This document shows, piece after piece, positions 1 to 64,000 of a DNA stretch of 64,000 nt (its first letter is position 1; the number at the start of each line of letters is the position of its first letter). Under the pieces are notes generated by a model. That model searched no databases and was not told where the DNA came from. It saw only the letters and a program-made list of their open reading frames with translations. The translations under genes were made by a program, and so were the position numbers. This DNA is from Octopus sinensis (Eukaryota), in the NCBI RefSeq assembly GCF_006345805.1, contig NC_042998.1:94922001-94986000 (forward strand), given 5' to 3'.

Positions 1-397
1 GTTGTGGTTGTGGCGATATCTTTTATGTATGAACAGCCAAAGTAAGAGAGAGAGGAGAGAGAGAGAAAACAACAGAAAGAAAGGGAGAGAAAGACAGAGA
101 GTGAGGGACTGAGAACAAGAGAGAGAGAAAGAGAGAGAGTGAGAGAAGAGAAAATTCACCAGAGCAAAATAGGCGGCTGTAGCAGAGAAACTGCTTTTAG
201 TAGGTGCACCACTTTAAGAGACTATTTAAGGCTGAACACTAAGCATGACATTGGTGCTAAGTGAATAACAGATGATGGGATAGTAGTATTTTAAACTGAA
301 CTTGTAGGTTTGACTAGGTTCTAGTTAGTTAACTAGTACTACCTAAACAGTGTTAACTAATACAATTTACCCTAACACATGCATTTATTTGTATGCA

Positions 398-400
<3 letters not shown>

Positions 401-436
<36 letters not shown>

Positions 437-487
437 ATATCTATATATATATATATACATATATATAAGTATATGTATGTATATATG

Positions 488-525
<38 letters not shown>
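401..525. repeat. (CTAT)n/(TA)n microsatellite
   Basis: Direct reading of ctat and ta runs; explains ORF 350..550. Confidence 0.95.
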
Positions 526-529
<4 letters not shown>

Positions 530-1135
530 AGAATAGCTGTAGTCTTTTGAGATGCATATGTAATAGAAGAAAGAGAAGCTGATTAGACTTACTAACCAGC
601 ATTAAATCTATCACCTCTAATTAGTAGAATAGATTAATTAATAATTTATAACGGTTGCTCTTGTTGTTATATTTTAGTGTTGCTGATAGGTATTGTATGT
701 AGTGTTGTGGTAAGTTCCTGTGTTTATTATACGTGGGTTCAATAAGCAAATACGATCACCATTACTTAACATAACATGTATCTTGTCAACCAAAAGAGCA
801 CCAAGTTGGAACCACTAAAGTTCCATTATGCCTTACAGATCTAGAGGCACAAAGCTTAGAGAAAAAAGCAGGGTGGTCATAGATGGATCGTCTTTGATCA
901 CAGATCTGTTTGATCATGGCCAACTTGGTAACAATAATATGAGGTATCATCGTTTGTGTCCTCTTCCGTGATGTCATTGGGTTGCAGAGATTATCGTCAT
1001 CCAAGTCAGTTCTTACATCGAACAACTGCTCTTCTAGAGGGGTCAGGAGATCAAATCTCATTAGAATATTCTATTTTTGAGTATAAATTCTATAGTTAAA
1101 TGCTCTTCTTAACACCAACCACTTTACAGGGTGTA

Positions 1136-1337
1136 TACCCTATTTGATGCTAGATGACATACATTTTTCGAAAAAAAAAAGTCTTGAAAAATTCCCCTTG
1201 GTGCTCTATGTGAAGGTGGACCTATATCATATACTTTAAGGCGCTAAAAACTATTTTCATGAATATGTGCTGCTGAAATTAGGGTGTGTCTAATATATCT
1301 CTCTTTCTCTGTATCTTTTACACCATCAAATACGATA
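1136..1337. mobile_element. ~200 bp MITE with TAC(C/T)GTATTTGATG-type terminal inverted repeats (Tc1/mariner-pogo-like); family of 4 copies
   Basis: Ends taccctatttgatg ... catcaaatacgata. Related copies with the same ends and interior at ~7356-7565, 12615-12808 and 20999-21193. Confidence 0.6.
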
Positions 1338-4239
1338 TATGGTGTTATAAACAAGTGGTACATGTTGATGTAGATATCAGCTTAATTAGTGAGGTGTATT
1401 CACAGCCAAGATACCATTGCTGTTTGAGCTATTACATTTCACTAATCACTCAAGAAATGCATAAACATCACAGCTTCCTATTCCTTCTAATCTAAATACA
1501 TCAAGCCAATGAGAAAGCCACTATGAGGTTACCCAACTGGTTAGAAATGGTAATCAAATCTACTTCAAATTACTTCCTCACCTTTTCTGTAAAAATACAT
1601 TGGATAATGTAGTCATAAATGTACTATATTTGACAATAAGAGTGGATGGTCAGAGCAGGACTGCTTCTGATCATAAGTCTGTTTGATCAAGATTTACAAA
1701 ACCACATCCAGTCATATGCTTGTGCTGGAAATAGCTGCATTACACATGTAACAGCATCTCTAATAATAACCTGGTAGTGCTGGTTGCTGTATGCGAAGAA
1801 GCCTTGGTAACATTAATGCCAACTCTTCCACTCAGAATTTCTGACGAGGTCAACTAAAGAATGTATAATTTTAAAACAGCCCACAGTATACTACTGGTAT
1901 TTATATTACTAATCTCAAGGGAGATGAATGGAAAAGTCAACTCCATTGAATTTGAACTCAGAACTCAGGTAAAAATAAATGCTCTAAAGGAGGATATTGC
2001 AAAGGTTCTACATAACTGCAGGGTTCCACAAAAATATTCCAGAGATCCATGAGATAAGATGTCTTTTAATAAAATTTAATAAAAACTTATTTTATAGAAA
2101 AAATGGTATTCACCATTTTCAAAATAACAAACTATTACATTATTTTTTTTTAGAAGTAGAATTGTCTCTAAAACAGTTTTTTAAAAATTTAATTAAGGCA
2201 GTAGGAATTGTCAGTAAAATATAGACTTAGGGTCTGTGATTTTCTTTTTAAAATGGTAGAAGGGTTCTAAAGAAAATAAATTTGGGAATTGCTACTCTAA
2301 GGCATTTAACTCGGCACTCTAGCCTTCTTGCATACTCTACACAAGTAAATGGGAGAATACTGTTAGAATTAGCAGCCAAATTCCTCTAAAACCACACTTT
2401 ATAGTTATTAAAAAAGGAAGGATACACTGGATAATGTAATTATGGAAACATTAGGTGTTAAAAAAAAAGAAAGAAAAAGATGGGGTGATTATGGATGGGG
2501 CATTTTGATCATGGGTCTGCATGATCAGCACTGACCTGGAGCTAAACAACTTCTACCTCCGCCCCCACATTACTTGCACCTGTAACAACAACATCAATTA
2601 TACACCATACAAATACAGTTACCAAGATATGTTAACAGAATGCCAGGAATAATAATACTACAACACCAAATTAAAAGTGCTATCTCTCCATTTGCTCTGA
2701 AACAAACACAAAACTCAAATATCAAAAGCAACAGTATCAATAGCCACAGTAGTTCTAAGCTTTGTGTTGGACTGTTATGAACCCTTAGGAATCAAAAGCA
2801 ATTTGCATTTACCAAGTCCATCTTGTCTATCATTACTATAGTGACTATTAGAAATCTTTTATACAAAAACAAACACTCAAGCAAAATAAATACAACATTG
2901 ACCAATGTTTTGTGAATGGAATTTTGCAGATAGAATACACACACACACATGCACATGTATATATGTATGTATGTATAAAATTTTGTGTCTGTGTCTGTGT
3001 GTGTTTCAGTGTATAATATTGTAAGACAATGTGGTGAGGTGCATCTCTTTAGGTCAAAAGGTAACTTTTCCATTCAATAAATACAAATCAATAAAATAAG
3101 TAGCAGACCGAAGCAAGTATTGGGTCAATAGGATTAGCTAAAACCCATGAAGGTGGTGCCTCACCCAATGTTGGAACCCAACAAGTAAGATCACGAAAAG
3201 TGTACATTCCGACTGTCATATTCCACTGCATGACACAAAGTACAGAGCAGCTGGAAGTGTAGTATGTATATATATATATATATATATATACATATTTGGT
3301 AGATGTTCTTAGCTGTCCAAGCCTCACTACAGTATCAACATTACATACCAAGAGAGCTTCTTTGTAGTAGTTTGACTTGCTAGAAATAGTAGCTAAATCT
3401 CCCTCAAATTACGAGCTACTGTCTTAAAAAAAAAGGACACATTGGGTGGTGAAGTCATGGGTACATTGTCATCATCATCATCATCATATAACAGCCATGT
3501 TCCAAACAGGATTGGGTTGGATGATTTGACAGGATCTGATGGTCTCAAGAACTGCATCATGCTGTGGAGTCTACTTTGGCTTTTACGGCTGAATGCCCTT
3601 TCTAATGCCAACCACTCTACAGTTTGTGTGCTGGATGCTTTTTTTTCATGACACCAGTACTAGTGAAGTCATAATGCAGTTTGCAAGGCAACACACCCTG
3701 AGGGTGCAACATTATTATACTAGATGAAGGGAAAAAGCTGGGTAGAGGGGTAAAAGTATAGGAACAAAAAAAAGGTGAGACAGTCATGGCTGGAGTGCTT
3801 TTAATCATTCAGAGTTGATATGGGGCTAAACAACATCATATCTATCAGTGACATTTTTTTTTCATTTCATTATGGACTACAGTTTAGTATAAAAGTGTCC
3901 CTGCATGATTCTATAATAGCTTATCTCAAAGGGCTAACATCCTGACACTTGATCTCTCTATATCTCAAATCTTCTTCTAACATTGGTATACTTCACTGTC
4001 AGGTAAGACACTTTTTAAACCCTAGCAGATACTGACCAATCATATTGCATGTAGGTGCCAGCATAATCATCATACCTGCATGCATCAGCTGATACCTTTA
4101 AAGCCCAGTTGGTCCTATTACCCCATCCCACACTTCCAGCACATAAGTGGATGCTGCACATTTTGTAGAGACCTTTTTAGACTAATATGAAATAACAGCA
4201 TCAAAGTATAACAACAAAAACAATAATGCTAACAGTCTA

Positions 4240-4640
4240 TCATCATAATTTTTCATTCTGGCACGGGTTAGAAAGGTCTGCAGTTTGGTAGTCACCTCCT
4301 CCTATGTATCTTGATTCAGTATCATTTCACCTACAAGATCCAGTGTTTATAAACTAACCCCTTAACATCTGCCAAGTCTTCTTGCCCTACCTCTTTTACA
4401 AGAATGCTTAAAACCAACTTATTATATCTCTTTACTAAGTATACTCATTTCATTGGATATATATATCCATGCCATTGTAACTTTATCACCAACATACATC
4501 TTGGTAATCATGGTTTTAGCTTCTCACAGTCTTTCTACTAAGTTAACATCACACCTCCAAAATATCATATTCATCTAATTCTTCTCCATTTACATTGGTT
4601 GTTCTCCATCCACTGCCCATTCTTCCCTCCCATACAGTAT
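4240..4640 (-). mobile_element. Old, decayed RTE LINE 3' fragment
   Basis: Minus strand retains similarity to the RT C-terminus of the large RTE (ccactgcccattcttccctcccatacag ~ LHGSETWAV; cttcttgccctacctc ~ RGRPRKTW) and ends near a catcat tail. Confidence 0.55.
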
Positions 4641-5876
4641 CACATTTCTGCATCTAGTCTGCTGACAAGAATATCTTAATTAGTCAGAGAGATAACAATA
4701 TAAAGAAAAGACTTAAAAATATAATGATATCTTTCGTAGCTGCAATCCAATTTTTAAGAGAAAAGGAAATGTTGATTCAGTGAGTCCTGATGTATTACTG
4801 GTTTCCATTTTAATGGCAACTGATGGGGGTAGGGTGGGACATTGGGATTCAGAAAAATGAGGTTCTAAGCCATAGTAATTAGTTTGAAAGCTCCATCTAA
4901 AGTCATGTAAACTCATAAGGCCAGTTTCCATCTCAGTCATTCATTAATATTGTATCCAAATATGAACCTCACTTTATTCCTTGTACTATTGATGCCTACT
5001 GCTATGCACAAGCCTGCTGTCGAGCTTTCCCCATCATTTTTATTCCTTGACCAACACATACATGCACACTTCTATGTCTAGATATGATATTAAGTGGTTA
5101 GCATCATAAAACTGTGATTTCAGTTCATGGACTGGGCAATGTGTTATGGTGTTGAGCAAAATACTTAATTTCCCATAGCTCCAGTCCACGCAGCTAGCAA
5201 AATGAGTAACCCTGTGATAGACTGGTATCCAGTACAGGAGGAAAGAATATACACACCACAGTAATTAGTTGCTGTAGTTTAATTCTAGTTAGCCGTGATC
5301 AAGTAGATCTATGGTAAAAAATGGTCCAACCATCATCATCTTTTTTTACAAATATATTATAACCTGGGATTATAATATTCAAAGTGGTAATCTTTGGCTG
5401 TTATTGCTAGCAGGCTATGAGACCACGAAGAAGACTTTTTGCACTTGAAAGACTGCTGAAAACTTGTGGATACCTAAAGTTACAGGTGGTAACTTGCTTT
5501 TCACAAAATCCTACCAGGAATAAGACTGAACTTGAGCCAAACCAAAATAATAATAATAATAATCCTTTCTACTATAGGCACAGGGCCTGAAATTTGGGGG
5601 AGGGAGATAGCTGATTATATCAATCCTAGTGCTTATTTCATCAACTCTGAGAGGATGAAAGGCAAAGTCGACCTCAGTGGAATTTGAACCCAGAACATAA
5701 AGACAGACAAAAATAATAATTATAATAGTTGCTGTTGTTTAGCTACATGTTTGCTCAGGTACATCAGACGTTTGATCAAAAACATTCCAACCATGACCAT
5801 ACTGTCTTTTTCTACACCAGAGACAAATAAGGAATAATATATTTTATGTTATTTAAGACAAATAAGTGTAATTTTG

Positions 5877-6203
5877 AGAGGGAGAAAGAGAGGGGGGGAA
5901 AGAGAGGGGGGGGAAGAGAGGGGGGGAAAGAGAGACAGGAGGAGTGAGATGGGAGGAGAGAGACAGAGGAAAGAGAGATGTGGGAGAGAGAGAGATAGGG
6001 AGAGAGAGAAATGGGGGATAGAGAGAGAGGAGGAGAGAGACAAGGGATAGAGAGAGACAGGGGATAGAGAGAGAGGTGGGGATAGAAAGATGAGGATAGA
6101 GAGAGATAGGGGAGAGAGATGGGGAAAGAGAGAGGGGAATAGAGAGAGAGACAGGGGATTAGAGAGAGATATGGAATAGAGAGAGATATAGAATAGAAGA
6201 GAG
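5877..6203. repeat. GA-rich low-complexity tract
   Basis: Degenerate (GA)n/GGGGATAGAGAG runs; source of ORFs 5812..6246 and 5849..6244. Confidence 0.9.
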
Positions 6204-6609
6204 TGATTGATTTGGCTGCTATTTCTAACAAGTGAAACAACCACATGGAATCTCTATCATTGGCTCATAACAACAATGGCTTCTAATGAGAGCATGAACT
6301 GGCCCAGGTGGTTAATGATATTTAGTTTGATGTTTGATGACTTACATTCATATCTTGCGAGATTCAACACTATTTTATCATCACTAAAATTAAATAAAAG
6401 TGAGAACCTTTACATAACATTATCCTCACTAGACTTAGAAGTTTGCCTGTATATATTGGTCAAGGACTAAAAATGACTGAGTGGTGAGGGAGCTCAAGAC
6501 AACAAGCTGGACACAGGGGTAGGTATCAGCAATACAAGAAATAAAGTGGAGTTTATATTTGGAGATGATACAAATGAATAACTATGAGAGCATTTAAAAT
6601 GGACAAAAA

Positions 6610-6661
<52 letters not shown>

Positions 6662-6859
6662 CGAGGGGAGAGAGAGAGAGAGGGGGAGAGAGAGAGAGAG
6701 AGAGAGAGAGATGTGAGTTTTTTTATCATTTGCCAGGTCTGGAGAAAGGGGAATGTTCATGGCCTTTGGAGGCTCTCCTAGATCACAATCATTAATGCTA
6801 TTCATGTTCTTCTTAAAATTTAGTACATCAGCACCTGCAGAATAAAAAAAAAACACAAG

Positions 6860-7246
6860 CGCAGTCATGGCTGTGTGGTAAGAAGCTTGCTTTTCAACCA
6901 CATGGTTCTGGGTTCAGTCCCACTGCATGGCACCTTGGGCGAGTGTCTTCTATAACCTCAGTCTGACCAAAGAATGTGAGTGGATTTGGCAGATGGAAAC
7001 TGAAAAGAAGCCCAAATATATATGCATGTTTATTTTTACATGTCTGTTTTTGTCCCTTCCCCTCCCCACAATCACTTGACAACCGATGTTGGTGTGTTTA
7101 TGTCCCTGTAACTTAGTGGTTCAGCAGAAGTGCCCAATAGAATAAGTACCAGGCTTACAAAGAATAAGACCTGGGGGGTTGATTTCTTTGACTAAAAGGC
7201 AGTGATCCAGCATGGCCACAGTCAAATGACTGAAACAAGTGAAAAA
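6860..7246 (+). mobile_element. tRNA-derived SINE, family B
   Basis: A-box-like TGGCTGTGTGG, B-box-like GGTTCAGTCCC, 3' end ccagcatggccacagtcaaatgactgaaacaag. Many copies, e.g. 9310-9685(-), 27221-27590(+), 34470-35070(-, interrupted), 35270-35470(-), 47090-47240(-), 48640-48790(-), 50420-50760(-), 58568-58948(+). Confidence 0.8.
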
Positions 7247-7565
7247 GTAAAACATGAGCAATGCAGAAAATTACAGAGAACCGAAGTTCTGTGAAGGAAG
7301 AACTGATAGGAGGTGTATGGAGTAACCATTCAAAGTTGAGTAGTGAAGGGTATATTACTGTCTGTATTTGATGGCATAAGAGATACAAAGGGCATATTTG
7401 ATGCACCTTGATTTCAGGGACACATATTCAGGAAACAGGTTTTTAGTGCATTAAAGCATGTAAAATAGGCCCACCTTCACATATAGGATCAGGGGAAATT
7501 TTTGAGACATTTTTTTCTTTCAAAAAAAAAGGTGGGGGTCTCATATGCCATCAAAAATGGGTGTA

Positions 7566-8806
7566 TCAGGTCATTAAGAATGAAATGTCCGATTTTCTTA
7601 TGCACCGAGTTTGATAGTCGTTAACTCTAATGTTTTATCCTGACAGTTCTTTGTTTTACAACATTGAAGAGTTACATCACTTTTCAAAATGCAATTTATG
7701 GTGCCTGATTATATTGTGAGTTTTCTCTTGTAAATCAATTTTTGTGAACCCATGAATTGATAAAAAGTTCGTATTGTGTATGGATATGAGTTCCATCATG
7801 GAACCAATGCATCCTAGACAGCTCGAAACATCAATGAGGTGTTTGGTGAAGATGTGGTGAATGGGTGCACTGTATGTCAATGGTTTGAGAAATTCTGGTG
7901 GTAAACCTGAGACCAAGGTGGATAATGATGAGCTGGAAACTGTAATGGAAGCAAATGCATCTCAAACTATGTGTGGGTTAGCAGCAAGGTTTGATGTTTT
8001 GATTCCAACTGTATTGGACCATCTGAAACAAATTGGCATGGTAAAGAAGCTGGACGAGTGGGTATCACACAAATTGAATGAGCATCAAATAACACTTCAT
8101 CTTGAAACTTGCTGTTCTTTGCTGTCACGGCATAAAAGTGGACCATTTTTGCATTGTATTGTTACGTATGATAAAAAATAGATTCTTTTCAACAATAGCA
8201 AGCATTCTCCATGGTAGTTGGATAGAGACAAAATGCCAAAACGCAATCCAAAAAGAATATTCACCAAAAAAAGCTAATGGTGTCTGTTTGATGGTCCAGC
8301 ACTGGTGTCATCCACTACAGCTTCATGAGACCTGGTAAGTCAATTTCAGCGGATGTATACATCAACCTATTGGATGAAATTATGAGTGAACTTGCAATTA
8401 AACAACCGAGATTGGTCAATAGAGACAGGCCAATTCTCTTGCAAGACAATGCTCTCCACATGTTGCACAAAGAATGCTACTCAAGTTACAGGAACTGAAC
8501 TTGGAAGTACTCTGTCATCCACCATATTCACCAGACCTTGCATCAACTGACAATCACGTTTTCCAGGTATTAGACAACTTTTTGCAAGGAAAAAACTTCA
8601 AATCTGAAGAAGATGCAAAAACAGCCTTTCGTGATTTCATCACCTCATGCTCTCCAGAATTCTTTGCTGCTGGCATAAATAAGCCACTGATAAAATGGTA
8701 AAGTTGTGTTAGTAATTAGGTGCATGCTTTGATTAACTGCATTGCTTTTGTTGAGATAAAATAAACTTTCAGTTCAAAATCAGACATTTCATTCTTAATG
8801 ACCTGA
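7566..8806 (+). mobile_element. Full-length decayed mariner (DD34D) transposon, 1.24 kb
   Basis: TIRs tcaggtcattaagaatgaaatgtc / gacatttcattcttaatgacctga with TA flanks. Frameshifted transposase with WVSHKL (WVPHEL-like), IVTYD, QDNA and HPPYSPDLASTD motifs (ORFs 7861..8181, 8474..8701). Confidence 0.93.
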
Positions 8807-8817
8807 TATTACATGTG

Positions 8818-9080
8818 AAGGTGCATGGCTTGGTGGTTAAGGGTATTTGGCTCATGACTGTAAGGTTGTGAGTTCAATTACTGGAGGTACATTCTTGAGC
8901 AAGACACTTGATTTCACATTGCTCCAGTTCATGCAGCTGGTAAAAATAAGCTGTACCTGTAATTCAAAAGGACTAGCCTTGTCACATTCTGTATCATGCT
9001 GAATCTCCCTCAGAACTATGTTAAGAGTATGTTTGTCTGTGGAGTGCTCAGCCACGTGCTAGTTGTTCTGTTGACCAGGT
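8818..9080 (+). mobile_element. tRNA-derived SINE, family A (older copy)
   Basis: TGGCTTGGTGG A box, GAGTTCAATT B box; 3' half matches 23840-23990. Confidence 0.7.
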
Positions 9081-9752
9081 CATTCTTTTTTTTTATTTTA
9101 CTTAGTAGCAGTCGTGGGTAGTGGGGATGTTACATTAAGATATCTGATGATGTTAGTATTTTTAGGGAAATGTCCCAGCCTTCTTGTTGTTTAACCACTG
9201 GTCACCACTGATTGAGCAGACCTATGACTAAAGGCTTTCCTTCAATGATCAATTCATCTCTTTTTTTTTCTATATACAGTAAACCCAGTTCCAGATAATA
9301 GAATTTGATTTACTCTTTTACTTGTTTCAGTCACTTGACTGTGGCCATGCTGGAGCACCACCTTTTAGTCAAACAAATCAACCCCAAGACTTATTCATTG
9401 TAAGCCTAGTACTTATTTTATCGGTCTCTTTTGCCAAACTGCTAAGTTATAGGGTATAAACACAGCAACAGTGGTTGTCAAGTGATAGTGGTGGTAGTGG
9501 AGGAACAAACACAGACACACAAACATATACATATATAATGGGCTTCTTTCAGTTTCCGTCTACAAAATCCATTCACAAGGCTTTAATCGGCCCAATAGTA
9601 GAAGTCACTAGCCTAAGGTGCCACACAGTGGGACTGAACTTGGAACAATGTGGTTGGGAAGCAAGCTTCTTACCACAGAGCTATGCCTTATCCATTTTTT
9701 TTTTGATGACTGTAAAGATTTGGATTCTTAGAAGGTTAAACAACATGCCGAT

Positions 9753-10408
9753 CAGTGGTTCTCAACCATTTTTTTTACCTATAGAGCCCTTTGATTTCTA
9801 TTTTTTCTGATGGACCTTCAGAGCCATTCAATGTTTAAAGAAATTCTATTATATTTTTACAATGAAATAACATTAAGGTAAAGACTCCCTTTGGTCATGA
9901 ATGACCATGGGATTGCACCTACAAGTTCCCCTCCAAGGAACAAGTCTGGGAGCAAAGTTGTTTTTGTGGAAGGCCAGCAGTTGCCCATGCATACCAGCCT
10001 TCCCTCTCCTCACCACCAATGTTATCCAAGAGAAATGCAAAGGCTGATACAGCTTGGCACCAGTGACATTGCAACTCATTTCTACAGCTGAGTGAAATGG
10101 AGCAATGTGAAATAAAGTGTCTTGCTCAAAAACACAACACACAGATCGGTCTGGGAATCGAACTCACTACCTCATGATTGTGAGCCCGATGCTCTAACCA
10201 CTAAGCCATGTACCTTTGCTAAATAATATTAGGAGTTTTTATTTTTATTTTTATGTAATTTCTTAAATAATATTTGGAATTATATATAAAAAATTGTTAA
10301 AATATTTTGTGTATTGTAGAAGTATAACCAATTTATTGCAGATTAATTTTAGCAACAAAATCTTGCATGGACCTCCAGGGGCCATATAACCCTGGGTGAG
10401 AACCGCAG
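9753..10408. mobile_element. hAT(Charlie)-like MITE interrupted by a SINE
   Basis: Ends cagtggttctcaacc ... ggtgagaaccgcag. An uninterrupted relative lies in opposite orientation at ~59424-59703. Confidence 0.6.
9874..10217 (-). mobile_element. tRNA-derived SINE nested in the hAT MITE
   Basis: Minus strand begins ggtacatggcttagtggttagagc (A box) ... gagttcgattccc (B box) and ends in a ttacc-type tail. Confidence 0.75.
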
Positions 10409-10864
10409 ATGCAGAGGTTTCCTCACTGGCTCACAGCTATAACAGCAGGAGACTTAGGAGAGACAAGGTAGGGCAGAAGAAAGGGTATTTCTGCCAGAGA
10501 TGTAATTAAGTAAAAGTTAGAGGAGACAGAATGTGTGTTTGTGAACATGTACTTAAAGAGAAAACATGGATTACTGTTCTTTAGCCCCTGGACCATCCTG
10601 ACTGAGCAGATCAATAGTCAAAGACAGTCCCCATGTGGTCTTTTTAGGGATATCTTAGATTACATTATCAAATATGTCCTTCTTTGTTTTAAGATATTTG
10701 GTGTCATCTGAGGGAAATTTTACTGCTATTTTTCTCAGGTCAAGCCGCTGCACAGAGACTGACTCATCTGAAGTGAAGCAGTAGTGTTGTTGTTAAGGAC
10801 GTTGAAGTAGAAGATAGTTAAAAGATATGGAAAAGCAATCAAGAGAGAGAGAGAGAGAGGGAGG

Positions 10865-10899
<35 letters not shown>

Positions 10900-11514
10900 C
10901 ATAATAGGCTAAAGATGGAGAAACTTATGTGGCCAAGAGAGAAGAGGAAGATATTTAGTGGTTATATAATTGAAGTTTATAATTAGAGGAACACTAAATG
11001 TTTATTGAAAATACAGAAAATGTAGTAGTAATAGAACAGGATCTGCAGTGGTGAAATATTCTTAGCCATAGTAATGTGGTCTATGGTGCTAATATGGAAA
11101 TATGGAGGAAGAGATAACAACTATAATTAAATTTATTAAAATCATTATGACTTAATCACTGAAAGAAGGGCAGTGTTCATAACCTTTTGTGGGGGCTTTT
11201 CAAAGCTGGTAGGGGTGAAGGAAGACACAACTTATGGATTATCTTCAGACAAATACTTGTTCTAAATTCCTGAATACTGGTCCAAATACTTGAAATAGAA
11301 AAGACTCTGATAAAGACACCCACCAAGGCAACAGATTATTCAACCAGACAATAGATCGAGTCCTCCACCAAAGAACACCTGGCAAGCTTTCACACAGTTT
11401 TCATCAGCCCAATTCACTTATAGGGATTATGTTGAACCAAGGTTATGGAGAGAAAACATTTGCCCAATGTAACATGTAGTGAGATTGAACTTGGGACCAT
11501 ATCATAGCAATGTC

Positions 11515-12010
11515 TACAGTCGTGATAGTATTGTGATAAATGTAGTCATCTGTAAGGATGACATGGTCAGTCATGGTATCGTCTATAATAATAACAGCAT
11601 TATAATAGAAATACAGTGATTATAGTGGTGATGTGGTCACAATTACAGTAATGTTTACGATGGTTATAATATTATGGTAAAAATAGAACTACAGTAATGA
11701 TAATCATAGTAATATCTATAGTAGTGATAGCCATGTCTCATGATGATAGTACTGTGGTAGAGGTAGTGACTATAGAAGTGATGTGATTGCAGTCACAGAA
11801 ATAACTACAGTGGTGGTGTTTTGGTCACAATCATAATTATGTCTAGAGCGTTGTTTGTACAGGCACTGCAACTGTAGTGGTAATATATAGACGATCATAG
11901 TAATATTATTAACGATTGTATTGGTAAATGTGTAGGAGTGTCTTGGTAGCTGCAGTGACTATTATGGTGATATATTCAGTCATAGTAAAACTTGTAGTAA
12001 TAGTATAGAG
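11515..12010. repeat. Degenerate AT-rich minisatellite (atagtaat..actatagtggtgat-like units)
   Basis: Recurrent tagtggtgat / catagtaat motifs at roughly 35-40 bp spacing. Confidence 0.5.
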
Positions 12011-12295
12011 GTGCATAAATCATTATGATAATAACAATAATGATAATAATCCTTTCAACTAAAGACACAAGGCCCCAAATTCCTGGGGAAGGGACCAGTC
12101 GATTACATCGACCCCAGTTTTTCACTGGTACTTAATTTATTGACCCCAAAAAGATGAAAAGCAAAGTCAACCTTGGTGGAATTTGAACTCAGAATGTGCA
12201 GACGGACGAAATGTCGCTACGCATTTTGCCCCGTATGATAACGATTCTGCCAGCTTGCTAAGCAATAAGAATCCTATTACTTATTTCACAATCGC

Positions 12296-12580
12296 TTAAA
12301 ATTTGAAATGGGAAGAATTTGGTGCATGAGAACAGTAAAGATCATGCCTATAATGATTGGTGCATTGGGAACAGTAAGCAAAGATATAGACAAATGACTG
12401 AAGGAGATTGGGATAGAATGCCCAGTAGAAAGTTTATCTCTTAGAGACAGCAAGGATTATTAGGAGGGTTCTAAGCACTAGAATGACTACTGAAAACTTG
12501 GGAATACATAAGGTTACAGATAGTAACCAGCTGCCCACATACAACCAAACCTGAGCCAAATCAAAATAACATTAATAACA
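12296..12580 (+). mobile_element. 3' end of an R4/Dong-like non-LTR retrotransposon (restriction-like endonuclease C-terminus, 3' UTR, TAA-rich tail)
   Basis: Translates LKFEMGRIWCMRTVKIMPIMIGALGTVSKDIDK*LKEIG...ETARIIRRVL, the typical RLE C-terminal block. The 3' UTR matches 5460-5562, which ends in (TAA)n. Confidence 0.75.
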
Positions 12581-13079
12581 ATGGGCATCAATGGACTAAG
12601 GTGCAAAATGTGGGTACTGTATTTGATGGTATCTAAGACACACCTCTTACCCCGCAAAATATTTCATACAGATCACCTCAGGTCTTATTTGCAAAGTGGG
12701 TCCTACCATAAGTTTTAATACAGTAAATATTTCTTTCCTGAATATGTAGTTCTGAAACTGGGGAGCGTCTGACATACCTGAGCATCTTTTGTGTCATCAA
12801 ATATAGTAAATTTTTAGATAATATCTAGTAAAGTGTAAGTATTAACTAATGCTCTAGCTATCAAAAGTGTGGTGGGTAAATACTGAGGTAATAAGTGTGT
12901 TATTGGTACAACAGAATGGTAATGAGCTAGTAACAGTTATTACTGTTAGGGGGAAATTGTCATATTAAAAGCGAGATATAGATAACTGAGAATCAGTAGA
13001 GAATAAGAGTAGGCATTTATGTAAATAGTGAGGTAAATAGGGATCAGGTAAGTGGACAGGTAAGGTGGGCAGATATTAA

Positions 13080-13298
13080 CCCTTTTGATACCAATCCGCC
13101 TGAGACCACCCTTGGTTTTATGATATAAACTTCTTGTTTTAAAATGATTTAAATTAAAACCTGTCAAAATTTGATGTTAATTTATGTTCCTAACACCAAA
13201 TTAATAATGACAAAGTTATTTTACTGAATTCTTAGTTACTTTCAAAATTAATTGGAACAAAGACAGTGCATTTTAGTAGTAAAATGATAACAAAAGGG
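13080..13298. mobile_element. piggyBac-type MITE
   Basis: TTAA|CCCTTTTG ... CAAAAGGG|TTAA: TTAA target duplication with CCC/GGG termini. Confidence 0.75.
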
Positions 13299-14784
13299 TT
13301 AAGGTAGTAGGATTCTTATTGCTGTTTAGTCCCAGGTCAGCTCAGAATGAGCAGACCTACAATCAAAGACATTCCAGCCACATGCTTTCCATGTTAAACA
13401 CTCACATAAATGTCTCCAGGAACAACCTTATCCAATTTGTCCTTCCTGTCTGGAGATGGAAGGAAATTTGGCTGCTATTTCTTGTAGGCTGGGCAACTTC
13501 ACAGGGTCAAGTAAAAAAAAGTGTAGATATTGAGATAACAGAATAATAGACACATGCATAGCTATGTAGTTAAGTTTACTTCCCAACTACATGGTTTTAG
13601 GATCAGTCCTATTGTGTGGCACCTACTAGAGCTCTAAGTAGACAAAAGCCTAGCAAGTGGACTTGGTAGATGGAAACTAAAAGAAGCCCATTGTATAAAT
13701 ACATACATATATAAACACACAGATATATAATGTGCGTGAAAGTGTGTCTCCTTGTCATGATATGATGTAGTAGATGTAAGCAAATGCCAGCATTACCCGA
13801 GGTGTCCTTTGTTACCAATCTTCTGTGAAAACATGTCCAGCCATGAGGAAAAATTATCTTGTTTGGAAACAGGTGAGGGTTGGTGACAAGAAGGGTATCT
13901 GGCCATAGAAAATCTTCCCCAATGAATTCTATTTGACCCACACAAGCATGGAAAAGTGGACATATGCCGATGATGATAAATAATGCAAGGTAAATTTTGA
14001 AACAATAGAGGTGATGTCATAAGCACAAGATGAGATTCTATAAACATACATTAGTTTAATGAAAATAAAAGTGTGTAGGTAATGGGCTATGGATATGAAC
14101 AGTAGATGTGGTAATGAGCAGCCCCATTTGCAATATTCACAGTAGTGGTCATTTTTGCATGGATATCAATACAACAATTATTATTAGAATTTCTTTTGAC
14201 TAAACGCAGGGTCAATTTTGTTAGGGTTGAGTATATAATCATTTGAATTGACTTTAGTTCAATACTGGTATGTAGTTTATTAACTGGAAAAATGATAATA
14301 ACAGCTGACTGAAGCAGAAATTGAACCCTGATGCATAACCCCCTGACTAGCCCTTTGACAATTTATTCATCTCTGTTATATCAGTATTTAATAATCATCA
14401 TATTATTCCTACAGCTAATGTTGTCATTGCTGTTTAGCTCCAGGTCAGCCTTAATCTAACAGACCTATAACCAAAAGCATTCCAGCAGTGACCATCCTAT
14501 TTTTTTTCCAATGTGCAAAGACCTCAAAGATCACATTATACCCTGGATCCTTTTGCAAGACAATAAGGGATGATTTGATGGAAGATTGAATGTATTACAC
14601 TAAATCAGGAGGGTGAGCAGTTATCACAACCCTTTACAGGGCCTCTGAGACTGATAGAAGGAATGTGCCCTAAAAATGGAGAACTGACCCCAATACTTGC
14701 AATAGAGTGGACTCTGCTAAGGGTATGTAAGGTACCAGGTATAGTGTTAAATGAGGCGACATACATAATATGTACAGAGTCACT

Positions 14785-16012
14785 CTTAGTAAGTCAAAGG
14801 ACCCCACAGTAGTTTCTTTGTTTGCTCAATATAGCTAAAGTATATTCTGAAAATAAATGCAACACAGAACTGCAAAATGGTATTGGAACAATACTGAGAC
14901 AAAGAAATGCAGCAGCACCAAGGTAGACATTAAACAGAAATACTATATTGGTACTGTGTTACAGTTCCATATGGTAGTGACTTTAACAGTAACGCTTATG
15001 TCAAGCAATAACAAAAGTATTTTAGACAAGCAAATGAAGAACCCTCTACAGGGACACTCAAACTGCTTGGAATAGCAGTCATGTTTCTTTTAAATCACAC
15101 CTCACTATCTTAAAATGAGAAAGGACATATTAGATAATATAGTTTGAGATAAACTGTTTGAATAAAATACAGGTTGGTCATGACTGGAGTGCTTTTGAAC
15201 ATAAATCTTCTAAATCAGGGCTCATCTGGTATTAAATAACAACAGTCAAAGTATTGTAAGGGGTAAAGGTAGTGGTGGTGGTGGTGGTGGCAAGGGAATA
15301 TCTGCCTCAATAGAATTAACATCAATATTGGAAGGATAATATATCTAGGGTGTGGCAACATCACAGCAGAAGCAACAGTTGTAGTGATGGGGTAACATGT
15401 CTCACTAAAAGCAATATTAGTGGTGGGGTAACATGTCTGAGTAGAAGCAATAGTAGTAGTGGGATAACATTTCTGAATAGAAACAATAGCAGTAGTGGGA
15501 TAACATGTCTCAGTAGAAGTAACAGTAGTAGTGTTGGGGTAAAATGTCTCAGTACTTTGACTGTTGTTGTTGTTTAACCAGAGAACAGAAGATTTGTGAC
15601 CAAAAGAATTCCAGTCATGACCATCCTGTATTTTATTCAAACAGTTTATCTAGGACTATATTATCTAAAGTGTCCTTTCTCAATTTTAGATAGCAGGGTC
15701 TGATTTAAAAGAGACGTGGTTGCTATTTCAAACAGTTTGACTGTCCCTGTAAAGGGGCCTTCATTTGCATGTCTACAATGCTATTGTTATTACTTGACGT
15801 AAACATTACTATTAAAGTCACTACCATATGGAACTGTAGCACAGTACCAATATAGAATTTCTGTTTAATGTCTACCAGAGTGCTGCTGCATTTATTTCTA
15901 ATACTATTATTCCAATACTATTATTTCAGTTCCATGGTATATTTATTTCCAGAAAGTACTTTAGTAATATTGAGAAAACAAAGAAACCTTTAAGTGGCTG
16001 TCTGACTTGCTA
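14785..16012. repeat. Inverted duplication, ~440-470 bp arms (14785-15256 vs 15550-16012), around a minisatellite spacer
   Basis: E.g. ggtagacattaaacagaaa / tttctgtttaatgtctacc, acagttccatatggtagtgactttaa / ttaaagtcactaccatatggaactgt, aacagtcaaagta / tactttgactgtt. Confidence 0.9.
15260..15550. repeat. 36 bp minisatellite block (agtagtggtggggtaacatgtctcagtagaagcaac-like)
   Basis: About 7 tandem units; reads (S)TETCYPTTT repeats on the minus strand. Confidence 0.85.
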
Positions 16013-16149
16013 GAAATACCATTCAAATCACCGTTGAATTATTCTGTACTGCCTTGCAAAAGGACACATGGTGTAATGTGGTTTTGGGATCCCTGCACAT
16101 AGGGAAAAAATGGGACAGTCACAGATGGAACGCCTTTGGTTGTAGATCT

Positions 16150-18965
16150 ACTCAATCAGTGGCAGTGGTGGGGTAACATTTGTCTCAATAGAACTAGTAA
16201 CAGTAGTGATTGTGTAACATGTCTCAGTAGAACAACAGTCATATTGGTGGGGTACATATCTCTGCATACATAACAGTAGTAGTTGTGGCAGGGTAACATT
16301 TGCCTCATGAGAAATCAAAAATAGCAGAGATAGGATAACCTGATACACCACTCAGTAGAAAAAGTAGCAGTGAGAGGGTAACATTTGCCTCCAAAGAAGC
16401 AACAAAGATGATTGTGGTTGGAATGGGATAACATGTCTCAGTACAGGCTTTAATAGTAGTGATGGGTAAAATTAGCCTTAATTAAGCTAAAAGTAATGCT
16501 GATGGGGTAACATATGCAACAGTGGAAGTAACAGTAACAGAGGTGGGCTAACATTTATCTCAGTAGTAGAGTAGTTGAAATGGAGTAACATTTGTTGCAG
16601 CAGTGTAGTAGTGGTAGGGTAATATCTGTCTCAGTAGAAACAATAGTAGTAATGAAGGGTTAACATTTGACTCAATAGAAGCAAAAATAATGGTGGGGTT
16701 ATGTTTCATCTGAAGTAACTGCAATAGTGGTGGAGTAATATTTCTCTCAGTAGGATAACAAATTGTGGTGGGGTAACATTTGTCTCAGTAGTAGTAGTAA
16801 AGTAACATTCATCTCACTAGAAACTAAACTAGTAGGGGAGGGGTAACATATGTCTCAGTAGAGACAACAGTGGTAGTGGTGGAGGTAAAATTGATGTAAG
16901 TAGATGTAATAAAAGCAATAGTGGGGGTAATATACCTTTGTAGGAAATAACAGTTGTGGAGGAGAAATAACATATGTCTCAGTAAAAGCAGCAGAGGTAG
17001 AGTTGTGGAGGAATATTTGACTCAGTACAAGCAAAAATTACAATGGCTGACATGGGGTAACATGCTTCTATGGAAATAATTGCAGAAGTAGTGGGATAAC
17101 ATTTCTCTCAACAGAATGACAAATTGTAGTGGGTATAGCATTTGTTATAGTAGTAGTAGTAGTAGTAGAGTAACATCTCAACAGAGACGACAGTGTTAGT
17201 GGTAGGGGTAACATACCTCTATAGAAATAACAATTATAGTTGAGGAGTAACATATGTCTCAATAGAAACAACAGTGATAGTGGCAGGTAAAAATATTTAA
17301 TTCAGTGCAAGGAAAACTAATGATGGGATAACAATGCTTCTGTAGAAGCAACAGTGGTAGTAGTGGGGTAACATGTCTTAGTAAAAATAATCATAGTAAT
17401 GGTTTTCAATTGAATAACAAGTTGTGTGGAAATAACATTTGCCTCAGTACAAAAAACAACAACATTGGTGGGGTAACATACCTCTCTGGAAACAACAGAT
17501 GTAGTGGAGGGGTAGCATAAGCAATAGTAGTGGTAGTGGGCTAATGTTTCTCTCAGCTGAATATCAATTTGTGTGGGGATAACTTTTGTCTCATAGAAAA
17601 AAATAATAGTAATAGTAGTGGAAATGTAACATATGCCTCACTAGAAACAACAGTGATACAATGGGGTAACATGCCTCAGTAGAAATAACAGTTGTAGTGG
17701 AGGGGTAACATACATCTCAGTAGAAACAATAATTGTAGAGTAGTAGTGGGGAATCATTTGACTCAGCACAAGCAAAAATAATATCCCTGTACAAACAATT
17801 CTAGTAGTCATAGGATAACATTTTCTTCTGTAGTAGTAGTAGTAGTAGTAGTAAAGGTGGGGTAATACTTATGTCAGAAAAAGTAATAAGAGTAGTAATG
17901 GAGTAACATGCCCCTGTAAAAATAATTATAATGGAGAGGCAACATAAGTCTTATATGAAGCAACAGTAATAGAGTAACTGTAGGGAAACATCTGACTTAC
18001 TACATATAAAAATAATAATGGGATAACACATGCCTCGGTATAAAAATAATAGTAGAGGTGGAAAAACATTTATGCCAGGAGAAATAATAATAGCATGAGT
18101 GGTGGGGTAACATGCTTCTGTAGAAAAAACAGTTGTAGAGGAGGAGTAACATAAATCTTGGCAGAAACAATAATAGTAAAAACATTGTGGGGAAACATCT
18201 GGCTAAGCACTAGCTAAAATAATAACTGGGGAACATGCCTCAGTAGAAGCAAATGTAATAGTAGTAGTGGGATAACATGTCTCTGTAGTAACAATAATAG
18301 TAGTGGTAGAGTAATGTTTCTTTCAGTTTAATATCAACTTGTGTGGGTGTGTGTGGGGTAATATTTGCCTCATGTAGACACAATAGTCAAAGAAATAATA
18401 GCGAAGGGGTAACATGTGCCTCACTAGAAACAACAATGGTATGATGATAGCACTAGTGGGAGTATCATGCGTCTGTAGAAATAACAGTTTTAGGGGAGGA
18501 GTAACACAAATCTTAGCAGAAACAATAGTAGTAAAGAAGTTGTGGGGAAATATTTGACTAAGCACAAGCTAAAATAATGGGGTAACATGTATTAGTAGAA
18601 GCAAGAGTAACAGTGGTGGGGTAACATGTCTCAGTAGAAGCATTAATAATAGTAGTAGGATAGTATTTCTCTCAGCTGAATATCAGTTTCTGTGGGGATA
18701 AAATTTGCTCATGTAGCAACAATAGTAATAGAAATAATATGGAGGGATAACATATATGTCAATAAAATAACAGCATTAGAGGGGTTACATGCCTCTGTAG
18801 AAATAACAAATGTAGTGGAGGGCTAACATACATTTCAGTAGAAACAATGGCAGTAGAGGTGGGGTAACATCTAACTTAGTAGAAGTACATAGGTGGAAGC
18901 TATTTGTCTCTTGGGATAACATATGTCTTAGTATAAGCAACAGTGGTATTGGCAACAGCAGCAGT
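16150..18965. repeat. Degenerate ~36-40 bp minisatellite array (~2.8 kb) with higher-order ~350 bp structure
   Basis: Dozens of gggtaacat..tctcagtagaa units; diagnostic variants recur at intervals. Confidence 0.9.
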
Positions 18966-19239
18966 GGTAAGATAATGGTGCTCAGTGGTTAAGGTGGTAG
19001 TCACAGAGGTATGTTATAATTCTGTTAACACTGATTACTATTGCTGTAGCGGCAGGAGTGATGAAATTAGAGGTAGTTATAGCAACTATTACGTGGGCTA
19101 ACAGGAAGCGTAGAGGTGGTAAGTGGTAGCAATATTTGCCACTGTGGTAGGTATGAGACAGCAGAAGAGATAATAACTGCTGTAACAATGGTCATGGCAG
19201 TGGCTGTAGATATAGTAGTAAGGGTAACAGCAGTGAAGG

Positions 19240-19254
19240 ATAGTAGTAGTAGTC

Positions 19255-19297
<43 letters not shown>

Positions 19298-19446
19298 AAG
19301 TAGTAGAAGCAGCAGCAGTAGTAGCAGTGGTGATAGAGATGGTGGTAGCTGTAATAAGCATTGTGGTAGTGATAATGGCAAGAGTAAAGGTTATAGCTAT
19401 AATATTAAGGGTAATAACATTATTATTATTATAATTATTATTATTA

Positions 19447-19478
<32 letters not shown>

Positions 19479-19725
19479 GTTATTATTTTTATTATTATAT
19501 CATTCTTGTTGTTATTCTTGAAGCAGTGGTAGTGGTGGTAATATTTGCCAATGTTATCAGGGTGGTAGAGATAATAAGCATTGTAGTAGTGATATTGGCA
19601 ATAGTAGTGGTCATAACTGTAGTAGTAGTAGTAGTAGTAGTACTAGTTGTTGTTGTAGTAGTAGTAGTAGTAGTTGTAGTAGTAGCAGCAGCAGCAACAA
19701 CAGTGGTGGTAGTGGTAGTAGTATT
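19240..19725. repeat. (AGT)n, (ATT)n and (GTA/GTT)n trinucleotide microsatellites
   Basis: Direct reading; source of the poly-S/L/T/I/V ORFs. Confidence 0.95.
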
Positions 19726-22700
19726 GTGGACATCGTGTATTTGTGTAACAAAATAAGTCTATTGATTTTACATTGCTACAAGACTGTGTGTAGAATTGGT
19801 GGTGGCGGTGGGTGTATATCGATTGTATGCTGGTATAGAACATAGAATGGATGTTATTGATTTTCCTTCATTACGATGGTTTATGCACAGTTTTTGCATT
19901 GTCAAGATTTGTCAGTAGGCATGTGCACCTGTGCTCACGCGTATATGAACGTATCTGGTTGTTGTTGTATAAATTCTGACCATCAGATCAATGTGTATGT
20001 ATGTATGTATGTACATATGCATGTGCATATGGGTATATGTGTATGCTTTTGAGAGAAAGAAAGAAAGAGAAAGAAACAGAGAGAGAAGGAGAATGAGAAA
20101 TGCATAACTAGCTGCTTATGATATTAAAAGTGTGTGCATATTGGTGCATGCATGTGCATCTCGCTTCAAAAAGTGTGTATGCCAGTAATGATGTGTAGTT
20201 AGTGAGAAGCAACCAAAGTAGTGTGTGAGGTCATTCTTGGAAGGTGCATATTTAAATAGTTATTGTTGCACACCAGTGATTGCAGATAGGAAAAAAAAAA
20301 GTATCCACACACTTCTCAATGTTTTATACATGCTTATAAAAGTTCAGTTAAGCATACTTCAATGCACCAAAAGTTTTATTTTTGTTTTTAATAATATTAA
20401 GCCAGTTCAATCTTGGGGTTTTGGCATAGAGATCGTCCAGAAGATCTTTGGTGAAAAAAACAAAACAAAACAAATTAACAAAAAAACAAAGAAACAAAGC
20501 AAAAAGTTGATTCATTTCTTCAAAGAATTTGATATAGCTTAAAAACAGAGGATCTTTTTTATATTTACTTTCACTTTACCATTCAAAGGACTGACAGATA
20601 TGGCTTCAAGGAAAATATTTGGCTCGAGGGTCAATTTTAGTTCTGTTAAATGATGACCTATTTTTCCTTAGTTAATGTGGCTGTTAAGGCCTGGTTAGCT
20701 CTGATTGAATATACCAAAACCATTGAGGTAGCTGGTGAAAGAACAGTATGCAATCTATAGATCTTGCACTTCAGAGACACCAAAAATCTGTTTAATCGAG
20801 AACCATACTCCCAACACATATTTCCTCCACAATCCAACATATAAGTTTAGACAGAGGCTACAAAGGTGGAGGGAAGGGTACACATGGTCTGAGTGCAATA
20901 GTTGATATTCTTTTGCACCTACCTCTGATGGTATTCATTTCAGCACAATTTTTGTTTGATTTTAATATGATTAATGATACTGTGGCTATTTTTGTATGCA
21001 CTGCATTTGATAGCACATAAGACACATATTTTTCAAAAAATATATCTTAAAAAATGACCTCCGGTCCTATACTTGTAACTGGGCCTATATTACATGCTTT
21101 AATGTACTAAAAACCTATTTACCTGAATATGCACTGGTGACATTGGGGTGTGTCTAAGATGCCCATGCATCTCTTATGCCTCAAATATGGTATATGTTTT
21201 TTGTATTTTGTATATGTAGACTGAATAGGTTGGGTAGTATTTGTTATTCTGTTGTGGTACAGTATAGAGATGTACTAAATGTGTAATGACAAGGAATATA
21301 GGTAATTGAGTGGTTGGCATTAAAATGGGCATCTACCACAGAAATCATGTCAAATTAGAGCCTGGTGCAGCTCTTCAGCTTGACAGCTTCTGTCAAACTG
21401 TCCAACCAATGTCAGCACAGAAAATGGATGTTAGACAATAACGACAACGATGATGATGAGTTTCCCATAGAATCAATAGCCCCCACCCCCACCCACCCAC
21501 TATGTCTAGATGGTCTTTTATCTTGAGGACTTCTTTTTGCAGATGGTCTCTGCTCAGTGTGAGACAATGAAATGTTCATGTTTAGTTCAGTGAGATTTAT
21601 TTCTGAAAAGATAAGCAGATGTCCAGGAAGTATTGGTATATTCTATGATGAATATTGTTTTTACACTAGTATTGTACCTTGTTTGAGTCTGGGTTATCTT
21701 AAAAATATTTGTGGATCATTTTGCTCTTTGTTCTTTATTATCAGTCTGTGCTATTAATGTTGTAATGTTGTAAGTAATTGCAAGCATTTTTTTTTCCTTT
21801 GAATTTGTGGTATATTTATATACTTGAATCATAAACAATTAAAAAATTTTGTACTAAAATATTTAAGTATAATTAAAGACTTTTTTTTTTACATTGACAC
21901 AATATCAAAAATTAATAAGAAAAGTTGGAGTTATAAATATGTACATACATGTACATATTTATCAACACTAGAGAGAAATTTGAACTCAGAAGCTAAATAT
22001 TTTAAATTTAGTTATTTACCCTCTCATCTCATCCTTAGTATTCATAATGATATATTTATTAGATATACTCAAAACCTGATATTTATAGCAGAAAAAGTGA
22101 AAATTTATAGCATTTATGCTTTTCTAAAGAGTCCAACTTTCTATTAAGTAGTGTTAACTTCAAATCTGAAAAAGATGAATAGGATCTGGGAAATTAGGTA
22201 GGGGAAATTTTATTTAAAATTTTGTTTTTCTTGTTTAAAATTTGAAATTAATAAACTGAAGTACTTTTCTAAACTGCAATCAAGTGAATGAGGATGTGAA
22301 AATGTGACATTTAAACTTGAACTCAAATCAAATTTCAATTAAAAGAAAAAAAATGTTATTGATTCATTCTCAAATTTGCTATTTATTGGATTTTGATTAG
22401 AGTGTAAATTTTAGTTTCAAATTTTCAACTATTTCAATTCAAAAACAACATTCAACTTTTATCAATTTTAAACTGATCCAAACTGAACCTTAAATTTCAA
22501 TCACTGTAAAGTATTAAAAAAAAATTGAAGAAATTTTGACATTTCAACAGGATGGTGTTGTACAGAACATTGAAGTCTTGACACTGTGGTTTAGACAATG
22601 AAGTTAATGAATATTTCATAATTGACACTGGTATACCTGATAATTAAAATAATTGCCATAAGGATTCCAGAAAACTGACAGGTACTTATCTAGAGATCAT

Positions 22701-23640
22701 AAATTATTAAGAATGAAGGAAGCAATTGTGATACCAATGATAATTGAAATAGTTCTCTCTATAAGAAACATTCAGTTTATCTTAAATGACTGAAACAAAT
22801 TTTGGTGAGGCTAAAATCGATTTAATCCCCATCCCCTTGTAGTTGACTGGTATACATTTTACCAACTGAAATATAATAAGAAGCAATTATCAAATTTCTC
22901 ATACTTTAAGACTTGATGTATGATGGAAAATGGGCATTGAATAATGATGCTGATGATTTCTTCAATTGTAGAATGGTATTACTTTTTGTTTTTATTAGAG
23001 AGGTCAATTTCTAAATTTTACTTTGAAGGGAGTTCTAATAATATATGAAACAGTAATTTTTATTTCTTTCTTTTTGTTGTACCATAAAAGACAGAAAGAA
23101 GCCGCAGGATGAAAGATGTGTTTGAATCAGGCCTAAGCTTGAAGTGTTGCAGGTTAAAAAAACAAGCAAAAACTGATAAAACATATCTAACAATAATAAT
23201 TTGAATAATTCATATAATAAACGGAAGATATTTCTTATCTTAGCCTTGCCTCCAGTCACAGAATGTGTAAGACGGAATAGCTTCATGTTTGAATATCCGC
23301 TTGCAATCTTATTTCATGTCACACTTACATACAAACTAAATTAGCAAACAAACAGACGGACACACACACGCACATATGCATACATATAAAGATTGTGGAT
23401 CACTTTTTGAAACAAAGTCACAGAGAAATATAAGTGAGAATTGTGACACAACTTTTGGAATTGGTGGAAAATATAAACAGAGATTCAGACCAACACAAAC
23501 CAGATTTATATATTTTTGCTGTTTTGATAATCAACACACTTTATACAAACAACATACAGAACTTGCTTCAATCAATGACTAATGATGTACATGTTTCATC
23601 ATTTTATTTCAGTTTTCTAATTTTATTATATTTATAAGGT

Positions 23641-24022
23641 GGAGGCACAATGGCCCAGTGGTTAGGGCAGCGGACTCGCGGTCATAGGATTGCAGTTTCA
23701 ATTCTCAGACCAGGTGTTGTGAGTGTTTATTGAGTGAAAACATCTAATGCTCAATGAAGCTCCAGCAGGGGGTGGTGACGAACCCTGCTGTACTCTTTCA
23801 CTACAACTTTCTTTCACTCTTTCTTCCTGTTTCTGTTGTACCTGTATTTCAAAGGGCCAGCCTTGTCACACTCTGTGTCATGCAGATTCCCCCCCGAGAA
23901 CTACATTAAGGGTACACATGTCTCTGAAGCGCTCAGCCCCTTGCATGTTAATTTCACGAGCAAGCTGTTCTGTTGATCAGATCAACTGGAACCCTCCTCG
24001 TTGTAACCGACGGAGTGCCACG
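23641..24022 (+). mobile_element. tRNA-derived SINE, family A, young copy with 13 bp target-site duplication
   Basis: A box TGGCCCAGTGG, B-box-like GTTTCAATTC; flanking direct repeat atatttataaggt at 23628-23640 and 24023-24035. Confidence 0.88.
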
Positions 24023-24831
24023 ATATTTATAAGGTTGTGATAATACATGTTTTGAACTGAAGTTATTGAACATTCCAAAATACTGATGATGAAATGCTCA
24101 GTAAGAGAACGTATCCAGCAGTGAGCTGACTGAATTCTTATTGACAACAGAAGCTATTATTTAGCTTATCTGTCAACAAATTGGACTAACAACACTGAGA
24201 TGTATGTTGGTTTGCCTACTCAGACACAAGGATTGATAATTTTCCTTACATGATGGTTCTTAAACACTGACACTCCTATCTTCATTTGGGAAAGAGCTAA
24301 GACATTACAGCTATTAATTAATTAAGAAAAGCAAGTGTGAACAAAACTGATTTGCATGAATAAAAGGTAAAAAACAGTAAAGTTGTTGATGTAATATTGC
24401 ATATTTTGTACTCTTTCTTCCCATAACTGCTGTAAAATCACATTGAATTGGTTTACTTAGTTCAGGAAATTAAAGGTTTCTACTTATGAAAGGGTTGATC
24501 TAAAAAAAAATTAAATAGAATCGAGAGCCGATGTCATGAAACATTTATCAAAAAAGAAAGGAAATAATAAAAAATATATATAATAATAATAATAATGGTT
24601 TCAAATTTTGGCAAAAAGGCCAGCATATTTCGGAAAGTGGAGGTGGGGGCTAAGTTGATTACATTGGCCGCTGAAAGGATGAAAGGCAAAGTCAACCTTG
24701 ATGAAATTTGAACTCAGAATGTAAAGATAGACAAAATGCCAATATACATTTTGCATGGCATGCTAACAATTCAGCCAGTTTGTCACCTTAATAATAATGA
24801 TGATGATGATGATGATGATAGTAGAAGATGC

Positions 24832-25020
24832 TCAGAAAACTGCTTTATTGGGGAGAAAAAGGATTTTAAAACTGGTATTTGGATGTTAAGTATCATCGAA
24901 GAAGACCCCTGTGAGACCCTTAACAAGGGGTTGTCTGCTCTTCAGAATTAGTCAGGGCAAATGAAATTGAGAGCACTGAGAAGTGAAATGACAGCAACAA
25001 CAACAACAATAATAAATAAA
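24832..25020 (+). mobile_element. Extreme 3' fragment of a second R4/Dong-like element
   Basis: Translates QKTALLGRKRILKLVFGC* (cf. conserved LQKTALLGTARILRKVL), followed by a short UTR and a (CAA)n(TAA)n tail. Confidence 0.6.
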
Positions 25021-26510
25021 TTTAAAAAAAGACCCTACAACATTTATGTTTCATTAAAGAAAAATGTCAATTCACTTCAGAGTTTTCTAAGTAGCAAATG
25101 CCAGTTCACTTTATGCTAACAATAGCAGTTTACCTCTATTTAACTGCAACACACAAGTGAAAAAGTCAAATTGGCTTTAATTTAAAATAACCAAAATTAC
25201 TTGAAGTTATACATTTTAAGCTCTTCTTAGATTGGAGAAAATAAAACAAGGATTGGGGATTTGCAGAGCATATTAGTATAAATTTATAAAGTATAAAATA
25301 TAAAGTAAAAATTTATAAAATAAAGCATAGATTTATAAAGTATAGGGATTATAAGACAAAATATTTCTTTAAACATAGCTGTACAAACCATTACATGGAA
25401 TTGATTTCATCCTAGAACAAGACTTTTACTATTTGTACTGTTAACAAGAACACTATCTTTTACAACAGAAAAATGTTTGACTCCAAAAAATAGTTAAAGA
25501 AAGGATACAAGGTTCAATTCTAGTTAGCAGTAGACAATTTCTAATAGCTGGCTTGATTTTTATGACACTAATTTATTATTGGCATATGCATGCATGCACA
25601 TGTGTACACACGCACAAACATCCTATTCTGAAGAGAAAAATAAACATTTTTTATCATTGGCAAAATTGGTTAGATCATTATATAAATTTGTATATTTATA
25701 TAATTAAGAAACACAAATATTTTATAGAAAGATGGATTCATTGCTGCTAAACTGGAGCATGCTGGGAAGTTGACCAATGGTCCTACATATTTTGGGGCCC
25801 AATACTAATTCATGTATACTGTGGTTGTATATGTAGAGGCTCCCAATGCTTTACTCTGTCCTGGGACTTAAAATACTATTAAAACAGATCAGGTCACTGT
25901 TTTGAGCTATCTTAAATGAAATAATTAATAACTAGTAATGTTTTACAAGGATGTAGAAAGGTTATTCTTTCATATAAGAAGTTGAAATTTTAAAAGCCAA
26001 ACATAGCAATGTTATTTATAGCAAACTCTAGAGGTGAAAGTACCAAAAGAAGACAGTATTGGACCATTAAGTCACTAATCATTTATTCCTTTGTTTTACA
26101 TTGATTTTCTTATATTGGCATAGACTGGACACACTCATTTTATTTTTACATCTGGATACCCGTCTTGTTGCCAACCCTTTTCTATTTTATAAGTAAGTTT
26201 GGTTTCATTTCACTCTTTCAAGGGCACAAAACTATAGAACATAATGTTCACTAGAGATGTAAACATGACATAATTTCTTTCTTTCAGATGATACCATGTA
26301 AGAAGCAGAAATGACTACTTACACAAAAATACACATACTAAAACACAAATACATATATATTTCTCTCTACAAATTTCACACTCAAGAGATTGGCTTGAGG
26401 AAGCAGGAGCATACATTTGCCCAAGGTGTCACACAGTAGAAATGAGCCTAAATCCATGTGGTTGTGAAATGAACTTTTTGCACATAGAGGTGTTAATATT
26501 TACTGTGTTA

Positions 26511-26728
26511 AAGGTGGTGAGCTGGCAGAAACATTAGCACGGAAGGTGAAATGCTTAGCGGTATTTCGTCTATCTTTACGTTCTGAATTCAAATTCCCCT
26601 GAGGTTGACTTTGCTTTTCATCTTTTCAAGGTCGATAAATTAAGTACTAGTTGCGTAATGGGATTGATCTAATCAACTGACCTCCTCCCCCCCAAATTTT
26701 ATGTCTTGTACCTAGAGTAGAAAAGGAT
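26511..26728 (+). mobile_element. SINE family C
   Basis: Head ggtgagctggcagaa, B-box-like gaattcaaattcc, end agtagaaaaggat. Partial tandem copy at 26745-26870; minus copies at 5561-5710, 12049-12258 and 24597-24787, ending in (ATT)n. Confidence 0.75.
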
Positions 26729-26982
26729 ATTCTTGACAAAGCGTAAGGCAGTGAGCTGGCAGAAACACTAGCACACCACATGTTTAGCAATATTTCACCC
26801 ACCTTTGCAGTCTGAGTTCAAATTCTGCAAAGATCAACTTTGCGTTTCATTCTTTTGAGAGACGATAAAATACTGTGTTTTAACATGTATAAGGAACCTA
26901 TTTTTGTCAAAAATTAGGTTAAAAAAAAAAAAGGAATTTCTTATACATGGAAAACCCTTTTCCAAACTTTTAAGTCCTTCTT

Positions 26983-27220
26983 ATCATCATCATTATCATC
27001 ATCGTTTACCATCCACTTTTCATGCTGGCATGGGTTGGACGGTTTGACTGGGCTGGCAAGCCAGAAGGTTGCACCAGGCTCCAATCTGATCTGGCAAAAG
27101 TTTCTACAGCTGGATGCACTTCCTAACACCAACCACTTAGAGAGTGTAGTGAGTGTTTTTTTTGTGCCACCGGTATGAGGGCTAGTCAGGTGGTACTAGA
27201 ATTGACTATGCTGGAATGGT
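26983..27220 (-). mobile_element. 5'-truncated RTE-type 3' tail copy (older subfamily)
   Basis: Matches the terminal ~170 bp of the large RTE and ends in (GAT)n. Further copies at ~3475-3660, 21305-21460(+), 34710-34900, 46018-46176(+), 56000-56265, 58095-58345, 60380-60608(+). Confidence 0.75.
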
Positions 27221-27337
27221 GCAGGAGTGGCTGTGTGGTAAGTAGCTTGCTTACCAACCACATGGTTCCAGGTTCTTATCTCACTGTGTGGCAACTAGGG
27301 CAAGTGTCTTCTACAATAGCCTAGTCCAACCAAAGCC

Positions 27338-27383
<46 letters not shown>

Positions 27384-29217
27384 GTGTGTATTTCTGTTTA
27401 TCCCCCACCATCACTTGACAACCGATATTGATATGTTTACATCCCTATAACTTAGAAGTTTGGCAAAAGAGACTGAAAGAATAAGTACTAGGCTTACAAA
27501 GAATAAGCTCTGTGGTTGATTTGTTCGACTAAAAGCAGCGCTCCAGCATGGCCGCAATCAAATGACTGAAACAAATAAAAGAATAAATGAATAATAGATT
27601 AGACCCAGTCTGTCTGTCTGGGCAAAACTTTACTCATTAACTCTTAACAGTAATGAATCTTGACCTAAAAAAAAAAGGCAGCCTGATGAACCTTTGTTAC
27701 TCATAGTAAAATAAAATTCAAACATAGTCTCTCTCTCTCTAAAAACTTGTTTTATGTTAAAACTCACATTATTAAGATCATGTGATCAGCAATGGAATTA
27801 TGATTTCAATTTTCCTTACATTTTATTCAGGTTCAACATAGCTTTGTGTTAATGACAGAATATATTGCTGCATTGACTCAAAAGCAATTATGGTTAATTT
27901 CACGTTTACGCAACATGTGTCCATAACAGAATCTTACAGAGACAAAGCAGAATCATGTGTGTATACACTTGGCCTGCAGGAAATAGCAGTCAAATCCACT
28001 TCAGATCATACCCTACCAGTTAAAAAAAATAAGTAAATAAATAATTAAAATGAAATCAGAAAATAAAATAAAAGCAATACACTTTGGGTATTATAGTCTC
28101 CAATACACAATATCTTAACAAGAGTGGGACGGCCACAGCTGGAATACCTTTGATCATTGGTTCGTTCGATCAAGACTGGCCAGGGGGTCTATACAAGAAC
28201 AATAGAATGTTTACAACATGGGAAGAGAGAAAGTATGTAACTCTCTTCAGGAGACAACCAGAGATCATGTAACTTGTGTATACTGGGCCTAAAGTGAGTC
28301 TAAAGAGAAAGGATATTGTGATAGTCCCATTACTGATCACATCAAAACAATCTACACAGCAAGACTAAATAGTTTTACACTCACACAGCAGATTATATCA
28401 AATTCCATGTGACATGCATAACAACCTTAGTCGCTTTTTCTCAAAGCCGTAATTACATTCCATATATAACAAAATGTTCGTAAGATGCATATATCACAGG
28501 GAAAGCAAGCATATTATATGCATTAAAGTTATATAATTTACTTATTTGTAACATTTAGATACTCAACAAAAACAAATAGCTAAAACATTAAATCAACAAT
28601 AATATTCTTTTTAATATAGGCAGAAGGCCAACGATTTTGAGATGAGAGAAAGAGAGAGAGAGAGTGAGTGTGAGGAGTAGTCAATTGCATTGATCCCAGT
28701 ACTTGACTGGTATATTTTTTTAACAAAAGCACAAAAGCATCAGGTAAACAAAGAGATCATTAATTAATCCAACAAAAGTATAGCAATGTCACTTTTATAT
28801 TTGCTAACTATTGTGATTTTGGGTTAATCCAATTTGCATATTTACCTAAAGAATAGTTTGCTTTTTTTCTTATTCACGTAATATAATCTGATATAATGGA
28901 ATACATGTGTGTATGTATGTGCATATATATGCGTATGTGCATATGTATGTGTACGTGCATATGTGTGTCTATAAATATATACATACAAACACATACACTA
29001 TATATATATATATATATATAAATCAATAACATATAGTGTTAGAATGGAAATTTCATATGTTCAAAAATATTAAACTAACATGTTTTGTTAGATGTAAATT
29101 GAAAAAAGTTTTTGATTCAACTATTCAACTAAAATATTCTTAGTATCAGGATCAATAAGATTTCTGAAGAGTTAAATTCATACTTTTCCAGAACATCTCT
29201 ACAGTGTAATAGTGTTA

Positions 29218-29670
29218 ATTATATGAAAAAATGCAAGCAAGAGAAATAATATTCTTAAGATTATAAATATGGAAAAGTACAGGACAAGTTATTACAATTG
29301 GAAAAGTTCGGGACAAGTTATTACATCTGTTAAAGTACAGAACAAGAAAATTTCTACTTAAAATATTGCAGCTAAGGATAAAATTTCAAATAAGATATTT
29401 AGATTTAGAAAATATTAGCTTTTATTAAAGTTAAAAATGTTATTACAAGTTATCACTTCTATTTGTTATTACTTGTGACTTCTATCAAAAATATAAAATA
29501 ACTCAATTAAAATATTTGATCCTTAGCTGCAATATTTTACATAAAAATTTTCTTGTTCTGTATTTTACTAGATGTAATAACTTATCCTGAACTTTTCCAA
29601 GTATAATAACTTGTCTTGTACTTTCCCAGTACAGAATATTATTTCTCTTGCTTGCATTTTTCCATGTAAT
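29218..29670. mobile_element. Foldback-like MITE with ~160 bp terminal inverted repeats
   Basis: aaaatgcaagcaagagaaataatattct / agaatattatttctcttgcttgcatttt; aaaatattgcagctaaggat / atccttagctgcaatatttt; internal ~28 bp subrepeat ggaaaagt.c.ggacaagttattaca. Confidence 0.85.
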
Positions 29671-30415
29671 CCATGTTTCTTCCAGGCTATGCTATTATGC
29701 TAATTAATAATGTGTCAAATGTGTCAATTAGTGGTGTTGTTGATAATTTTTTCCTTACCTCAATGATGCCGGAGATACACATTAAAAGTCCTGTAGAACT
29801 ATATTCATAAAAAAGTATAGAACTATATTATCTCTCAAATATGAGAAACAAACGCTCATAATGTTTTTCTTTTAAAACTTCCTTGCATGAGATTGATACC
29901 AGGAAATTCCTCGAATTGAGCTCTACTTTTAAAGTTTAATTAAAATATAGTTTGTTTTCAAAATAAAAAAGTTAATTATACTTAAATCCAATTTTTTGCC
30001 TTACTTATATTTTTTTCATGATATTTTTACCTCACAACTTTTTTGATAGAAATTTTTGTTGCATGGGATCAAAACTATGAAATTCTTCATGCTTTCTTCT
30101 ATCATTGAAGCTAAGATAAATATATTTTGCTTTTAAAATAAAAAAGAGTTATTTAGATCTAAACTTGACTGGTGGCGTTACTTACTCTCCTACAATGTCG
30201 CTACAAATTTTGGTGTAAACTTTTTTCTACCGGATCAAATCTCAATATTTTTTATACCAAAAATGTAGCTAGGGAGCAGTCCCTTTCAAAAATGTTAATG
30301 GTTTTCCATTTGGTTAAGAACTGAATTAGTGACAAGCTTTGAAAGATGCTGTGTGTGAGTAAATTGTGGCCTTAAGAATATTATTTAATTACTACTGTAG
30401 TTGAATGATATACTA

Positions 30416-31619
30416 TGAGGGTTGTACTGAAAATAATGCAAAAATCGACATAACTTTTTTAACTGACAAAGATCATTCAAAGTGCAAATTTTAATAGAGT
30501 AACTCTTCCTCTATACAAAATTACAATGTAACATAGTCTCCATTATAACTGATGCATTTGCATCATTGCTGAACCCATCCCTTGAATCCTCTAACAAAAA
30601 ATTCAGGTGTGCACTCTTGTACTCATTTCTTCACAGCTATTTTCATCTTGCATCATTAACACATTGTCCCCTAAGACTGTACTTCATTGGTCCAAACAGG
30701 TGGCTGTTGGCCTGCCAAAGATATGTATGGTGATGCGTTGCCATGGTGAATATAAATTTTAGATTCTTATTCAGTTTCTTTCTCCTAATGGTTTCTCTAA
30801 GCACTTTAGGTGACTTGATGTACCACTCACTGTTTGCTGTACAGCTATATTTTTTAAAAATCAAGTAGAATGATGCCATTATCACCCCCCAAAACAGTTG
30901 TCATGACTTTCTACGTTGATAACTTCTCTTAGGTTTCTTAGGCCTTGGAGAAGAGGTGTAATGTTATTCCATGGACTGGGCTTTTGTTTCTGAATCATAA
31001 AGATATTTCCATGTTTCATTTCCTGTTACCAAATCAGAAAAAAAATGTGTCTTCATTGACATCAAATGCTTCCAGTAGATCAGAGTGGAATCCCACCCTT
31101 TTACCCTTTTCACCTTCAAATTATGCATCAACTGCTGAGGTATCCACTTTGTACACACTTTCTTATAACCAATGCCCCAATGCCTACCACTACCTTCTGG
31201 AATGCATTGTGATCACAGTCTGGTTGTGCAGTAAGCTCATGGGTTGTGACTCATCTGACCATGCAAATCAACTCGTCCACTCATTTCAATTAAAAAAAGT
31301 AGTCTCAGCTGATGGTCTTCCACTGTCATGTTTGTCTTCAATGCTGGTTTCCCTTTCTTCAAACTTCTTCATCCGTCTGTGCATATTACTTTTGTCGAAT
31401 GTGTCACCTTCACAAACAACCTATAGCATTTGTGAATGTAGGACAGCCTATATTTCTCATTCAAGAACTCGACATCACATTGCTTCTGCTTGGAACCCAT
31501 TATTTGCCTACTATGAAGAAAGACAAGAGTTATTCTACCAACATGTGCAATTTGAATGACCTATATCAATTAATAAAGAAGTTATGCCCACACTTGTATT
31601 ATTTTTGATAGAACCCTCA
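30416..31619 (-). mobile_element. Decayed full-length mariner transposon, 1.2 kb
   Basis: TIRs tgagggttgtactgaaaataatgcaa / ttgtattatttttgatagaaccctca; minus-strand transposase relic LVTGNETWKYLYDSETKAQSME (cf. IVTGDETW..YDPETK.QS.EW). Confidence 0.85.
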
Positions 31620-34600
31620 TGTATTTACATGTGTAACTAACAACATACAGTTTTATCTATCTGTTACCAGTGGTACTAAATATGTGCTTAAAAACATGGA
31701 ATGTCTTTAAACATAAACTAAATTAAAAGGTAAAAGAAATAAGGGCATTTCTAAGATATAATTAATAAATGATTGCCATGGATGATATCAAAATGAGTGA
31801 GGATAACAATGAATATATCTTTGTATAACACACAGCGAAGAAGTAGAAAGGAAATTGAGATTTAGCACAAACTGCAAGTGCACACAACGTGCAGTGGGGG
31901 ATATTTGGTAGACTAACAGGGAAACAGAACTTTAGTTGCACAGAAATTAATAACAACATAAGCAGCCATGTAATAAAGAATCCAGATTACTTGGATGAGT
32001 CACTGGTTGCAGTAGATAAGTTATGTTAGCAAAATGACATATTCTATACTAGAGGTGAAGCTAGCGATAACTTTAGATATTGGATAAAAGAACTATTTCT
32101 GTCAGTAACAATGGGTACCCCTACTCTCTCCCTCTCTATTTGTTTGTCTGTCTGTCTCTGTCTTTTCTTAAATCTCTTTAAATTCTAATGAGTATTTTTG
32201 TGGGTAACAAAATGCAAAGGATATACAGCAATGAGCGAAAAATATGTTGAGTTTAGTCCATTGAGATACATAATGTTAATACGGAAAGACTGAGTATAAA
32301 TGAGTTGAAAAAGTAATTAGGCATAAAATGTACCAAGAGATTTATAGAGAACTGACAACTTACACATATCAAGTGAAAGAGCACCATGATATGAGGTGAA
32401 AAGAACCTGTAGTAGAATGAAGAACTGGGAAGAAAGACAAAGTGGTTCTTAGAACACTACATCTTACAGTTCAGATGATGCATGAGACAACACGAAGAAA
32501 TGCTGTATTTCTAACTTGTCAACAAATAGCACGGATAATTAGACATTAAAAATGTGATGCTGATTGGGATGCTTATCATCATTAACAAAGATAATAATGA
32601 AGATGGATGATGTTAATGTGGTTAGCAATGACTAATACTGATGATAATGCCTGGCATCAGTGTTGATTTCATTAATAATTAGTTAATATAGACATGTTGA
32701 CATGGGTGATGTGAGCAATACTGTTGTTAATATGATTGATAAACAAGTAATAATTCATGTTGATACACTTAGAATATATATTTGACTTGCAAAAACAGTA
32801 CTGTCAATGACAATATTACAGAAGTACAATGATACATTGTACTTCTGCAATATCATCTACACATGATAAACAAGTCATGAATGGTTTGCTATTTCTACTT
32901 GTTGCTGTGTATATTCTCCAATACATTATATAATACTGTGTATAACACACAGCCTAAGTTATGGTGTTCTCTGTAACACGCTGTCTCTGAATAACAGCAT
33001 GACACTGTCTTACATTATATACTGTATGGTATATGAAACTGTTTCCGTAGCATGTACTGTATGCTACAGCTAGTGATAAACAGACTTTGATCAGTGCACC
33101 GTATAATTAAGGATTTGCTATAACCTATCTGTAACATAGACTGGATAAACACAGCGTGGTACATGTAAGATTGTCTCAGTATATTTATAGAATATGAAAC
33201 AAATTAAATATTGTTTTCTTTTTCTTTTCTTTTCACCAACAGGTAAGCCTTGTTTGAGCTGACCTATGACCAAATGGCATTCCAGCAATGACCACTACTT
33301 TGTTTTCCAAAATATAATGCAATTATCACATGGTCCAATAAGTCATATTTTTACTAAGATGGTGGCGTATGATTTAGCTGCTATTGCTAGTAGGTTAAGC
33401 AACTATGTAGAGGCACTCAGTGTGAACACACTTTTCTGGCCTAGTATTTGAGATATTGTTAAACACACTTGTCTGTTGTCTGGCCCAGCTTCACAGTTCT
33501 AGTACAAGAAGACTCAATGAGGTTTTTTTGTTTCATTACAAACACACACACTTTCAAAGATACTAATGCATTGTTCCACAGTACTCTATGACCGTTGTTT
33601 AATATAAAGTGGTGAGTAGATAGACTGTTCACCGTAGCACAAGCAAGTACTGGATGTCATGAAAAACATGAGCTGGTTGTTTACTGGTAGCGCTATTTGA
33701 GGTGAGCTTGGATGCATGTGTCTAGGGTGAGTGTTGTGCGCGTGCAAATATACGATGGAATGTTAAACTACAAACACAAACATACACACACACACACACA
33801 CACAAACAGACATTGCACAAACATGTAAATACACAAACACAGTGGTATTTTCTATTTCTAGCCCACAGCAGCCTCAAGAATATATGTCACTTTCCATATA
33901 ACTGAACAGAACATATACTTATTTGTATAAATTTGCCTGCCTGCCTACCTACCTACCTATCTACCTATATATATACACACACAATACATATACACACATA
34001 AATATATCTATGTGAATGTGTGTGTTTGTGTTAATCATTGTCCTCATAGTAGAACACTTTGGAACACAAATACAGAAAATTTACAGTAAAAACAAACAAG
34101 AATTGCCAGGATATCGCGCCAATAGCTGTGCATAACCATGATTAAAAAAAAAATATCAAATGTTTCAGGCATGTATCTATAGATTTATATTACATATATA
34201 GATACTTAAATATTTATTTATTTCACAAAGAAACTTATTCTTTGTTCAGCTCTGGAATTCTATCAATTTCTTACAGATTATTTCCAGTTCCTTTCTCTTC
34301 TATGGATTCTTCCAGTTAATTTAACTAGTTCTGCAATGTGTGTACAAATATAGCAAAAAAAAAAAGAAATTACAAGGAATCTGAATGCCCACATGTAGAA
34401 ATATAGATGTTATCATACATGCAAAGTGGCAACCTTTGGCATTGTATGGTTGTGTGTGCATATATTCTTTTATTATTTTATGTGTTTCAGCCATCTGACT
34501 GTGGTCATGCTGGAGCACTGCCTTAAAGGGTTTTAGTCAAAGAAATTGAGCCTAGGACTTATTCTTTGTAAGCCTAGTGCTTATTCTATCAGTCCTTTTT

Positions 34601-35077
34601 GCTTCACCACTAAATTATGGGGACATAAATACACCACCACTGGTTAAGCGGTGTGGGTGGGGGGACAAACATATACGCATAGGCACACAGATATATATAT
34701 ATACCACCACCATCATCATCATCATCACTGATTAACGTCCGTTTTCCATGCTGGCATGGGCTGGACGATTTGACTGAGATCTGGAGAGCCAGCAGCTGCA
34801 CCAGGCCCCAATCTGGTCTGGCAGATTTTCTACAGTTGGATGCCCTTCGTAACACCAACCACTCCAAGAGTGTAGTGGGTGCTTTTTATGTGCCACCAGC
34901 ATATATATATATATATATATATACATGAAGGGCTTCTTTCAGTTTCTGTCTACAAAATCCACTCACAAGCCTGGGACTATAGTAGAAGACACTTGCTCAA
35001 GGTGCCACACAGTGGGACTGAACCCAGAAGTACATGGTTGGAAAGCAAGCTTCTTACCATACAGTCACACCTGCGCT

Positions 35078-35117
<40 letters not shown>

Positions 35118-35492
35118 GATTAATTGGTTTTTACTTAAACTATTTCATCAGGTTTGTGGAAACTAGATTCTATAAGCCTGAGGAAATAGGTTCGTTTGAA
35201 TGGAGTTGAATCAATGTGTTGAATACCACTTTCTTTCATTTGTCCACTTATACACACATTTCTTTATTCCTTTTCTTCATTTGTTTCAGTCATCTGACTG
35301 TGACCATGCTGGAGCACTGCCTTTAGTCGAGCAAATCGACCCCAGGACATATTCTTCCTAAGCCCAGTACTTATTTTATGGGTCTCTTTTACCAAACTGC
35401 TAAGTTATGGGGCCGTAAACACACCAGCATCAGTTGTCAAGCGATGTTGGGGGTCAAACACACGCACAAACATATATACACACATACATATA

Positions 35493-35548
<56 letters not shown>

Positions 35549-35592
35549 TATATATCTGTAAATATAATGTGTGACAGTTATTTGGTAGCCAT

Positions 35593-35653
35593 GATAAAAC
35601 TCAGAGTTTCAGATGTGGGGGCGGAAACCCACGCCAACATCTCTTCAGTTATC
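35593..35653 (-). ncRNA. Type I hammerhead ribozyme motif (variant, probably inactive)
   Basis: Minus strand: GATAA-CTGAAGA-GATGT(...)ACATC-T-GAAAC-TCTGA-GTT-TTATC. Stem I GATAA/TTATC; near-palindromic stem III. Confidence 0.7.
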
Positions 35654-36286
35654 TGGTCATCAAAAAAATGCTATGAAAATGACCGTTAAACAAAGGGAAA
35701 TTACTGTGTGATTGACCATTATTAAGATAAAAGAGCTATTAGAATGACCGTTAAGTGAGGGAGAGAGTAAAGGTAAGGGAGTAAAAATGTTCATAGTATT
35801 CGCATAAGCGCACATGTCCATACCTACACATGCAGTGCCTGCACACCCATGTACATGCGCCTATAAGTATATACTCATCCACCCACACTTGAAACACAAG
35901 TAATAAATATAATTCAATATAATTAGTAAGATTGTATTTTTTATTCAAAATCTAGATTTCTCCCAGAAGGCTGCACCTAAGGGTTGAATGAATTCTTACA
36001 GCTTTTGGTTTCCTATTCCTGCAATAAACCATCCTTACAACACAGAAACAACATTCTTTAAAATTTTATTTAACTTGGGTCATCATCATCAACATCATTA
36101 TTTTAATGTCCACTTTTCCATGCTTGCATGGGGTGAACAATTTTGAGATAGATTTTCTATGGCCAGATAACCCTTCTTGTTGCCAGTCCTTATTTGTTCC
36201 TAAAGGAGGTAATATTTTCCCATGACCAAAGAACTTTCCACAGTATATTGGAAGTGAGTGACAACCACATCAAGTCAAGACAAGAA

Positions 36287-36321
<35 letters not shown>

Positions 36322-36413
36322 CAGTAATGTATCTATAATGACAACTGGAAACAACGCTCTAATAAATGAAAAATATGTAATGATCATTATTTATAGCTTG
36401 TCATATATGTATA

Positions 36414-36645
36414 CAGGGTTAGCCAAAAGTCACTTGACAGTAAACCAAAACCATTTAATTTCAAGATTTAATTATGTTTAACAACTGATTGAATTTAATA
36501 AAAGCATTTAAATATGAAACATCATGAAAATTGTTCAAACTGAAGTCCTTCTTGAGTGACACATTTTTCCATTTGAGTCTATACAGAATTACAGATAGTA
36601 TTAATGAAATTATGATTTCCTGTCGGGTGATTTTTGGCCAACCCT

Positions 36646-36646
<1 letters not shown>
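36414..36646 (-). mobile_element. Tc1/mariner deletion derivative (MITE), 233 bp
   Basis: 27 bp TIRs cagggttagccaaaagtcacttgacag / ctgtcgggtgatttttggccaaccctg with TA flanks; retains transposase C-terminal EKCVTQEGLQFEQ on the minus strand. Confidence 0.8.
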
Positions 36647-36705
<59 letters not shown>

Positions 36706-37978
36706 CATCATCATCATCATCATCATCATTTAACGTCCGCTTTCCATGCTAGCATGGGTTGGACGGTTCAACTGGGGTCTGGGGAGCCCGAAGGCTGCAC
36801 CAGGCCAGTCAGATCTGGCAGTGTTTCTACAACAGGATGCCCTTCCTAATGCCAACCACTCCGAGAGTGTAGTGGGTGATTTTATGTGCCACCGACACAG
36901 GTGCCAGACGAGGCTGGCGAACGGCCACGCTCGGATGGTGTTTTTATGTGCCACCGACACAGGTGCCAGACGAGGCTGGCGATCGGCCACGCTCGGATGG
37001 TGTTTTTATGTGCCACCGACACAGGTGCCAGACGAGGCTGACGAACGGCCACGATCGGATGGTGTTTCTTACGTGCCCACAGCACGGAGGCCAGTCGATG
37101 CGGTACTGGCTACGGCCACGTTCGGATGGTTTTCTTGTGTGCCACCGGCACTGGTACCGCAAAGATACAAATTCCATTGATGTTCATCTATTTTGATTTG
37201 ATTTGATTTGATTTTCACTTGCCTCAACAGGTCTTCACAAGTGTCACAAGAAGGAATGTATGCACAGGTGAACTGACAACGTCCCAGGTAGGGGCCACGG
37301 GTTATGGCCTGACTAGTCTTGCCGGGTCTTCGGATGATGATTTTATGTGTCTCCGACACAGGTGCCAGATGGATGGTGTTTGCTACATGCCCACAGCACG
37401 GAGGCCAGTCGATGCGGTACTGGCTACGGCCACGTTCGGATGGTTTTCTTGTGTGCCACCGGCACTGGTACCACAAAGATACAAATTCCATTGATGTTCA
37501 TCTATTTTGATTTGATTTGATTTGATTTGATCACTTGTCTCAACAGGTCTTCACAAGTGTCACAAGAAGGGAGGTATGCACAGGTGAACTGACTACGTCC
37601 CAGTTAGGAGCCACGGGTTATGGCCTGACTAGTCTTGCCGGGTCTTCGGATGGTGTCTTTATGTGCCACCGACACAGGTGCCAGATGAGGCTGGCGAACG
37701 GCCACGATCGGATGGTGTTTGCTATGTGCCCACAGCACGGAGGCCAGTCGATGCGGTACTGGCTACGGCCACGTTCGGATGATTTTCTTGTGTGCCACCG
37801 GCACTGGTAACAAAGATACAAATTCCATTGATGTTCATCTATTTTATTTTGATTTTCACTTTCACTTGCCTCAACAGGTCTTCACAAGTGTCACAAGAAG
37901 GAAGGTATGCACAGGTGGACTGACTACGTCCCAGGTAGGGGCCACGGGTTATGGCCTGACTACTCTTGCCGGGTCTTC
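36706..37978 (-). repeat. RTE 3' UTR: three 62 bp units plus three ~315-335 bp higher-order units
   Basis: atgtgccaccgac at 36884, 36946 and 37008; gccacgggttatggcctgact at ~37293, 37610 and 37941. Confidence 0.9.
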
Positions 37979-39576
37979 TCACGCACAGCATACTTCCATA
38001 GGTCTCGGTCTCTAGTCATTTCCTTGGTGAGACCTAAAGTTCGAAGGTCGTGCTTCACCACCTCGTCCCAGGTTTTCCTGGGTCTACCTCTTCCACAGGT
38101 TCCCTCAACTGCTAGGGTGTAGCACTTTTGCACACAACTATCTACAGCCATTCTCGTCACATGACCATACCAGCGCAGCCGTCTCTCTTGCACACCACAA
38201 TTGACGCTTCTTAGGTTCAACTTTTCTCTCAAGGTACTTACACTCTGACGATTATGAACACTGACATTACACATCCATCGGAGCATACTGGCTTCATTTC
38301 TTGCAAGCTTACGCATATCCTCAGCAGTCACGGCCCATGTTTCACTACCATGTAGCATGGCTGTACGTACACATGCATCATACAGTCTGCCTTTTACTCT
38401 GAGCGAGAGGCCTTTTGTCACCAGCAGGGGTAAGAGCTCTCTAAACTTTGCCCAAGCTATTCTTACTCTAGCAGTTACACTTTCAGCACACCCACCCCCG
38501 CTACTGACTTGGTCTCCTAGGTAGCGGAAGCTATCAACTACTTCTAGTTTGTCTCCCTGGAACGTGGTAGAAGTTGGTCTCTGCACATTTCCAGTGTTTA
38601 TTGCTCCTGAGCATCTGCCACAGACAAAAACTATTTTCCTAGTTAGCCTTCCTTTGACATTGCTGCACCTCTTATGTGTCCATAGCTTACACTTGGTGCA
38701 CCTTATAGAGTTTCTACCTACACCTTTTTTACAGATCGAGCAGGGCCATCTACCTGAAGTCGTTTGTGATTGGTCCACCTTCCTACTTATTAGGACTTTG
38801 GTTTTGGCTAGGTTGATTCTAAGGCCCTTCGATTCTAATCCTTGTTTCCACACCTGAAACTTCTCCTCCTGTTCTGATAGTGACTCAGCAATTAGAGCAA
38901 GGTCGTCAGCATAGAGGAGCTCCCAGGGGCATCCTGTCTTGAATTCCTCCGTTATTGCCTGGAGGACTATGATAAATAGGAGGGGACTGAGGACTGAACC
39001 TTGGTGGACCCCAACCTCTACCTGGAATTCTTCACTGTACTCGTTGCCAAGCCTCACCTTACTAGCAGCGTCTCTGTACATGGCTTGCACAGCTCTCACT
39101 AACCATTCATCTATCCCTAGTTTCCTCATTGACCACCAGATAAGGGATCGGGGGACCCTGTCAAAGGCTTTCTCCAAGTCAACAAAAGCCAGGTACAAGG
39201 GCTTGTCTTTGGCTAGGTATTTCTCCTGCAGCTGTCTTACCAGGAATATAGCATCAGTAGTACTTTTCCCTGGCACGAACCCAAACTGCATATCATCTAA
39301 GTTAACACTCTCTCTAATTAGTTGGGCTATAACCCTCTCCGTAACCTTCATTACCTGATCCAGCAGCTTGATGCCTCTGTAGTTATTTGTATCTAGGGCG
39401 TCGCCTTTACCTTTGTAGCAGTTGACTATTATGCTGCTACACAAGTCATTGGGTATGACTCCCTCGTGTATCACCTGGTTAACTATACGGGTGACTAAGC
39501 TATAGCCGACACCACCAGATATTTTGAGCATCTCTGCAGTGATACCTGATGGGCCTGGGGCTTTCCCTGTTTTCAT
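37960..39576 (-). CDS. RTE LINE reverse transcriptase (C-terminal 538 aa of ORF2) with inserted C4HC3 finger
   Basis: KAPGPSGI, NYRGIKLL, QFGF, AFVDLEKAFDRV, GVHQGSVLSPLLF, LLYADD, FRYLG, HGSETW, RLRWYGHV and RGRPRKTW motifs. Confidence 0.97.
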   Translation of the reverse strand: MKTGKAPGPSGITAEMLKISGGVGYSLVTRIVNQVIHEGVIPNDLCSSIIVNCYKGKGDALDTNNYRGIKLLDQVMKVTERVIAQLIRESVNLDDMQFGFVPGKSTTDAIFLVRQLQEKYLAKDKPLYLAFVDLEKAFDRVPRSLIWWSMRKLGIDEWLVRAVQAMYRDAASKVRLGNEYSEEFQVEVGVHQGSVLSPLLFIIVLQAITEEFKTGCPWELLYADDLALIAESLSEQEEKFQVWKQGLESKGLRINLAKTKVLISRKVDQSQTTSGRWPCSICKKGVGRNSIRCTKCKLWTHKRCSNVKGRLTRKIVFVCGRCSGAINTGNVQRPTSTTFQGDKLEVVDSFRYLGDQVSSGGGCAESVTARVRIAWAKFRELLPLLVTKGLSLRVKGRLYDACVRTAMLHGSETWAVTAEDMRKLARNEASMLRWMCNVSVHNRQSVSTLREKLNLRSVNCGVQERRLRWYGHVTRMAVDSCVQKCYTLAVEGTCGRGRPRKTWDEVVKHDLRTLGLTKEMTRDRDLWKYAVREKTRQE

Positions 39577-41014
39577 GCTTCTAATTGCCTTATCTACTAA
39601 GGAACTGTTAACTCGGATTGCTGGTCCCTCTGTTGGGTCGACATTCGGCAGACTCTCTTTATCCCATTCATTTTCTCATTCAGCAACCTTTCATAGTGGC
39701 TCTCCAAGCCTCTCTCTTTGCATCCTCATTTAGCGCAAGTGAACCGTCATCCTTGCGAACACACTTCTCTCCTACCACGTCACGTTCTCTCTCACACACT
39801 GTCTTGCAACACGAAATACCTCAAGTCTTTCATCCTCACGGCGCAGGACATTGGCAAATTTTCCTTATCTGCCCCCCTCTGGCTAGATAGACCTGTCTCC
39901 TGGCTTCCCTTCTGGCAGTCTGATACACTTCCCTGCTACCACCGTTCTTCCAGGCCTTCCAAGCCTGTTTCTTTGTCTAATAGCCCTGTCAACAATATTG
40001 TTCCACCACCACGTTTTTGGGTCTTAAGGGGACTTTGTACCAGCCACAGATCTGGTCAGCGGCTTTCAGCAGGTTGTCCCTCAGAAGCGTCCAGTTGTCT
40101 TCTACCCCCTGCGTAGCTATACTCCCTTCCATTTCGTCTAAGGCTTCAAATAACATATCTCTAAATCTCTGTCCATTCGCAGGGTCTTTAAGCTTCCAGA
40201 CCCTTCTTCTCCATGTTGGTCGTCTTCTAGTCGCCCTCTTAGTCCTGATCCTAAAGTCACTAACTACCAGTCTATGTTGTGGGGTGCATTCTTCGCCTGG
40301 GAAGGTTTTGGCATTTATAAGCAGCCATCTTTCCTTTTTCTGCAAGGATGTAGTCGATTTGGCTAGTATGCCGGCCCGATCGGTAGGTGACCAGGTGGCT
40401 TGTCGGTTTCCTGAAGTTAGTGTTGCAAACCATAAGACTATTCGCATCGCAGAACTCCAGCAGCCTGGTTCCCTCCTCGTTGCGGGAACCATAACCGTAG
40501 CCTCCATGCACGCCATGGAAGCCCCCAGCACATCGTCCAACATGCCCATTGAAGTCACCAGCCACAAAGAGAAGGTCCCTGTCGTTCGTCAATGATGTGG
40601 TCTGCAGTAGGGTGTCATAGAAACAGTCTTTCTGTCCATCAGGTAGCCCTGGCTGAGGGGCATAGGCCGATATAATAGTTGCTAACATGGAGCACTAATC
40701 TAATCTTAATTATTCTGTCACATACTCTGACTACCTCGATTACCTTATCTACCCATTTTTCGGCGATAAGCATGCCCACTCCCCCGACCCCGTCAGTATT
40801 CCAGCCCAGAAAAATCTTGTACCTCTGTCCTTTACCTGTGAGGAACCTAGCAGAACCTCCTCTCCACCTCACTTCTTGAATGCAGCATATATCCACACAC
40901 CTCCGTTCAAGCAATTCAACGATCTCGCCAGATCTGCCTTTCAGTGTGCCAACGTTGAGGGTGCCAACCCTGAGGGTGTGGGTGGTGGTGGTATTGGGCC
41001 TAGTTTAGCGTCAT
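39577..41014 (-). pseudogene. RTE ORF2 N-terminal part: APE endonuclease and linker, frameshifted in this sequence
   Basis: LRVGTLNVGTL, DICCIQEVRW, IISAYAPQ, AGDFNGHVG, SQIDYIL and QHRLVV motifs are spread over frames (ORFs 40639..40914, 40272..40688, 39989..40567). Confidence 0.92.
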
Positions 41015-41097
41015 GGACCTGAAAAGAAAATCGTGTTGGCAGGATTCATAGACAGACAATAGAACTTAAGTTCAAACCGCGTACACAACACTAAACA

Positions 41098-41220
41098 TAT
41101 CTTGCAATGAATGACCACTACCTTTTATGGAAGGAGGTGGGGGTGGCGTAAGACTTGAGTGTATCTTGCAATGAATGACCACTACCTTTTATGGTAGGGG
41201 GTGAGGGTGGCGTAAGACTT
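41098..41220. repeat. Tandem duplication of ~60 bp in the RTE 5' region
   Basis: tatcttgcaatgaatgaccactaccttttatgg...gggtggcgtaagactt occurs twice, 64 bp apart. Confidence 0.9.
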
Positions 41221-41974
41221 TGAAGTGTACAAGGGAGACAAGGATGAGAAAATTTAGGACTTCCTGTACCGGTGGAGGGGGGGTGGAGGGGCGGGTGGCC
41301 TGCGAAAGCCGGCAGCCATTCCTTTCTTAGGAGAGAAATAGTTATTGAGAAATAGTTATTGGTATAAATACCTAAATTTGCCTAATCTATGGTAGAAGCG
41401 TGAGCGATAAAGAGCTATAAATTATAAATAATCATTTATTTATATTACGAGGCGTGAGACATCGATAAAATTTAGGGGCAAGCTATAAGATTAAACTAAT
41501 ATTTAACACAAGACATGGGACAACGATAAATAATTAGATGAACTTAGAATTATGTACATATAAAAGAATACTAGGCGTGAGGAGGTTGATTATACAAGTC
41601 ATAACAATAATAGTAAAGATAAAACAGGGTAACTAAAAGATCAGATCAATTGCAGATAGAATAGCAGGTACGGGATGAATTAAATATAGATTGCTTAGCT
41701 TGGATTCATTTTTCGTAGTAGTCGGCAAGGCAAAGGTTTGAATTCAAGTGGGGCCGTTAATAAACAGTCGCTGGTTATATGCATATAGGGTGGTGGAGAA
41801 GGGGAGTCGAATGGCGATCGAAATAGATAGAAGACAATTGAAGATACATATATATACACATATATAGATTATACATATACATATATATAATATATATATA
41901 TATATGTATATATTTATATATTCATATATATATATATATGTATATATATATATCTTATATATGTATATATATTA

Positions 41975-42009
<35 letters not shown>

Positions 42010-42056
42010 ATATATATATAGCATGTATATATATATATATATATTATATATATATA

Positions 42057-42094
<38 letters not shown>

Positions 42095-42130
42095 GTATAT
42101 ATATATGATATAAATATATTATATTATATA

Positions 42131-42176
<46 letters not shown>

Positions 42177-42218
42177 ATAATATATATATATAATATATAT
42201 ATATATATAATTATCTAT

Positions 42219-42289
<71 letters not shown>

Positions 42290-42312
42290 TATATATATAT
42301 ATATATGTACAT

Positions 42313-43482
42313 ATCATCATCATCATCATATCATTAACGTCCGCTTTCCATGCTAGCATGGGTTGGACGGTTCAACTGGGGTCTGGGGAGCCCGAAAGCT
42401 GCACAGTCCAGTCAGATCTGGCAGTGTTTCTACAGCTGGATGCCCTTCCTAACGCCAACCACTCCGAGAGTGTAGTGGGTGATTTTATGTGCCACCGACA
42501 CAGGTGCCAGACGAGGCTGACAAACGGCACGCTCGGATGGTGTTTTTATGTGCCACCGACACAGGTGCCAGACGAGGCTGGCAGACAGCCACGCTCGGAT
42601 GGTGTTTTTTTATGTGCCACCGACACAGGTGCCAGACGAGGCTGGCAGACGGCCACGCTCGGATGGTGTTTTTATGTGCCACCGACACAGGTGCCAGACG
42701 AGGCTGGCAGACGGCCCGCTCGGATGGTGTTTTTATGTGCCACCGACACAGGTGCCAGATGAGGCTGGCAAACGGCCACGATCGGATGGTGCTTGTTACG
42801 TGCCACAGACGGAGGCCAGTCGATGCGGGTACTGGCTACGGCCATGTTCGGATGGTTTTCTTATGTGCCACGTGCCACCGGCACTGGTACCACAAAGATA
42901 CAAATTCCATTGATGTTCATCTATTTTGATTGTTTTGATTTGATTTGATTTTCACTTGCCTCAACAGGTCTTCACAAGTGTCACAAGAAGGAAGGTATGC
43001 ACAGGTGGACTGACTACGTCCAGGTAGGGGCCATGGGTTATGGCCTGACTAGTCTTGCCGGGTCTTCGGATGGTGTTTTTATGTTGCCACCGAACAGGTG
43101 TGCTAGATGAGGCTGGCGAACGGCTACGATCGGATGGTGTTGTATGTGCCCACCGCACTGACTACGGCACTGATGGATTTCTTGTGTGCCACAGGCACTG
43201 GTACCACAAGATACAAATTCCATTGATGTCATCTATTTTGTCTATTTGATTTGATTTGATTTGATTTTCACTTGCCTCAACCGGTCTTCACAAGTGTCAC
43301 AAGAAGGAGGAAGGTATGCACAGGTGGACTGACTAGTCTTGCGGGTCTTCGGAAGGTGTTTATGTGCCACCGACACAGGTGCAGATGAGGCTGGCGAACG
43401 GCCATGATCGGATGGTGTGTGTTACGTGCCCACAGCACGGAGGCCGGTCGATGCGGAAACTGGCTACGGCCACGTTCGGATG
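42313..43482 (-). mobile_element. 5'-truncated RTE copy consisting only of the repetitive 3' UTR
   Basis: Near-identical to 36706-37978 but with five 62 bp units; (GAT)n tail; TA tracts on both sides. Confidence 0.9.
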
Positions 43483-43528
43483 AGGTTGTTATGTACGTAT
43501 ATATATTATATATGTATGATATATTAAC

Positions 43529-43560
<32 letters not shown>

Positions 43561-43644
43561 GTACATAGATATATATATATATATATATGTATATAATTTA
43601 GTATGTATATATAATATGATATATATATTATAGATATATATATG

Positions 43645-43683
<39 letters not shown>

Positions 43684-43702
43684 TAAATATATGTATATAT
43701 AT

Positions 43703-43740
<38 letters not shown>

Positions 43741-43748
43741 TATATAAT

Positions 43749-43786
<38 letters not shown>

Positions 43787-43818
43787 TAAATATATATATA
43801 TGTTATATATAGCTATAT

Positions 43819-43861
<43 letters not shown>

Positions 43862-43863
43862 TA

Positions 43864-43932
<69 letters not shown>

Positions 43933-43975
43933 GTATTATATATATATATAGTGTGTATATATATATAGATATATA

Positions 43976-44016
<41 letters not shown>

Positions 44017-44229
44017 TGTATATAATACATATATATATATGTATATATATACATATATATATATAATGAATATATATACATATATATAATATATGTATAT
44101 ATATACATATATATATATATGTATATATATACATATATATATATAATATATAGATTATATAATATATATATATATAATATGTATATATCTATATATATAT
44201 AGGTTATATATGTATATATATTATATATG

Positions 44230-44269
<40 letters not shown>

Positions 44270-44414
44270 TAGATGTATATATATATATATATATGTATAA
44301 TATATATTATATATGTCTATATGTATATATATATATATATATTATATATATATATATATATGTAATATATATGTAATATATATATGTATATATATGTATA
44401 TAGATATATATATG

Positions 44415-44460
<46 letters not shown>

Positions 44461-44475
44461 ATATATATATATATG

Positions 44476-44528
<53 letters not shown>

Positions 44529-44554
44529 TATTATATAGATATATATATATATGT

Positions 44555-44585
<31 letters not shown>

Positions 44586-44634
44586 GTATATATATATATG
44601 TATATATATGTATATATATATATGTATATATATG

Positions 44635-44781
44635 ATATATAAATATAACGATTTAGGAGTGACCTGTTGGGGTCACTCCTAAATCGTTATATTTATATAT
44701 TTAGTCGATGACTATTTTCTCTTTTTCACCAGGCCGCTGGTGCGATAAATTCTATTGAATTTTTTGCTACCCTAAATTGAC
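44635..44781 (+). mobile_element. Short fold-back element in (TA)n: perfect 30 bp inverted arms + 81 nt tail (Penelope-like terminus?)
   Basis: 44635-44664 is the exact reverse complement of 44671-44700 (loop tgttgg); unique tail to 44781. Confidence 0.65.
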
Positions 44782-44907
44782 TATATGTATATATATTATA
44801 TATATATATTATATATATATGTATATATATGTATATATATATAATGTATATATATGATATATATATATGTATATATATGATTATATATATATGTATTATA
44901 GATGTAT

Positions 44908-44960
<53 letters not shown>

Positions 44961-45049
44961 ATATATATAATATATATATGTAATATATATAGATATATAT
45001 GATATACTATATATATATATATGTTATTATATTATATATATTATATATG

Positions 45050-45083
<34 letters not shown>

Positions 45084-45127
45084 TGTAATATATGTATATA
45101 TATATATATGTATATATATATATGTAT

Positions 45128-45178
<51 letters not shown>

Positions 45179-45329
45179 AATATATATATATATGTATATA
45201 TATATAGATATATATATACTATAATATAATATATATATGTAGATATATATATATATATGGATTATATATATATATATATGTGTATATGATATATATATAT
45301 TTATATATATATGATATATATATAATATA

Positions 45330-45376
<47 letters not shown>

Positions 45377-45437
45377 GTATTGTATATATATGTATATGTA
45401 TATATATATATATGTATATATATATGTATATATAATT

Positions 45438-45468
<31 letters not shown>

Positions 45469-45569
45469 GTATATATATATAAGTATATATATATATATGT
45501 ATAATATTATGTATAATAGATATGTATTATATATATAGTATATGTAGTATACATATATATATATATTAC

Positions 45570-45612
<43 letters not shown>

Positions 45613-45953
45613 ATATATATATGTTATATATATATGTATATATATATGATAGATGTATAATATATATATATATGTATATATATATATGTATATATATAGT
45701 ATATATATATGTGTATATAATATGTATATATATATGTATATATATATGCATATATATATGCATATATATATATGATATATATATACATGCATATATATAT
45801 ATGCATATAATATATGCATATATATATAGCAATATATATATATGCATTATATATTATATATGCATATATATATATATGCATATATATATATGCATATATA
45901 TATATGCATTTATCTATATATAATATATATATATTATATGCATATATAAGATA

Positions 45954-46014
<61 letters not shown>

Positions 46015-46192
46015 GCAACCACTACACTCTTAGAGTGGTTAGCATTAGGAAGGGCATCCAGCTGTAGAAACTTGCCAGATCAGACTGGAGCCTGGTGTAG
46101 CCTTCTGGTTCGCCAGCCCTCAGTCAAACCATCCAACCCATGCCAGCATGGAAAGTGGACATTAAACGATGATGATCATATATATATATACA

Positions 46193-47056
46193 CAGGGTAG
46201 GTAGAAAGTAACTAGGCATTAGAAATTGCTTATAGAATATTTAGTATCACTGAAATCATGACAGAAACATTTTTTAAACAGACAGCACTAATGGGGATTT
46301 CTTATTTTCTTACTGTTATATTTCTTGTTTTTCAGATGGCCAGTTGCTTGACTGTTCAGAAGCAAGCTAAGATAGCAGCATGCTATGTAGTGTGGAATTC
46401 CATTGTTTTGGTTCAGAGATGGTGGCGTGCATGCAACACTATGTCTGGAGACAAGAAAAAGTGTCATGCAGAGCCGATGACCATGGGCTCTGTGAATGAT
46501 GCAAGAAGTGGCTGTCCAACCACATCCCAATCAGCAGAGTATGTGGCGACAGTGCAGGAAATGTTTAATTGCAGCCTGCAAAAATCAACACGTCAAGCAA
46601 CTCGTGAAAGTGGACTAACAAGACACACAATACATACGGTGTTGCATAAAGAATTGAATTTTCGTCTGTGGAAACCCCATTGCATGCAGGAACCAAAACC
46701 TGAAGACTGTGACTGCAGAAGTCCAGAACCCCAAGAAGTCTAGATTTCACTCATTGTGATTTTTACCTGTGGGGTTACACAAAAGAGGAGGTGTACAAGA
46801 CAAAACCTCACACACTGGAGGACTTGGAGACACGGATTCAGGAGGTTCTCAATGATATCCCAGATGATGTCCCTTGGAAGGATGTTTATTCCATCCCTAG
46901 AGGTTTGAGGAAACTGGTTGATGCCACAGGTGCTAAAGTTTTACTTTCATTTTTCCATGTAATAAAGAATGTGTATCAGTTGTTTCAATAAATTTGTAAA
47001 AGGAATATAGATTTTTTTACCAATATTTAATATCTATTTACTGTTCACCCACCCTG
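46193..47056 (+). mobile_element. Internally deleted Tc1/mariner-superfamily transposon
   Basis: TIRs cagggtaggtagaaagtaa / ttactgttcacccaccctg. HTH region (GSVND..RSGCP, KSTRQ..RESGL..TIHTVLHKEL) joined directly to PRSLDFTHCDFYLWGYTKEEVYKTKP; the first catalytic residues are deleted. Confidence 0.85.
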
Positions 47057-47363
47057 TATATGTGTGTGTATATATATATATATATATGATGGGATTTTTT
47101 CAGTTTCTATTAACCAAATCCACTCACAAGGCTTTGGTTGGCTCAGAAGTACAGTAGAGGATACTTGCCTAAGGTGCTACGCAGTGGGACTGAACCTGAA
47201 ACCATGAGGTTGGAAAGCAAACTTCTTAACTACACAGTCATACATGCATATTGTTAGTGTATAACTGAGTGAGTTAGCATAGGTGATGTTCAAATCATAA
47301 CATGGATATGTAGACCTAAAATAACTGTAGAGAAATATTTATTTTGCTTCAGCTGTAAGTTAA

Positions 47364-47580
47364 CCCTTTGGCATTTAAACTGGCCATATCTGGCCCAAAT
47401 ATTCAACATGTTTGATGTTGAAACCAGTCAGATCCAGTCTCTCACACCTGCACTACAATGTCATTCAAAAATAGCTATTATATCATCAAATTTTAAAGCT
47501 ATGAGATAATGCATGATTAATTCAAAACAATGTGAATAAAGATGCATTATATTTGACAGAGTAATCTGAATGCTAAAGGG
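47364..47580. mobile_element. piggyBac-type MITE
   Basis: TTAA|CCCTTTGGCATT ... AATGCTAAAGGG|TTAA. Confidence 0.78.
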
Positions 47581-47625
47581 TTAATGCAGTGCTCTTAATT
47601 ATCTTTGCCAGTTTGTATTTTTATG

Positions 47626-47712
47626 ACTTGATCAGAGGAAGGACTTGATCAGAGAAAGGAGCTCATCAGAGGAAAGACTTGATCAAAGGAAAGACTTGAT
47701 CAGAGGAAGGAC
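47626..47712. repeat. 17 bp tandem repeat x5 (gacttgatcagaggaa-R)
   Basis: Direct reading. Confidence 0.85.
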
Positions 47713-50700
47713 AGCACCCATAACCTCTTTGTTGGACCTCCAAGACTAGTTGAAAGGGGAAAAAGAAATCGAACCCATGACTTATGGATTTCCATAGTGG
47801 ACAGCATCTCATCAAGATACAATGTTATCCAACAGAGTGGTCTCCACTAAAGTTGCCAAAGGGCCAGGAGACTGTATAAACCATGACTTACATCACCAAC
47901 CAAGACCATCTTTTGAATAGACATCCTTCCAACTCAGTTTCACTCACAAATTGTAAGTCGACATGAGACTACCGTAGAAGACACTTGCCCAGTTAGAAAT
48001 ACCCATGTATCATCATCATCTTCACCACCATTTAACATCCACTTTTCCATGCTTGTAAGGGTCAGGTGGAATTTGGAGAAGCAGATTTTAATCAGCCAGC
48101 GGCCATTTCTGTCATCGACCATCACATGCTTCCAAGCAAAATAATATTTTCCCATAGCTAAACATGGATGAGTAGAAATGAATAACCTTGCTTGTATGAT
48201 GACGACACTCACTTGCAGCCATCACATAATGTCTAGGCAGAGTTACACACATATACATACACATACTTTTGTTGTACCAAAGGAAAGATTTATGCTGATG
48301 TTAATAACACACACACTGGTTCAATTCCACTCCTTTATTATTCATCAATTGGTTTAATATGAGTCTAACAGATCATTTGTTTAATTTGTTGGTTAAACAA
48401 TCAGTCATTTGCTTGGTTTTTTTTCTTTCTTTTTTTTTGTCAAAGTCTTTTTGTTGCTATTTGCAACTTGTACAGTGACTTCCCTCATAGTCCGTTACGG
48501 AGGCCACGTGAGTCAGTCTGAGACCTTGTTGCTTTTATGTGCGTAGAATATGGTAAAGTAGGTGTGTGTGTGTAGGATTATCTGCGAGAGTTCACAGAAG
48601 CATTCACATCCTTACATACATTACATACATATACTACAGGCTTCTTTCAGTTTCCATCAACCAAATCTACTCACAAGGCTTTGGTTAGCCCAAGGCTATA
48701 TAGTAGAAGAAATTTGCCCAAGGTGTTGTACAGTGAGATTGAACCTGAAAGCATGTGGTTAGGGAAGCAAGCTTTTTAATCACACTTAAAAACATGCCAA
48801 ATCAGTTTAACTATACTTTTTACTGCCACATGTTGAATCAAGCTTTGTGAATGAAAGTGGGAAGAAAGAAACTCTGGAGGAAGAAAGTTTATTAAATAGG
48901 TGGTCTTCAGTGGCAGAACTAATCTGGTTTAATACCATCACCTGGGCCTTGGGTGACTTTAGTGGAGACTTCTCTGTTGGATAACATTTGCACTGTTTCA
49001 AAGGTTACCACATTAAAATCTCACATGCTTCAACTCTGACATTATTAGGTATTAACATTTTCAATATTATCAATAGCAATCTTGGATTTTGGATCATCAT
49101 AATCATCATCATCACCACCACTACCACCACCATCATATTCTTCTTCTTCTTCTTCTTCTTCGTCGTCATCATCATTGCTGCTGCCACCACCATCATCTTC
49201 ATCAATTAACATCTATTTTTCCAAGCTTTGCATGAGTCAGGTGGAATTTGTTAAGGTAGATTTTTTTCGTGATGCTTGTTTACAACCATCATATGATGCC
49301 AAAGAAAGAGTTCACACAGACACTTCCATACATTACACACACACACAAACACACACACGTGCGTGCACGCACACACACACACTCACACACATACAGCAGG
49401 CTTATTTCAGTTTCTGTCTACCAAATCTACTCACAAAGTTCTGACTAGCCAAGGACTATAACAGAAAGAACTTGTCAAAGGTGGGCTTGAACTTGAGAGT
49501 ACAGGGTTAGGAAGCAAGCTTCTTGCCTATGCTTTCAAAATTTAGTTTCATCATCATCATCATCCAGTATTTTAAATCCAGGTTTTGTCCCCTTTAACAG
49601 GGGTGGCCGGATCTACCTCAATGCCATAGCATTTGTTGTTCTTTATTTCATAAGTGACGAAATGGCCAAATGGACAAAATATTACTAAAAGCTCAAGAAT
49701 TGAATTCCAATCTCAAGCAGAACTTTGGTTAGGATTTAATTTCCAGTGCCTTGATTCACCTGTTTATAGGGAAATGACACTACACAGTCTGAGAATGTTA
49801 CCTGTGAGATTCCTCTAATTTGCTTAATCATACTCAATATAATGTGCTTCTACAAAACATGGTCGCATGTATATTTTTCTGCTTATACTCTCTTGGTGTG
49901 GATAGAGTTATGAGAACTTTACAATCTAATAAATGTAATTAAAACTAATTAGAAAACTTTAATTACAATTTCTTCATATCTATAAGAGTGATTATAGTAG
50001 TTAAACAGTCATTAATTTACAAGAATGAAACACGTTTTGTGAATTAATTATTTTGTACTATTCTGGCATGTTTTAAATATTTTATGATATAGCATAATAA
50101 TTTCAAAGACAATATAGATTTTACAATTTTTATATACTAAACACTTCTCAAAAATTTTAGTCTTTCCTAATGAGTGAATAGAACTACAGAAAAGATATAT
50201 ATATATATATATACATATATATATACATACATATATATATATATTATATGAAGAGTACTTGTTTAAAGATACATATAAAAATATACAAATTTGCACATTT
50301 TAAAAAGTCTTAATTCTTCAGAAAAATTACAACTGTGTCACAATGCCAAGAAGAATGACTTTTCTGATCACATCAACAACCATCCAATTGTTAATATCTC
50401 AAAGTTTTTTTTATTCTCTGACTTGTTTCAGCCATTAGACTGCTGGCATGCTGGAGCACTGCCTTGAAGCATCCAGTTGATCAAATCAACTCCAATATAT
50501 TAATAGTCCTCTTTTTGTCAAACTGCTATGTTGTAGGAATGTAAACAAACCAACACCATTTGTCAAGCAATTAGAAGCAAACATAAACACAAATAAATAC
50601 ACATATATATATGAGATAGGCTTCCACAGTTTCCATCTACAAAGTTTCCTTACAAGGAAATCATCAGCTCAGGACTATTTGCTGAAGGTGTCCTACAATG

Positions 50701-50829
50701 GAGCTAATCCTGAAAATTTAAGGCTGTGAAGTAAAATTCTTCATCATACAGCTATGCTTGCAGAGTTTCATATTTTTAAAAAAATCATTTGGTCTAGAAG
50801 AAGGGATTGAATTGTGCCCATTACAAGCC

Positions 50830-51400
50830 CCCATCATCATTACCAAAAGAAAGACATGGTCAATGTTTTTGTGAAACAGAAGTCAGTGTCTGAGGGAAAG
50901 CCTGGGCAGAGAAAGAATTCCAAGTTGACATTCTGGGGAAGAAGGATTAGAGGAGCGGTATTAGTGTGGGTCTTGGGAATGTACACATAATATAGGCAAC
51001 AAGAAGAGAGACAAATGAATTGGGTGAACCTGAGTTGAGATGAACACAAAATCCAGGCAGCTTAAAGGAGCAGAGGCCACTGTAATGGTGATAGTGGTAG
51101 AAGGTAGAGTGAGGAGATAGCAAGTCTGTGGGCCAGATGTTGAAATGTGCTGGTGAGGAACTCCATGCTGATCAATAAGGTGGAATAGTAGCAATACCAC
51201 TGAATATGTAGGAGCAGTATACCATTGTGGGTCTCACTTGAGTTTTGTAGAGAGTTAGCAATTGCATATTCTGATTCTGAAGAGGAAGGTCAGTCTCTGT
51301 GATGCAGTTTTTACCCAGTTGTGGAGGTTAGCCTTCCAGAAGAGATCCTTAGCAATTGTGAGGCCTAGAATTTGTAGTGAGTTTTAAGGTTTCAGGGAAG
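50830..51400 (-). mobile_element. Decayed CR1/Jockey-group LINE, RT C-terminal fragment
   Basis: Minus strand encodes NSLQILGLTIAKDLFWK and TLYKTQVRPTMVYCSYIFSG (cf. LYK.QIRP.MEYCSHIW.G). A separate plus-strand relic DFDKVWH lies at ~51560-51600. Confidence 0.65.
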
Positions 51401-51757
51401 GTAGGAGTATAAGACTGTTTTCTTGGAATGAGAACACAGTTGAAATTACTTTGCTGGAGACTATTGATGGAAACATTTGAAATCAATGACTTCTTTTATC
51501 ACTTTGTGTCACTTTCTCTCTTCAGTGATCACCATTTTCGTTGTCATACATAATGCTGTTGACTTTGACAAAGTCTGGCATCTAAACCCTGTTGCTAAGT
51601 TACCCAATTAATGTCTTTATGAGTCAATATGCAAGTTATGCACTCCATATCAATCATGCAGTGTTTCCTCAAACCGAAATCCTGAAAAGATTCACCAATA
51701 AAGATATGACAAACTAGTTAGTCTTTTTCAACAGCACCAATACACACTCATTACATA

Positions 51758-51977
51758 CAAGCCAGTGCTGAAAAAGTTCCTGGCTTTGGGTAAAAGAAAA
51801 AGTACAGGAGGATCAGTTAATTATGATTTTATTCAACATATCCCACTCTCAGATTTACACACTTATTGCAGCAGTCCTTCAGTTTTTCTAGGCCCTGTAA
51901 AAGAACTCTGAAGATTGGGCCTCCAACCAGGCGTTCTGTGATACCCTTAAAACCAGGAACTTTCCAGCACCCACTCT
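51758..51977 (-). mobile_element. Mariner deletion derivative (MITE)
   Basis: TIR-like gtgctgaaaaagttcctgg / ccaggaactttccagcac; transposase end GLEKLKDCCNKCVNLRVGYVE*. Confidence 0.75.
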
Positions 51978-54579
51978 TACATATTGAAGAAGCAGTCTTC
52001 ATTATATCATCATTATAGACCATTATGCACTATATATCATAACATACAGCTAAAATCTTCAACATTGCAACAAATATCTCACAGTCTCTGATTATTTCCC
52101 ATGGAAACTTCTTGTCTATAAAACTGCCAAAACTACTTTCCAAAGACTAGGTTTCCACTTTGGGGCCAGACTATACTTCACTGTAATTAGTTTCTGAACC
52201 CTGTACAAAGTAGCCTACATTAGAGTATTGCTTATATGTCTATGATTGCACTGCTGCTGCTACATGCTCATTGTAGAGCTCATTCAAAAGAGAGAGAAAA
52301 GAAAAGAACATTTGGCTGATTACAAGTAGTAGTAGTGGTAGTAGTAGCAGCAGCAGCAATGGTAATAATAATAATAATGATGATGATAATGATAATAATA
52401 ATAATAATGATGATGATGACGACAACAACAACAACAACAATAAAAGCAAATAAGTCACTTTTACATCAAATCTAAGTCAAAAGGATTCTCCAAAAAATTG
52501 TCAAGTAACCAACCTATAAAGAAGGTTTTAATTGTCTTATCTATGCATGTTTTGAGCTTATTATTTCAGCATGATCAGTCTGACATCATAATTACAAAGA
52601 AGTACATCAAACGACAGTCTTTTATTTGGATCAACACTTTGAGATAGGAAATAGGACCACAATTATATAGTTTTTTGCCTTACTTTATATCTTTTACTCT
52701 AAATATTTTTCATTTACATATCTACTAGATTTACACGCATACCATTCCCACTTCCTGACATCATATCTACAAAACTTTCTTTTTCTCTACTACAATTTAA
52801 CATATCTCTGAGGTTATTCCTATTCCTACTTTTTTTCTACATTTTCTTATCAAAATTTTCTTCTTTAACCATCTTTTGTTTTTCCCAATTTTTTCCTTTA
52901 TGATTCCTCCTTCATATTTTTCTACCAATTCACTCTCCAGTTATTGCAAATGTTATGTTTCTCTCCACATATATATATATCTCAATCTTGCTTATTCCCC
53001 AACATTACCTCAAAACTACTGATGATATGACAGTTTAGGTTTTTATATACTCTTTCAATGAAAAGTAGAAAGAAGAGAGAAAAAGCTAATAAAGTTTGAT
53101 GCAGGCTTATGCTATATCTCTTTCTTTGTTTCCTTTTCCTTCTCCTTGTGATGATGATGATGATGGTGGTGGTGATGGCCATACTCTTAACATGTTTGCT
53201 TTGTAATCATGTGGTTCCTGGCTCAATCCCACTGCATGGAACCTTGACCAAGTGTCTTTTTTAAACTCAGATCAACATAAGTCTTATGATTGGAATTGAG
53301 CAGATATGAAAAATGGTGGAAGCTTGTCATATGGATTGTACATGTTCTTGGGTGGTAGACATAATATATTCCAGCCCTGTGGACACATGAATATATTGTA
53401 TTAGAAACCCCTCTGCAGTCAGTATTCTGTGGGTATGTAGATAATTTGATTCACAGCTTCCCTCTGAAGCATTTTATGGTTTATAGTTTCTTTCTTACTT
53501 TTGCACTTCAATCTCAGATGCCTTGCAAAAGGTTGTATATGCTACCCTTTTAATTAAGCCAAAAACATGAAAAATGGTTGAGCCATCATACAAGGGATGG
53601 CATGTTGGATTAATGAAGCTATAATGAAGCTATAATGAAAAAACAAGAAATAAAAGGTGAAAGAGTTGCTCATAAAAGAAAATTACAGTCAAATATAGAA
53701 GAAAGCTGGTTGTTAAACTGATAAACATAGTTGGGCATTTAGACAAGCAACGTAGGTTCGTGATCCATCTAATGCTTACTTTATTTCTTCCTCATAATTC
53801 TTGCGCACATACAAATGCAAGCATGTGTACATGCACACATGCTCATGCACACACACACACTTTGAAATATCTGTGCAGCTGTATGGGAAGTTAGTGGCAG
53901 TAAGATAGAGTACTGACACAAATTCTGCGCAGACAATAACAACAACATCAGCAGATAAGATGACAGAAGAAGAATAGTAAAGAATATATAAAAGAAAAAG
54001 AAAGAATAAAAGGAGAGTTTTCAGCATTTCTGTCTATAGAATCTGACCAACTTTTCCCTTCTCACTCCTAGACTAATCTTCCCATGATTCTATGGGTTGG
54101 GGTTACGTGTGTGAAAGAGAAATAGAGTAATAATAAGGGAGAGAAAGAAGGAAAGAAAGAGAGAGAAATAGACAGATAGATAAAGTGAATGTGTGTATGA
54201 GAGCTAAGACATATATGTAAATTGCAATGTAATTATGCATAATATAGAATGTTTGTGTCAAAGTGAAAATGCCTACTTTTATAAGTGTGTATGAATATGT
54301 GAGGCTACGTACATGTCATGTATATGCTTGTGTGTGCAAGCAAGAGTGTGTATGCAAGAATGAGTTAAGTTTTATTTTTGTTTTTCTGAAGCCAGTTGAG
54401 ACATGACTAAGTCTCCAAATCTTCTTTTTGTTCTCGCTGAGTCTGTGTGAGTGTGGATGTTTGTGCGCGCGCATATGACTGCACATGCATATACAAATGC
54501 ATGTGTTAAAACTATTTTTACGTAAGTCTATTTATACAGCAAATGTGTTCTCAACTGAGTGAACAAATGTAGAACATAA

Positions 54580-54811
54580 AATATACACATGCATATATAT
54601 AAAAAGATATATATATATATGCATACATATATACATATATATATATACACATGTATACATACACACACACACATATATATATACACATGTATACATACAC
54701 ACACACATATATATATACACATGTATACATACACACACACATATATATACACATGTATACATACACACACACACATATATACACATGTATACATACACAC
54801 ACACACACATA

Positions 54812-54859
<48 letters not shown>

Positions 54860-55354
54860 TATATATACACACACACATATACATATATATACACACACAG
54901 ACATGCACACGCACATGTATGTATGTATGTACGTATGTATATATATATGTATATATGTATACACACAAACACACACATAGAAATGTATACACATGCAGCC
55001 ACAAACATTTTATTGTTGTGTGAGTGCATGTGTCCAACTGTTAGTGTATGTAGTTTATTACCTAGATTACTTTGACATTTATCAATGGAAAGACGTGCAG
55101 TTGGTGAGGAATTTAGTGTACGATGGGACTAGTAGTGTGTGCATAATGGAGTGTGGAGTTTCTGATGGATGTTGCTTCACTTGAGTGAGCTGGAAATCTG
55201 AACACCTGACCATCTACAGAATGAATATTTGATGAATATCCCCAAAATATATAGTGAAAACACATATCACAAGGATATATATACATACATACATATATAC
55301 ATACATACATATATATATATATATACATACATATATATATATATATATAAATAT

Positions 55355-55385
<31 letters not shown>

Positions 55386-55436
55386 AATATATACATACAT
55401 AATATATATATATATAAATATATACATACATATATA

Positions 55437-55480
<44 letters not shown>

Positions 55481-55644
55481 TACATATATATATATATATA
55501 AATATATACTCTTTTACTCTTTTACTTGAGAGTATACATACATATATATATATACATATATATACATACATATATATATATATATACATACATATATACA
55601 TACATATATATATATACATAATATATACATACATATATACATAC

Positions 55645-55695
<51 letters not shown>

Positions 55696-55712
55696 ACACA
55701 CACACATATATA
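54580..55712. repeat. Compound (TA)/(CA)/(TACA) microsatellites, including a ~30 bp composite unit
   Basis: Repeated atatacacatgtatacatacacacacac units at 54640-54810 and TA/TACA tracts; a unique island lies at ~55000-55275. Confidence 0.9.
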
Positions 55713-55859
55713 TGGAACTGCAACTGTAACATTCTACATATATTTTTACTTTTATTTCTATTCTCTTATTTCCCTTTATACTTCCTATATCCATCTTTTT
55801 TCAAATTAACTCCTTATATCAAACTCAACTATTTCCCCTCTAGTTAACTCATTCATAAT

Positions 55860-55907
55860 GTCTTTGATCAAGGGATACGCCTAATATCCCTGAAACAGCT
55901 TTAAGAC
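55860..55907 (+). ncRNA. Decayed minimal type I hammerhead ribozyme motif
   Basis: GTCT-tTGATcA-AGGGATA(cgcctaa)TATCCCT-GAAAC-AGCT-tTA-AGAC: perfect 7 bp stem II, palindromic AGCT loop III, 3 substitutions from consensus. Confidence 0.65.
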
Positions 55908-56279
55908 TACTTTTCTCTTTATAAATGTTCTATAAATTCTGCACAGCCTTGGCTTTGTTGTCTCATTTTATTCAAAACACACACACACATATATATCAAT
56001 CATCATCATCATTGTTTAACGTCCGTTGTCCATGCTAGCATGGGTTGGACAATTTGACTGAAATCTGGAAAGCCAGCAGCTGCACTAAGCTCCAATATGA
56101 TCTGGCAATGTTTCTACAGCTGGACACCCTTTTTAACACCAACCACTCTGAGAGTGTAGTGGGTACTTTTTACATGCCATCGGCACAAGAGCCAGTCGAG
56201 CGGCCCTGGCATCGACCATGTTTGGATAGTGGTTTTTGCGTGCCACCGGTACGGGAGCCAGGCACATTGTTTTATGTCA

Positions 56280-56471
56280 ATTGAATGAGAAAGTGAGTGT
56301 TCAACCTCAGTACATAGGGTTGAGGATATGTCTTTTGTTGAAACTGAAGCTTAAGGTCTGCGTGTGTCTCAAGTTTCATGCCACTGAGTTCTTCAGGTGA
56401 AACTGGCCTGAAGATTGCAGTGGGTGAAACTTGATTTATGAGGCACACTCTAATCTTCAGTTTTGATAAAG
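56280..56471 (-). mobile_element. Decayed fold-back element with a hammerhead-like core in both arms
   Basis: Inverted arms ~56332-56397 and 56407-56471 (aaactgaag/cttcagttt, caagtttca/tgaaacttg, tcttcagg/cctgaaga); each reads CTGAAGA-N11-12-GAAAC-TTGA; abuts (CA)n. Confidence 0.6.
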
Positions 56472-56664
56472 TTACACACGCACGCACCCACGCACACACA
56501 CACACAAATCAGATATTTCAAGACAGATGAAATAAGTAGTGGGGCTGATGTAATCAACTGTATAAATATGTATAATACACATATATGTATACATACATAT
56601 AAAAATTTATACAAATATATAAAAGTATATACATAGAACATATAAAACACAGAAAACTAAATCT

Positions 56665-56815
56665 ATATAATTGAGTGGCCTGTGAGAGTCAAGTATGCCA
56701 TATACAGAGATGTTATTCACAAGGTAAAAGCTAGCAATGAGGTCTGTAAAAAATTTTACATGCAGGTTGGTGTATCTTATAGTTACATTCTCAGATCCCT
56801 ACTGTTTTTTTACTG
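56665..56815 (+). mobile_element. Old RTE RT fragment
   Basis: IEWPVRVKYAIYRDVIHKVKASNEVCKKFYMQVGVSYSYILRSLLF aligns to IDEWLVRAVQAMYRDAASKVRLGNEYSEEFQVEVGVHQGSVLSPLLF of the large RTE. Confidence 0.7.
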
Positions 56816-57269
56816 TTCTCTAGATCATAACTACTATAATCCGTGGGCCAACCAAAGTCTTGTGAGTAGATTTGGTAGATGGAAACTGAAAGAAGCCCAT
56901 CACGTGTGTGTTTGAGTATGTATAAGTGTTAGTGACACCTTGTCTTGACATGTGATAGTTATAAATGAACCTCATTGTCATACAAAGTGTTCCCTTGTTT
57001 CCAGTCTCCTATAAAAACCTGTCAACCATGGAGAAATATTATCTTGCTTGGAAACATGTGAAGGTTGGTGATAGGAAGGGCTTCTGACCATAGAAAATTT
57101 GCTTGAATGAATTCCATCTGATCCATTCCAGCACGGAAAAGTAGACATTAAACTGATGATGTTTAGTACTGCAGATAACCTCATGATGCAGTTACAAAGA
57201 GTGTGACTAGAGCTGGATTGTATGTTTTAGCAGCAACAATTCACAGTTCCTGTGTAACAGGACATTTCA

Positions 57270-57690
57270 TTTTTGATGATACATGCAGTGCTGATCATTA
57301 TGCCTAGATATTAACTGGCCTGTTTTTCTCATTTTGTTTGACAGTAATTCATAAATATTTCAGCAAGATGGGGGCCATCATTGTGCAAACGAAACAACAG
57401 CAAGATTAAATAAACATTTACTTAACCAATGGACAAGATGCTAAGAGACATTTTCTAAATAGCATCCAAGATCTCCTGATATGACAGTTCCTAATTTCTT
57501 CATGTGAGGATATTTTAAGAACGTCTGTCAAAGCAACAACAGCATCTTTCAAGACTTAGATGCTGAAATTATTGATGAATTTACTAACATGACAACAGAT
57601 TTATGCCTTGAAGCTTGCCAATCAGTACTCAAAAGATTTAACAGTAGGAACACATTTTGTCCATATGATTTTAATACAGGAAGTTTTGAA
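57270..57690 (+). mobile_element. Decayed Tc1/mariner-superfamily transposase fragment
   Basis: FQQDG..H and HPRSPDMTVPNFFM*GYFK (cf. WPPRSPDLTP.DFFLWGY.K). Confidence 0.7.
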
Positions 57691-59094
57691 GATTTCATTT
57701 AATAAAAATGATGGTATTTGTAAAAGTTTTCTACTTTTGCTTTGTTAATACATGTTATAATGAATTATGGAAAATTTCATACACTGTGTATGCATATACT
57801 GGTGTGCACATATAAATATATATGTATTCTCATATATGACTGTGCATATGTGAACATGTAAGCTTATAATCTGTATATACAGACATGTATGCATAAATGA
57901 ATGAGTCAGTTTCTATGAACATCACATTGCTGTGTGTATATGTAGTAATGTGTACAAGTATTCACAAAACTGAGAGCATACATTGCAACAACAAACAATG
58001 TGACACCTTGGGCGAGTGTCTTCTACTAAATCCACTCACAAGCCTAGTGAGTGGATTTGGTAGATGGAAACTGAAAGAAGGCTGTCATATTCATATCATC
58101 ATCATTGTTTAACATCTGCTTTCCATGCTGGCATGAGTTGGACGGTTTGACTGTGGACTGGCAAGCCAGGAGGCTGCATCAGGCTCCAATCTGATCCGGC
58201 AAGGTTTCTACAGCTGGATTCCCTTCCTAACACCAGCCATTCTGAGTGTGTAGTGGGTGATTTTACATGCCACCAGCATGGGGCCAGTCAGGTGGCACTG
58301 GCATCGACTATGCACGAATGGTGCTTTTTACGTGGCACCAGGCAGCATATATGTATGTGTTTGTTCCCCACCATCACTTGACAACCAATTCTGGCATGTT
58401 TACATCCCTGTAACTTAGCAATTTGGCAAAAGGGACAGATGGAATAAGTACTAAGCTTACAAAGAATAAGTCCTGGGGTCAATTTGTTCAACTAAAGGCA
58501 GTGCTCCAGCATGGCAGCAGTCAAATGACTGAAACAAATAAAAGAATAAAAGAATTTATGTAGATGCTGGTATGACTGTGTAGTAAGGAATTTGCCTCCC
58601 AAGCACATGGCTCCAAGTTCAGTCCTACTGCATGCCACCTTGGGCAAGTGTCTTCTGCTCCAAGCTGACCAAAGCTTTGTCCATAGATTTGATAGATGAA
58701 AAGTGAAAATAAGCCCAGTGTGTGTGTGTGTGTGTGTGTGCGTGCGCATGAGTGTGTGTGTGTGTGTGTCCCACCACCAATTGACAACCAGTGCTGGTGT
58801 GTTTACATCCCCATAACTTAGTAGTTTGGCATAAGAGACTGATAGAATAAGTAAAAAAAGTAATGGGGTTGATTTTTTTGACTAAAATTCTTCAAGGTGG
58901 TGCCCCAGCATGGCAACAGTCTAATGACTGAAACACGATAAAAGATAAGAACATTCTTATTAAAACACTCTATACTTCGTGTGTGTGCTTATACTGAATG
59001 AATTCCCAGTTGGCAAGCCTTGCGCCCACCAGCAAACTTTTTTTTTTTTTTTGCTGTTTTCTATGTAGGAACAGTTCCTGACTAGCTCCAAATG

Positions 59095-59285
59095 ATCGAT
59101 GTGGTATCTTTCACTGAAGGGACAAAATCACACTGAAAATAACACCAAGAGAAGTTTTTAGCTAAGAGTAAGCTACTATATCTGGCATTTGTTAATGTGG
59201 AGAAGACTTCTGACAGGGTACCACAATTGTATAGCCTAGTTGTTGCAAAGAAAACCAGATGTAGATGAATGACTAGTAAGAAGTC
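59095..59285 (+). mobile_element. Old RTE RT fragment
   Basis: QEKFLAKSKLLYLAFVNVEKTSDRVP aligns to QEKYLAKDKPLYLAFVDLEKAFDRVP. Confidence 0.75.
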
Positions 59286-60105
59286 TTAGAAGAAGAAAGA
59301 ACAGATTTGTCAATGTGGTCCAAAGTGGTAGAATGCTCACAACTGCAATGTCTTCCTTTATCACTTATTAATTAGATCAGAGCTAACAAGGGGCCTAAAC
59401 AATAACTAAGCAAACTTCTACACTAGTAGTTCTTAATCAGGGTCTACATGATCCTTGGGGGTCCACATAAGGCCTTGTTATTAAAACTTACGTGTAATCA
59501 ATTGGTTATAATTATGTGATTGACAAGATATTTTGGCATTCTTTTTTTGAACAATTTCTTATAATTTTTAATTATAAAAATATAAATGATGCTGATGATG
59601 ATAATACGATTTTTTTAAACATCAAATGGCTATGAGGGTCCACCTGAATAAAATAGGAATCAAAAAGGGTCATAAGTAAAATAAAAATGGTTGAGAACCA
59701 TTACTATACACTGTCAGTTGACTAATGTGCTGGAATTAGCAGTTGTGTGCGTGTATGAGAGAGAGGGGGGGATAGAGAGATTAAATGAAAAGTTAACTTT
59801 GAATTATTTAAAACAATATAGAAACTTAATGAAAAGATTATGTTTGACATTTCAGTCTATCTACTTTTGTTTCTTTGTTTATTCATTTATTTTAATACAA
59901 ATATACATTCTCACAATTTATTTCAAAGTTAGAATTATTGATATTTAAAAAATCTGAGTTGTTTGTGCACATGTTCTTCTTTTTTTTTTGGCTATTTATT
60001 TGTAAAAACTTAATGGATTCCATTTGTAAGAAAAATTGTGAATTCTCAAAAGAATAATTGCTTAAATGAATGATAAAACAAATAAATATATGATATAATT
60101 GAAGG

Positions 60106-60150
<45 letters not shown>

Positions 60151-60909
60151 ACATGTGTGTGTTTGTGTGTGTGTATGCTTGCGTGTGTTTATATGTCTCT
60201 GTAAATAAATAAATATATATATATATATTGGGGTAGCTAAATATCTCCATATAGTAAGACAACTATTTTTGTCCCTCTATCATACTCCAACCTCCCACCT
60301 GACACACAGCTACTTCTTTCAGCTCTATTCCCTCTCTCAACAAAGAGATCTTTGTCTTGCAAGTTACTTGGTAACCCTGCTCATGCTGGTGCCATGTAAG
60401 AAGCACCTGTGCCATGAAAAAACACCTATGCCAGTGCCACATAAAAAGTACCAGTGCTGGTGCCATGTAGCATTAAGAAGGGCATCCAATCATAGAAGCC
60501 AAGACAAAACAAAGAACTGGAGCCTGGTGCAGCTCTCCAGTTTGCCAGTTCTTGTCAAACCATCCAACCTATGCCAGCATGGAAAACATATTACATGATG
60601 ATGATGATATAGTTATTGAACAGTTGTCCATAAGTCAGAAAAAAAGCATAGTCTAACAGAGAAATTGAGGGGGTTAAACTGTCATATTGTTTAGCAGGAT
60701 ATTCCAGGTTATAACATTTAACTAGTCAGAATGTTGCTGATGGTTTCATGCCAACAATGGCATTTGGCAATATTGATGACTCTTCAGTTATATGCTATAA
60801 CTAAGAATGGTTTTGACACAGATGAAGTAAGTATGGGGGCTGACACAATCAACTGTACAGCTTTGTAAAATGTAAAAACATATACATATGTATAAAAAAT
60901 ATACAAATG

Positions 60910-60958
<49 letters not shown>

Positions 60959-60968
60959 TTATTATATA

Positions 60969-61029
60969 GAAGGAGCTTCTACAGGACTAGAACTGTTTCA
61001 TTCAAGAGAAATCTTCAGGAAGCTCCTTC
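60969..61029 (-). ncRNA. Type I hammerhead ribozyme motif
   Basis: GAAGGAGCTTC-CTGAAGA-TTTCTCTTGAAT-GAAA-CAG(TTCTAGTC)CTG-TA|GAAGCTCCTTC: 11 bp stem I, intact core, GUA triplet. Confidence 0.82.
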
Positions 61030-61032
61030 AGG

Positions 61033-61081
61033 GCTTCCTGAAGATTTCTCTTGAATGAAACAGTTCTAGTCCTGTAGAAGC
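61033..61081 (+). ncRNA. Type I hammerhead ribozyme motif (opposite arm)
   Basis: GCTTC-CTGAAGA-stem II-GAAA-CAG...CTG-TA|GAAGC; predicted cleavage after 61076. Confidence 0.78.
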
Positions 61082-61165
61082 TCCTTCTATATAATAAATT
61101 AATTTTACTCTGCTATGTATTGAGTACCTTATTTACTGTGGTTAACCCCGAATCAACCCGGGACC

Positions 61166-61219
<54 letters not shown>

Positions 61220-61664
61220 TACATATATATACATATATATATAAGAGTATATACATAGAACCATATATGAAATATAAGAAACTAAATATATATCTCGCTT
61301 AACAATATAAAAGAACATGTATGTATGTATGCATGCATGCATGTGCAAACATACAATGAAAAGTATAATCATAGCAGAAGAACTAACTATAAATATAAAA
61401 TCAACAAAATGGAAAAACCAACGATATAACTGAAGATGATGAGACAAGAATATAACCAAACATAAAGAACCATTAGGCTTCAACAAAGATAAAGAACCAT
61501 CAACATAACTAAAGTTAAATGAACTAGAATGTAATCAATGATCAACAAACAAGAATATAACCAAATACGAACTACCTAGAATGAAACAATGAGGAAACCA
61601 GAACATAACTGAAGATGAGAAGCTAGAAATGAAAGTAGACAATAATATATATACTAAATAATTA

Positions 61665-61716
<52 letters not shown>

Positions 61717-62387
61717 CAAGACCATTTCAGTCCGAAAATGTTACCTTTAAGATAGGCTGTTAGTGCTACCATCCCACACAGCACATCCTAATATACAAAC
61801 ATGCTACCCCTGCACCCATGCACATACTTATAAAGAGAACATATATACACATATACACACTACACACATGAGTATCCCTTTCACAGACATGATAGCCATT
61901 TTTGCACTCTCCTACCTTCAAAAAAACCCACATTCTCTATCTCTCTCCAAATTCCAGTCAGTTATTTTTCAGCCATGTAATGACATATGTACTTTTCTCT
62001 GGAGCATCGACTCTTTCGTTTTTTCTTTCCTCTCTGGACTTTTACGCCTACCTGACAGAGAGCCATGTTCAAAACTTCCTCTCCACTCCTATTTTCTCAT
62101 CTAAAAACTTTCACTGAGAGTTAATCTAATATATTCACTGTGTATGATGAATTGGCTTTTGCAGTTTTATCTTGTCTTTTTTTAAATTTTGCATTTGCCC
62201 CTCTCTCTGTATATATATATATTTAAACATGTATATAGTATATAAATACATATGTGCAAGGACAAACCTGCATTCAGTGCATTCAGGAGCACAAGTTGTA
62301 GATGTTGCCAGACTAGTCAATAAAAAAATGCAAAAACACACGGTGAAATGAATCAAAATTTAATATGCCTGGCTCTGATAGCTAAGA

Positions 62388-63423
62388 GGCCGTTCGCCAG
62401 CCTCATCTGGCACCTGTGTCGGTGGCACATAAAAACACCTTCCGAAGACCCGGCAAGACTAGTCAGTCCACCTGTGCATACCTTCCTTCTTGTGACACTT
62501 GTGAAGACCGGTTGAGGCAAGTGAAAATCAAATCAAATCAAATCAAATCAAAATAGACAAAATAGATGAACATCAATGGAATTTGTATCTTGTGGTACCA
62601 GTGCCTGTGGCACACAAGAAATCCATCAGTGCTGTAGTCAGTGCGGTGGGCACATGACAAACACCATCCGATCGTGGCCGTTCGCCAGCCTCATCTAGCA
62701 CCTGTGTCGGTGGCACATAAAAAACACCATCCGAAGACCCGGCAAGACTAGTCAGGCCATAACCCATGGCCCCTACCTGGGACGTAGTCAGTCCACCTGT
62801 GCATACCTTCCTTCTTGTGACACTTGTGAAGACCTGTTGAGGCAAGTGAAAATCAAAACAAATCAAAATAGATGAACATCAATGGAATTTGTATCTTTGT
62901 GGTACCAGTGCCGGTGGCACGTGGCACATAAGAAAACCATCCGAACGTGGCCGTAGCCAGTACCGCATCGACTGGCCTCCGTGCTGTGGGCACGTAACAA
63001 GCACCAACCGATCGTGGCCGTTTGCCAGCCTCATCTGGCACCTGTGTCGGTGGCACATAAAAACACCATCCGAGCGTGGCCGTCTGCCAGCCTCGTCTGG
63101 CACCTGTGTCGGTGGCACATAAAAAACACCATCCGAGCGTGGCCGTCTGCCAGCCTCGTCTGGCACCTGTGTCGGTGGCACATAAAAAACACCATCCGAG
63201 CGTGGCCGTTTGCCAGCCTCGTCTGGCACCTGCGTTGGTGGCACATAAAATCACCCACTACACTCTCGGAGTGGTTGGCGTTAGGAAGGGCATCCAGCTG
63301 TAGAAACACTGCCAGATCTGACTGGACCGGTGCAGCTTTCGGGCTCCCCAGACCCCAGTTGAACCGTCCAACCCATGCTAGCATGGAAAGCGGACGTTAA
63401 ATGATGATGATGATGATGATGAT
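62388..63423 (+). mobile_element. 5'-truncated RTE copy, 3' UTR only
   Basis: Reverse complement of the 42313-43482 copy, with shared diagnostic indels; four 62 bp units; (GAT)n tail running into (TA)n. Confidence 0.9.
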
Positions 63424-63438
63424 ATATATATATATATA

Positions 63439-63652
63439 TGTAGGTCCCGGGTTGAGTCGGGGTTAACCACAGTAAATAAGGTACTCAATACATAGCAGAG
63501 TAAATTAATTTATTTTATAGAAGGAGCTTCTACAGGACTAGAACTGTTTCATTCAAAAGAAATCATCAGGAAGCTAGGTCATCTAGCTTCCTGATGATTT
63601 CTTTTGAATGAAACAGTTCTAGTCCTGTAGAAGCTCCTTCTATAAAATAAAT
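63439..63652 (-). mobile_element. Fold-back hammerhead element, copy 2
   Basis: Reverse-oriented relative of copy 1; perfect 70 bp arms (63508-63577, 63583-63652), loop gtcat; TA repeats on both sides. Confidence 0.8.
63585..63635 (+). ncRNA. Type I hammerhead ribozyme motif with canonical CUGAUGA (mirrored on the minus strand at ~63525-63575)
   Basis: AGCTTC-CTGATGA-TTTCTTTTGAAT-GAAA-CAG(TTCTAGTC)CTG-TA|GAAGCT. Confidence 0.82.
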
Positions 63653-64000
63653 ATATATATATATATATATATACCATGCAAAATAAATCCAATGGTGTTT
63701 CTATCAGCCCTATTATTGATGTGTATAATCATCTACACTATTTCCCCTCTGTTTCTATACATGTTTGACCACTTCTAAACTTAGCCAACTGCAGTGAATG
63801 TGGTTTGTCAAAGAGATATAAGACTGAAAGATGTCTGTTACTTCACTAGTTGGCATTAAAGACAAGTTCCACTTTAAAATGCAATCTCTTTATTATATCC
63901 AACACACACACACACACACACACACATGCGTGCATATTTATATATACATCCATACATAAGTATACACACATACATACACATACACATCTTTGTTTTAATG

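What the first reader, a model, noticed from the sequence alone, without database searches (positions are those of the whole stretch)
60957..61168. Microsatellite-embedded fold-back element carrying a hammerhead ribozyme on each strand
Seen: a 212 bp non-coding island in (TA)n made of perfect 67 bp inverted arms plus a ~69 nt tail. Each arm folds as a type I hammerhead: stem I (up to 11 bp on the minus strand), CUGAAGA, short stem II, GAAA, stem III CAG/CUG with a CTAG-containing loop, and a GUA cleavage triplet. Established: minimal type I hammerheads mark the pseudo-LTRs of Penelope-like retroelements and non-autonomous retrozymes, and Penelope insertions often have inverted termini plus a short tail. 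Inference: this is a tiny ribozyme-bearing mobile element. Transcription from either strand meets a self-cleavage motif, while a read-through RNA could instead form a perfect 67 bp dsRNA that sequesters the ribozyme. Caveats: the first pair of stem II is a non-canonical U-U, and no Penelope RT/GIY-YIG ORF is in this window.
Basis: partly seen in the sequence, partly recalled or inferred. Interest (0 to 1): 0.85.

Follow-up and report, generated by a model that had tools for sequence, protein, structure and literature searches.

The report
Penelope retroelement stub with mirrored hammerheads
The hairpin and its two mirror-image hammerhead motifs are really in the sequence, but they are most likely an ordinary, very numerous footprint of a Penelope-type jumping gene (two short end pieces joined head to head in a TA repeat), and the ribozymes would be locked inside the hairpin rather than cutting RNA from both strands.

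Summary
Confirmed: perfect 67-bp inverted arms, a 9-nt spacer and a 69-nt tail in (TA)n, with a type I hammerhead motif in each arm. Public runs hold thousands of distinct contigs of this family. The central junction is copy-specific, many listed junctions cut through the ribozyme, the tail is optional, and a few copies continue upstream into one shared sequence. That layout (inverted 5'-truncated pLTR, pLTR, tail, TA target) is the published footprint of endonuclease-bearing Penelope-like elements; opposite-strand hammerhead pairs were reported in 2014. The parent ORF was not found, so an autonomous or retrozyme parent stays open. The idea of cleavage from either strand is not supported. On both strands the antisense arm is transcribed first, and forcing the hammerhead fold costs about 80 kcal/mol. 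The motif lacks the G10.1-C11.1 pair and matches no Rfam hammerhead model. One of three putative RNA runs shows an A-to-G site in loop III, a weak editing hint. This scan has reported the same architecture in other octopus DNA. New member of a known kind; low interest.

The parts
60957..61023 (-). Copy 1, inverted arm: tail-less pLTR end piece with hammerhead motif (C3 61018, N17 60980)
61024..61032 (.). Copy 1, copy-specific junction. It repeats the 11-mer that follows the predicted cut (61019 and 61077) and a 7-mer of the inverted arm (61013 and 61026), as microhomology template jumps would
   Evidence: depth 0.4-1.1% of arm peak
61033..61099 (+). Copy 1, direct arm: stem I 5' strand 61033-37, core 61038-44, stem II region 61045-56 (U.U then 3 bp), GAAA 61057-60, stem III 61061-63/61072-74, loop III 61064-71, predicted cut after 61076, stem I 3' strand 61077-81
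61100..61168 (+). Copy 1, tail: optional 69-nt extension, ending in a predicted 4-bp GC stem with an AC-rich loop
   Evidence: (AT)n loose ends behind 61099 in 4 of 4 runs and behind 61103 in 2
60948..60956 (.). Left (TA)n flank, within a (TA)/(TG) microsatellite; inferred target
61169..61243 (.). Right (TA)n flank; inferred target
63440..63507 (-). Copy 2, tail
63508..63577 (-). Copy 2, direct arm with hammerhead motif (C3 63569, N17 63531); N7 = U
63578..63582 (.). Copy 2, 5-nt junction; reads as 5 further upstream bases of the inverted arm
   Evidence: similar letters in the upstream loose ends (compared by eye)
63583..63652 (+). Copy 2, inverted tail-less arm with hammerhead motif (C3 63591, N17 63629), followed by (AT)n

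Best explanation
This is one of two copies in the window, and of very many in related public runs, of a head-to-head pair of identical short arms with a tail on one side in a TA repeat, and it is most likely a heavily 5'-truncated insertion made by the enzyme of an endonuclease-bearing Penelope-like element (PLE). Inferred steps: (1) the PLE RT/GIY-YIG protein nicks AT-rich DNA in (TA)n. (2) Reverse transcription starts inside the RNA at one of two sites, 92 nt or 23-27 nt downstream of the hammerhead cut site, giving an end with tail and an end without. (3) Copying stops early, in or just upstream of the hammerhead. (4) The second arm is copied from the same template or from the first arm, and the two are joined head to head with small microhomology jumps, which makes the junction private to each locus. 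The hammerhead is cargo from the parent's pLTR, where it would probably work as a dimer through its near-palindromic stem III, perhaps with protein help. In the stub it is predicted to be locked in a 67-70-bp hairpin whichever strand is read through; that hairpin would be an ADAR substrate.
For: Shown here: arms are identical within each copy but differ between copies at 3 sites, each change mirrored in both arms. The spacer holds 1.1%, 0.6% and 0.4% of peak depth in runs X1, X2, X7. 22 distinct head-to-head joints stand among the listed rows (15 of 49 rows of table 5, 12 of 24 of table 5c), 0 of 22 keeping C3 in both arms. There are two right ends: (AT)n behind 61099/61103 and behind the tail. 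Arm depth is 1.6-2 times tail depth in X6. A minority of contigs run on upstream into one shared sequence in three studies: X1 47 of 8,823 (agreement 0.63), X6 5 of 1,983 (0.93), X10 1 of 1. Read by hand, it has one frame open for about ten codons that stops at a TAG abutting stem I, as the end of a PLE ORF would. Stem III homodimer -14.8 against -2.4 kcal/mol as a monomer hairpin; read-through hairpin -131 against -51.4 with the hammerhead forced. Literature: inverted 5'-truncated copy plus optional tail and microsatellite bias (PMC8557442); head-to-head palindromic junctions (PMC3846280); opposite-strand minimal hammerhead pairs from truncated PLEs (PMC4209133); two internal RT start sites, nicks on both strands of AT-rich DNA and a protein-assisted ribozyme, with the far start 85-92 nt past the cut by my subtraction (PMC11167929).
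Against: No RT/GIY-YIG ORF was linked to the family: no genome is held, and Pfam found no GIY-YIG in 150 of 505 window frames. The ten-codon reading is short, done by hand, and one source consensus has low agreement; a differing upstream sequence in X20 (2 contigs) has no stop there. The tail (69 nt) is longer than the 30-40 nt described. The joint table lists only skips relative to this copy, so '0 of 22' is biased, and 10 of the 32 listed pieces (X1, X7) cross the centre with only 11-14 gaps, so junctions near this copy's are common too. Junction symmetry is marginal (9 of 22 within 4 nt, permutation mean 5.5, P=0.04; Spearman 0.05), so snap-back and two-cDNA joining cannot be told apart. 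Stem II lacks G10.1-C11.1 and has 3 bp, unlike the PLE consensus. Cleavage is untested. Summed contig depth is no copy number.
Confidence: 0.85

Rival explanations
1. Variant of the best reading: the template is not an autonomous PLE but a longer non-coding retrozyme unit (circular or tandem RNA) mobilised in trans by a PLE enzyme; the stubs are its truncated insertions. This is included in the 0.85 above; the figure here is its own share.
For: Few contigs extend upstream; no ORF was found; retrozymes are argued to be non-autonomous PLE derivatives (bioRxiv 10.64898/2026.07.22.740005); earlier notes list several retrozyme families in this genome (unchecked).
Against: No head-to-tail repeat in the window; no non-TA continuation past the tail among the 12 loose-end rows shown of 39; the upstream continuation reads like an ORF end.
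Confidence: 0.3
2. One reading: a self-contained fold-back ribozyme element that moves as a unit and uses its two hammerheads as a two-way cleavage or sequestration switch.
For: Both window copies keep two whole cores; one joint (61004 to 61054) has about ten times the depth of the others in X1 (1,135 against about 80-290), which could be a multiplied fold-back; mirrored changes in both arms also fit inheritance of whole hairpins.
Against: The two window copies have different junctions; the spacer is at most 1.1% of peak depth; many joints destroy both cores; the antisense arm always comes first and the hammerhead fold costs about 80 kcal/mol.
Confidence: 0.08
3. A MITE or foldback DNA transposon inserted at TA, with a chance hammerhead-like motif.
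For: Tail-less arm pairs would look like a TA-flanked MITE; Rfam finds no hammerhead; stem II is non-canonical.
Against: The inverted repeats meet in the centre and one end carries a tail; junctions vary; the strict motif has 0 hits in 40 shuffles; the two copy-to-copy changes inside the ribozyme fall at N7 and loop II, positions hammerheads tolerate (tolerance recalled).
Confidence: 0.04
4. Assembly or library artefact (fold-back chimera).
For: Perfect palindromes can arise in library preparation (recalled).
Against: Two copies with their own mirrored variants; head-to-head joints in contigs of 3 runs from 2 studies.
Confidence: 0.02

Closest known systems
Truncated insertions of EN+ Penelope-like elements: inverted 5'-truncated pLTR + pLTR + tail (Craig et al. 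2021, PMC8557442; Arkhipova et al. 2013, PMC3846280)
   Same: Head-to-head inverted end pieces, palindromic junction, tail at one end only, (TA)n target, strong 5' truncation, hammerhead in the repeat.
   Different: Nothing but the repeat is left; tail of 69 nt rather than 30-40; parent ORF and clade not identified. A canonical hammerhead core argues against Naiad, which is reported to lack one.
Minimal type I hammerheads of metazoan PLEs (Cervera and de la Pena 2014, PMC4209133)
   Same: CUGANGA + H, GAAA, palindromic helix III, AU-rich flanks; pairs on opposite strands about 100-700 bp apart were reported in Schistosoma.
   Different: No G10.1-C11.1 pair; helix II of 3 bp (7-8 bp in the Schistosoma families); helix III longer (3 bp + 8-nt loop); the two cores are only 19-21 nt apart.
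PAc (Poseidon of Anolis carolinensis) in vitro (Frangieh et al. 2024, PMC11167929)
   Same: Two right ends, the far one 92 nt past the ribozyme cut (85-92 in PAc by my subtraction); predicted AC-rich stem-loop near that end; AT-rich target.
   Different: No start codon opening a long frame in stem II here; nothing measured in vitro.
Metazoan non-LTR retrozymes (Cervera and de la Pena 2020, PMC7229834; Li et al. 2026, bioRxiv 10.64898/2026.07.22.740005)
   Same: Short, non-coding, type I hammerhead, likely PLE-mobilised.
   Different: No head-to-tail tandem units at these loci; no circular RNA shown.

Membership tests
EN+ PLE insertion footprint | Inverted 5'-truncated copy adjacent head to head | tested here: met
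   joints
EN+ PLE insertion footprint | Optional tail at one end only | tested here: met
   69 nt, longer than the described 30-40; tail-less (AT)n ends
EN+ PLE insertion footprint | Variable 5' truncation and copy-specific junction | tested here: met
   22 listed joints, spacer at most 1.1% of peak
EN+ PLE insertion footprint | AT-rich or microsatellite target | tested here: met
   4 of 4 window ends abut (TA)n
EN+ PLE insertion footprint | Type I hammerhead motif in the terminal repeat | tested here: met
   (motif only)
EN+ PLE insertion footprint | Full-length relative with RT + GIY-YIG ORF upstream of the repeat | tested here: inconclusive
   shared upstream continuation with a stop codon next to stem I (hand reading); no genome; no GIY-YIG in 150 of 505 frames
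EN+ PLE insertion footprint | Target-site duplication | not testable with these tools
   hidden by (TA)n flanks
Metazoan PLE minimal hammerhead (2014 consensus) | CUGANGA-H and GAAA...NUH core | tested here: met
Metazoan PLE minimal hammerhead (2014 consensus) | G10.1-C11.1 pair | tested here: not met
   U.U in 4 of 4 arms; feature
Metazoan PLE minimal hammerhead (2014 consensus) | Palindromic helix III able to dimerise | tested here: met
   predicted duplex -14.8 kcal/mol with two 2x2 internal loops
Hammerhead ribozyme (functional) | Self-cleavage after N17 | not testable with these tools
   only contigs were available
Rfam hammerhead families | Score at the gathering threshold | tested here: not met
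Metazoan non-LTR retrozyme | Head-to-tail tandem units each with a hammerhead | tested here: not met
   not at either locus; other loci not visible
Metazoan non-LTR retrozyme | Circular monomer RNA | not testable with these tools
   no raw RNA reads listed
MITE | Terminal inverted repeats at both ends around a fixed interior | tested here: not met
   tail at one end, variable centre

The most novel reading that the evidence does not exclude
Each insertion of this family writes its own antisense arm ahead of the ribozyme, seeding the genome with thousands of perfect hairpins that ADAR edits at the A of the loop III palindrome, so the insertion mechanism itself builds a host-operated off-switch for ribozyme dimers; a few hairpins may be re-copied whole as new masters.
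Probability: 0.1. Interest if true: 0.55.

Novelty: new member of a known kind. Interest (0 to 1): 0.2.

Why it matters
Alone it is a transposon footprint. As a family it is a handy natural data set: young, numerous, short enough for one read, with three arm polymorphisms and private junctions. A census could decide how Penelope elements make their inverted ends (one template or two, snap-back or double priming), a step still open after the 2024 in vitro work. Such hairpins may also contribute to the high load of perfect dsRNA and hyper-editing reported for octopus (PMC5625713).

Tried and rejected
No whole genome is held, so copy number and parent could not be read directly. Rfam gave only hairpin-driven miRNA matches below gathering score; these are rejected as chance. 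Exact-pattern scans: the hammerhead pattern gave 0 in metagenome, viral and prokaryote collections. The tail pattern gave 2 metagenome loci and a loose core pattern 45 viral loci; none of the 47 matched beyond 19-31 nt, so all were dropped. No RNA holder is listed on record; 'RNA?' is the tool's guess. RNA ends at 61076: contigs cannot show ends; the one X10 contig spans the site, and X20 shows no step there (ratio 5.0 against 3.5), while X17 falls gradually (12.3 against 3.7); inconclusive. Arm depth relative to tail is lower in X17 and X20 than in DNA; noted, not used, since contig depth is a poor measure. Core conservation across copies could not be tested: the variant table under-reports sites near the junction (N7 is missing although the two window copies differ there), and the tail is about as invariant as the core. 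No covariation test was possible with two full copies. The UAG context of 2 of 3 A-to-G sites (P=0.04) is not counted, because octopus ADAR is reported to have a reduced 3'-G preference. The family's letters were not found in the held supplements of PMC8557442 (one metadata file) or PMC13282606; their consensus libraries and the bioRxiv supplements were not visible and may already hold this family. Weak Pfam hits at 7158-7427 and 34324-34536 were below cut-off and look like chance. The sigma-70 and terminator scan does not apply to a eukaryote.

Full report
Observation. The described structure is there. Arms 60957-61023 and 61033-61099 are fully complementary, with a 9-nt spacer and a 69-nt tail, between (TA)n runs. 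Each arm reads as a type I hammerhead: CUGANGA, a 12-nt stem II region, GAAA, a 3-bp stem III with an 8-nt loop, GUA, and stem I. A strict descriptor gives 4 hits in the window and 0 in each of 40 shuffles. The four hits belong to two copies, for a second copy lies at 63440-63652 in the opposite orientation. Rfam's hammerhead models do not recognise the motif.

Two copies compared. The arms differ between copies at three sites: N7, loop II and one base 3' of the ribozyme. Each change is present in both arms of its copy. The junctions differ as well (9 and 5 nt). In copy 1 the junction repeats an 11-mer found right after the predicted cut and a 7-mer of the inverted arm, which looks like template jumping on microhomology (inference). 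This is also why its minus-strand stem I has 11 bp; copy 2 has 6 in both arms.

The family. No genome is held, so I used public runs. Twenty of 24 listed runs, from 10 studies and five organism labels, hold at least half of the 14 sampled words. Laid contigs numbered 8,823, 1,710 and 1,021 in three genomic-type runs and 98 in a putative RNA run, and 1,983 in a fourth genomic-type run against 4, 1 and 48 in three putative RNA runs. These are not copy numbers, but the family is large and little diverged. The spacer of copy 1 carries 1.1%, 0.6% and 0.4% of peak depth. The listed joint rows (15 of 49, and 12 of 24) give 22 different head-to-head junctions; none keeps C3 in both arms and 3 keep it in one. 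That table shows only skips against this copy, and 10 of 32 listed pieces cross the centre with 11-14 gaps, so junctions close to this one are also common. (AT)n follows either the arm end (61099/61103) or the tail end, so the tail is optional. A minority of contigs continue upstream of stem I into one shared sequence: X1 47 contigs (agreement 0.63), X6 5, X10 1. Read by hand, one frame is open for about ten codons and stops at a TAG next to stem I; two X20 contigs carry a different upstream sequence without that stop. This is a hint of an ORF end, no more.

Ribozyme. The hammerhead fold lies 1.2 to 7.9 kcal/mol above the minimum-energy fold in all four arms, in three of them because a hairpin over the cut site competes with stem I. 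Stem III is predicted to pair far better as a dimer (-14.8) than as a monomer hairpin (-2.4). The one common DNA variant listed between GAAA and the cut site (63542, 7.5% in X6) lengthens the loop palindrome (read by hand). G10.1-C11.1, conserved in PLE hammerheads (PMC4209133), is replaced by U.U. In read-through RNA from either strand the antisense arm is made first; the hairpin is -131 kcal/mol against -51.4 with the hammerhead forced, and prefix folds show pairing before the ribozyme is complete. The two motifs lie on opposite strands and cannot dimerise with each other. Cleavage from these loci is therefore unlikely; it was not tested.

RNA hints. In X20 (RNA is a guess) T>C at 63539, an A>G on the ribozyme strand in the loop III palindrome, reaches 22% (8 contigs) against 0.018% in DNA run X6. 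Two minor A>G sites on the other strand reach 3.5% and 4.4% (1 and 2 contigs), and one contig carries two changes that are not A>G. X9 (4 contigs) and X10 (1 contig) show none of these. DNA and RNA are from different samples, so expressed variant loci could explain it. Editing of Penelope repeats is already reported in lizard, and octopus ADAR has a reduced 3'-G preference (PMC5625713), which removes the context argument. The two window copies carry no editing scar: their arms are fully complementary.

Mechanism. Most likely a Penelope-like RT/GIY-YIG enzyme nicked (TA)n, began reverse transcription at one of two internal sites, stopped in or just upstream of the hammerhead, and produced a second arm from the same template, joined head to head. 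Shown: anatomy, variable junctions, two right ends, matched arms, upstream continuation. Inferred: the enzyme, the order of events, ribozyme activity in the parent. Junction symmetry is too weak to choose between snap-back and double priming (9 of 22 within 4 nt, P=0.04; Spearman 0.05).

Known systems. An inverted 5'-truncated copy, an optional tail and microsatellite targets are standard for EN+ PLEs (PMC8557442, passages; PMC3846280, passages). Opposite-strand hammerhead pairs from truncated PLEs, and low, dimer-dependent activity, are in PMC4209133 (parts 1-2 of 4; supplement passages, file 1 not searchable). Internal start sites, nicks on both strands and a protein-assisted ribozyme are in PMC11167929 (parts 1-2 of 4). 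Retrozymes: PMC7229834 (passages), bioRxiv 10.64898/2026.07.22.740005 (part 1 of 5), review PMC6765202 (passages; Lunse et al. seen there only as a reference). PLEs cover 6.83% of the Octopus vulgaris genome in 190 families, 31 recently active (PMC13282606, passages and supplement rows). I found no description of this particular family in six paper searches, but could not see repeat libraries. The host is called octopus in earlier notes on this genome; I did not test that. Earlier notes of this scan give the same reading for other families; I had recorded that reading before seeing them, and they are not independent support.

Pfam on the 150 longest of 505 non-simple frames found no GIY-YIG; the only RT is a LINE with an AP endonuclease at 37960-41004.

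Verdict. Real feature, correctly linked to Penelope-like elements, but an ordinary truncated insertion rather than a two-way ribozyme device. New member of a known kind, interest 0.2.

Noticed in passing
window 63440-63652: Second copy of the same element in opposite orientation, tail to tail with the first, 2.3 kb away; canonical CUGAUGA core.
   Followed up: yes
window 56335-56470: Degenerate head-to-head pair of hammerhead-like cores (- 56374-56396, + 56408-56429) in diverged inverted arms; possibly an older fold-back stub of another family.
   Followed up: partly
window 37960-41004 (-): Nearly whole LINE with AP endonuclease pieces, a 571-aa RT frame and a weak PHD/C1-like finger; RTE-like by recall.
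   Followed up: partly
window 36875-37155, 42478-42810, 62921-63255: Three arrays of the same 61-63-bp GC-rich tandem unit, each within a longer repeat; the first adjoins the LINE's 3' end.
   Followed up: no
window 46216-46743 (+): 175-aa frame that looks like a Tc1/mariner transposase fragment by recall; no Pfam hit.
   Followed up: no
window 29227-29661: 435-bp imperfect AT-rich palindrome (76%) with 29-bp subrepeats and no hammerhead core; MITE-like.
   Followed up: partly
window 14812-15256 and 15550-15987: Inverted pair of about 440 bp (82%) around a 36-bp minisatellite.
   Followed up: no
window 43498-46014: 2.5-kb degenerate (TA)n array.
   Followed up: no
window 50645-50667 (-): Lone CUGAUGA core followed by a 4-bp hairpin, 50 nt from a short (AT)n; did not pass the strict descriptor.
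   Followed up: partly
window 61068 (loose end in run X17): One contig reads as a variant with stem III kept and loop III changed at 3 of 8 positions (read by hand).
   Followed up: no
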